A program made the translations under genes and the position numbers. The notes beneath the pieces are model-generated. The model searched no databases. It had not been told where the DNA came from and saw nothing but the letters and a program-made list of their open reading frames with translations. Shown here in pieces: positions 1 through 31,777 of a DNA stretch of 31,777 nucleotides (within the stretch, counting starts at the first letter, position 1; each line of letters begins with the position of its first letter). Source of the stretch: Vicinamibacteria bacterium (GTDB taxonomy: Bacteria > Acidobacteriota > Vicinamibacteria > Fen-336); contig DATBIZ010000404.1 of assembly GCA_036556645.1 (NCBI GenBank), positions 1-31,777 on the forward strand, read 5' to 3'.

Positions 1-43
1 CTTTCGTCTGTTCGTCGAGCTTTCGGATGGTGATGCTCGCCAT
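1..43 (-). CDS. 5' end (partial, runs off the window) of a FitA-like ribbon-helix-helix antitoxin / plasmid-stability protein
   Basis: Minus strand from ATG at 43 reads MASITIRKLDEQTK, matching the typical N-terminus of FitA/StbC-type RHH antitoxins (MAxITIRxLDExxK). Not in the ORF track; only 14 codons visible. Confidence 0.65.
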   Translation of the reverse strand, partial: MASITIRKLDEQTK

Positions 44-47
44 GTGG

Positions 48-295
48 GCGGTCGCGCTGGCGCGGATCCCGGACGGTTTCTCGGCGACCGACGCCGGACC
101 CCTCATGTGCGCCGGAATCACGACGTTCAACTCCCTGCGCCATGCCGGTGCGCGATCGGGGGACCTGGTTGCCGTGCTCGGCATCGGAGGCCTCCGATGA
201 ACGAGGTCTTCCCGCTCGAACGAGTGGCCGAAGCCTACGACCGGATGATGAGCGGCAAGGCGCGCTTCCGCGTGGTGCTGACGACCGGAAACTGA
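48..295 (+). pseudogene. Zn-dependent alcohol dehydrogenase remnant (5'-truncated, internally deleted and frameshifted)
   Basis: Frame 3 (48-195) reads AVALARIPDGFSATDAGPLMCAGITTFNSLRHAGARSGDLVAVLGIGGL, then R-stop at 198-200. Frame 2 continues PMNEVFPLERVAEAYDRMMSGKARFRVVLTTGN-stop (295), the normal ADH C-terminus. The Rossmann domain between them is absent. Confidence 0.8.
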
Positions 296-415
296 GTCTG
301 GCGGATATTCGCTGTTGTCTACACCGTCGCGGTGCAGGGTCCGAAGGCAATTCTTTGTCGTGTCACACCGAGCTGCCTCGGCCGCCTTGCGTTGTTCCTA
401 AGTAGTTGCTGGAGT

Positions 416-491
416 TGGTGGAGCTGACGGGGATCGAACCCGTGACCTCGTGAATGCCATTCACGCGCGCTCCCAGCTGCGCTACAGCCCC
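416..491 (-). tRNA. tRNA-Ala (anticodon GGC), CCA encoded
   Basis: Reverse complement GGGGCTGTAGCGCAGCTGGGAGCGCGCGTGAATGGCATTCACGAGGTCACGGGTTCGATCCCCGTCAGCTCCACCA, 76 nt. Cloverleaf folds, G3:U70 alanine identity pair present, TTCGA T-loop. Confidence 0.98.
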
Positions 492-507
492 ACAGGCAGG
501 AACAACG

Positions 508-537
508 ATCGTACCAAGCGGCGCCGCGGCCGGTCAA
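508..537 (-). promoter_or_regulatory. sigma70-type promoter of tRNA-Ala
   Basis: TTGACC (537-532), 18 nt spacer, TACGAT (513-508) with extended -10 TG. Confidence 0.75.
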
Positions 538-565
538 TAGACACGAGCGCGCCGGGCGGCGCCGG

Positions 566-574
566 TGATAGCCT
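566..574 (+). promoter_or_regulatory. Candidate extended -10 promoter for the aldo/keto reductase
   Basis: TGaTAGCCT upstream of the AAGGAG RBS and GTG at 602. Confidence 0.4.
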
Positions 575-601
575 GAACGCAGCAAGCAAAGGAGCCAACC
601 G

Positions 602-1585
602 GTGGAGATGAGGACTCTGGGCCAGAGCGGGCCGCGCGTGTCCGCGCTGGGCCTCGGCTGCATGGGCATGTCCGAGTTCTACGGCCCGCTCGACGAGGGC
701 GAGTCGATCGCCACGATCCACGCCGCGCTCGACGCGGGCGTGAACTTCCTGGACACCGCCGACGCCTACGGCCCCTTCACGAACGAGGAGCTGGTCGGCC
801 GCGCGGTCAAGGGCCGGCGCCACCAGGCCGTGATCGCGACCAAGTTCGCGATCGTGCGCAGCCCGGACGGCACCCGCGCCATCAGCGGAAGGCCGGAGTA
901 TGTCCGTTCCGCCTGCGACGCGAGCCTCAGGCGGCTGCAGGTGGACACCATCGACCTCTACTACCAGCACCGGGTGGACCCGAACACCCCGATCGAGGAC
1001 ACGGTGGGCGCGATGGCCGAGCTGGTCCGCGCCGGCAAGGTCCGCCACCTCGGCCTGAGCGAGGCCGGGCCGGAGACGCTGCGCCGGGCGGTGAAGGTCC
1101 ATCCGATCGCCGCGCTGCAGAGCGAGTACTCTCTCTGGAGCCGCGACATCGAGGACACGCAGCTCCCGGCCGCGCGCGAGCTGGGGATCGGGCTCGTGGC
1201 CTACAGCCCGCTCGGCCGGGGGTTCCTCACCGGGCAGATCAAGCGGTTCGAGGACCTGGCCGAGGACGACTGGCGGCGGGGCTCGCCGCGCTTCCAGGGC
1301 GAGAACTTCGCGAAGAACCTGGAGCTGCTGGCCCGCATCGAGACCATGGCGGAGCAGAAGCGCTGCACGCCTTCGCAGCTCGCGCTGGCCTGGGTGCTCA
1401 GCCGCGGGAAGGACGTCGTGCCGATCTTCGGCACCAAGCGCCGCACGTACCTGCTCGAGAACCTGAAGGCGCTCGAGATCACGCTGACGGCCGACGACCT
1501 GCGCCGCATCGAGGAGCTGGCGCCCAAGGGCGCGGTGGCGGGGGACCGCTATCCGGCGCCGATGATGGGCTACATCGGCCGCTGA
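602..1585 (+). CDS. Aldo/keto reductase (AKR13-like)
   Basis: 327 aa. [16 protein letters not shown] (catalytic D/Y), IATKF (K), [18 protein letters not shown] motifs. AAGGAG RBS. Confidence 0.95.
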
Positions 1586-1589
1586 GAGT

Positions 1590-2315
1590 TCAAGGCGCGG
1601 CGTCGAGGCGCGCGACCGTGCGCGTCAGCGCGCGCTCGAGGGTCTCCACCGCCTCCTCGCTCGAGCTGACCACGCCGACGAGCGTGCCGCCCACGCGGCG
1701 CAGGCGGACGGTCTGGCCGAGCGCCTCGGCGTCGTACCCACCCTCCATGCGCACCGAGCCCGGCAGCACGAACAGCGAGATGTTCACGTCGTCCCCGGAG
1801 TAGTAGAGGTGGGCGACGCGCCGGTCGATCAGCGCGCAGTACCGCGCGCCGATCAGGACGGCGGAGCCGACCGTCTCCGGCACGACGGGGACGGCGAGGC
1901 CGTCCTTCTCGAACCAGGCCGCCACCTGGCTCGGATCGCTGCTCCACATCCGCGCCGGCAGCTTCGAGCGGCCGAAGCAGCTCGCGTGGTCGCGCGCCAG
2001 CTCCCAGGACACGAACGGCGGCGCCGCGCGCAGCCAGAAGACCACGAGGGCCAGCGCGGCCGCCGCGGGCAGGAGGACCGCGGCGGCGAAGCGCAGCGGC
2101 GACGTCGAGCGCATCTGGCGCCGCAGCGCGCGGCGCAGCCCGGGGGGGACGTCGAGTGGGGCCAACGCGCGCAGGCGGCCGCGCAGCGCGGTCTCGAACC
2201 CGGCCTGCTCGCGGCAGGGCTCGCACTCGCGCAGGTGCGCCTGAAGCGCCGCGCGGTCCTCCTCGGGCAGCGCGTCGTCCACGTACCCGGTGACGCGCTC
2301 GGGGTCGCAGCTCAC
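1590..2315 (-). CDS. Transmembrane zinc-binding (ZAS, zf-HC2) anti-sigma factor
   Basis: 241 aa. Cys3 plus HLRECEPC (HxxxCxxC), one hydrophobic helix (FAAAVLLPAAAALALVVFWL), extracytoplasmic C-terminal domain. Start overlaps the sigma stop (GTGA, 2312-2315). Confidence 0.9.
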   Translation of the reverse strand: MSCDPERVTGYVDDALPEEDRAALQAHLRECEPCREQAGFETALRGRLRALAPLDVPPGLRRALRRQMRSTSPLRFAAAVLLPAAAALALVVFWLRAAPPFVSWELARDHASCFGRSKLPARMWSSDPSQVAAWFEKDGLAVPVVPETVGSAVLIGARYCALIDRRVAHLYYSGDDVNISLFVLPGSVRMEGGYDAEALGQTVRLRRVGGTLVGVVSSSEEAVETLERALTRTVARLDAAP

Positions 2316-2806
2316 GGCTTCCTCCCGCCCAGCGCCTGCCGCAGCAGGGCGCGGCCGCGGTGGATTCGCGACATCACCGTGCCCATCGGCACGTCCAGGA
2401 TCCGCGCGATCTCCTGGTAGCTGAAGTCCTCCACGTCGCGCAGCACCACCGCGTTACGGAACACGTCGGGAAGCGACTCGAGCGCCCGCGCGAGGTCCTC
2501 GCCGCCCTGGGCCAGGGCGTCCTGCGGCGGGGGCACGGCCGGGCCCTCGTCCGCCAGCTCGACCGTGCGCGGCGAGCGCCGCGAGCGGCGGAACGCGTCG
2601 GTCCTGACCCGATGGAGGATCGTGTAGAGCCAGGCGCGGATGTTGCTGCCGGGCGTGAACCCGTCGAAGGCCCGGTAGGCGCGCAGGAAGGTCTCCTGTA
2701 CCAGGTCCTCGGCGTCGTGGGCGTTGCGGGTCATGCGGAAGGCGGTGCCATAGAGCGACCTCAGATGGGGCAGGGCCTCCGCTTCGAACCTCTCCTCGCG
2801 TGTCAC
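2312..2806 (-). CDS. ECF RNA polymerase sigma factor
   Basis: 164 aa. Region 2 (DAEDLVQETFLRAY, AWLYTI) and region 4 (FSYQEIARILDVPMGTVMSRIHRGR). Paired with the downstream anti-sigma. Confidence 0.95.
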   Translation of the reverse strand: MTREERFEAEALPHLRSLYGTAFRMTRNAHDAEDLVQETFLRAYRAFDGFTPGSNIRAWLYTILHRVRTDAFRRSRRSPRTVELADEGPAVPPPQDALAQGGEDLARALESLPDVFRNAVVLRDVEDFSYQEIARILDVPMGTVMSRIHRGRALLRQALGGRKP

Positions 2807-2840
2807 GGCTCATGGCCCGGCACCCGCCTCCACGGTGGGA

Positions 2841-2866
2841 AACGCGCCCGGGCGTCCTCCTATTCC
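2841..2866 (-). promoter_or_regulatory. Candidate autoregulatory ECF promoter
   Basis: GGAAT (2866-2862), 17 nt, CGTT (2844-2841) upstream of the sigma gene. Same form as the SigR/SigH-type consensus GGAAT/C-N18-GTT. Confidence 0.6.
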
Positions 2867-2967
2867 TCGATCTATCGCCAGTTTCCGGGTGTGCGGGAGA
2901 TTCTGACACGCCCGCGGCGGGCCCGGGGCCGGCCGGACGCGCGCGGCCCAGGTTCTTTTATGGTTCG

Positions 2968-2996
2968 TTGACGCCCCCTGCCCGGTGGGCGAGAAT
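2968..2996 (+). promoter_or_regulatory. Candidate sigma70-type promoter for the HTH gene
   Basis: TTGACG, 17 nt, GAGAAT (G in place of T at -12). Confidence 0.45.
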
Positions 2997-3045
2997 CGAT
3001 TGAGAAGCAACGACGTTCCGCAGGGTGTCCCGCGCCGAGCTGCCG

Positions 3046-3429
3046 ATGAAGTACCTCACGACCCTCGAAGTGGCCCACGAGCTGAAGGTGAGCAAGCAGA
3101 CCTTGCTCAACTGGCTCTACGCGGGGAAGATTCCGGAACCGCCCCGCAACCGCAAGGGGTACCGCCTGTGGAGCCCCTCCCGGGTGAGCCTGGTGAAGAA
3201 GCTGATCGGCGAGGGACGCCTGCACAAGAGGACCATCGTGCACAGGGACCCTTCGAACCGGCCGGAGGTCGTGAGCGAGTTCGCGCGCGAGGTCCACCAG
3301 TTCCTCCGCGACGGGAAGGTGGACGTGGAGGTCTTCCTCCGCGAGCTGGGCCGGCTCAACCCGGCGGTGGCGGAGCAGTTCCGCTTCCGCAAGAACGCCG
3401 CCGGCGGACGCAGCTCGAAGACCGCTTGA
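3046..3429 (+). CDS. MerR-like/excisionase-type (HTH_17) DNA-binding protein with an unassigned C-terminal domain
   Basis: MKYLTTLEVAHELKVSKQTLLNWLYAGKIPEPPRNRKGYRLWS is a typical MerR-type winged HTH. ATG 3046 preferred over GTG 3025 because such domains begin there. Confidence 0.8.
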   Translation: MKYLTTLEVAHELKVSKQTLLNWLYAGKIPEPPRNRKGYRLWSPSRVSLVKKLIGEGRLHKRTIVHRDPSNRPEVVSEFAREVHQFLRDGKVDVEVFLRELGRLNPAVAEQFRFRKNAAGGRSSKTA

Positions 3430-3490
3430 GGCGCGCCCTCCTGCACTTCGCGGGGCCCCGGGACGCGGTCGTGCGGCGCGCGGCCGCGCC

Positions 3491-5116
<1,626 letters not shown>

Positions 5117-5127
5117 CCCGGCTCGCC

Positions 5128-5454
5128 CTACTCCCAGGGGATGTCCGGCATGAACAGCCGCGCCACCGGCCGGCCCTCGACCAGGTGCGACTGCACGATC
5201 TCGGGGAGGTCGTCGAGCGTCACCCGCGCGTACCAGACGTTGCCGGGATGCACGGCCACGGTGACGCCCTGGCTGCAGTGCTTGAGGCAGTTGCTGCGGT
5301 TCACGATCACCCGGCCGCCGAGCCCCCGCTCCTTGACCATCGCCTTGAGCCGGTCGAACACGGCTTCCGAGCCCTTGCCCGAGCAGCAGCCCTTCGGGTT
5401 GCCGGGCGGACGCTCGTTGAGGCAGACGAGGACGTGGTGCTCGGGAACGGGCAT
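5128..5454 (-). CDS. Thioredoxin-like [2Fe-2S] ferredoxin
   Basis: 108 aa. VLVCLNER...GCC...NCLKHCSQG...WYARVT..EIVQSHL pattern of the Trx-like 2Fe-2S family. Confidence 0.9.
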   Translation of the reverse strand: MPVPEHHVLVCLNERPPGNPKGCCSGKGSEAVFDRLKAMVKERGLGGRVIVNRSNCLKHCSQGVTVAVHPGNVWYARVTLDDLPEIVQSHLVEGRPVARLFMPDIPWE

Positions 5455-5460
5455 GCGGCC

Positions 5461-5466
5461 ATTGTA
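5461..5466 (-). promoter_or_regulatory. -10 element for a probable leaderless ferredoxin mRNA
   Basis: TACAAT 6 nt upstream of ATG 5454, no SD. Confidence 0.55.
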
Positions 5467-5486
5467 GTCGCCGCTGCGGCCCCGGT

Positions 5487-5516
5487 TTGGACCCGCCGCG
5501 CGGGCCCTGCGATAAT
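5487..5516 (+). promoter_or_regulatory. Candidate promoter for the DUF4412 gene
   Basis: TTGGAC, 18 nt, GATAAT. AAGGAGGG RBS follows at about 5536-5543. Confidence 0.45.
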
Positions 5517-5552
5517 GGCCGCCTCGCCCACGGCGAAGGAGGGTTCAACCGC

Positions 5553-6269
5553 ATGAGGCATCACGTTCGTGCCACCGTCCTGCTGATCTCCGCGGCCGCT
5601 CCCGCCGTCTTCGCCGAGGACATGACCATCGTGTCCAGCGTCACCGTCGGCAAGGGCGCTCCCGCCGTCGCCACGCAGTACATCTCGGAGGGGCGCATCC
5701 GCACCTCGAACACGGAGACCGACACCATCTTCGAGGCGGCCACCGGCCGCGTGGTGGTGATCAACCACAGGAAGAAGGAGTACTTCGAGTTCACCCGCGA
5801 GCAGATGGCGGCGGCCATGAAGCAGCTCGAGGCGCAGATGCAGCAGGCCGGCCCCCTGATGGAGAAGATGATGGGCGGCGCCATGGGCGAGGTGACCGTG
5901 CGCAAGACCGGCACGTCGCGCAAGCTCGCCGGCTACGCCTGCGACGAGTATTCGGTGTCCATGGGCGAGAACCTCCGCTACGACATCTGCGCCGCGCCCG
6001 CGCTGCAGCCGCCGGCGCCGTACTACGACGCGCTGAAGAGCCCGTTCGCGGCGATGGGCCCCATCGCCCGCCGGTTCGAGAAGACGTTCGAGGAGATGAA
6101 GAAGATCAAGGGCTTCCCGCTGGCCATGAACTCCAGCGTCAAGGTGATGATGGTGACCAGCGAGATGAAGTCCGAGGCCACCGAGGTCAAGAAGGGACCG
6201 ATCCCGGACTCCGCGTTCGCGATCCCGGCCGGCTACAAGAAGAAGGACTCGCCGTTTAACAAGAAGTAG
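5553..6269 (+). CDS. Secreted DUF4412-like protein
   Basis: Start reassigned to ATG 5553 (strong RBS; signal peptide MRHHVRATVLLISAAAPAVFA). KTGTSRKLAGYACDEY and GFPL...EATEVKKGPIPDSAFAIPAGY are typical of the DUF4412/GLPGLI-like family. Confidence 0.75.
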   Translation: MRHHVRATVLLISAAAPAVFAEDMTIVSSVTVGKGAPAVATQYISEGRIRTSNTETDTIFEAATGRVVVINHRKKEYFEFTREQMAAAMKQLEAQMQQAGPLMEKMMGGAMGEVTVRKTGTSRKLAGYACDEYSVSMGENLRYDICAAPALQPPAPYYDALKSPFAAMGPIARRFEKTFEEMKKIKGFPLAMNSSVKVMMVTSEMKSEATEVKKGPIPDSAFAIPAGYKKKDSPFNKK

Positions 6270-6285
6270 CGCCGAGCAGCCGCCG

Positions 6286-7134
6286 TTGGACGGGCTGGTC
6301 AGCACCGGATGGCTCGCCGCGAACCTGCATCGGCCGGACCTGCGCGTGGCCGACGTCCGCTGGTACCTCGATCCGTCCCGCCGCGGACGTGACGCGTACG
6401 CGGCAGGCCACGTCCCCGGCGCGGTGTTCCTCGACGTGGACGTCGACCTGTCCGCTCCCGGCGGCGGCCGCGGCCGGCCCGACGGACGGCACCCGTGGCC
6501 GGCGGCCGACCAGGTGGCGCGCGTGATGGGCGCGGCCGGCATCGGGCGCGGCACGACCGTGGTCGCCTACGACGACCAGGCCGGCGCGACCGCGGCGCGG
6601 CTGTGGTACCTGCTGCGCGCGTACGGCCACGACGAGGTCGCGGTGCTGGACGGCGGCCTGGCCAAGTGGATGGCCGAGGGCCGGCCGATCGAGACCGCGG
6701 AGCCGGCCTTCGCGCCGGCCGTCTTCGTGCCCCGCGTGCGCCCCGGCTGGGTGGTCACCAAGGAAGAGGTGGCGGGCCGGCCGCGTGAGGCCGTCCTCCT
6801 CGACGCGCGCGCCGGCGAGCGCTATCGCGGCGAGACCGAGCCGGTGGATCCGCGGGCGGGCCACATCCCGGGCGCGCTCAGCGCGCCGTTCGCCGGCAAC
6901 CTCGGGCCGGGCGCCGTCCCGGTCTTCCGCCCCGCGGCCGAGCTGCGCGAGCGCTACGCCGCCCTCGGCGCGGCCGGCACGGAGCCGATCGTCTATTGCG
7001 GCTCGGGCGTGACCGCCTGCCACGACCTGCTCGCGCTGCACGTCGCCGGGCTGCGCGGCCGCCTCTACCCCGGCTCCTGGAGCGAGTGGAGCGCGGACCC
7101 GGCGCGGCCGGTCGCGACCGGGCCCGAGCCCTGA
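6286..7134 (+). CDS. sseA: Tandem-domain rhodanese / 3-mercaptopyruvate sulfurtransferase
   Basis: 282 aa. GHVPGAVF, LDGGL..W, LLDARAGERY, GHIPGA, active-site loop YCGSGVTAC, YPGSWSEW. TTG start. Confidence 0.9.
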   Translation: MDGLVSTGWLAANLHRPDLRVADVRWYLDPSRRGRDAYAAGHVPGAVFLDVDVDLSAPGGGRGRPDGRHPWPAADQVARVMGAAGIGRGTTVVAYDDQAGATAARLWYLLRAYGHDEVAVLDGGLAKWMAEGRPIETAEPAFAPAVFVPRVRPGWVVTKEEVAGRPREAVLLDARAGERYRGETEPVDPRAGHIPGALSAPFAGNLGPGAVPVFRPAAELRERYAALGAAGTEPIVYCGSGVTACHDLLALHVAGLRGRLYPGSWSEWSADPARPVATGPEP

Positions 7135-7222
7135 GCGGGCGGCGAGTCCGCGCGAGCCGGTCCGGCGTCTCAATCGAAGGCGCGCGCGGCGGTGGGCGGC
7201 GCTGCGCGCCGGGGAGGTCGAT

Positions 7223-8626
7223 ATGAGACGAGCGGCATGGGTCGCGTGGGCGCTGCTGGCGGCGGCGGGCGCGGCCGCGCGGGCGGCGCCGCCCCCCGCG
7301 GTCCCGGACACGCCCGCCGGCCGGGTGTTCTCCGCCTGGCTGGCCGCGTTCAATTCCGCGGACCGCGAGACGATCCAGGCCTTCGACCGCCGGCACCGGT
7401 CCGAGCCCCGCGACGTCGAGCAGACGCTCGGGTTCCGCCGGATGACGGGCGGGTTCACCCTGGTGCGCGTCGAGAAGAGCGAGCCGACCGCGCTGAGCGC
7501 GCTGCTGCAGGAGAACGACTCCGACACGGTGGCGCGGCTCGAGATGTCGGTCACCGCGGACGACCCGCCGCGGATCGTCCGCGCGGAGCTCCTCGCGGTG
7601 CCGCGGCCGGCCGACCTGCAGCTCCCGCGCCTGGGCGAGGCGGAAGCGCTGGCCGCGCTGGCCGCGCGTGCCGACGCGCTGGCGGCGGCCGACCAGTTCG
7701 CGGGGGCGGTGCTGGTCGCGCGCCACGGCAAGCCCCTGCTCCAGCGCGCCTGGGGGCTGGCGGACCGCGAGAGCCAGGCGCCGGCCAACCTCGAGACGCA
7801 GTTCCGCCTGGGGTCCATGAACAAGATGTTCACGGCGGTGGCCACCCTGCAGCTCGTGGACGCGGGCAAGCTGGCGCTGGACGACCCGATCGGCAAGCAC
7901 CTGACGGACTACCCGAGCCCCGACGTGGCCGCGAAGGTCACCGTCCGCCACCTGCTCACGCACACCGGCGGCACCGGCGACATCTTCGGACCGGAGTTCG
8001 AGAAGAACCGGTTGTCCCTGCGCACGCACGCCGACTACGTGAAGCTCTACGGCGCGCGCCCGCTCACCCACGAGCCGGGCGCCGCGCAGCGCTACTCGAA
8101 CTACGGGTTCGTGCTGCTGGGCGCGCTGATCGAGAAGGTGACCGGGCGCTCGTATTACGACCACGTGCGGGAGGCGGTGTTCGAGCCGGCCGGGATGCGG
8201 GCCACCGCGTCGCTGCCCGAAAGCGTGGAGGCGCCGGGCCGCGCGGTCGGCTACCTGAAGCGGGACGGCCGGTGGGTCCCCAACACCGACACGCTGCCCT
8301 GGCGCGGCACGGCCGCCGGCGGCGGCTACGCGACCGCCGGCGACCTGTTCCGCTTCGCGCAGGCCCTCGAGTCGGGCACGCTGCTCTCCAAGGCGCGGCT
8401 GGCCGAGGCCACGCGCCCGCAGCGTCCGAACTACGGGTTCGGCTTCGGCGTCGCGGGCGAGGGGCCGCTGCGCAGCTACGGCCACGGAGGGGGGGCGCCG
8501 GGCATGAACGGCGAGCTGCGCGTGTTCCCGGAGCTCGGTTACGTGCTGGTGGCGCTGAGCAACCTCGACCCGCCGGCCGCCTCGCGGCTCGTGGACTTCT
8601 TCGCCTTGCGGATGCCGGGGCGCTGA
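7223..8626 (+). CDS. Secreted serine hydrolase (beta-lactamase/PBP class C-like) with an extra N-terminal domain
   Basis: 467 aa. Signal peptide, SxxK (GSMNK), LLTHTGG, YSN, HGG motifs. GGAGG RBS. Confidence 0.9.
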   Translation: MRRAAWVAWALLAAAGAAARAAPPPAVPDTPAGRVFSAWLAAFNSADRETIQAFDRRHRSEPRDVEQTLGFRRMTGGFTLVRVEKSEPTALSALLQENDSDTVARLEMSVTADDPPRIVRAELLAVPRPADLQLPRLGEAEALAALAARADALAAADQFAGAVLVARHGKPLLQRAWGLADRESQAPANLETQFRLGSMNKMFTAVATLQLVDAGKLALDDPIGKHLTDYPSPDVAAKVTVRHLLTHTGGTGDIFGPEFEKNRLSLRTHADYVKLYGARPLTHEPGAAQRYSNYGFVLLGALIEKVTGRSYYDHVREAVFEPAGMRATASLPESVEAPGRAVGYLKRDGRWVPNTDTLPWRGTAAGGGYATAGDLFRFAQALESGTLLSKARLAEATRPQRPNYGFGFGVAGEGPLRSYGHGGGAPGMNGELRVFPELGYVLVALSNLDPPAASRLVDFFALRMPGR

Positions 8627-8642
8627 GCGCGCCGGTGGCGGC

Positions 8643-9182
8643 TCAGAGCCGCTCGCGCAGGTCGCGCAGGCGGGGCAGCGAGCGGTCCTTCGCCGAGATC
8701 ACCGGCTCGCCGAGGGGCCAGGCGATGGCGATGTCCGGGTCGTCCCAGGCCACGCCGATCTCGTCTTCGGGCCGGTAGAAGTCCGTGCACTTGTACTCGA
8801 CGTGCACCAGGTCGGAGAGCACGCAGAACCCGTGGGCGAACCCGGGCGGGATGTAGAGCTGGCGGAAGTTCTCGCCCGAGAGCCGCACGCCGACCCAGCG
8901 GCCGAAGGTGGGGGAGGCCGGCCGGATGTCCACCGCCACGTCGAACATCTCGCCCTCGACCGCGCGCACCAGCTTGCCCTGCGGGTGCGCCCGCTGCGCG
9001 TGCAGCCCGCGCAGGGTGCCCTGCACCGAGCGCGAGTGGTTGTCCTGCACGAACGGGCCGGGGATGCCGCCCGCGGCGTACTTCTCCGCGTGGTAGGTCT
9101 CCAGGAAGAACCCGCGCTGGTCGCGGTGCACGTCGGGCTCGACCAGGATCACGTCGGGAAGCTCGGTGGGCCGGAACCTCAC
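8643..9182 (-). CDS. rfbC: dTDP-4-dehydrorhamnose 3,5-epimerase
   Basis: 179 aa from GTG 9182, overlapping the rfbA stop. [39 protein letters not shown]. Confidence 0.95.
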
Positions 9183-10060
9183 GCGTGCGGGTCCTCGTCC
9201 TCGATCATGCGCTCGAGGTACTGCCCGTAGTCGTTGCCGCGCATGGCGGACGCGATCCGCAGCACGTCCTCCGCGCTGATGAAGCCCATCTTGAACGCGA
9301 CCTCCTCCGGGCAGGCCACCTTCAGCCCCTGCCGCTCCTCGATCGCGTGGATGAAGTTCGACGCCTGCAGGAGCGCCTCCTGCGTGCCGGTGTCGAGCCA
9401 GGCCATGCCGCGGCCGAGCCGCTCCACCTGGAGCTCTCCCCACTCGAGGTAGGCGCGGTTCACGTCGGTGATCTCCAGCTCCCCCCGCGGCGAGGGGCGC
9501 AGCGCGGCCGCCACCTCGAGCACGCGGTTGTCGTAGAAGTAGAGGCCGGTGACCGCGTACGACGAGCGCGGGTGCGTGGGCTTCTCCTCGATGCTGATCG
9601 CGCGGCCGGTCTCGTCGAACTCCACCACCCCGTAGCGCTCCGGGTCGCGCACGCGATAGGCGAACACGGTCGCCCCGCGCGTCTTGGCCGCCGCCCGCCG
9701 CAGCGAGTCGGTGAGCACGTTTCCGTAGAAGACGTTGTCGCCCAGCGCGAGCGCCACCGGGTCGCGGCCCACGAACTCGCGCCCGATCACGAAGGCCTGC
9801 GCGAGCCCCTCCGGCCGGGGCTGGGCGGCGTAGCGGAGGCGGATGCCGAGCGCGGCGCCGTCGCCGAGCAGGCGCTCGAAGCTCGGCTGGTCGTGCGGGG
9901 TCGTGATGACCAGGATGTCCCGGATCCCCGCCAGCATCAGCGTGGAGAGCGGGTAGTAGATCATCGGCTTGTCGTAGATCGGCACCAGCTGCTTGCTGAC
10001 GGCGAGGGTGAGCGGGTAGAGCCGCGTGCCGGAGCCGCCGGCCAGGATGATGCCCTTCAT
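9179..10060 (-). CDS. rfbA: Glucose-1-phosphate thymidylyltransferase
   Basis: 293 aa from ATG 10060. [49 protein letters not shown]. Confidence 0.97.
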
Positions 10061-10071
10061 GCGCCGGGCAG

Positions 10072-10115
10072 ACGATACCACGCGGTTTGCGGGGCCCGGA
10101 CGCGGACGCGAGAAT
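10072..10115. promoter_or_regulatory. Divergent promoter pair for rfbA (-) and the sulfatase-like gene (+)
   Basis: Minus: TGgTATCGT (10080-10072), 11 nt before ATG 10060. Plus: TTGCGG (10087-10092), 17 nt, GAGAAT (10110-10115), 6 nt before ATG 10122. No SD for either gene. Confidence 0.5.
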
Positions 10116-10121
10116 GGCGCG

Positions 10122-12242
10122 ATGCAGGCGGTGAAGCGCGCGGTGGCCGTGCTCTCGGCCGCCGCCGCCCTCGGGGCGTGCGGGCGGCGCGCGGCGGAGA
10201 CGCCGCCCGCGCCGCGGGCGCGCCACCTCGTGCTGGTCACGATCGACACCCTGCGCGCGGACCGTCTCGGCGTCTACGGCCACGCCGCCGCCGCCACCCC
10301 GCACCTCGACCGCCTCGCGCGCGAGGGAGCCATGGCCCCCCAGGCCACCGCCCACGTGCCGCTGACGCGCCCGTCGCACGCCTCGATCCTGACCGGCCTG
10401 CATCCCGCCGAGCACGGCCTGCGCGACAACGTCTCGCCGCCGCTGGCCGCCGGCGTGCCCACCCTCGCCGCCACCCTGCAGGCGGCCGGCTTCCGCACCG
10501 CCGCGTTCGTGTCGTCGATCGTGCTCTCCGCGCAGTCGGGGCTCGGCCGCGGGTTCCAGACCTACTCCGACGCGTTCGAGACCGGAGGCGACGACGCCCG
10601 GTTCCTGAACACGATCCAGAAGCGGGGCGACCTGGCGACCGGCGAGGCGATCGCCTGGCTGCGCGCGGCGCCGGACGAGCGGCTCTTCCTGTGGCTGCAC
10701 CTCTACGACCCGCACGACCCGTACGAGCCGCCGGAGCCCTACGCGTCGCGCTTCGCCGCGGACCCCTATGACGGCGAGGTGGCCTGGAGCGACGAGCTGG
10801 TGGGCCGCCTGCGCCAGGCGCTCGAAGCGCGGGGTGTGCTGGACCGGTCGCTGGTGATCGTGACCTCCGACCACGGGGAGGGCCTCGGCGACCACGGCGA
10901 GTCCGCGCACGGCTTCTTCGCCTACGAGTCCACGCTGCGCGTACCGCTGATCGTGCGCGGGCCCGGCGTGGCCGCGGGCGGGCGCCTCGGCGTGACCGCG
11001 CGCGGCGTGGACATCGCGCCCACCGCGCTGGACCTGCTGGGAGTCGCGCCGCCGCCCGCGGCACGCCTGTCTGGGCGGTCGCTGGCCGCGGAGCTGCGCG
11101 GCGGGAAGATGGCCGACGCGCCCGCCTACGCGGAGTCGCTGCTGCCGCTGCTGCACTACGGCTGGAGCGACCTGCGCGTGCTGCGCGACGGCCGCTGGAA
11201 GTACATCCAGGCCCCGCGGCCGGAGCTGTACGACCTGGCGCACGACCCCGGCGAGACGGCGAACGTGGCCGCCACCGAGCCCGCGCGCGCGGAGGCGCTG
11301 CGCGCGGCGCTCGCGCGCCGCCTCGAGCAGGAGCGCGCGGGAGGCGCCGCGCGCGCGAGCGCGACCGACGTGCCCGCGGACCTGCTTGAGAAGCTGGGCG
11401 CGCTCGGTTATCTCGGCGCCGGCAGCGCCGACGCGGGCCCGGACACCGGCGCCGATCCCAAGGACAAGCTCGAGGACTACAAGGCCGTCAACCGGCTGAT
11501 GCGCGAAGGCCTGGTGTTGCTGCGCCGCCGGGACCACGCGGGCAGCGCGCGGCGCCTGCGCGCGATCCTCTCCCGCGGCATCGAGAGCTTCGAGGTGCAC
11601 TACTACCTCGGGCGCGCGCTGATGGGCCAGGGCCGCGCGCGGGAGGCCGCGCCGCACTTCGAGTCCGCGCTGGCGCGGCTGCCCGGCTACACCGCCGCCT
11701 ACCTCGAGCTGGCGGAGGCGCGCGCGGGCTTCGGCGATTGGGAGGGCGCCCTGCGCGCGCTGCGCGACGGCCAGAAGGCGAGCCCCACCCAGGCCAGCCT
11801 CTTCGCCGCGGAGGCCAAGCTCTGGCGGCAGCGCAAGCGGCCGGCCGAGGCGGCCGCCGCCCTGCGCGGGGCCATCGAGCGCGCGCCGGGCGACGCGCGG
11901 CTGCGCGTCCAGGCCGGCGAGCTGGCGCGGGACATGGGGCGTCTGGACGAGGCGGCGCGGCTGCTGCGCGAGGCGGTGGAGGTCGCGCCCGCGGTCGCCT
12001 CGTACTGGAACTCGCTGGGGATGGTGCTCGGCGCGTCGGGCGACCTGGCCGGCGCGGAGCAGGCGTTCGCGGCCGCCCTCGAGCGCGATCCCGCCAACGC
12101 GGAGTACGCCTACAACCGGGGGCTCGCCCTGATGCGCCAGGGCCGCGCCGCCGACGCCGCGGCCGCGTTCCGGCGCACGCTGGACCTCCAGCCGCGCTTC
12201 GCGCCCGCCCGCGAGCGGCTCGGCGAGCTGGGAGCGCGCTGA
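10122..12242 (+). CDS. Lipoprotein: alkaline-phosphatase-superfamily ('sulfatase-like') domain plus C-terminal TPR repeats
   Basis: Start reassigned to ATG 10122. Lipobox [32 protein letters not shown] metal-site motifs, several TPR-like repeats after about nt 11500. Confidence 0.85.
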
Positions 12243-12248
12243 GACGGG

Positions 12249-12277
12249 GGAATGCCCGGCCCCCGGCGGCGTATCCT
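12249..12277 (+). promoter_or_regulatory. Candidate promoter of the SIMPL gene (ECF-like GGAAT-N16-CGTA overlapping a TATCCT -10)
   Basis: GGAAT 12249-12253, CGTA 12270-12273, TATCCT 12272-12277. GGGAGG RBS before ATG 12296. Confidence 0.4.
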
Positions 12278-12295
12278 GAACGGGGAGGAAGTGCG

Positions 12296-13018
12296 ATGAA
12301 GACAACCTGGCTTGCGGCCGCGCTCGCCACCACGGCCGCCGTTTCCGCCGCCGCGCAGACCCCGGCGCCGCCCGCGCCGCGCGAGGCGGCCGGGGCGGAG
12401 ACGATCAGCGTCAGCGGTGTGGGCCGCACCAGCGTCGTGCCCGACCGGGCCAGCTTCACCGTGGGCGTGCAGAGCATGGCCACCACGGTGCCCGCGGCGG
12501 TGCAGGACAACAACACGCGCGTGGCCGCGATCGTGGCCGCCATGCGCAAGCTTGGCGCCGGCGACCGCGAGATCCGCACCTCGCAGATCTCGATCTACCC
12601 GCAGCAGACCCACGAGAACAACCGGGCGCCGCGGATCGTGGGCTACCAGGTGTCGAACACGATCACGGTGATCCGCGACAGCCCGGCGGAGGTCGGCCGC
12701 TTCCTCCAGGCCGCGGTGGACGCCGGGGCGAACACCGTCTCGGGCGTCAGCTTCTCGGTGTCGGATCCGGCGCGCGGCCGCGACGCCGCGCTGCAGGCGG
12801 CCTTCGCCGACGCCCGCGCCAAGGCGGACACCCTGGCCCGCGCCGCGGGCCGCACGGTCGGCCGCGCCCTCTCCATCACGGAGGGCACCGCCGTGACGCC
12901 GCCGCCCTACCCGATGGCCCGCGCCGCCATGATGGAGGCGTCGAAGGTGGACATGCCGGTCGAGCCCGGCGCCGAGGAGCTGACGTTCACGGTGTCGGTG
13001 GTGTTCGAGCTCCGCTGA
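12296..13018 (+). CDS. SIMPL (DUF541/YggE-like) exported protein
   Basis: Start reassigned to ATG 12296 with RBS and signal peptide. ISVSGVG...PDRA, IRTSQISIYPQ, GYQVSNTI, AVDAGANTVSGVSF, PVEPG..E....VSVVFEL. Confidence 0.9.
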   Translation: MKTTWLAAALATTAAVSAAAQTPAPPAPREAAGAETISVSGVGRTSVVPDRASFTVGVQSMATTVPAAVQDNNTRVAAIVAAMRKLGAGDREIRTSQISIYPQQTHENNRAPRIVGYQVSNTITVIRDSPAEVGRFLQAAVDAGANTVSGVSFSVSDPARGRDAALQAAFADARAKADTLARAAGRTVGRALSITEGTAVTPPPYPMARAAMMEASKVDMPVEPGAEELTFTVSVVFELR

Positions 13019-13025
13019 CGCGGAA

Positions 13026-15776
13026 CTAGAACCGCAGCTTCGCCCCGACCATCAACCGCCGGGGCGGGATGTACTCGGTGCCGAGCCCGAAGTTCTCGCT
13101 GGTGCCGATCCTGTCCTGCACGTCCTCGAACGCGTCGTCGTTCAGCGCGTTGAGCAGGTCGGCGAACAGCGCGAAGTGGGCCCCGCCGCCCAACGCGAAG
13201 TCCTTCTGCAGGCGCAGGTCGAGCACGTACTGGTCCGAGACCGTGCGGCTGCCGTCGTTGCGCTCGGCGAAGATGACGGTCGGGATGCCCAGGTCGCTCA
13301 CGCGCGCCAGCCGTGCGTAGGGGCGCCCCGTCGTGTAGATGAAGTTCGCGCCGGCCAGGAACCCCGCCGGGAACTGGTACACCACCTGCGACTTGAAGGT
13401 CGCGGTGCGGTCGCCGATCAGCCGGCCGTCGCTGTTGATGTAGTCGTTCGGGTTGCGGCCGAAGAGGCCCGCGGTGGACGTCTGCGCGCCCGCGGGGCCG
13501 ACCGCGGCGGAGACCGCCGGACGGCTGGAGCCGAGCCGTCCCGTCGAACGTCCCCAGACGAACGAAGACGTCATCTGCCAGTTGTCCGACATCCGCTTGA
13601 CGAGCTGCACGGTGACGCCGTTGAAGCGCGAGAACATGCCGTCCGGGTTGGTCAGCTCGAAGATGCGCTCGCCGGGATCGTTGACCAGCCTCTGGACGCC
13701 GATGCTCGCCCCGCTCACCGGGTCCACGAACGTGTCGGGCGCGTATTGGCCCCCGATGTCGCGCCAGGCCCCGTAGCGCTCGCCGCGTTTGTGCACGTAG
13801 TGCACGAGCAGGCCCAGGTTCGGGAGCAGCTCGCGCTCGATCCCGAACGTGACCTGGTCCGTGTACGGGCTCCGGAAGCCCGGGTCCACCCTCAGGTTCG
13901 TGTTGTCGGAGACCAGCTCCAGCCCCTCCGGGTTGCCCGCGGCGTCGTAGGTGCCCGAGAAGAGGTAGCGCGGCGTGATCGAGGGCGCGGTGCCGTCGAA
14001 CTCGCCGGTGACGACCCCCCGGTAGTAGCGGCCGTAGTGCGCCTTGAGCACGGTGTGCCCCTCCGCGTCGAGCTTCCAGTTGAAGCCCACGCGCGGCGAC
14101 ACCGTGTTCCAGGTGAACAGCTCGTCCACGGCCTGGGTGGACTGGCCGGTCTCGCTGCCCTGCCGGTCGAGGAGGCCGAACTCGGGGAAGAGGGCCTTGC
14201 TGTAGTCGTAGCGCACGCCGACGTTGAGCGAGAGGCGCGCGCCCACGCGGATGGTGTCGTCCACGAACAGGCCCAGGTTCCGCATGCGGCCGCCCTGGTG
14301 GTAGGGAAGCTGCGTGTACCCGTAGGCGGGCTCGGTGCCATAGGTGTAGATGTAGTCGTTCGGCCCCAGCACGTAATCGCTGCCCCCGCTGTTGTACTGG
14401 ACGCCGAACTTGAAGTCGTGGCTGGCGCCCATGAACTTGTCGGCGAAGTGGGACAGCTTGCCGCTGAAGGCGGTCTTCTCGCTGACCCCGTCGTAGAAGG
14501 AGTAGATGCCGCCCGTGATCTCGCCGGTGTCGAGGTCGAAGTAGCGCGGCTTCACCCGCGGCTCGCCCTCCTGCAGCGGGTCGCCGTGGTCCTTGCCGTA
14601 GAAGCCCGAGTAGCGCGCCTCGAAGTAGGTGCGGTCGGAGACGACCGAGGTCCAGGTCACGTTCGGCGACGGGTTGTGGCCGGTCTCGACGGTCACGCTG
14701 CTGGGCGCGGTGGCGGCGGTGGTGTCGCCGGGGATCTCGTAGTAGTCGTCGTGGTAGGCCAGCATCAGCCGGTTCTTGCTGTCGATCTGCAGGTTCAGCT
14801 TGCCGAAGATCCGGTCCGCCTTGAACTTCTCCGGGAACTCCGCCGGCGTGCCCGCGAAGCTCTGGAAGTCGCGCTGGTACTGGTAGGAGCCGAAGAACCA
14901 GAGCTTGTCCTTGACGATGGGGCCGCTGAGCTGGAAGGTGGCGTCGTTGTACTTGTCCCGGTTGTAGGGCAGGCCGTCGTCCTGCTCGTCGCTGGTGTTG
15001 CGGCCGGTCAGGGACTGGTCCTGGAGGTAGAAGTTCGCGTCGCCGTGGAACGCGTTGCTGCCCTGCCGCGTGACCACGTTGAACACCGCGCCCAGCACGT
15101 TGCCGTACTCCGCGGTGGCCCCCAGCGACAGCACCTCGATCTCCTCGATGGCGTCGGTGTTCGGCCACGGCCAGGCCGCGCCGGTGAGCGGGGCGGTGAA
15201 GTCGGTGCCGTCCAGCATGTACGCGTTGTCGGTGGTGCCCGAGCCGAGCGAGGTGGAGCGCGAGCTGCCGGTCGAGCTGGTGTTCACGCCGGGCGCGGCG
15301 TTGATCAGGTCGAAGAAGGTGAAGCGCGGGATCGGCGCGTTGCGCACCCAGTCCTTGTCGTAGTTCGTGCTGATCTGGTTGGTCTGGGTGTCCACCACCG
15401 CGCCTTCACCCACCACCGTGATCTCCTCGCGCCCGCCGCCCACGCTGAGCGTCACGTTCTCCTCCACGGTCGCGCCCACGGACACGCGCACCGCCTCGCG
15501 CTTGAGCGGGGAGAAGTTGGCCAGGCTGAAGGTGACGGTGTACGTGCCCGGGGGCAGGGCGGGGAAGCGGTAGAACCCTTCCTGGTTCGTGGCCGTGTCC
15601 TGGCTGCCCATGATCGCCTCGCCGCGCAGCACCACGTTCACGCCCGGCAGCACGGCGCCCGTGTTGTCGGTCACCGTGCCGACCAGGGTGCCGGTCGTGC
15701 GTTGGGCGAAGGCGGGAAGGGCGGCGCCCGCCACCGCCGACACCACGACGGCCACGATCAACGCGCTCCTGCGCAT
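13026..15776 (-). CDS. TonB-dependent outer-membrane receptor, Oar-like, with an N-terminal carboxypeptidase-regulatory-like domain
   Basis: 916 aa from ATG 15776 (GAGGAG RBS, signal peptide). GTVTDNTGAVLPGV, YRFPALPPGTY, plug motif AEYG...GAVFNVVTRQGSN.FHG, C-terminal Phe. Confidence 0.92.
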   Translation of the reverse strand: MRRSALIVAVVVSAVAGAALPAFAQRTTGTLVGTVTDNTGAVLPGVNVVLRGEAIMGSQDTATNQEGFYRFPALPPGTYTVTFSLANFSPLKREAVRVSVGATVEENVTLSVGGGREEITVVGEGAVVDTQTNQISTNYDKDWVRNAPIPRFTFFDLINAAPGVNTSSTGSSRSTSLGSGTTDNAYMLDGTDFTAPLTGAAWPWPNTDAIEEIEVLSLGATAEYGNVLGAVFNVVTRQGSNAFHGDANFYLQDQSLTGRNTSDEQDDGLPYNRDKYNDATFQLSGPIVKDKLWFFGSYQYQRDFQSFAGTPAEFPEKFKADRIFGKLNLQIDSKNRLMLAYHDDYYEIPGDTTAATAPSSVTVETGHNPSPNVTWTSVVSDRTYFEARYSGFYGKDHGDPLQEGEPRVKPRYFDLDTGEITGGIYSFYDGVSEKTAFSGKLSHFADKFMGASHDFKFGVQYNSGGSDYVLGPNDYIYTYGTEPAYGYTQLPYHQGGRMRNLGLFVDDTIRVGARLSLNVGVRYDYSKALFPEFGLLDRQGSETGQSTQAVDELFTWNTVSPRVGFNWKLDAEGHTVLKAHYGRYYRGVVTGEFDGTAPSITPRYLFSGTYDAAGNPEGLELVSDNTNLRVDPGFRSPYTDQVTFGIERELLPNLGLLVHYVHKRGERYGAWRDIGGQYAPDTFVDPVSGASIGVQRLVNDPGERIFELTNPDGMFSRFNGVTVQLVKRMSDNWQMTSSFVWGRSTGRLGSSRPAVSAAVGPAGAQTSTAGLFGRNPNDYINSDGRLIGDRTATFKSQVVYQFPAGFLAGANFIYTTGRPYARLARVSDLGIPTVIFAERNDGSRTVSDQYVLDLRLQKDFALGGGAHFALFADLLNALNDDAFEDVQDRIGTSENFGLGTEYIPPRRLMVGAKLRF

Positions 15777-15872
15777 AACTTGTCTCCTCGAAAGCGGGCG
15801 ACGTCCGCGGGGGGCGGCGCTCCTCGGCCGTGACGAGCTCAACGGCGGCCCATGGGGCAGGAAATCGGCGTG

Positions 15873-15902
15873 ACTGTAGCCATGCTTCGCGCGCCCTGTC
15901 AA
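15873..15902 (-). promoter_or_regulatory. Near-consensus sigma70 promoter of the TBDR
   Basis: Perfect TTGACA (15902-15897), 18 nt, TACAGT (15878-15873). Implies a 5' leader of about 90 nt. Confidence 0.7.
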
Positions 15903-15930
15903 CCGCGGCGTGCCCGGGCTTGCCGCCCGG

Positions 15931-16764
15931 CTAGGCCCGGCGCAGCACGTACAGCGGGCGGCGCCGTCCCTTCTCCTCGCTGGGCGAGAAGTCGGCGGCG
16001 ATGTACCCGCGGCCGAAGTAGTACTTGAACGCCATGCGCACCTTGCCGTGCCAGTCCTCGGCCACGCGCGGCGCGGCCTTGGCCAGCACGTCCCAGTCGG
16101 GCGGGATCTCCAGCAGCAGCTCGGGCGACTCGAGGTCGTAGCGCGCGGCGGACGACACCGGCCAGCCCGCCTGCCACTGGACCTCGTTGATGCGCGGGAA
16201 GGGCGGCGCGGGCTCGCTGCGCGGCGGCTCGCCCTGCTGCAGCCGCTCCTGCACGCGCGGCGAGCGCAGCTCCCAGTGCACGAGCAGCCGGTCGGTGGGC
16301 ATGCCGTGGTGCAGCGCGGAGGTGGTCACGCCGTAGAAGTTGTCGAGGAACTCGGGCGCGGTGGCGCCGAGCCGCCGCAGGTTCAGGTGCGCGTTGCGGC
16401 CCTGCATCGGGTCGTAGGTCCAGGTGATCAGCCCGAGCCCGCGCTCGAGCGCGTCCTCGCGCTGCGCCCACTTCAGGCGCACGCCCACCCCGCGCTTCTG
16501 GTACTCCGGCACCACCGCGAGCATGTCCGAGTGCAGGTGCGGCAGGCCGCCGCGCAGCGCGGGGAACGCGTAGGCGAAGCCGACCGGCTCGCCCGCCGCC
16601 GTCTCCGCGAGGTGGAGCAGGCCGCCCGCGTGGACGGTGGCGATGAGCTGCAGGGCCGAGGTGACCTCGAGGTCGGCGAGCCCCCAGACCGCCTTCTGGA
16701 GGAGGACGCAGGCGTCGTAGTCCGCGCGTCCGCTCGCGCGCCGGACCCGCACGTCGTCGGTCAT
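15931..16764 (-). CDS. Predicted GNAT N-acyltransferase (COG3375-like)
   Basis: LQKAVWG, HSDMLAVVPEYQKRGVGVRLKWAQR, ITWTYDPMQGRNAHLN, NFYG, PTDRLLVHW. Start at ATG 16764 or GTG 16773. Confidence 0.85.
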   Translation of the reverse strand: MTDDVRVRRASGRADYDACVLLQKAVWGLADLEVTSALQLIATVHAGGLLHLAETAAGEPVGFAYAFPALRGGLPHLHSDMLAVVPEYQKRGVGVRLKWAQREDALERGLGLITWTYDPMQGRNAHLNLRRLGATAPEFLDNFYGVTTSALHHGMPTDRLLVHWELRSPRVQERLQQGEPPRSEPAPPFPRINEVQWQAGWPVSSAARYDLESPELLLEIPPDWDVLAKAAPRVAEDWHGKVRMAFKYYFGRGYIAADFSPSEEKGRRRPLYVLRRA

Positions 16765-16776
16765 GCTCGGCACGAG

Positions 16777-16784
16777 ACTATAAT
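16777..16784. promoter_or_regulatory. Overlapping bidirectional -10 elements (ACTATAAT) between GNAT and the APC permease
   Basis: Plus TATAAT 16779-16784, 9 nt before ATG 16794. Minus TATAGT 16782-16777, 12 nt before ATG 16764. Intergenic gap is only 20-29 nt. Confidence 0.6.
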
Positions 16785-16793
16785 CCGCGCTTC

Positions 16794-18227
16794 ATGCCCG
16801 ATCTCCAACCGGCGGTCCCGCTGCCGGCGGCAGCCGTGCCGGCGCCGCGGGCGGCCGCCGCCGCCGCCGAGCCGCAGCTCGTGCGCCGGCTCGGGGCATG
16901 GGACGGCGCGCTGATCACGATCGGGTCCGTGCTCGGCACCGGCATCTTCATCACCACCGGCGACATGGCCCGCGTGTTGCCCAGCCCGGCGCTGATCCTG
17001 CTCGCCTGGGTGCTGGGCGGGCTGGTCACGCTGGCCGGCGCGCTGACCCTGGCCGAGCTGGGCGCGATGTTCCCGCGGGCCGGCGGCCAGTACCAGTACC
17101 TGAAGGAAGCCTACGGGCCGCTGTGGGGCTTCCTCTTCGGCTGGACCTGCTTCTTCGTGATCATGACCGGCGGCATCGCCACGCTCGCGGTCGGCTTCGG
17201 CGAGTACCTGGGCTCGTTCCTGCCCTTCTTCTCGACCCGCAACCTGCTGCTGGCGACGCCGGTCGGGCCCTGGACGTGGACGGTCAGCGGAGGACAGGTC
17301 GCGGGCGCGCTCGCCATCGTGTTCCTCACCGCCGTCAACTACCTCGGCCTGCGCGAGGGCACGTTCGTGCAGAACGCGGTCACGGTGGTGAAGATCGGCT
17401 CGATCGTGGCGCTGGCGGTGCTCGGGCTGCTGGTCCCCGCGCCCGTGGCCGACCCGTTCGCGGCCGCCCCGCTCGCGTCGGGCGGGCTGCTCGGCGCGTT
17501 CGGCGTGGCCATGATCGCGGTGATCTGGAGCTACGACGGCTGGTACGGGTTCGCCTTCCTGGCCGGCGAGGTGAAGCGCCCGGAGCGGAACGTGCCGCTG
17601 GGCCTGATCACGGGCACCGCCGCCATCACCGTCCTCTACCTGCTCACCAACCTCGTCTACGTGCGGGCGCTGCCGGTGCAGGCGATGGCGGAAACGGGCC
17701 GCATCGGCGAGGCGGCGGCGGTGGTGCTGTTCGGGCCCGCCGCGGCGCGGCTGGTGTCGCTCGCGGTCGTGATCTCGACGTTCGGCTGCATCTCCGCGAC
17801 CGTGCTGTACGCGGCGCGCGGCTACCTGCCCATGGCGCAGGACGGTCTCTTCTTCCGCAGCCTCTCCCGCATCCACCCGCGCTACCGCACGCCGGCGGCG
17901 TGCCTGATCGCGCAGGGCGCCTGGGCCGCGGCGCTGACCTTCACGGGGACGTACGAGCAGCTCTACACCTACGTCGTCTTCGCGCTGTTCCTCTTCCACG
18001 CGCTGACGGGCGCGGCCGTGATCGTGCTCCGCCGCACCCGGCCCGACGCGCCGCGGCCGTACCGGACCTGGGGCTACCCGGCGGTGCCGCTGCTGTTCGT
18101 GCTGGCCGCCGCCGCGCTCCTCGTGAACACCCTGGTCGAGAAGCCGCTCGAGTCGCTGCTGGGCCTGTTCCTGGTGGCGCTCGGCATCCCCGCGTACCTG
18201 TGGTGGCGGCGGAAGGGGCAAGCGTGA
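16794..18227 (+). CDS. APC-family amino acid permease
   Basis: 477 aa, about 12 TM. GSVLGTGIF, AELGAMFPRAGGQY, SYDGW, AGEVKRPERN, YRTPA, RPYRTWGYP. Confidence 0.95.
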   Translation: MPDLQPAVPLPAAAVPAPRAAAAAAEPQLVRRLGAWDGALITIGSVLGTGIFITTGDMARVLPSPALILLAWVLGGLVTLAGALTLAELGAMFPRAGGQYQYLKEAYGPLWGFLFGWTCFFVIMTGGIATLAVGFGEYLGSFLPFFSTRNLLLATPVGPWTWTVSGGQVAGALAIVFLTAVNYLGLREGTFVQNAVTVVKIGSIVALAVLGLLVPAPVADPFAAAPLASGGLLGAFGVAMIAVIWSYDGWYGFAFLAGEVKRPERNVPLGLITGTAAITVLYLLTNLVYVRALPVQAMAETGRIGEAAAVVLFGPAAARLVSLAVVISTFGCISATVLYAARGYLPMAQDGLFFRSLSRIHPRYRTPAACLIAQGAWAAALTFTGTYEQLYTYVVFALFLFHALTGAAVIVLRRTRPDAPRPYRTWGYPAVPLLFVLAAAALLVNTLVEKPLESLLGLFLVALGIPAYLWWRRKGQA

Positions 18228-20353
18228 GCCGCGCGCCGGCCGCTGCGCTGGCCCTCGCCCTGGCCGCGGCGGGCGCGCCGGCGGGACCGCCCGGGCCGTC
18301 CGGGTTCACGGCCGAGGCGGCCGCCCGCGAGCAGGCGGCGGAGGCGCGGCTGTTCGCGCTGGCCGAGCCGGAGCGCTGCGAGGCGCACCATCGCGAGCTG
18401 ACGCGCGCGCCGCACGTGGCCGGCACCGAAGGCGCGGAGCGCGTGGGGCGATACGTCGCGGACCGGTTCCGCGAGTACGGCCTCGAGACCGAGGTCGTGA
18501 CCTACGACGTGCTGCTGGCCTCGCCGCGCTCGATCGTGGTGGAGCTGCTCGCCCCCACGCACGCCCGCCTGGCCACGCGCGAGGACCCCCTGCCGGAGGA
18601 CCCGCAGACCGCCGACCCGTCCGCGAGCGGGCCCTGGCACGCCTACGCGAAGAGCGGCGACGTGACCGCGGACGTCGTCTACGTGAACTACGGGCGCGCC
18701 GAGGACTACGACACGCTCCGCCGGCTGGGGGTGGACGTGCGCGGGCGCATCGTGCTGGCGCGGCACTTCAAGGGCTACCGCGGCGGCAAGAGCCTGGAGG
18801 CGGAGAAGCGGGGCGCGGCCGCGCTCGTGACCTACTCCGATCCCGCCGAGGACGGATACGTCCAGGGCGACGTCTACCCCCGCGGGCCCTGGGGTCCCGA
18901 CAGCCACGTGCAGCGCGGCGGCAACGTCTACGACTTCCTCGTGCCCGGCGACCCGCTGACGCCGGGATGGGCGTCCGTGGACGGCGCGCGGCGCATCCCC
19001 GAGGCCGAGTCCGCGATCCTGCCCAGGATCCCCTCCGTGCCCCTCTCGTTCCGCGACGCGCGCCCGGTGCTCGAGGCGCTGGGCGGTCCCGTCCGCCCGA
19101 GCCTGGACTGGCAGGGCGGCGGACCGTTCACGTACCACGTGGGGCCGGGACCGGCGCGCCTGCGCGTCAACGTGGACGTGCCGCGCGAGGTGCGGCCGAT
19201 CCGCAACGTGATCGGCCGCCTCCGCGGCTCCGACCCCGATCCGCGCGTGGCCGAGCAGGTCGTGCTGCTCTCGAACCACCACGACGCCTGGACGTTCGGC
19301 GGGGTGGACCCCTCGTCGGGGACCGCGACCACGCTCGAGCTGGCGCGCGTGCTCGGGCAGCTCGCGCGCGAGGGGCACCGCCCGCGGCGCACCCTCCTGT
19401 TCGGCGTCTGGGACGCCGAGGAGTTCACGCTCACGGGCTCCACCGAGTGGGGCGAGGAGCACCGCGACCTCCTCGCGCGCACCGCCGTCGCCTGCCTGAA
19501 CGTGGACGCCGCCGCCTCCGGCGACCGGCTCTCCGTGAGCGCGGTGCCGTCGCTGCGGCCGTTCCTGTACGAGGCGGCGCGCGCGGTGGCCGACCCGAAG
19601 GGACGCGGCAGCGTGTACGACGTCTGGAAGGCGGGCGCGGGCGAAAACGTCCGGGGCTACGGCGTGCTCGCCGGCGCGCGCACGGAGGACCCGCCGGTGG
19701 CCATCCTGGGCAGCGGCAGCGACTACACCGTGTTCTTCAACCACGTCGGCGTGCCGTCGGTGGACATGGTCTTCGACGGCCCCTACGGGGTGTACCACTC
19801 GATCTACGACACGCACGAGTGGATGCGGCGGCACGGGGATCCCGGCTTCCGGTACCACGCGGCGATGGCGCGGCTGTGGGGCGTGATGGCGCTCCGGCTC
19901 GCGAACGCGGACGTGCTCCCGTTCGACTACGGCGTCTACGGCCGCGACCTGCTGGCCTACCTCGACGACGTCGAGGCCGTGGCGCGGGAGAAGGGCGTCG
20001 CCCTCGACGTCGCGCCCGCGCGCGCCGCGGCGCGGGATCTGGCCGCGCTGACCGCGCCGGCCCGGGACGCGCCGGCCCGGGACGCGGCGGCCGGCCGGCG
20101 TGCGGCGATCAACCGCGGCTTGATGGCCGCGGAGCGGGCGCTGCTCTCTCCTGGCGGCATTCCCGGCCGCCCGTGGTTCCGGCACCTCGTGTACGCGCCG
20201 CTGCCGACCTACCAGGCCGAGACGCTGCCCGGGGTGCGCGAGGCGGTCCTGGCCGGCGACGCCGCGGTCGCGCGCGGGCAGCTCGAGGTGCTGGCCGCCG
20301 CGATCCGCCGCGCCGCCGCGCTGGCCTCCGGCCGGGAGGCGGTTGGCCCCTAG
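18224..20353 (+). CDS. M28 metallopeptidase, glutamate carboxypeptidase II/PSMA-like (PA and TfR-dimer domains), exported
   Basis: GTG 18224 overlaps the permease stop (GTGA). Signal-like N-terminus; Zn/catalytic motifs NHHDAW, DPSSG, DAEE, LNVD, GSGSDY, YHSIYD; RPWFRHL.YAP. Confidence 0.9.
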   Translation: MSRAPAAALALALAAAGAPAGPPGPSGFTAEAAAREQAAEARLFALAEPERCEAHHRELTRAPHVAGTEGAERVGRYVADRFREYGLETEVVTYDVLLASPRSIVVELLAPTHARLATREDPLPEDPQTADPSASGPWHAYAKSGDVTADVVYVNYGRAEDYDTLRRLGVDVRGRIVLARHFKGYRGGKSLEAEKRGAAALVTYSDPAEDGYVQGDVYPRGPWGPDSHVQRGGNVYDFLVPGDPLTPGWASVDGARRIPEAESAILPRIPSVPLSFRDARPVLEALGGPVRPSLDWQGGGPFTYHVGPGPARLRVNVDVPREVRPIRNVIGRLRGSDPDPRVAEQVVLLSNHHDAWTFGGVDPSSGTATTLELARVLGQLAREGHRPRRTLLFGVWDAEEFTLTGSTEWGEEHRDLLARTAVACLNVDAAASGDRLSVSAVPSLRPFLYEAARAVADPKGRGSVYDVWKAGAGENVRGYGVLAGARTEDPPVAILGSGSDYTVFFNHVGVPSVDMVFDGPYGVYHSIYDTHEWMRRHGDPGFRYHAAMARLWGVMALRLANADVLPFDYGVYGRDLLAYLDDVEAVAREKGVALDVAPARAAARDLAALTAPARDAPARDAAAGRRAAINRGLMAAERALLSPGGIPGRPWFRHLVYAPLPTYQAETLPGVREAVLAGDAAVARGQLEVLAAAIRRAAALASGREAVGP
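20053..20086 (+). repeat. 15-bp tandem duplication (CGCGCCGGCCCGGGA, about 2.3 copies) inside the M28 gene
   Basis: Encodes APARD-APARD-A, in frame. Confidence 0.8.
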
Positions 20354-21170
20354 GGGCGGCGCCCGCGCGCGCTCGGTCCTCCGCACGCGCCTGTGGTCGA
20401 CCGCCTCCACCCTGCTCGCACGCGACACGATGGTCGTGACGAACGCGATCGCGTTCAACTTCCTGCTGTGCCTGTTCCCGCTGCTGCTGGTCGTGCTCGC
20501 TCTCGCCCTGCAGCTTCCCGGCGGCCGCCGGGTCACCGCCGCGGTGCTGCTCGTGCTCGGCGAGCTGATCCCGTTCGAGCGCGAGTCGCTGGCGCGCTCG
20601 CTGCAGACGCTGAGCCGCCTGGCGCGCAGCGTCGAGGCGGTGTCCCTGCTGCTGATCGTGTGGGGCTCCTCCGGCATCTTCATGCCGGTGGAGATGGCGC
20701 TGGGCCGGGCGTGGGGCACGCGGCCGCGGACCTTCCTGAAGAGCCGCCTGCTCGCCTTCGCCATGACCGTGGCCGGCGGCCTGCTCGCCTTCCTCTCGGT
20801 GGCGTTCACGCTGGCCGCGCGCAGCTACCAGCGCGAGTGGCCGCTGATCGCGGAGTACGGCGCGCGCGCCAGCGCGATGTCCATGACCTACCTGCTGTTC
20901 TACATGGTCTATCGGCTCATCCCGTCGCCGCCGGTGGGGGCGCGGGTCGCGCTGAAGGCCGCGCTGTGGGCGGGCACGGCGTGGGAGATCACGAAGTACC
21001 TCTTCGTGGCCAACCTGGCCCGCACCAACCTGCGCGCGCTCTACGGGCCCCTGGCCTTCTCGGTCGCGCTGGTCCTGTGGGCCTACGTGTCGAGCCTGGT
21101 GCTGGTCTTCGGCGCGTTGATGGTCCCCGCCCCGCCCGCGCGGGCGCCGCGGGAGAGGCGGAAGAGCTGA
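20343..21170 (+). CDS. YihY/BrkB-family (virulence factor BrkB) membrane protein
   Basis: AIAFNFLLCLFP, IVWGSSGIF, AWEITKYLF, LYGPLAFSVALVLWAYVSS..LVFGA. Start uncertain (TTG 20343 with GGGAGG, or later). Confidence 0.8.
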   Translation: MAPRGGARARSVLRTRLWSTASTLLARDTMVVTNAIAFNFLLCLFPLLLVVLALALQLPGGRRVTAAVLLVLGELIPFERESLARSLQTLSRLARSVEAVSLLLIVWGSSGIFMPVEMALGRAWGTRPRTFLKSRLLAFAMTVAGGLLAFLSVAFTLAARSYQREWPLIAEYGARASAMSMTYLLFYMVYRLIPSPPVGARVALKAALWAGTAWEITKYLFVANLARTNLRALYGPLAFSVALVLWAYVSSLVLVFGALMVPAPPARAPRERRKS

Positions 21171-21185
21171 CGAACGGTCGCTCCG

Positions 21186-22106
21186 CTAACTTCCGGCCTT
21201 GTACTTCTCGACCAGCGCCTGGTAGCCCTGCGGCTGGTCCGGGTGGCGGTACTGGTACAGCGCGGCGAGCGCCTGCTCGACCTTGTTGCGCGTCTCCGAC
21301 GGGTTGGCGGCGGTGACGGCCAGGAAGCGCGCCCAGCACTGGATCGCGGCGTCCGCCTCCTTGTTGGCCAGGTCCACCGCCGCGGTGGCGTCCGCGGACG
21401 GCGGGTCGGACGTCCGCGCGGCCTCGGGCAGCGCCTGGTACCTGGCCACCGCGTCGTCGTACTTCGACTTGTGCAGCGTGCCGCAGCCGAGCGTGTTGCG
21501 GGCGTTGATCGCCACGTCCCTGGGCGCGAGCGCCGACGACTTCTCGTAGTGCTGCAGCGCCTCGTCCGCCCTGTCCTGCCTGGCGGCCACCAGCGCGAGG
21601 TTCTGGTGGAGCACGGCCAGCACCGCGTCCTTGTTCCACTTGGCGGCGTCCACGCCGACCGGCACCGCGCCCGCCTCGATGCGCTCGATCGCGGTGCGGC
21701 TGAACTCGGCCGCCGCGGCCGCGTTGGCGTCGCCCCCGCCGAGCAGCTCGTTCTGGCGCAGGTTCACCGCCATCCAGTACAGGTAGTTGATGTCGGCCGG
21801 GTCCTGGGCGAGCGCCTCGCGGCCGATGGTCACCATCCCGGCCATGTCCTTCTTCTTTATGGCCTCGTTGAACCGCGCCCAGCGCGCCCCGCCGAGCCAC
21901 TTGGTCAGCGCCTCGGCGTATTGGCCCTTGGGGAACTTCTCCAGATAGGCGCGCGCCAGCTCGGTGGCCTTCGCGGCGTCGCCGGCGGTCTGCGCCGCGT
22001 GGAACGCGGTGTACGCGGTGACCTCCTCGATGTTCGCCTCTTGCTGCGCCCACAGCGGACCGGCCGCGAGCCACGCCGCGGCCAGCATCAGGATCGTCGT
22101 TCTCAT
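21186..22106 (-). CDS. Exported alpha-helical (TPR-like) hypothetical protein
   Basis: 306 aa from ATG 22106 with GAGAGG RBS. Signal peptide MRTTILMLAAAWLAAGPLWA; TPR-like segments (AYLEKFPKGQYA, ALQHYEKSSALAP). Confidence 0.8.
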   Translation of the reverse strand: MRTTILMLAAAWLAAGPLWAQQEANIEEVTAYTAFHAAQTAGDAAKATELARAYLEKFPKGQYAEALTKWLGGARWARFNEAIKKKDMAGMVTIGREALAQDPADINYLYWMAVNLRQNELLGGGDANAAAAAEFSRTAIERIEAGAVPVGVDAAKWNKDAVLAVLHQNLALVAARQDRADEALQHYEKSSALAPRDVAINARNTLGCGTLHKSKYDDAVARYQALPEAARTSDPPSADATAAVDLANKEADAAIQCWARFLAVTAANPSETRNKVEQALAALYQYRHPDQPQGYQALVEKYKAGS

Positions 22107-22165
22107 CAGGTGGACCTCTCGATGGTTGGAACATGGCCCGTCGCCGGCCGCGGGCCCTCGGTTGG

Positions 22166-22241
22166 ATCGTAGCAAATCCCGCGTGCCTGCCGCTGCGGCG
22201 GGCCACGAGCGCGCCGGTGGGCAGGCCAGCTGCGATAGGAT
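22166..22241. promoter_or_regulatory. Divergent -10 elements for the TPR-like gene (-) and the PDZ/antiporter operon (+)
   Basis: Minus TGcTACGAT (22174-22166). Plus TAGGAT (22236-22241), followed by GAGGAG RBS before ATG 22281. Confidence 0.5.
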
Positions 22242-22280
22242 CGCGCGTCGCGCACCCCGCGGGCCGACGACGAGGAGAGC

Positions 22281-23594
22281 ATGGAACCGACGAGCCCTCC
22301 GGGACCGGCGCGTCCCGGGCGCGAGACACGGCTGCTGGCCCTCACCGTCGTGGTGTCGGCGCTGGTCCTGCTCGCGCTCTCGCGGTTCCGTTTCCCCGAA
22401 GGCTCCCCGCGCGTCGCGCCAACCCCGCCGGCCGCGCTCGCGCTGGAACAGCTCGCCGCCCGCGCGACCTACGACGAGCTGGCGGCGATCGTGGCGCAGT
22501 TGCAGGCGCAGCTCGCTCGCAGCGTGGTGGCCCTGCCGGTCGAAGACGGGGCCGCCGCCGCGGCGCAGCAGATGCCGGCGCGTCCCGGCTTCGTGCCGGG
22601 ACTGCGCGTCGCCGCCGATCGCGCGCTGGCGCTCCTTCCGCGGGGCGCGCGCCTGCAGGGGCCGGCCGCCGCCGCCGCCGTGATCGATACCGTGCACCGC
22701 CTCGCCGTGCTGCCGGTAGCGGCGGACGCCGAGGCGCTGAGGTGGGGCGGCGAGGCGGGCGACCCGGCGCTGGGTCCGCGCTACGTGATCGCGGTCGAGG
22801 GGGGACGGGCGGGAGCGGCGTTCCGGCCGGTCTTCCTCCCCCGCGCCGACGCCGCGCACGACCCGCACTGGGGCGGCGAGGTGCTGGTGCTCGGCGGAGC
22901 GGTGCAGGTGCAGCCCGGGGCGCTGCTCTTCACGCTGCGCGGCCGGTTCCTCGGCCTCGCCATCGCCGATCACGGCTACCCCGCGATCGTGCCGACCGAG
23001 ACGCTCATGCGGGCGTCGGCGGCCCTCCTGGCCGGGCAGGCGCCGGCTCCCGTGGACCTCGGCATCGAGGTGCAGCCCCTCGACGACGCGCTCGCGCGGG
23101 CGGCCAACGTCCGCCGCGGACTGCTCGTCACCGCCGTGCATCCGAATGGCCCGGCGGCGGGCCGCTTGCAGTTCTCCGACGTGATCCAGGCGTCGGACGG
23201 CCAGCCCGTGGATTCCGAGGAGGCGCTCCTCGCCGCGGCGCGGCGTGCGCGTCCGGACCAGCCGCTTCGGTTGACCGTCGCGCGGCGGGGCGACACGCGC
23301 GAGGTCGCGCTGCTGCCGGTGCGCGGCCCGGTGCCCTCGACGCCGGGGGAGCCGGGCCTCGAGTTGCGCGCGCTCGCGAGCGGTGGGGCCGAAGTGGTGC
23401 GGGTGTTCCCCTCGAGCCCGGCGGCGCGCGCGGGACTGCGGCCCGGGGACGTCGTCGTGCATGCGGGCGACCAGCGGACGGCCACGCCCTCCCAGATCCG
23501 GCGCGCGTTCGCGGAGGCCCCCGCGGGAGGAGCGATCCTGTTAGCGATCGACCGCGGCGGCACGTGGATCGCGCTCGCGCTGGTGAAGGAATGA
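22281..23594 (+). CDS. Membrane-anchored HtrA/DegP-like protein with a degenerate protease domain and two PDZ domains
   Basis: 437 aa. N-terminal TM helix, trypsin-like segment lacking GNSGG, two PDZ-like domains (LLVTAVHPNGPAAG; VVRVFPSSPAARAGLRPGDVV). Confidence 0.75.
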   Translation: MEPTSPPGPARPGRETRLLALTVVVSALVLLALSRFRFPEGSPRVAPTPPAALALEQLAARATYDELAAIVAQLQAQLARSVVALPVEDGAAAAAQQMPARPGFVPGLRVAADRALALLPRGARLQGPAAAAAVIDTVHRLAVLPVAADAEALRWGGEAGDPALGPRYVIAVEGGRAGAAFRPVFLPRADAAHDPHWGGEVLVLGGAVQVQPGALLFTLRGRFLGLAIADHGYPAIVPTETLMRASAALLAGQAPAPVDLGIEVQPLDDALARAANVRRGLLVTAVHPNGPAAGRLQFSDVIQASDGQPVDSEEALLAAARRARPDQPLRLTVARRGDTREVALLPVRGPVPSTPGEPGLELRALASGGAEVVRVFPSSPAARAGLRPGDVVVHAGDQRTATPSQIRRAFAEAPAGGAILLAIDRGGTWIALALVKE

Positions 23595-24757
23595 GGCGCT
23601 ACGACTCGAGCGAGGTCGGCGGCCCCGACATCCTCGACGTCGAGGTCGCCGCCTCGCCGCGCGCCGGCGCCCTGGCCCGCCTCCGGACGCGGGCGGCGCT
23701 GGGCCTGGAGCCGGCGCTCGCGCCCGCGGTCGTGTTCGTGCCGCTGGGCGTGCTGCTCGGCCCCCTGGTGCTCGGCATCGTGTCCGAGGAGGTGCTCGCG
23801 CACCTCGATACGGTGGTCTCGATCGCGCTGGCCGCGCTCGGCGTGTTCGTGGGCGTCGCGGTGGACCTGCGCGACCGCACCAGCCGGCGCACGCTCGTCG
23901 CCGCCAGCGTGGAGGCGCTGGTCACGATCGCGGTCGTGCTGGGGGCGGCGCTGATCCTCTTCGCGGCGTGGGGCCTTCGCCTGGACGCGAATCCCTGGTC
24001 GGTGGCGCTGATCCTCGGGATCTCCGCCTCCGCTTCGTCCGCCGGCGCCGTGGACGACGGGGCCGCCGGCGCGGACCGCGCGGCGGCCGCCATCGCGAAC
24101 CTCGACGACGTGCTGCCGCTGCTGCTGGGCGGCGTGGCCCTGGCCTGGGGCGCCGGCCAGCCGCCGCTCTGGGCCGTGGTGAGCGCGGTTCACACCGTGC
24201 TGCTCGGCGCGGGGGTGGCGGCCGCGGGCTGGCTGCTGTTCGAGCGTGCGCACGGCGCCGCGGAGCGCGCGGTGTTCGTGGTCGGCACCGTGGTGCTGCT
24301 CGGCGGCGTGGCCGCCTACCTTGCACTGTCCCCGATGCTGGCCGGGCTGGCGGCCGGGGTGTTCTGGACGTCCGCGCCCGGCCGCGCGGAGAAGGTCATC
24401 CGGGACGACCTGGGCAAGATCCAGCACGCGCTGGTCGTGCTGCTGCTGGTCACGGCGGGCGCGAGCCTGGTGTGGACCCCGATCGCGCTGTGGCTGTTCG
24501 CGCCGTTCGTGGTCTTCCGGCTGGCTGGAAAGCTGATCGGAGGATCGCTGGCGGCCTGGCTCGTCCCGCACGTGGCCCCGGCCGATCTGGGCTCGCACCT
24601 GATCGCCCCCGGCGTCCTCGGCCTGGCGTTCGCGTTGAACTTCCAGCAGGTCGCCCCCTCCGCCACCGCGGCCGCCGTGCTGGCCGCGGCGACCGCCGGC
24701 TCGCTCGCCTGCGAGGTGCTCGGCGTCTGGGCCCGGCCGCGCCCGGCCCGCGGCTGA
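23591..24757 (+). CDS. Cation:proton antiporter (CPA2-like), subunit A
   Basis: 388 aa from ATG 23591 (ATGA overlap). Many TM helices, SASASS and NLDDV motifs, FRLAGK. Confidence 0.75.
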   Translation: MRRYDSSEVGGPDILDVEVAASPRAGALARLRTRAALGLEPALAPAVVFVPLGVLLGPLVLGIVSEEVLAHLDTVVSIALAALGVFVGVAVDLRDRTSRRTLVAASVEALVTIAVVLGAALILFAAWGLRLDANPWSVALILGISASASSAGAVDDGAAGADRAAAAIANLDDVLPLLLGGVALAWGAGQPPLWAVVSAVHTVLLGAGVAAAGWLLFERAHGAAERAVFVVGTVVLLGGVAAYLALSPMLAGLAAGVFWTSAPGRAEKVIRDDLGKIQHALVVLLLVTAGASLVWTPIALWLFAPFVVFRLAGKLIGGSLAAWLVPHVAPADLGSHLIAPGVLGLAFALNFQQVAPSATAAAVLAAATAGSLACEVLGVWARPRPARG

Positions 24758-26067
24758 TGGGCCGCGCCGCCGCCGTCGCGCTGGTCTTCCTGGTGATGGT
24801 GTGGGTCCGCCGCGCGGCTCCGGAGGGCGCGGAGACGCGCGGCGCCGCCCTCGCGCTCGGCTTCGCGCTGATCGCGGCGGCGGTGACCGGCGCGCTGTTC
24901 GAGCGCGCGCGGCTGCCGCGCATCAGCGGCTACCTGCTGTTCGGGCTCGCCTGCGGCCCCTACGTGGCGGACCTCATCTCGCGGCCGATGGCGCGGTCGC
25001 TGCAGCTCGTGAACGGTTTGGCCATCGCCTTGATCGCGTTCGTGGCCGGGCTGGAGATGAACCTGCTGCGCCTGCGCCCGCAGTGGCGGGCCATCCTGCG
25101 GCTGGGGGGCGTCACCCTCGCCTTCGTGTACGCGGTGATCTTCGCGGTGCTGTGGGCGGCGTGGCCGCTGCTGCCCATCTGGCCGGAGGCCACCGGCCTG
25201 CCGCGACTGGCCGTGTCCGCCCTGGCCACGACCGTGGTCGTGAGCTTCTCGCCGACGGTCACGATCGCGGTGATCGCGGAGAGCCGCGCGCGCGGGCGCC
25301 TCACCTCGCTGGTGCTGGCGCTGGTGGTGATCACGGACCTGGCCTTGATCCTGTTGTTCACCCTGGCCATGCAGTTCGCGCGGTGGGCCCTGGGGGGAAC
25401 CGCGGCCGAGGAGGTCGCTCTCGGGGCGCGCCTGGCCTGGGAGATCCTCGGCTCGTTCGCGTTCGGCGCCATCGTGGGCGCGGCCTTCGCGGTGTACCTG
25501 CGCCTGGTCGGCCGCGAGCTGACCGTGGTGCTGCTCGCGGTGTGCGGGCTGCTGAGCGTGCTCGGCGACCGCCTGCACTTCGAGCCGCTGCTGGCCGCGC
25601 TGGCCGCCGGGCTCGTGGTCGAGAACGTCGCCCCGCCGAGCGGGGATGCGCTCAAGGACGCGGTGGAGCGCGGCGCGCTGCCCGTCCTGATCCTGTTCTT
25701 CGCGGCGGCCGGCGCCTCCATGCACGTGGACGCGCTGGCCACGGTCGGTCTGGTCGCGCTCGCCGTCTCCGCGGTGCGGATGGCCGCGGTGCGGGCGGGC
25801 GTGGCACTGGGCAGCCGGGCGGCCGGCCTCTCCCCGCCGTTGAGCCGCCTGGTCTGGATGGGGCTGGTCTCGCAGGCCGGGGTGACGCTCGGGCTCACGA
25901 TCCTGGTGGCGGCGGAGTTCGCGGACTGGGGCGCCACGCTGCAGACGCTGATGGTCGCGCTGATCGCGCTGCACGAGCTGATCGGACCGATCCTGTTCCG
26001 CACCGCGCTCGCGCGCGCGGGCGAGATCGGACGGATGGACGCGCCGGAGGAGGCCGCGCCGGCCTAG
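24757..26067 (+). CDS. Cation:proton antiporter (CPA2-like), subunit B
   Basis: 436 aa from ATG 24757 (TGATG overlap). LPRISGYLLFG...GP, AFVAGLE, SFSPTV, ITDL, SQAGVTLGL, HELIGP...ALARAGE. Confidence 0.85.
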   Translation: MGRAAAVALVFLVMVWVRRAAPEGAETRGAALALGFALIAAAVTGALFERARLPRISGYLLFGLACGPYVADLISRPMARSLQLVNGLAIALIAFVAGLEMNLLRLRPQWRAILRLGGVTLAFVYAVIFAVLWAAWPLLPIWPEATGLPRLAVSALATTVVVSFSPTVTIAVIAESRARGRLTSLVLALVVITDLALILLFTLAMQFARWALGGTAAEEVALGARLAWEILGSFAFGAIVGAAFAVYLRLVGRELTVVLLAVCGLLSVLGDRLHFEPLLAALAAGLVVENVAPPSGDALKDAVERGALPVLILFFAAAGASMHVDALATVGLVALAVSAVRMAAVRAGVALGSRAAGLSPPLSRLVWMGLVSQAGVTLGLTILVAAEFADWGATLQTLMVALIALHELIGPILFRTALARAGEIGRMDAPEEAAPA

Positions 26068-26074
26068 CCTAACC

Positions 26075-27169
26075 CTAGCCGGCCCCGCCCGAACGTTCGC
26101 CGAGGCCCTTGGCCAGCTCCACCGCCAGGAACGGGTTGCGCAGCATCACCGCGCGCAGCGCGGTGCCGTCCAGCGCGAGAAGCTCCGCGTCCTCCACGAC
26201 GCGGGCCGAGTGGTTGCGCGGTTCGCCGACCAGCGCGCTGGTGACCCCGAAATGCCCGCCCGCGCGCACGGACGTCTTCGCGCCGCCCGGGGTGACCAGC
26301 TCCACCGTTCCGGCGCGCAGGACGTACAGGCGGTCGCCGGGGTCGCCCACCCGGTAGATGGCCTCGCCCGCGCGGGACTTCGCGAAGCGCGCGCCCACCG
26401 CGAGGTCGGCCAGGTCCCCGCGGGAGATGCCGGAGAACAGGCCGACCAGCGCGAGCGCCTCCACCGCGTCGGGCTCCTGCTCGCCCTGGCCGCCGGGGCG
26501 GGTGGAGGTCACGAACTGCAGCACCTCCGGCAGGTCGGGCCGGTGCGCGGCCAGGATCACGTTCGCGCCCGCGTCGATCACCGTGCTGCCCTCGGTGACG
26601 GCGACCTCGCCCATCTGCGACTCCACCGCGATGAACACGCAGTTGCGGGGGAACCCCGGCCGCCGCACGATCTCGGAGACCTTCAGCCCCGCCACCGGCG
26701 AGCCGGCCGGGATGCGCACGTCGAAGGCGACGATGTCGTGCCGGCCCACCTGCATCAGGGCGCCGATGGCCGGGAACTCGATCGAGGTGAGGAAGGAGCT
26801 GACCAGGATGTCGGCCTCGCTGTGGATCTTGGTGGCGCCGACCAGCCGGTAGGGGACCTCGTATTGGGGGTTGAGCATGCGGGCGAGCACGCGCGGCACG
26901 CCGTAGTAGCGGGCGAGCAGGCAGAAGGCGAGGTTGTCCGCGTCGCGGCCCATCATCGCCACCGCCACGTCCGCGCGCTTGATCCCGGCGCGCTCGAGCA
27001 CGTCCATGTCCGTGGCGCTGCCGGTGGACACCACCACGCCCTGCTCCTCGAAGATGCGGTCCGTCACCTCGCGCGAGACGTCGATGACGACGGTGTCGTG
27101 GCCGTGCGCGACCAGGCGCGTGACCAGGTGCGTGCCCATGTGCCCGGCCCCCGCCACCACCACGTACAC
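26075..27169 (-). CDS. TrkA/KtrA-like RCK_N-RCK_C protein fused to a C-terminal cyclic-nucleotide-binding domain
   Basis: 364 aa from GTG 27169, 2 nt after the CPA1 stop. GAGHMG Rossmann motif, VVID, GSATD..LERAGI..AD, DADNL, RCK_C (IPAGSPVAGLKV), then CNBD (IYRVGDPGDRLYVLRAGTV...HFGVTSALVGEPRNHSARVVEDAELLAL). Confidence 0.85.
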   Translation of the reverse strand: MYVVVAGAGHMGTHLVTRLVAHGHDTVVIDVSREVTDRIFEEQGVVVSTGSATDMDVLERAGIKRADVAVAMMGRDADNLAFCLLARYYGVPRVLARMLNPQYEVPYRLVGATKIHSEADILVSSFLTSIEFPAIGALMQVGRHDIVAFDVRIPAGSPVAGLKVSEIVRRPGFPRNCVFIAVESQMGEVAVTEGSTVIDAGANVILAAHRPDLPEVLQFVTSTRPGGQGEQEPDAVEALALVGLFSGISRGDLADLAVGARFAKSRAGEAIYRVGDPGDRLYVLRAGTVELVTPGGAKTSVRAGGHFGVTSALVGEPRNHSARVVEDAELLALDGTALRAVMLRNPFLAVELAKGLGERSGGAG

Positions 27170-27171
27170 CC

Positions 27172-28710
27172 CTACCCCCTCTCCTCGAGATCGGACAACG
27201 CGGCCAGCGACTCGTCGATGTGGGCGGCGAGCGCCGCTCCGCCCTCGTCGCTCAGGATCCCGGAGCCGACCGCGTCCTGGATCGCGCTCTTCTCCACGGC
27301 GAGGAGCCGGCGGCGGACGGCGCGGGTCTGGCGCTGCTCCTCGCCGGAGTGCGCCACGAGCAGGTCCTGCAGGTGCCGTTCCGAGCGCGCGATCACCCCC
27401 TGGTACGCGGCGCGCAGGCGCTGGAAGAGGCCGAGCGGCACCAGGCCCAGGCGCTGCAGCCGGTCCAGCTCGGCCTGCGCGGCGCGGGCGGCCAGGAGGC
27501 GGCCCTGCTCCTGCTCCAGCCGGCGCGCTTCGGGCGAGCCGGCGACGCCGAGCCAGCGCGCCACCGGCGCCAGCGTCAGGCCCTGCACGGTGAGGGTCAC
27601 CAGCGCGCAGCCGAAGACGACCGCGCGCAGCAGCGGCCGCTCCGGCAGCCATTGGGGCAGGCTCAGCACCAGGGCCATCGAGAGGCTGCCCTTGAGGTTG
27701 CCCCAGACCATCAGGTGCTGCCAGGGCAGGGGCACCGGCGTGCCGCGGCGGTGGAGCAGCGACAGGAACGGGTAGATCGCGGCGGCGCGCCCTGCGGTCA
27801 GCGCCAGCAGCCCCCACCCGATCGCCGGCGCGGCGGCGAGCAGCGTCGCGAACTCGATCTGCAGGCCGACGAGCAGGAACACGACGCTGTTCACCCCGAA
27901 CGCCGCCACCTCCCACACCGAGCGGATCGCCACCTTGCCGGTCGGGGTCACCGCGTCCCAGCCGGCGGCGCGGACGGTGATGCCCGCGGCGACCACGGCC
28001 AGGATCGGCGACGCCCCCAGCGCCTCCGCGATCGCGGACGAGGCGTAGGTCACGATCACCGTGACCATGATCTCCATCAGGTGGTCGTCGATCCGCCGCA
28101 TCACGTGCGAGGCCGCGTAGCCGACCGCGACCCCGACCAGCAGGCCGGCGGCCGTCACCCACACCAGCTCCACGAAGCCGACCGCGGGATCGAAACGGCC
28201 GCGCTGGATCACCGCCAGCACGGTCGTGAACGCGACCAGGGCGGTGCCGTCGTTGAAGAGGCTCTCGTTCTCGACGATGGTGGCCAGCCGCGGCGGCACG
28301 CGGACCTTCCGGAACCCCGCGATCACCGCGATGGTGTCGGTGGTGGCGAGGATGCAGCCGAGGAGCAGGGCCACGCCCCAGTCCAGGCCGAGCCCCGCGC
28401 GCACGACCGCGCCGGTGACGAACACGGTGGCGAGCATGCCCGGCACCGCCAGCAGCACCACCGGGGCCAGGTTGTCGCGCAGGCGGGCCAGGTCGGTGGA
28501 GAGCGCGGCTTCGAAGAGCAGGATCGGCAGCAGCACGCGCAGCACGACGTCGGCGTCCAGGGCCACGTGCGGCACGAGCTGCGACGCGCCGAGCGCCACG
28601 CCGGCCAGCACCAGCGCGATGTTGTAGTGGATGCGCAGGCGCTTCGCGGCGAGGGCCACCACCGCGGCCACCAGCAGCAGCTCGACGACGACGGTGATCT
28701 CCCCGTGCAT
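27172..28710 (-). CDS. CPA1-family Na+(K+)/H+ antiporter (NhaP-like)
   Basis: 512 aa. LLPILLFEAA, TDTIAV, ENESLFNDG (CPA1 ESxxND motif), WEVAAF..NS..FLLVGL, soluble helical C-terminal tail. Confidence 0.92.
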   Translation of the reverse strand: MHGEITVVVELLLVAAVVALAAKRLRIHYNIALVLAGVALGASQLVPHVALDADVVLRVLLPILLFEAALSTDLARLRDNLAPVVLLAVPGMLATVFVTGAVVRAGLGLDWGVALLLGCILATTDTIAVIAGFRKVRVPPRLATIVENESLFNDGTALVAFTTVLAVIQRGRFDPAVGFVELVWVTAAGLLVGVAVGYAASHVMRRIDDHLMEIMVTVIVTYASSAIAEALGASPILAVVAAGITVRAAGWDAVTPTGKVAIRSVWEVAAFGVNSVVFLLVGLQIEFATLLAAAPAIGWGLLALTAGRAAAIYPFLSLLHRRGTPVPLPWQHLMVWGNLKGSLSMALVLSLPQWLPERPLLRAVVFGCALVTLTVQGLTLAPVARWLGVAGSPEARRLEQEQGRLLAARAAQAELDRLQRLGLVPLGLFQRLRAAYQGVIARSERHLQDLLVAHSGEEQRQTRAVRRRLLAVEKSAIQDAVGSGILSDEGGAALAAHIDESLAALSDLEERG

Positions 28711-28721
28711 AACCGGCCGCG

Positions 28722-28778
28722 ATGATAGCGCGCAGACCGCGGCCCGGTTCGATTCGGGCGTGACTCTCCTCTAGAATA
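28722..28778. promoter_or_regulatory. Divergent -10 elements for the CPA1 operon (-) and the ALDH operon (+)
   Basis: Minus TATCAT (28727-28722), 11 nt before ATG 28710. Plus TAGAAT (28772-28777), which overlaps a minus-strand TATTCT (28778-28773). Confidence 0.5.
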
Positions 28779-28817
28779 GGCGCCGCGCGGGGCACGGCCA
28801 TCCCGCAAGAGGTCCCG

Positions 28818-30389
28818 GTGAGCACGACGGGTGAGCGCGTCACCTACGCGACCCTGGCCGCGGGCCAGACCGAAGACTTCCGCCGCAGGTTCGACGAGGC
28901 GGTGGCACGCCTGCGCGCGGGGCTCGGCGGGACGCACCCGCACCGGATCGCCGGCGGAGGCGCGGGCGGGGGCGCGGCGACCTTCGAGGACCGCAGCCCC
29001 GCCGACACCCGCCAAGTGATCGGCCGGTTCCCCGCCGGCACCGCCCAGGACGTGGACCACGCGGTGGCGGCCGCCCGCCGCGCCGTCCCGGCCTGGCGCG
29101 CGCGCGGCTGGCGCGAGCGCGCGGCGATCCTGCGCCGCGCCGCCGACCTGATCGAGGAGCGCGGCTTCGACCTCTCCGCGCTGGTGTCGCTCGAGGCCGG
29201 CAAGAGCCGGCTCGAGGCCATGGGCGACGTGACCGAGACCGCCGATCTCGTCCGCTACTACTGCGACCAGATGGAGGCGGCCGGCGGGTTCGAGCGCGCG
29301 ATGGCGCGCTTCTCCCCGCAGGAGGAGACGCGCTCGGTGCTCCGGCCCTACGGCGTGTGGGCGGTGATCAGCCCCTTCAACTTCCCGGCCGCGCTTTCCG
29401 GCGGCCCGGCCGGCGGCGCGCTGGTGGCCGGCAACACGGTGGTGCTCAAGCCGAGCCAGGAGACGCCCCTCACCGCCGATGCGCTGTGGCGGGTGTTCGC
29501 GGACGCCGGCCTGCCCGAGGACGTGCTGCAGGTGGTGCACGGGCCGGGCGCGACCGGCGAGATGCTGGCGCGGCACCCCGGCGTGGACGGGCTGCTCTTC
29601 ACCGGCTCGAAGGCGGTCGGCATGTCGCTGATAGAGGGGTTCGCGCGCGAGTTCCCCCGGCCGATCATCACGGAGATGGGGGGCAAGAACCCCGCGATCG
29701 TGATGCCCTCCGCCGACCTCGACGCTGCGGCCGAGGGCGTGATGCGCTCGGCCTTCGGCCTGCAGGGGCAGAAGTGCTCCGCCTGCTCGCGCGTGTACCT
29801 GCACCGCGACGTGAAGCAGGCCTTCCTCGACCTGCTCCTCGACCGGACCGCGCGGCTCACCGTCGGCGATCCCACCCGTCACGGCGTGTTCCTCGGCCCG
29901 GTGATCCACGAGCGCGCGTACGCCGCCTATCTGCGCCACGCCGAGGCCGCGCGGCGCGACGGCCGCGTGCTGGCCGGGGGGAAGGCGCTGCGCGAGGGCG
30001 ACCTCGCGCACGGCTACTTCGTCGCGCCCACGGTCGTGGACGGGCTCTCGCAGGACCACCCGCTCTTCCGCGAGGAGCTGTTCGTCCCGCTCCTCTGCGT
30101 GGCCGAGGTGCGCTCGCTCGACGAGGCGCTGGAGTGGGCCAACCGCACCGAATACGGGCTCACCGCCGGGATCTTCAGCGGCGAGCCGGCCGAGGTGGAC
30201 GCGTTCCTCGACCGCATCGAGGCCGGCGTCGTCTACGTGAACCGGCGGGCGGGCGCCACCACGGGCGCCTGGCCGGGGGTCCAGCCGTTCGGCGGGTGGA
30301 AGGGCAGCGGCTCGTCCGGCAAGGCGTCGGGCGGCCTCTACTACGTCCAGCAGTTCATGCGCGAGCAGAGCCGTACCATCGTCCATTAA
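28818..30389 (+). CDS. NAD(P)+-dependent aldehyde dehydrogenase, P5C-dehydrogenase (RocA)-like
   Basis: 523 aa. ISPFNFP, VLKPS, FTGS, EMGGKN, QGQKCSACSR (catalytic Cys), EELF, YGLTAG, QPFGGWKGSG. Confidence 0.9.
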   Translation: MSTTGERVTYATLAAGQTEDFRRRFDEAVARLRAGLGGTHPHRIAGGGAGGGAATFEDRSPADTRQVIGRFPAGTAQDVDHAVAAARRAVPAWRARGWRERAAILRRAADLIEERGFDLSALVSLEAGKSRLEAMGDVTETADLVRYYCDQMEAAGGFERAMARFSPQEETRSVLRPYGVWAVISPFNFPAALSGGPAGGALVAGNTVVLKPSQETPLTADALWRVFADAGLPEDVLQVVHGPGATGEMLARHPGVDGLLFTGSKAVGMSLIEGFAREFPRPIITEMGGKNPAIVMPSADLDAAAEGVMRSAFGLQGQKCSACSRVYLHRDVKQAFLDLLLDRTARLTVGDPTRHGVFLGPVIHERAYAAYLRHAEAARRDGRVLAGGKALREGDLAHGYFVAPTVVDGLSQDHPLFREELFVPLLCVAEVRSLDEALEWANRTEYGLTAGIFSGEPAEVDAFLDRIEAGVVYVNRRAGATTGAWPGVQPFGGWKGSGSSGKASGGLYYVQQFMREQSRTIVH

Positions 30390-30393
30390 CGAG

Positions 30394-31713
30394 GTGCAGC
30401 TCCCCTCGCTCGTCTTCCATCGTGCCGCCGGCCGCGAGTTGCCGGCGATCTCGCACGGCCGCGGCGCGTCGCTCTGGGACCGCGCGGGGCGGCGCTACCT
30501 CGACGGCTCGGGCGGCGCGGTGGTGGTCAACATCGGCCACGGCCGCGAGGAGGTCGGCGCGGCCATGGCGCGGCAGGCCGCCGCCGCCGCCTACGTGCAC
30601 GGCACCCAGTTCACCAGCGACGTGCTCGAGGACTACGCGCGGCGGCTGGCCGCGCACGCGGTGGGCGACTGCCGGCGGCTCTACCTGGTCTCCGGCGGCT
30701 CGGAGGCGAACGAGACCGCGGTCAAGCTCGCGCGCGCCTGGCACGTCGCGCGCGGGGACACGCCGCGGCACAAGGTGCTCCGCCGGTCCACGTCGTACCA
30801 CGGCAGCACGCTGGCCACGCTGTCGCTCTCCGGCCGGCCCACGCTGCAGGCGCCCTATCGGCCGCTGCTGACCGACCAGCCGCAGGCGCGCGCGCCGTTC
30901 TGCTACCACTGCCCGCTCGACCGCGCCTGGCCGGAGTGCGAGGTCGCCTGCGCCGGGGACCTCGAGGAGGTGATCGCGCGCGAGGGCCCCGGCACCATCG
31001 CCGCCTACGTCGCGGAGCCGATCCTCGGCGCGTCGGCGGGCGCGGCCGTCCCGCCCGAGGAGTACGCGCGGCGCGCGCGCGAGGCCTGCACGCGCCACGG
31101 GATCCTCTACATCGACGACGAGGTGATGACCGGCTTCGGCCGCACCGGCCGCTTCTTCGCCATCGAGTGGAGCGGCGTGGCGCCGGACCTGATGACGTGC
31201 GGGAAGGGCATGAGCGGCGGGTACATGCCGGTGGGCGCGGTCCTGGCCAGCGAGCGCATCGTGCGCGAGGTGGAGGCGGCGGGCGGCTTCACGCACGGCT
31301 TCACCTTCTCGCACAACCCGGTGACCGCGGCGGCGTGCCTGGAGACGCTCGACATCCTCGAGCGCGAGGCCCTCGTGGAGCGCGCGCGCGAGACCGGGGA
31401 GCGGGCGCTGCGGCTCTTCTCGTCGCTGCTCGCGCACCCCCACGTCGGGGACGTGCGCGGCCGCGGGTTGATGATCGGGATCGAGATCGTGAGCGACAAG
31501 GCCGCGCGCCGGCCCTTCCCCAGGGCGGAGCGCCGGGCCGAACGCCTGGCCGCGCGCGCGTTCGCGGCCGGGCTCGTCACCTATCCGAGCGGCGGATGCC
31601 TCGGCACCGAGGGCGACGTCGTCATGCTGGCTCCACCGTTCGTGGTCACGGAGGAGGAGCTGTCCGAGATGGCGAAGATCCTGGACGAATCCCTGACCGC
31701 GGAGAGGCTGTGA
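30394..31713 (+). CDS. Class III PLP-dependent aminotransferase
   Basis: 439 aa. YLDGSGG...NIGHG, SGGSEANETA, SYHG, DEVMTGFGRTG, GKGMSGG (PLP Lys), HGFTF, RGRGLM. Confidence 0.93.
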   Translation: MQLPSLVFHRAAGRELPAISHGRGASLWDRAGRRYLDGSGGAVVVNIGHGREEVGAAMARQAAAAAYVHGTQFTSDVLEDYARRLAAHAVGDCRRLYLVSGGSEANETAVKLARAWHVARGDTPRHKVLRRSTSYHGSTLATLSLSGRPTLQAPYRPLLTDQPQARAPFCYHCPLDRAWPECEVACAGDLEEVIAREGPGTIAAYVAEPILGASAGAAVPPEEYARRAREACTRHGILYIDDEVMTGFGRTGRFFAIEWSGVAPDLMTCGKGMSGGYMPVGAVLASERIVREVEAAGGFTHGFTFSHNPVTAAACLETLDILEREALVERARETGERALRLFSSLLAHPHVGDVRGRGLMIGIEIVSDKAARRPFPRAERRAERLAARAFAAGLVTYPSGGCLGTEGDVVMLAPPFVVTEEELSEMAKILDESLTAERL

Positions 31714-31718
31714 GGATC

Positions 31719-31777
31719 GTGGCCTGCCCGCGGTGCCCCGAAGGCGTGCTGTTCCCGACCTCGGCCGCCGAGCGCTC
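31719..31777 (+). CDS. Probable start of a CxxC (zinc-ribbon-like) protein, truncated by the window end
   Basis: GTG 5 nt after the aminotransferase stop reads MACPRCPEGVLFPTSAAER. Only 19 codons visible. Confidence 0.4.
   Translation, partial: MACPRCPEGVLFPTSAAER

What the first reader, a model, noticed from the sequence alone, without database searches (positions are those of the whole stretch)
22281..26067. Translationally coupled operon: pseudoprotease-PDZ plus two dissimilar CPA2 antiporters (candidate heteromeric, PDZ-regulated exchanger)
Seen: ATGA (23591) and TGATG (24755-24759) overlaps couple all three genes. Subunit A has the DD motif (NLDD, 24104-24109) and a later Lys (FRLAGK) but a long soluble N-terminus. 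Subunit B has only TD (25333-25338), no equivalent Lys, and HELIGP. Known: characterised CPA antiporters are mostly homodimers, and the DD+Lys vs xD pattern relates to the transport mechanism in NhaA/NapA-type proteins. Inference: A and B may form an asymmetric heterodimer gated by an envelope-stress-sensing PDZ scaffold. I know of no described system like this.
Basis: partly seen in the sequence, partly recalled or inferred. Interest (0 to 1): 0.7.

Follow-up and report, generated by a model that had tools for sequence, protein, structure and literature searches.

The report
Paired antiporter genes with pseudoprotease partner
A soil acidobacterium carries a tightly coupled three-gene unit (an inactive HtrA-like protease with PDZ domains plus two very different Na+/H+-exchanger-fold membrane proteins) that recurs in more than 70 related species, which points to an undescribed two-subunit ion exchanger, probably used in osmotic or drying stress.

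Summary
Three + strand genes (22281-23594, 23591-24757, 24757-26067) overlap by ATGA and TGATG.

- Gene 1 has a DegP/DegQ-like fold with two PDZ domains but no conserved catalytic Ser, Asp or His. It is a membrane-anchored pseudoprotease.
- Gene 2 has no Pfam or NCBIfam match. Its model is an unmistakable NhaA/NapA-type fold (Z about 30), and its family keeps DD, Arg and Lys invariant.
- Gene 3 is a Pfam Na_H_Exchanger with an x-D motif and an invariant Arg.

All three genes lie in this order in 73 of 80 species-level Vicinamibacterales loci, most with 4- or 1-base overlaps. In a class-wide sample, genes 2 and 3 co-occur 17 of 17 times. The gene 2-gene 3 pair, without gene 1, also occurs in other Acidobacteriota classes. 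In about 20 species gene 3 is fused to trehalose-6-phosphate synthase, and gene 1 then usually lacks its PDZ domains.

The best reading is a heteromeric cation:proton exchanger with a pseudoprotease accessory subunit, tied to osmoadaptation. The heterodimer, PDZ gating and ion specificity are inferred, not shown. I found no published equivalent. I class it as a new variant of a known kind. Other notes from this scan cover the same stretch of this window; none were found on other DNA.

The parts
22272..22279 (+). Shine-Dalgarno-like GAGGAGAG, one base before the gene 1 ATG
   Evidence: Read directly from the sequence.
22281..23594 (+). Gene 1 (P0001, 437 aa): single-pass membrane-anchored HtrA/DegP-like pseudoprotease with two PDZ domains
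   Evidence: Pfam PDZ_2 and PDZ_6. AF2 model pLDDT 87. Foldseek to DegQ/DegP E 3e-19 over about 400 columns. Family profile against DegP E 1e-31 to 1e-36.
22314..22397 (+). Gene 1 residues 12-39: RETRLL motif, transmembrane helix, ARFRFP motif. This is the most conserved part of the protein.
   Evidence: Mean conservation is 0.74 here against 0.43-0.47 in the protease-like and PDZ parts. 9 of the 21 invariant or near-invariant columns lie here.
22518..23030 (+). Gene 1 residues about 80-250: trypsin-like beta-barrel domain without a catalytic triad
   Evidence: The DegP Ser210 column is P212 and is variable (P/A/R/S/I). The DegP catalytic Asp column is R140 and is variable (G/R/E). No column has His or Ser conserved as a candidate triad residue.
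23055..23309 (+). PDZ domain 1 (residues 259-343)
   Evidence: Pfam PF13180, whole-protein E 8.6e-20.
23394..23555 (+). PDZ domain 2 (residues 372-425)
   Evidence: Pfam PF17820, E 2.2e-15.
23591..24757 (+). Gene 2 (P0002, 388 aa): 12-helix CPA/NhaA-fold membrane protein of an unannotated family. Its start overlaps the gene 1 stop (ATGA).
   Evidence: No Pfam or NCBIfam hit. AF2 pLDDT 83.5, pTM 0.82. Foldseek NapA 5bz2 E 1.8e-7. VIA-align Z 27-30 over about 340 residues to SOS1, MjNhaP1 and NapA, and Z 21 to NhaA. hhalign to the gene 3 family gives probability 96%, E 1.7e-9.
24104..24109 (+). Gene 2 D172-D173, the helix 5 'DD' position. Aligns with N-D of the window's own NhaP and T-D of gene 3.
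   Evidence: Invariant in 30 family members. Register from hhalign.
24518..24532 (+). Gene 2 R310...K314 (FRLAGK), helix 10 basic residues
   Evidence: Both invariant in A1. In 117 wider family members, R310 is present in 110 and K314 is K in 85 and R in 14.
24757..26067 (+). Gene 3 (P0003, 436 aa): Na_H_Exchanger family protein with 13-14 helices. Its start overlaps the gene 2 stop (TGATG).
   Evidence: Pfam PF00999 E 6.8e-25. TIGR00932 scores 59 bits against a cut-off of 238.
25249..25254 (+). Gene 3 S165-P166, invariant, in the helix 4 break (FSP where CPA1 proteins have TDP)
   Evidence: Alignment A2. Profile alignment to NHE6.
25333..25338 (+). Gene 3 T193-D194, the helix 5 'xD' position
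   Evidence: The D is replaced by E in some members of the clade with the sugar-synthase fusion.
25777..25779 (+). Gene 3 R341, invariant helix 10 arginine. Aligns with R310 of gene 2; there is no Lys at the K314 position.

Best explanation
The three genes are one operon that makes a membrane complex for monovalent cation:proton exchange.

Shown:
- The genes are translationally coupled and co-inherited.
- Genes 2 and 3 both have the CPA (NhaA/NapA) transporter fold but belong to very different families.
- Each family keeps its own ion-site residues under strong conservation: gene 2 has D172, D173, R310 and K314; gene 3 has S165, P166, D194 and R341.
- Gene 1 is an HtrA-like protein that has lost its catalytic residues. 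Its best-conserved part is its transmembrane helix.

Inferred:
- All solved CPA transporters work as dimers. These two are made in fixed proportion from overlapping genes and are never found one without the other in the class sample. They therefore most likely form a heterodimer, with one protomer carrying an NhaA/NapA-like DD+Lys site and the other a single-carboxylate+Arg site.
- Gene 1 docks to the pair through its conserved membrane helix and presents a probably periplasmic pseudoprotease-PDZ module as a scaffold or sensor.
- The physiological role is probably K+ or Na+/H+ exchange during osmotic or drying stress. In a sister clade gene 3 is fused to trehalose-6-phosphate synthase, and trehalose genes lie beside some relatives.
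For: - Overlaps and motifs.
- Synteny: 73 of 80 species loci carry all three genes in order; 4 of the 7 exceptions are cut by contig ends.
- Junctions of -4 or -1: 60 of 76 and 62 of 76.
- Co-occurrence: the 16 genomes of the class sample besides the window's own with gene 2 (E <= 1e-50) are exactly the 16 with a strong gene 3 orthologue (E <= 1e-148). The other roughly 26 class genomes have neither.
- In G399 the two genes lie 590 kb apart, yet both are kept.
- The pair persists across large divergence. Relatives below 50% identity (P0200, P0229, P0260) and other classes of the phylum still have a gene 2-like ORF directly upstream of, and overlapping, a gene 3-like gene: 7 of 7 and 8-9 of 14 loci.
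- Gene 2 fold. Homology to gene 3.
- Gene 2 lacks the first helices of gene 3 and of NapA/NhaP.
- Gene 1 fold and lost catalytic residues. Its transmembrane helix is the most conserved part.
- Trehalose-6-phosphate synthase (GT20) fusion: Pfam E 1e-108 to 1e-112 in 903-921 aa proteins.
- Trehalose genes next to relatives.
- Habitat is soil and rhizosphere.
Against: - No physical evidence of a complex. No multimer model could be run and no fusion of genes 2 and 3 was found.
- Co-inheritance and coupling would also fit two separate homodimers that must work together.
- L002 has genes 1 and 2 with no adjacent gene 3. L025/G399 has gene 2 alone at its locus.
- Gene 2 evolves much faster than gene 3. 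In the wider family its second Asp is kept in only 55 of 117 members, which fits a regulatory rather than transporting subunit in some lineages.
- The helix 4b segment of gene 2 (148-159) is variable in length and poorly modelled.
- The side of the membrane on which the gene 1 domains lie is inferred from homology. The charge count around the helix is nearly balanced.
- The ion specificity and the stress link are indirect. The window's own gene 3 has no synthase domain, and its genome has a separate OtsA-OtsB gene.
Confidence: 0.5

Rival explanations
1. Two independent homodimeric antiporters with complementary properties are simply co-expressed. One could be an electrogenic DD+Lys Na+(Li+)/H+ exchanger and the other an electroneutral K+/H+ exchanger. 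Cation and pH balance need both at once, so they stay together. Gene 1 is a separate periplasmic factor.
For: - All characterised CPA proteins are homodimers (established knowledge; review PMC9408914).
- Each family conserves a complete-looking ion site of its own.
- In G399 the two genes are 590 kb apart, and in L002 gene 3 is not adjacent. Adjacency is therefore not obligatory.
Against: - Co-occurrence in the class sample is perfect.
- The order and the overlaps are kept over a divergence at which gene 2 is barely recognisable. That is more than co-regulation usually preserves.
- Gene 2 lacks the N-terminal helices that gene 3 and NapA/NhaP have.
Confidence: 0.3
2. Gene 2 is not itself a transporter. 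It is a degenerate CPA-fold partner (pseudo-transporter) that stabilises, targets or regulates gene 3, which does the exchange.
For: - Gene 2 evolves much faster than gene 3. A1 E-values are 1e-7 to 1e-30 where A2 gives 1e-77 to 1e-104 in the same loci.
- Its helix 4b region varies in length.
- In the wider family the second Asp is often V, A, N or G, and some members lose both Asp and the Lys, such as P0200 and P0229.
- It has no Pfam match.
Against: - In Vicinamibacterales D172, D173, R310, K314, Q278, H279 and E375 are invariant, and the helix 4 and helix 11 break motifs are conserved. That pattern is as expected for a working ion site.
- D172 and K/R314 are kept in most of the wider family.
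Confidence: 0.15
3. Gene 1 is an active protease or quality-control factor that processes the two transporters or envelope proteins, rather than a scaffold.
For: It has an HtrA-like fold with PDZ domains and a DegS-like membrane anchor.
Against: - The columns that align with the DegP catalytic Ser and Asp are variable, and no His is conserved in the domain.
- It is far below the HtrA family cut-off (72 against 416 bits).
Confidence: 0.03

Closest known systems
NapA (Thermus thermophilus) and NhaA (E. coli), electrogenic CPA2 Na+/H+ antiporters
   Same: Gene 2 shares the fold: NapA Foldseek E 1.8e-7 and Z 27; NhaA Z 21 over its whole 12-helix body. It has two adjacent Asp on helix 5 and a Lys in a G-K-x-x-G context on helix 10. 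It has no Glu at motif position 5.
   Different: - NapA and NhaA are homodimers encoded by single genes.
- Gene 2 has no detectable Pfam-level similarity.
- It lacks the extra N-terminal helix of NapA.
- Its helix 4b segment is variable.
- It is always paired with a second, different CPA gene.
KefC-KefF, KefB-KefG and KhtSTU (YhaSTU) type CPA2 systems with ancillary subunits
   Same: A CPA2-type exchanger is encoded in an operon with dedicated partner proteins that modulate it (established knowledge). KefC also has a single-Asp helix 5 site, and KefC structures are among the fold matches.
   Different: Their partners are soluble cytoplasmic proteins (flavodoxin-like or RCK/KTN). Here the partners are a second CPA-fold membrane protein and a membrane-anchored HtrA-like pseudoprotease.
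DegS/DegP/DegQ (HtrA proteases) and PflC of Campylobacter jejuni
   Same: Gene 1 has the protease-PDZ-PDZ architecture and an N-terminal membrane anchor as in DegS. PflC is a published case of an HtrA-like protein that lost its triad and became a structural scaffold (PMC12222027). The PflC scaffold entry 9hmf is among the fold hits.
   Different: Gene 1 lacks conserved Ser, Asp and His. Its partner genes are ion transporters, not outer-membrane-stress signalling or flagellar parts. Its transmembrane helix is its most conserved part.
Mrp/Mnh (CPA3) multisubunit antiporters
   Same: A cation:proton antiporter built from several different membrane subunits encoded by one operon (PMC9568556, listed).
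   Different: The fold and origin are unrelated (complex I-like), with seven subunits. Here there are two NhaA-fold subunits.
CPA exchangers fused to cytoplasmic regulatory domains (SOS1, SLC9C1, KefC-KTN)
   Same: The relatives of gene 3 with a C-terminal 470-residue cytoplasmic domain follow the same plan of an exchanger body plus a C-terminal soluble domain.
   Different: The fused domain is a metabolic enzyme family (GT20, trehalose-6-phosphate synthase), not a nucleotide-binding or autoinhibitory module. I found no paper describing this fusion.

Membership tests
CPA superfamily (NhaA fold): gene 2 | 12-13 helix NhaA fold with broken helices 4 and 11 | tested here: met
   AF2 model pTM 0.82 with breaks at 148-159 and 338-341. 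Z 27-30 over about 340 residues to SOS1, MjNhaP1, PaNhaP and NapA; Z 21 to NhaA. Foldseek probability 1.00.
CPA superfamily (NhaA fold): gene 2 | Sequence match to Pfam PF00999 Na_H_Exchanger | tested here: not met
   No Pfam or NCBIfam family at E <= 0.1. No PDB sequence hit even with the family profile. Homology shows only in profile-profile comparison with the gene 3 family (probability 96%, E 1.7e-9).
CPA2-type ion site (motif of PMC9408914, section 5.1): gene 2 | X6-D7 on helix 5 is D-D, no Glu at position 5, Lys or Arg at position 8 on helix 10 | tested here: met
   D172-D173 are invariant, position 5 is I168, and K314 is invariant. The register is supported by two hhalign alignments. 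It was not checked by structural superposition, and the helix 10 register could be off by one.
Pfam Na_H_Exchanger: gene 3 | Score above the PF00999 gathering cut-off | tested here: met
   88.1 bits against a cut-off of 26.2, covering 39-408.
CPA2 family (TIGR00932): gene 3 | Score above the NCBIfam cut-off, with a canonical D-D or Q-D helix 5 motif and Lys | tested here: not met
   59 bits against a cut-off of 238. Helix 5 is T-D, or A/G/S-D in relatives and x-E in some. Helix 10 has an invariant Arg and no Lys. The best PDB sequence hits of its profile are CPA1 proteins, MjNhaP1 and NHE6, and are weak. It lacks the CPA1 Glu at position 5 (L189). It fits neither subfamily cleanly.
HtrA/DegP serine proteases: gene 1 | Trypsin-like domain followed by PDZ domain(s) | tested here: met
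   Foldseek E 3e-19 to DegQ/DegP over about 400 columns. Profile against DegP E 1e-31. Two Pfam PDZ domains.
HtrA/DegP serine proteases: gene 1 | Conserved His-Asp-Ser catalytic triad | tested here: not met
   The Ser column is P212 (P/A/R/S/I among 33 sequences). The Asp column is R140 (G/R/E). No conserved His lies in residues 60-254. TIGR02037 scores 72 bits against a cut-off of 416.
Heteromeric CPA exchanger (proposed, no known family) | Physical A-B complex; activity depends on both subunits | not testable with these tools
   Only indirect support: co-occurrence 17 of 17, and conserved order and overlaps. No multimer prediction was available.
Cation:proton antiport activity (either protein) | Measured Na+, Li+ or K+/H+ exchange | not testable with these tools
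   Needs complementation or proteoliposome assays.

The most novel reading that the evidence does not exclude
Genes 2 and 3 form an obligate asymmetric heterodimer of two NhaA-fold protomers with different ion sites (DD+Lys and xD+Arg). That would be the first heteromeric CPA1/2-type exchanger. It is joined in the membrane by a catalytically dead HtrA-PDZ protein that reports on the periplasm. In a sister clade it is hard-wired to trehalose-6-phosphate synthase, so that cation export and compatible-solute synthesis are physically coupled during drying or osmotic stress.
Probability: 0.3. Interest if true: 0.8.

Novelty: new variant of a known kind. Interest (0 to 1): 0.62.

Why it matters
CPA exchangers, from NhaA and NapA to the human NHE proteins, are studied as homodimers. 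How the two protomers influence each other, and what sets electrogenic against electroneutral transport, are still open questions (review PMC9408914, outlook section).

A natural, conserved pair of unlike protomers would give a system in which one protomer can be mutated at a time. The pair also defines a protein family of several hundred clusters that current domain libraries leave as 'hypothetical'.

The pseudoprotease partner would be a second example, after PflC, of an HtrA protein recruited as a structural part. The fusion of an ion exchanger to trehalose-6-phosphate synthase suggests a direct link between ion balance and compatible-solute synthesis. Vicinamibacteria are abundant soil bacteria whose stress physiology is little known.

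Tried and rejected
- Direct sequence comparison found nothing: BLASTP of gene 2 against gene 3 (E 0.73), and phmmer and profile searches of gene 2 against PDB sequences. Only profile-profile and fold comparison showed the relationship.
- I looked for a natural fusion of gene 2 with gene 1 or gene 3. The two long hits, P0150 and P0259, read as chimeric or frameshifted calls, not fusions. P0259 does begin with the end of a gene 1-like PDZ domain, which again shows adjacency.
- I considered that gene 2 might sit in the membrane in the opposite orientation to gene 3. I rejected this. The Arg-rich N-tail and the Arg-rich loop after the second helix fit the usual orientation with a 12-helix, N-in topology. 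This comes from reading.
- I considered that the 'DD' might be a register artefact, because in the wider family the first Asp is better kept than the second. Two independent hhalign alignments put D172-D173 on T-D of gene 3 and N-D of the window's NhaP, but the second has low probability. The register is likely but not certain.
- I searched for RNA evidence of co-transcription. Only soil and rhizosphere DNA runs hold the stretch, so I did not lay reads.
- Literature searches for heteromeric CPA exchangers and for antiporter-trehalose synthase fusions found nothing relevant. The library is partial, so this is weak evidence of absence.
- The convergent NhaP plus RCK-cNMP operon (26075-28710) is not part of the unit. 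Flanking genes differ in relatives, for example L001.


Full report
**Observation**

The window is about 74% G+C. Three + strand genes occupy 22281-23594 (P0001, 437 aa), 23591-24757 (P0002, 388 aa) and 24757-26067 (P0003, 436 aa).

The gene 2 ATG overlaps the gene 1 TGA (ATGA at 23591-23594). The gene 3 ATG overlaps the gene 2 TGA (TGATG at 24755-24759). A GAGGAGAG lies one base before the gene 1 ATG.

D172-D173 of gene 2 are 24104-24109, K314 is 24530-24532, and T193-D194 of gene 3 are 25333-25338.

**Gene 1**

Pfam finds only two PDZ domains, at 259-343 and 372-425. HtrA family models match far below their cut-offs.

An AF2 model built on 33 homologues (pLDDT 87) matches DegQ and DegP over about 400 columns (Foldseek E 3e-19). 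The family profile finds DegP-type proteases in the PDB at E 1e-31 to 1e-36, with the alignment running into the protease domain.

- In that alignment the DegP catalytic Ser falls on P212, a column that reads P/A/R/S/I among the 33 sequences.
- The catalytic Asp falls on R140, a column that reads G/R/E.
- No column of residues 60-254 has a conserved His, and none has a Ser conserved as a triad candidate.

It is therefore an HtrA-like pseudoprotease.

Its N-terminus carries one transmembrane helix flanked by RETRLL and ARFRFP motifs. This 28-residue stretch is the best-conserved part of the protein (0.74 against 0.43-0.47 elsewhere). That is unusual for a mere anchor and suggests a specific contact inside the membrane.

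PflC of Campylobacter is a published precedent for a triad-less HtrA homologue used as a scaffold (PMC12222027).

**Gene 2**

Gene 2 has no Pfam or NCBIfam match and no PDB sequence match, even as a profile. It belongs to a large family of 'hypothetical proteins':

- 578 hits in the 90% clusters, the named ones from Acidobacteriota, Vicinamibacteria or Luteitalea.
- 839 representative clusters at E <= 1e-10.

The AF2 model (pLDDT 83.5, pTM 0.82) is a CPA/NhaA fold:

- Foldseek gives NapA E 1.8e-7.
- VIA-align gives Z 27-30 over about 340 residues to SOS1, MjNhaP1, PaNhaP, SLC9C1 and NapA.
- VIA-align gives Z 21 to NhaA.

The alignments start at about residue 24 of NapA and the NhaP proteins, but at residue 10 of NhaA. 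Gene 2 therefore has the 12-helix NhaA complement and lacks the extra first helix.

Profile-profile comparison with the gene 3 family gives probability 96% and E 1.7e-9 over 271 columns.

Thirty family members keep these residues invariant: D172, D173, R310, K314, Q278, H279 and E375, plus glycines in the helix 11 break. The ASASSA motif at the helix 4 break is nearly invariant.

By the eight-position CPA motif summarised in PMC9408914, gene 2 reads as CPA2-like. It has no Glu at position 5 (I168), D-D at positions 6-7 and Lys at position 8.

Two caveats apply. The segment after the helix 4 break (148-159) is variable in length and poorly modelled. In the wider family the first Asp (79 D and 9 E of 117) is better kept than the second (55 of 117), while R310 (110) and K/R314 (99) are nearly universal.

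**Gene 3**

Gene 3 is a clear Pfam Na_H_Exchanger (E 6.8e-25) but falls below the CPA2 TIGR00932 cut-off.

- Its family has invariant S165-P166 at the helix 4 break, where CPA1 proteins have T-D-P.
- Helix 5 carries x-D, or x-E in some members.
- R341 on helix 10 is invariant and aligns with R310 of gene 2. There is no Lys at the K314 position.
- It has two more N-terminal helices than gene 2.

It fits neither CPA1 nor CPA2 cleanly.

**Conservation of the unit**

A scan of one genome per species found 80 loci with a gene 2 relative, nearly all labelled Vicinamibacterales or Acidobacteriota.

- 73 of the 80 carry gene 1, gene 2 and gene 3 in that order on one strand. Four of the seven exceptions are cut by contig ends.
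- The nearest start to the preceding stop gives a -4 or -1 overlap in 60 of 76 gene 1-gene 2 junctions and in 62 of 76 gene 2-gene 3 junctions.
- Flanking genes differ between loci, as in L001. The three genes are therefore the conserved unit.

In an even sample of 400 genomes of the phylum, 16 genomes of the same class besides the window's own have gene 2. Exactly these 16 have a strong gene 3 orthologue (E <= 1e-148). The other class members have neither. One of them, G399, keeps both genes 590 kb apart.

**The pair is older than the trio**

- Relatives of gene 2 below 50% identity still sit directly upstream of a Na_H_Exchanger gene with overlapping ends, with (P0200, P0229) or without (P0260) a PDZ gene upstream.
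- In other classes of the phylum, 7 of 7 loci found through a weak gene 2 match have a gene 3-like gene immediately downstream and no gene 1.
- Of 14 loci found through gene 3 alone, 8 or 9 have a divergent gene 2-like ORF directly upstream.

In these loci gene 2 is far more diverged than gene 3 (A1 E-values 1e-7 to 1e-30, against A2 E-values 1e-77 to 1e-104).

**Variants**

- In about 16 species gene 1 is only 255-280 residues (helix plus pseudoprotease domain, no PDZ), and gene 3 is about 903 residues.
- In four more species gene 1 keeps its PDZ domains and gene 3 is about 918-921 residues.
- The extra 470 residues are a full Glyco_transf_20 domain, the trehalose-6-phosphate synthase family (E 1e-108 to 1e-112).
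- One locus (L071) has gene 1 reduced to the helix plus one PDZ domain.
- Trehalose and glycogen genes lie beside two relatives: a TreS-Mak type and a GlgX type gene near the solo gene 2 of G399, and an amylase/TreS-type gene after the P0229 unit.
- The window's own genome has a separate 733-residue OtsA-OtsB type gene on another contig.
- The stretch is found in soil and rhizosphere metagenomes.

**Interpretation**

What is shown is a conserved, translationally coupled unit of two unlike CPA-fold proteins, each with its own conserved ion-site residues. In Vicinamibacterales a membrane-anchored pseudoprotease is added.

All solved CPA exchangers are dimers (established knowledge). Overlapping genes give fixed proportions. 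Neither gene occurs without the other in the class sample. From these I infer a heterodimer, at about even odds.

The main rival is two cooperating homodimers (0.3). Next is a non-transporting gene 2 partner (0.15).

The conserved helix of gene 1 suggests it is a bound accessory subunit. The synthase fusion and the neighbouring trehalose genes point to osmotic or drying stress as the context, but the transported ion is unknown.

**Comparison and novelty**

The parts are known kinds: the NhaA fold, Na_H_Exchanger, and HtrA-PDZ. The arrangement is not. Known CPA partners (KefF/G, KhtS/T, RCK domains) are soluble cytoplasmic proteins, and the multisubunit Mrp antiporters have another fold. Searches of the held literature found no heteromeric CPA1/2 exchanger and no exchanger-trehalose synthase fusion, though that library is partial.

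I class it as a new variant of a known kind, with interest 0.62. The evidence is wholly computational, and the key claim (a heterodimer) is untested.

Noticed in passing
L035:6179-8890, L037:6179-8890, L065:6134-8890, L075:6059-8824, and about 16 more loci listed: The gene 3 orthologue is a single 903-921 aa ORF: Na_H_Exchanger fused at its cytoplasmic C-terminus to a complete Glyco_transf_20 (trehalose-6-phosphate synthase) domain, Pfam E 1e-108 to 1e-112. In most of these species gene 1 has lost both PDZ domains. I found no paper on such a fusion.
   Followed up: partly
window 26075-28710 (- strand): A convergent two-gene unit. It comprises a 512 aa NhaP-type Na_H_Exchanger (Pfam E 3e-65, canonical E-x-x-x-N-D) followed within a few bases by a 361 aa TrkA_N + TrkA_C + cNMP_binding protein. 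No TrkH/KtrB pore gene is nearby. It is not conserved next to the three-gene unit in relatives.
   Followed up: partly
L025 (G399:C3:2911466-2922614): Here gene 2 stands alone at its locus, and its gene 3 partner is 590 kb away on the same contig. Upstream lie CNNM/CBS, GlgX-type and TreS-Mak-type genes. About 3 kb downstream, a distant HtrA-like PDZ protein (A3 E 5e-21) sits directly before a Voltage_CLC channel gene. This may be a second case of an HtrA-like PDZ protein paired with an ion transporter.
   Followed up: partly
L071:4526-4945: Gene 1 is reduced to 140 aa: the conserved N-terminal helix region joined to a single PDZ domain, with the pseudoprotease domain missing.
   Followed up: no
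window 23591-23720 (gene 2 residues 1-43): The N-terminal tail is modelled with low confidence but carries a nearly invariant G-G-x-D-x-x-D motif and an Arg-rich R-x-R-A-A-L-G-L segment before the first helix. More distant relatives (P0260, P0261) have an extra transmembrane helix there instead.
   Followed up: no
L105 (G000:C321:701-2902): The window's genome has a separate 733 aa bifunctional-looking gene with a trehalose-6-phosphate synthase domain and a C-terminal extension, on another contig. In this species the synthase is not fused to the exchanger.
   Followed up: no
window 18098-22100: Upstream neighbours are an M28 peptidase with PA and transferrin-receptor-like dimerisation domains (18098-20350, +), a BrkB/YihY family membrane protein (20343-21170, +), and a divergently transcribed TPR protein with a signal peptide (21186-22100, -). 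Downstream of the NhaP unit lie an aldehyde dehydrogenase and a class III aminotransferase.
   Followed up: no

What the first reader, a model, noticed from the sequence alone, without database searches (positions are those of the whole stretch)
26075..28710. CPA1 antiporter with a dedicated RCK_N-RCK_C-cNMP-binding regulatory subunit
Seen: a NhaP-like CPA1 is followed 2 nt later by a TrkA-like protein (GAGHMG at 27151-27134) with a fused CNBD, and no TrkH/KtrB pore gene is in the window. Known: RCK_N binds adenine nucleotides/NAD(H); RCK_C binds c-di-AMP in KtrA/KtrC-type proteins; CNBD-regulated CPA1 exchangers exist in eukaryotes (SLC9C1, plant SOS1) with the CNBD in cis. Inference: a two-protein bacterial antiporter that integrates energy state and a cyclic-nucleotide signal through a trans-acting subunit. 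I do not recognise this architecture as characterised.
Basis: partly seen in the sequence, partly recalled or inferred. Interest (0 to 1): 0.75.

Follow-up and report, generated by a model that had tools for sequence, protein, structure and literature searches.

The report
Antiporter with RCK-CNBD partner gene
A soil acidobacterium encodes a plant-SOS1-like cation/proton exchanger next to a previously undescribed regulatory protein that joins a nucleotide-sensing RCK module to a cyclic-nucleotide-binding domain. The two genes always travel together, but the cyclic-nucleotide pocket in this particular copy is damaged.

Summary
A 512-aa CPA1 gene (27172-28710, minus strand) is followed 2 nt later by a 364-aa TrkA_N + TrkA_C + cNMP_binding protein (26075-27169).

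**Linkage**
- Every three-domain ortholog with assembled upstream DNA has the CPA1 ortholog immediately upstream.
- Among 60 relatives, the two genes occur in the same genomes.
- Three near-complete genomes that carry the pair have no detectable TrkH/KtrB.

- The c-di-AMP signature of RCK_C domains is absent (0 of 50 family members).
- The family's phosphate-binding cassette is canonical, but the window's own clade has lost the ribose-binding Glu (E309V) and the Thr/Ser after the Arg (T319N). Its CNBD also evolves faster than the rest of the protein.
- One lineage has lost the CNBD altogether.
- The pair belongs to a wider, uncharacterised set of CPA1 + single-RCK operons.

**Comparison and verdict**
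- The exchanger's closest solved relatives are SOS1 and SLC9C1, which carry a CNBD in cis.
- The known analogues with a trans-acting RCK subunit are KhtTU and CpeAB.
- No paper in the searched library describes this architecture.
- Verdict: a new variant of a known kind. The module is real and conserved but taxonomically narrow, and interaction, ligands and ion specificity are untested.

The parts
27172..28710 (-). CPA1 (NhaP-II/SOS1-like) cation/proton antiporter gene, 512 aa
   Evidence: PF00999 3.1e-65 and TIGR00831 254 bits, below the 279.6 cut-off. Closest solved relatives are SOS1 (3.6e-36) and SLC9C1 (1.1e-32). Foldseek top hits are SOS1/SLC9C1 at TMq 0.70-0.72.
28336..28341 (-). T124-D125, the TD motif of the CPA1 ion-binding site
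   Evidence: Invariant in the 17-sequence alignment A2. Aligns to the SOS1 'TD' in the alignment.
28249..28254 (-). N153-D154, the ND motif of electroneutral CPA1 exchangers
   Evidence: Invariant in A2. Aligned to ESLMNDG of SOS1.
27178..27534 (-). Cytoplasmic C-terminal four-helix domain of the CPA1 (aa 393-511); candidate docking platform for the RCK-CNBD protein
   Evidence: AF2 model has helices 393-420, 426-454, 456-482 and 488-511. Full-length Foldseek alignments to SOS1/SLC9C1 span about 535 columns, against about 420 for transmembrane-only entries. The docking role is inference.
27175..27186 (-). Shine-Dalgarno-like GAGGAGAGGGGG inside the end of the CPA1 gene; the genes are 2 nt apart (translational coupling)
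   Evidence: Read directly. Orthologous pairs have spacings from a 4-nt overlap to 12 nt.
26075..27169 (-). RCK_N-RCK_C-CNBD protein gene, 364 aa, GTG start
   Evidence: Pfam domains. AF2 model pLDDT 82.8. Foldseek finds TrkA/KtrA/MthK RCK domains and PKA-R CNBDs.
26810..27169 (-). RCK_N (TrkA_N) Rossmann domain, aa 1-120, with GAGHMG at 27134-27151 and Asp30
   Evidence: G7, G9, G12 and D30 are conserved in 46-50 of 50 members. Closest solved sequence is Vibrio TrkA at 2.5e-21.
26516..26722 (-). RCK_C (TrkA_C) domain, aa 150-218, lacking the c-di-AMP signature
   Evidence: PF02080 at 29.6 bits. The signature (I/L)(I/L)x2Dx1Rx5N(I/L)(I/L), quoted in PMC7132281, is found in 0 of 50 members strictly and 1 of 50 relaxed.
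26099..26461 (-). Cyclic-nucleotide-binding domain, aa 237-357
   Evidence: PF00027 1.8e-15. The profile aligns to PKG/PKA/MloK1 CNBDs.
26204..26251 (-). Phosphate-binding cassette, aa 307-322. Non-canonical in this copy: Val309 (26243-26245) replaces the ribose-binding Glu, and Asn319 replaces Thr/Ser
   Evidence: Family columns: E 47/50, R 48/50, T/S 29/50. Val occurs only in the window, P0003 and P0004 among the 50 aligned, and also in the near-identical fragment P0120. The codon is unchanged in an independent soil contig.
28711..28817 (.). 107-bp divergent intergenic region between the CPA1 gene and an aldehyde dehydrogenase gene; presumed promoter region of the two-gene operon
   Evidence: ORF map. 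No sigma-70 consensus site was found. The ALDH neighbour is kept in close relatives.

Best explanation
This is a two-gene operon for a regulated secondary transporter. The membrane part is an electroneutral CPA1 Na+(or K+)/H+ exchanger of the NhaP-II/SOS1 type, with TD and ND motifs and a cytoplasmic four-helix tail. The second gene encodes a soluble, TrkA-type single-RCK protein with a C-terminal CNBD. I infer that this protein binds the cytoplasmic face of the exchanger and acts as its dedicated gating subunit, as KhtT does for KhtU and CpeA for CpeB. The RCK_N Rossmann site (GxGxxG...D) most likely reads an adenine nucleotide (ATP/ADP or NAD(H)). In most family members the CNBD, which has a canonical FGE...PR(T/S) cassette, adds a cAMP/cGMP input. 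In the window's own species the cassette has lost the ribose-binding Glu and the Thr after the Arg, so here the CNBD probably binds cNMP weakly or not at all. It may then serve as a ligand-independent structural or autoinhibitory module, as the CNBD-like domain of SOS1 is thought to. Shown: the gene structure, the domains, the conservation of the pair, the absence of TrkH in three near-complete carrier genomes, and the motif states. Inferred: physical interaction, ligands, direction of regulation and ion specificity.
For: - Domains.
- Adjacency: in all 9 relatives' genomes with upstream DNA and on further NCBI, JGI and metagenome contigs. It also holds in two divergent three-domain clusters at 34-39% identity.
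- Co-occurrence: the same 9 of 60 relatives carry both orthologs, whereas the 34-37% CPA1 paralogs have no RCK gene beside them.
- No TrkH in G012, G017 and G025, which are 94-100% complete, and none in G000.
- The nearest CNBD-less RCK relatives (P0123, P0146, P0157, G025) also lie directly downstream of a 512-538-aa CPA1 gene. A more distant single-RCK clade member follows a TrkH gene, so the method can tell the two situations apart.
- The family cassette is canonical.
- The genome encodes at least 3 class III cyclases and at least 8 other CNBD proteins.
- Precedents for trans-acting RCK subunits of CPA antiporters: CpeA-CpeB (PMC7132281) and KhtTU (PMC11067040 and bioRxiv 10.64898/2026.03.23.713699).
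Against: - No interaction or transport data exist, and these tools cannot co-fold two proteins.
- The window's cassette is non-canonical (E309V, T319N).
- CNBD dN/dS is 0.52 against the same-genus ortholog, compared with 0.20-0.37 for close pairs with a canonical cassette. There are few pairs, and dS is compressed by 97% GC3.
- One nested lineage has lost the CNBD and kept the pair, so the CNBD is dispensable.
- One three-domain cluster (P0129) sits on a short contig whose 267 upstream nt show no CPA1.
- The RCK part is TrkA-like, not KhtT-like, so the KhtTU analogy is functional, not orthology.
- RNA evidence is a single 182-nt metatranscriptome contig at 96.7% identity.
Confidence: 0.65

Rival explanations
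1. The RCK part regulates the CPA1, but the CNBD is vestigial or purely structural throughout the window's clade. This copy would then work as a plain CPA1 + RCK pair with no cyclic-nucleotide input.
For: E309V and T319N occur in the window's clade, and same-genus G001 has Asp after the Arg. The CNBD is the fastest-evolving domain, with dN/dS 0.52. The CNBD was lost in G025/P0123, which are nested inside the family. P0137 has a degenerate GD...PH cassette.
Against: The CNBD frame is intact and its dN/dS is still below 1. Gly308 and Arg318 are retained. 47 of the 50 aligned family members keep the canonical Glu. The Val variant recurs unchanged in independent soil samples, which indicates a real, recurring allele rather than an assembly error. 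CNBDs with altered cassettes can bind other ligands.
Confidence: 0.2
2. The protein is an ordinary TrkA/KtrA-type subunit of a Trk/Ktr K+ uptake channel encoded elsewhere, and its place next to the CPA1 is incidental.
For: Public pipelines name the homologs 'trk system potassium uptake protein TrkA'. The RCK part is closest to TrkA among solved structures. G019 and G031 do have TrkH genes on other contigs.
Against: No TrkH was found in G000, G012, G017 or G025. Adjacency to and co-occurrence with the CPA1 are strict. NCBIfam TrkA equivalogs score 105.7 bits or less against cut-offs of 289 or more. True TrkH-linked single-RCK proteins fall in a separate, well-supported clade.
Confidence: 0.03
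3. The RCK-CNBD protein serves the convergent antiporter genes (23591-26067, plus strand), or several antiporters at once, rather than the upstream CPA1 specifically.
For: A further PF00999 gene ends 7 nt from the RCK-CNBD stop codon. In L001/L002 a 408-423-aa Na_H_Exchanger gene follows the RCK-CNBD gene. L003 has another about 4 kb away.
Against: The convergent operon is not found next to the pair in other genomes; only a 30%-identical CPA gene lies 1.3 kb away in L029. Only the upstream CPA1 is invariably linked and co-inherited.
Confidence: 0.05
4. The genes are co-transcribed, but the soluble protein has another job (for example a cNMP- or NAD-responsive factor acting on a different target) and does not touch the exchanger.
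For: No interaction data exist. One three-domain homolog (P0129) may stand alone, and a related single-RCK protein (P0175) sits next to PLD-family genes.
Against: RCK proteins have no known role other than regulating ion transporters or channels (established knowledge). Tight translational coupling and perfect co-occurrence are typical of subunits of one complex.
Confidence: 0.07

Closest known systems
KhtTU (YhaTU) K+/H+ antiporter of Bacillus subtilis
   Same: A membrane CPA antiporter plus a separately encoded soluble RCK_N-RCK_C protein from the same operon, acting as a nucleotide-controlled regulatory subunit (PMC11067040; bioRxiv 10.64898/2026.03.23.713699).
   Different: KhtU is CPA2, whereas here the partner is an SOS1-like CPA1. 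KhtT is activated by c-di-AMP, whereas here the c-di-AMP signature is absent. KhtT has no CNBD. The RCK part here is TrkA-like and does not hit KhtT by sequence.
CpeABC of Streptomyces venezuelae
   Same: An RCK_C-containing soluble protein (CpeA) encoded with a cation/proton antiporter (CpeB). A nucleotide second messenger promotes their interaction (PMC7132281).
   Different: CpeB is NapA-like (CPA2). The ligand is c-di-AMP. [quoted passage not shown]
SLC9C1 (sperm Na+/H+ exchanger) and plant SOS1/NHX7
   Same: These are the closest solved relatives of the window's exchanger by sequence (E 3.6e-36 and 1.1e-32) and by fold, including the cytoplasmic helical domain. They are CPA1 exchangers associated with a CNBD. 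Like the window's copy, SOS1's CNBD-like domain is not known to need cNMP.
   Different: The eukaryotic CNBD is in cis on a long C-terminal tail, with a voltage sensor in SLC9C1. Here the CNBD is in trans on an RCK scaffold. The CNBD here is not specifically similar to theirs: the best CNBD matches are PKG, PKA and MloK1. A review states that the exchanger + CNBD combination is not present in bacteria (PMC7573149).
CPA antiporters with RCK/KTN domains in cis: KefC, B. subtilis/S. aureus CpaA, E. coli YcgO (CvrA)
   Same: An RCK-type cytoplasmic domain controls a CPA exchanger. YcgO is a CPA1 (PMC11808508).
   Different: The domains are fused to the transporter. Their ligands are glutathione adducts/AMP, c-di-AMP or PtsN. 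None has a CNBD.
TrkA/KtrA gating rings of TrkH/KtrB K+ channels
   Same: The same RCK_N + RCK_C fold, and the best sequence match for the RCK half. The adenine-nucleotide site motif is conserved.
   Different: The partner is an antiporter, not a TrkH/KtrB pore, and several carrier genomes have no TrkH. There is a single RCK unit plus a CNBD, and it falls in a separate clade from two-RCK TrkA and from TrkH-linked single-RCK proteins.

Membership tests
CPA1 (NhaP-II/SOS1-type) cation/proton antiporters | Na_H_Exchanger transmembrane domain (PF00999) | tested here: met
   3.1e-65, 220.9 bits, profile positions 2-375 of 375.
CPA1 (NhaP-II/SOS1-type) cation/proton antiporters | TD and ND ion-binding motifs (ND rather than the DD of electrogenic CPA2) | tested here: met
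   T124, D125, N153 and D154 are invariant in A2 and aligned to the SOS1 motifs.
CPA1 (NhaP-II/SOS1-type) cation/proton antiporters | NCBIfam equivalog TIGR00831 (a_cpa1) score above its cut-off | tested here: not met
   254.1 bits against a 279.6 cut-off. Full-length match, residues 7-505. It is a relative of that equivalog, not a certified member.
CPA1 (NhaP-II/SOS1-type) cation/proton antiporters | Fold like solved CPA1 exchangers | tested here: met
   Foldseek: SOS1 3e-18 at TMq 0.72, SLC9C1 3e-17, NHE1, NHE9, and MjNhaP1/PaNhaP.
RCK (TrkA_N + TrkA_C) regulatory proteins | Rossmann RCK_N with GxGxxG and an acidic residue at the end of strand 2 | tested here: met
   PF02254 at 2.1e-23. G7, G9 and G12 in 49-50 of 50 members, and D/E30 in 50 of 50.
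RCK (TrkA_N + TrkA_C) regulatory proteins | RCK_C (TrkA_C) domain | tested here: met
   PF02080 at 29.6 bits against a 27-bit cut-off. Foldseek matches full RCK units of KtrA, TrkA and MthK.
Trk/Ktr K+ uptake systems (TrkA/KtrA subunit) | A TrkH/KtrB pore partner in the genome, usually adjacent | tested here: not met
   No PF02386 in G000 (71.5% complete) or in G012, G017 and G025 (94-100% complete). A CPA1 is the invariable neighbour.
Trk/Ktr K+ uptake systems (TrkA/KtrA subunit) | NCBIfam TrkA equivalog scores above their cut-offs | tested here: not met
   Best is 105.7 bits against a 293 cut-off.
c-di-AMP-binding RCK_C domains (KtrA, KtrC, CpaA, CpeA type) | Signature (I/L)(I/L)x2Dx1Rx5N(I/L)(I/L), as quoted in PMC7132281 | tested here: not met
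   0 of 50 strict and 1 of 50 relaxed. F179, I180 and E183 are kept, but the Arg position is variable and the Asn position is Val.
cNMP-competent CNBDs (PKA/PKG/CAP/MloK1 type) | cNMP_binding fold (beta-roll with N- and C-terminal helices) | tested here: met
   PF00027 at 1.8e-15. AF2 strands at 260-334 flanked by helices. Foldseek matches PKA-R.
cNMP-competent CNBDs (PKA/PKG/CAP/MloK1 type) | Phosphate-binding cassette: Gly-Glu ... Arg-(Thr/Ser/Ala) | tested here: not met
   The window has G308 and R318, but V309 instead of Glu and N319 instead of Thr/Ser. The family as a whole meets the feature (E 47/50, R 48/50, T/S 29/50).
cNMP-competent CNBDs (PKA/PKG/CAP/MloK1 type) | Measured binding of cAMP or cGMP | not testable with these tools
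   Needs ITC, DSF or DRaCALA.
Two-component RCK-regulated CPA antiporters (KhtTU/CpeAB type) | Soluble RCK protein encoded in one operon with a CPA antiporter | tested here: met
   2-nt spacing. Conserved in all informative loci.
Two-component RCK-regulated CPA antiporters (KhtTU/CpeAB type) | Membrane partner of the CPA2 type (KhtU, CpeB) | tested here: not met
   The partner is a CPA1 with an ND motif and is SOS1-like.
Two-component RCK-regulated CPA antiporters (KhtTU/CpeAB type) | Physical interaction and ligand-dependent control of transport | not testable with these tools
   No multimer prediction or experiment is available here.

The most novel reading that the evidence does not exclude
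The pair is a bacterial, split counterpart of the eukaryotic CNBD-controlled CPA1 exchangers (SLC9C1, SOS1). The exchanger is SOS1/SLC9C1-like down to its cytoplasmic helical domain and receives its CNBD in trans, mounted on an RCK scaffold. One secondary transporter would then be gated jointly by an adenine nucleotide and, in canonical-cassette members, by cAMP/cGMP. This would be the first cyclic-nucleotide-gated cation/proton antiporter described in prokaryotes and the first RCK protein with a second, unrelated nucleotide sensor.
Probability: 0.35. Interest if true: 0.75.

Novelty: new variant of a known kind. Interest (0 to 1): 0.55.

Why it matters
RCK subunits that act in trans on cation/proton antiporters have so far been studied only with CPA2 partners and c-di-AMP (KhtTU, CpeAB). 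CNBD control of a CPA1 exchanger has been studied only in eukaryotes, with the CNBD in cis (SLC9C1, SOS1), and a review states that this combination does not occur in bacteria.

This module joins both ideas in two small bacterial proteins that should be easy to express, which would make it a compact model for how cytoplasmic sensor domains gate an elevator-type exchanger.

The family also offers natural controls:
- members with a canonical cassette,
- the window's Glu-to-Val variant,
- a lineage without the CNBD.

It also shows that proteins annotated as 'TrkA potassium uptake protein' in Vicinamibacteria are not Trk subunits.

Tried and rejected
- **TrkH/KtrB partner.** I searched the own genome and five carrier genomes. 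None was found in G000, G012, G017 or G025, so this reading is rejected.
- **c-di-AMP sensing by RCK_C.** The signature is absent. A phmmer search of the RCK_C region alone against the PDB gave only chance hits.
- **KhtT orthology.** The RCK half hits TrkA and KtrA but not KhtT at E <= 0.01.
- **Linkage to the convergent antiporter operon.** It is not conserved elsewhere.
- **Phylum-wide presence.** 0 of 400 evenly sampled genomes of the phylum had a match, but only 2 of those were from the window's own family. The pattern-based scan of genome contigs found only Vicinamibacteria/Acidobacteriota MAGs. The ESM Atlas labels the cluster 'Myxococcota', which I could not verify.
- **P0124 (318 aa).** Its Arg/Pro-rich C-terminus looks like a frameshifted CNBD, so I left it out.
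- **dN/dS at deeper divergences.** It is unreliable because GC3 is near 97%, so only close pairs were used.
- **Regulatory elements.** Promoter, terminator and Rfam scans found nothing around the operon.
- **Expression.** Metatranscriptome support is a single short contig from a relative, which is not enough to show expression or co-transcription.
- **Literature.** Searches found no description of a TrkA_N-TrkA_C-cNMP protein. The library does not cover all journals.
Full report
**1. What is in the sequence**

The window has about 74% G+C. It is contig C404 of a 4.63-Mb, 730-contig MAG that is 71.5% complete.

On the minus strand, ORF 27172-28710 encodes a 512-aa protein:
- It matches the full Pfam Na_H_Exchanger domain (3.1e-65).
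- It matches NCBIfam TIGR00831 'a_cpa1' over its whole length, at 254 bits against a 279.6-bit cut-off.
- Its TAG stop lies at 27174-27172.

Two bases later, a GTG at 27169 opens a 364-aa ORF that ends at 26075. A GAGGAGAGGGGG run precedes the GTG. This second protein has three Pfam domains:
- TrkA_N at residues 3-117 (2.1e-23)
- TrkA_C at 150-218 (29.6 bits, cut-off 27)
- cNMP_binding at 266-345 (1.8e-15)

An AlphaFold2 model built on 50 homologs has mean pLDDT 82.8, with a low-confidence linker at 224-229. Foldseek finds TrkA, KtrA and MthK RCK units and PKA-R CNBDs.

An independent soil-metagenome contig of 1455 nt spans the gene junction.

**2. Surroundings**

- Upstream, and divergent, lie an aldehyde dehydrogenase gene and a class-III aminotransferase gene.
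- Downstream, a plus-strand gene cluster converges on the RCK-CNBD gene and ends 7 nt from its stop codon. It holds an HtrA-like protein with two PDZ domains, a 388-aa protein with no Pfam hit, and a 436-aa Na_H_Exchanger protein.
- No ORF in the window matches TrkH, and the whole MAG has no PF02386 match.
- The MAG does encode at least three class III nucleotide cyclases, one diadenylate cyclase and at least eight other CNBD proteins. Both cNMP and c-di-AMP signalling are therefore available.

**3. Is the pairing more than chance?**

*Adjacency.*
- A search of 5.8 billion proteins found over 100 full-length three-domain homologs at 57-91% identity. Most come from soil metagenomes, and the few named ones are Acidobacteriota/Vicinamibacteria MAGs.
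- On every contig or genome where such a homolog has upstream DNA, the CPA1 ortholog (57-84% identical) lies immediately upstream on the same strand. Spacing ranges from a 4-nt overlap to 12 nt.
- This holds for four public contigs with otherwise unrelated flanks, for nine relatives' genomes and for the genome-contig loci.

*Co-occurrence.* Among 60 related genomes, the CPA1 ortholog and the RCK-CNBD ortholog occur in the same nine genomes (G001, G012, G017, G019, G021, G023, G025, G030, G031). A tenth genome (G003) carries the RCK-CNBD gene at a contig start. CPA1 paralogs at 34-37% identity in the sister family have no RCK gene next to them.

*The convergent antiporter cluster* is not found next to the pair elsewhere.

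*TrkH.* Of five carrier genomes checked (92-100% complete), three (G012, G017, G025) have no TrkH-family gene. The other two have it on other contigs.

**4. How wide is the family?**

- A profile search of 1.84 billion representatives (50% identity clusters) returned only four clusters that match all three domains end to end: the main family plus P0129, P0131 and P0137.
- P0131 and P0137 are 39% and 34% identical to the window's protein, on contigs of 56% and 72% G+C. Each follows a CPA1 gene with a 4-nt overlap.
- P0129 lies on a 3.1-kb contig whose 267 upstream bases show no CPA1.
- The nearest relatives without a CNBD (P0123, P0146, P0157, and the 228-aa protein of G025) also lie directly downstream of a 512-538-aa Na_H_Exchanger gene.
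- Two more distant single-RCK proteins do not. P0185 follows a TrkH C-terminus and P0175 lies among PLD-family genes.
- In a maximum-likelihood tree of the RCK halves, all single-RCK proteins separate from two-RCK TrkA (support 100/100). The TrkH-linked type forms its own supported clade. The CNBD-less G025/P0123 pair is nested inside the CNBD-bearing family, which indicates loss. P0131/P0137 form a separate CNBD-bearing clade.
- Within the phylum, none of 400 evenly sampled genomes had a match. That sample held only two genomes of the window's own family, in which 10 of 36 genomes carry it.
- The locus itself is present in at least 24 soil and rhizosphere DNA runs.

The picture is a wider, uncharacterised class of 'CPA1 + dedicated single-RCK' operons. 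The CNBD fusion is a rare variant of that class, concentrated in one family of Vicinamibacteria.

**5. The sensor domains**

*RCK_N.* G7-x-G9-H-M-G12 and Asp/Glu30 are conserved in 46-50 of 50 members. This fits an adenine-nucleotide site as in TrkA, the closest solved sequence (2.5e-21). Which nucleotide binds cannot be told from sequence.

*RCK_C.* The ligand signature for c-di-AMP-binding RCK_C domains, (I/L)(I/L)x2Dx1Rx5N(I/L)(I/L), is quoted in PMC7132281. It is found in 0 of 50 members strictly and 1 of 50 relaxed. By my mapping of the signature onto the domain, the hydrophobic pair and an acidic residue (F179, I180, E183) are kept, but the Arg position is variable and the Asn position is Val.

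*CNBD.*
- The family consensus cassette is FGE(M/R)xALTGEPR(T)x(T)ARV. Gly is invariant, Glu is present in 47 of 50, Arg in 48 of 50, and Thr/Ser after the Arg in 29 of 50. It aligns residue for residue with the cassettes of PKG, PKA and MloK1.
- Only the window and its two closest aligned relatives (at least 87% identical), plus the near-identical fragment P0120, read FGV...PRN. The ribose-binding Glu and the Thr/Ser are gone.
- The same-genus genome G001 keeps Glu but has Asp after the Arg.
- Against G001, dN/dS is 0.12 for RCK_N, 0.17 for RCK_C and 0.52 for the CNBD. Three close pairs with canonical cassettes give 0.20-0.37 for the CNBD.
- These figures are suggestive only. There are few pairs, and dS is compressed by extreme GC3.
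- The Val codon is unchanged in an independent soil assembly.

I conclude that the family as a whole probably senses cAMP or cGMP, and that the window's own copy probably does so poorly or not at all.

**6. The exchanger**

- T124-D125 and N153-D154 are invariant in 17 orthologs and paralogs. This ND pattern is that of electroneutral CPA1 exchangers.
- By sequence, the closest solved structures are Arabidopsis and rice SOS1 (3.6e-36, 4.4e-30) and sea-urchin SLC9C1 (1.1e-32). They rank well ahead of NHE9, NHE6, NHE1 and NHE3 (about 1e-22 to 1e-15) and archaeal NhaP (about 1e-9).
- An AF2 model (pLDDT 83.2) has 13 transmembrane helices followed by four long cytoplasmic helices at residues 393-511.
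- Foldseek ranks SOS1 and SLC9C1 first, with about 535 aligned columns against about 420 for transmembrane-only entries. The helical tail is therefore part of the match, although with large rmsd.
- The tail is not special to RCK-linked copies. The unlinked 35-37% paralogs align through it as well.
- Whether the substrate is Na+ or K+ cannot be decided from sequence.

**7. How it most likely works**

The best-supported model (confidence 0.65) is a two-protein regulated exchanger. The soluble RCK-CNBD protein binds the cytoplasmic face of the CPA1 dimer, and ligand-dependent conformational change in the soluble subunit opens or blocks transport. Like other RCK proteins, the soluble subunit probably works as a dimer or larger ring. 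The precedents are KhtT/KhtU and CpeA/CpeB, where a nucleotide promotes interaction or activity (PMC7132281; PMC11067040; bioRxiv 10.64898/2026.03.23.713699).

- Shown: gene order, coupling, co-inheritance, domain and motif states, and independence from TrkH.
- Inferred: the contact itself, the docking site on the helical tail, the ligands (adenine nucleotide at RCK_N; cNMP at the CNBD where the cassette is canonical) and the sign of regulation.
- For the window's own copy, I rate 'CNBD without cNMP response' at about 0.2 as a distinct rival.
- The Trk-subunit reading and the 'serves the convergent antiporters' reading are each 0.05 or less.

**8. Comparison with what is known**

- *By logic,* the closest systems are KhtTU and CpeAB. 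Both have CPA2 partners, use c-di-AMP and lack a CNBD.
- *By the exchanger's ancestry and the exchanger + CNBD combination,* the closest are SOS1 and SLC9C1. There the CNBD is in cis. A review states that the exchanger + CNBD combination is 'not present in bacteria' (PMC7573149).
- The CNBD here is not specifically related to the eukaryotic ones, so the resemblance is best read as convergence.
- *As members of a family,* the two proteins pass the tests for CPA1 and for RCK proteins. They fail the tests for Trk/Ktr subunits and for c-di-AMP-binding RCK_C domains. The window's CNBD fails the cassette test that most of its family passes.
- Searches of about 8.4 million papers found no description of a TrkA_N-TrkA_C-cNMP protein. 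The library is incomplete, so this is absence of evidence.

**9. Verdict**

- The module is real and conserved, and I found no published description of it.
- It is a new variant of a known kind (RCK-regulated cation/proton antiporters).
- It is of moderate interest (0.55).
  - In its favour: a new domain architecture, an unexpected SOS1/SLC9C1 parallel and built-in natural controls.
  - Against it: a narrow range in uncultured bacteria, no functional data and a degenerate cyclic-nucleotide pocket in this particular copy.

Noticed in passing
window 22281-26067 (+): A convergent gene cluster ends 7 nt from the RCK-CNBD stop codon. It holds an HtrA-like protein with two PDZ domains (22281-23594), a 388-aa protein with no Pfam hit at E<0.001 (23591-24757) and a 436-aa Na_H_Exchanger protein (24757-26067, 6.8e-25). 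The cluster is not found next to the CPA1/RCK-CNBD pair in other genomes.
   Followed up: partly
L003 7128-12454; L037 6678-8794; L065 4687-7953: In three loci, the genes beside the pair include a Hydrolase_3/S6PP-like phosphatase, a mannosylglycerate-synthase-type glycosyltransferase (PF21969) and an AI-2E-family transporter. This looks like a compatible-solute (osmoadaptation) neighbourhood. Other loci have glycogen-metabolism genes (alpha-amylase, GH57, debranching enzyme) beside the pair.
   Followed up: no
L037 6001-6687 (genome G025) and L065 4001-4696 (P0123): A natural CNBD-less version of the RCK protein (228-231 aa, 74% identical over the RCK part) sits next to the orthologous CPA1. 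It is nested within the CNBD-bearing family in the tree, so it is a secondary loss.
   Followed up: yes
window 26075-28843 (-): The reading frame of the RCK-CNBD gene stays open for 922 codons, right through the overlapping CPA1 gene. This is a high-GC artefact that could mislead gene callers about the start of the RCK-CNBD gene.
   Followed up: partly
window about 27694-27708 (-), CPA1 residues about 335-339: The loop 'WGNLKG' has Lys where SOS1 aligns an Arg ('WSGLRG'). The L037 ortholog and the consensus of alignment A2 also have Lys. Any meaning for ion selectivity or pH sensing is unknown.
   Followed up: no
L001 and L002 1-1242; G000 contig C448 2564-2938: Vicinamibacteria genomes also carry a Kef-like Na_H_Exchanger + TrkA_N fusion (577 aa) a few kb from the pair. 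The window's own MAG has a second TrkA_N match in a 604-codon frame on C448, which I did not characterise.
   Followed up: no
window 419-491 (-): A tRNA gene, the only Rfam match in the window (62.5 bits).
   Followed up: no
L020-L028 (relatives without the pair): Ordinary TrkA-like genes in related genomes occur as tandem pairs of single-RCK genes about 33% identical to the window's RCK half, with no CPA1 adjacent.
   Followed up: partly
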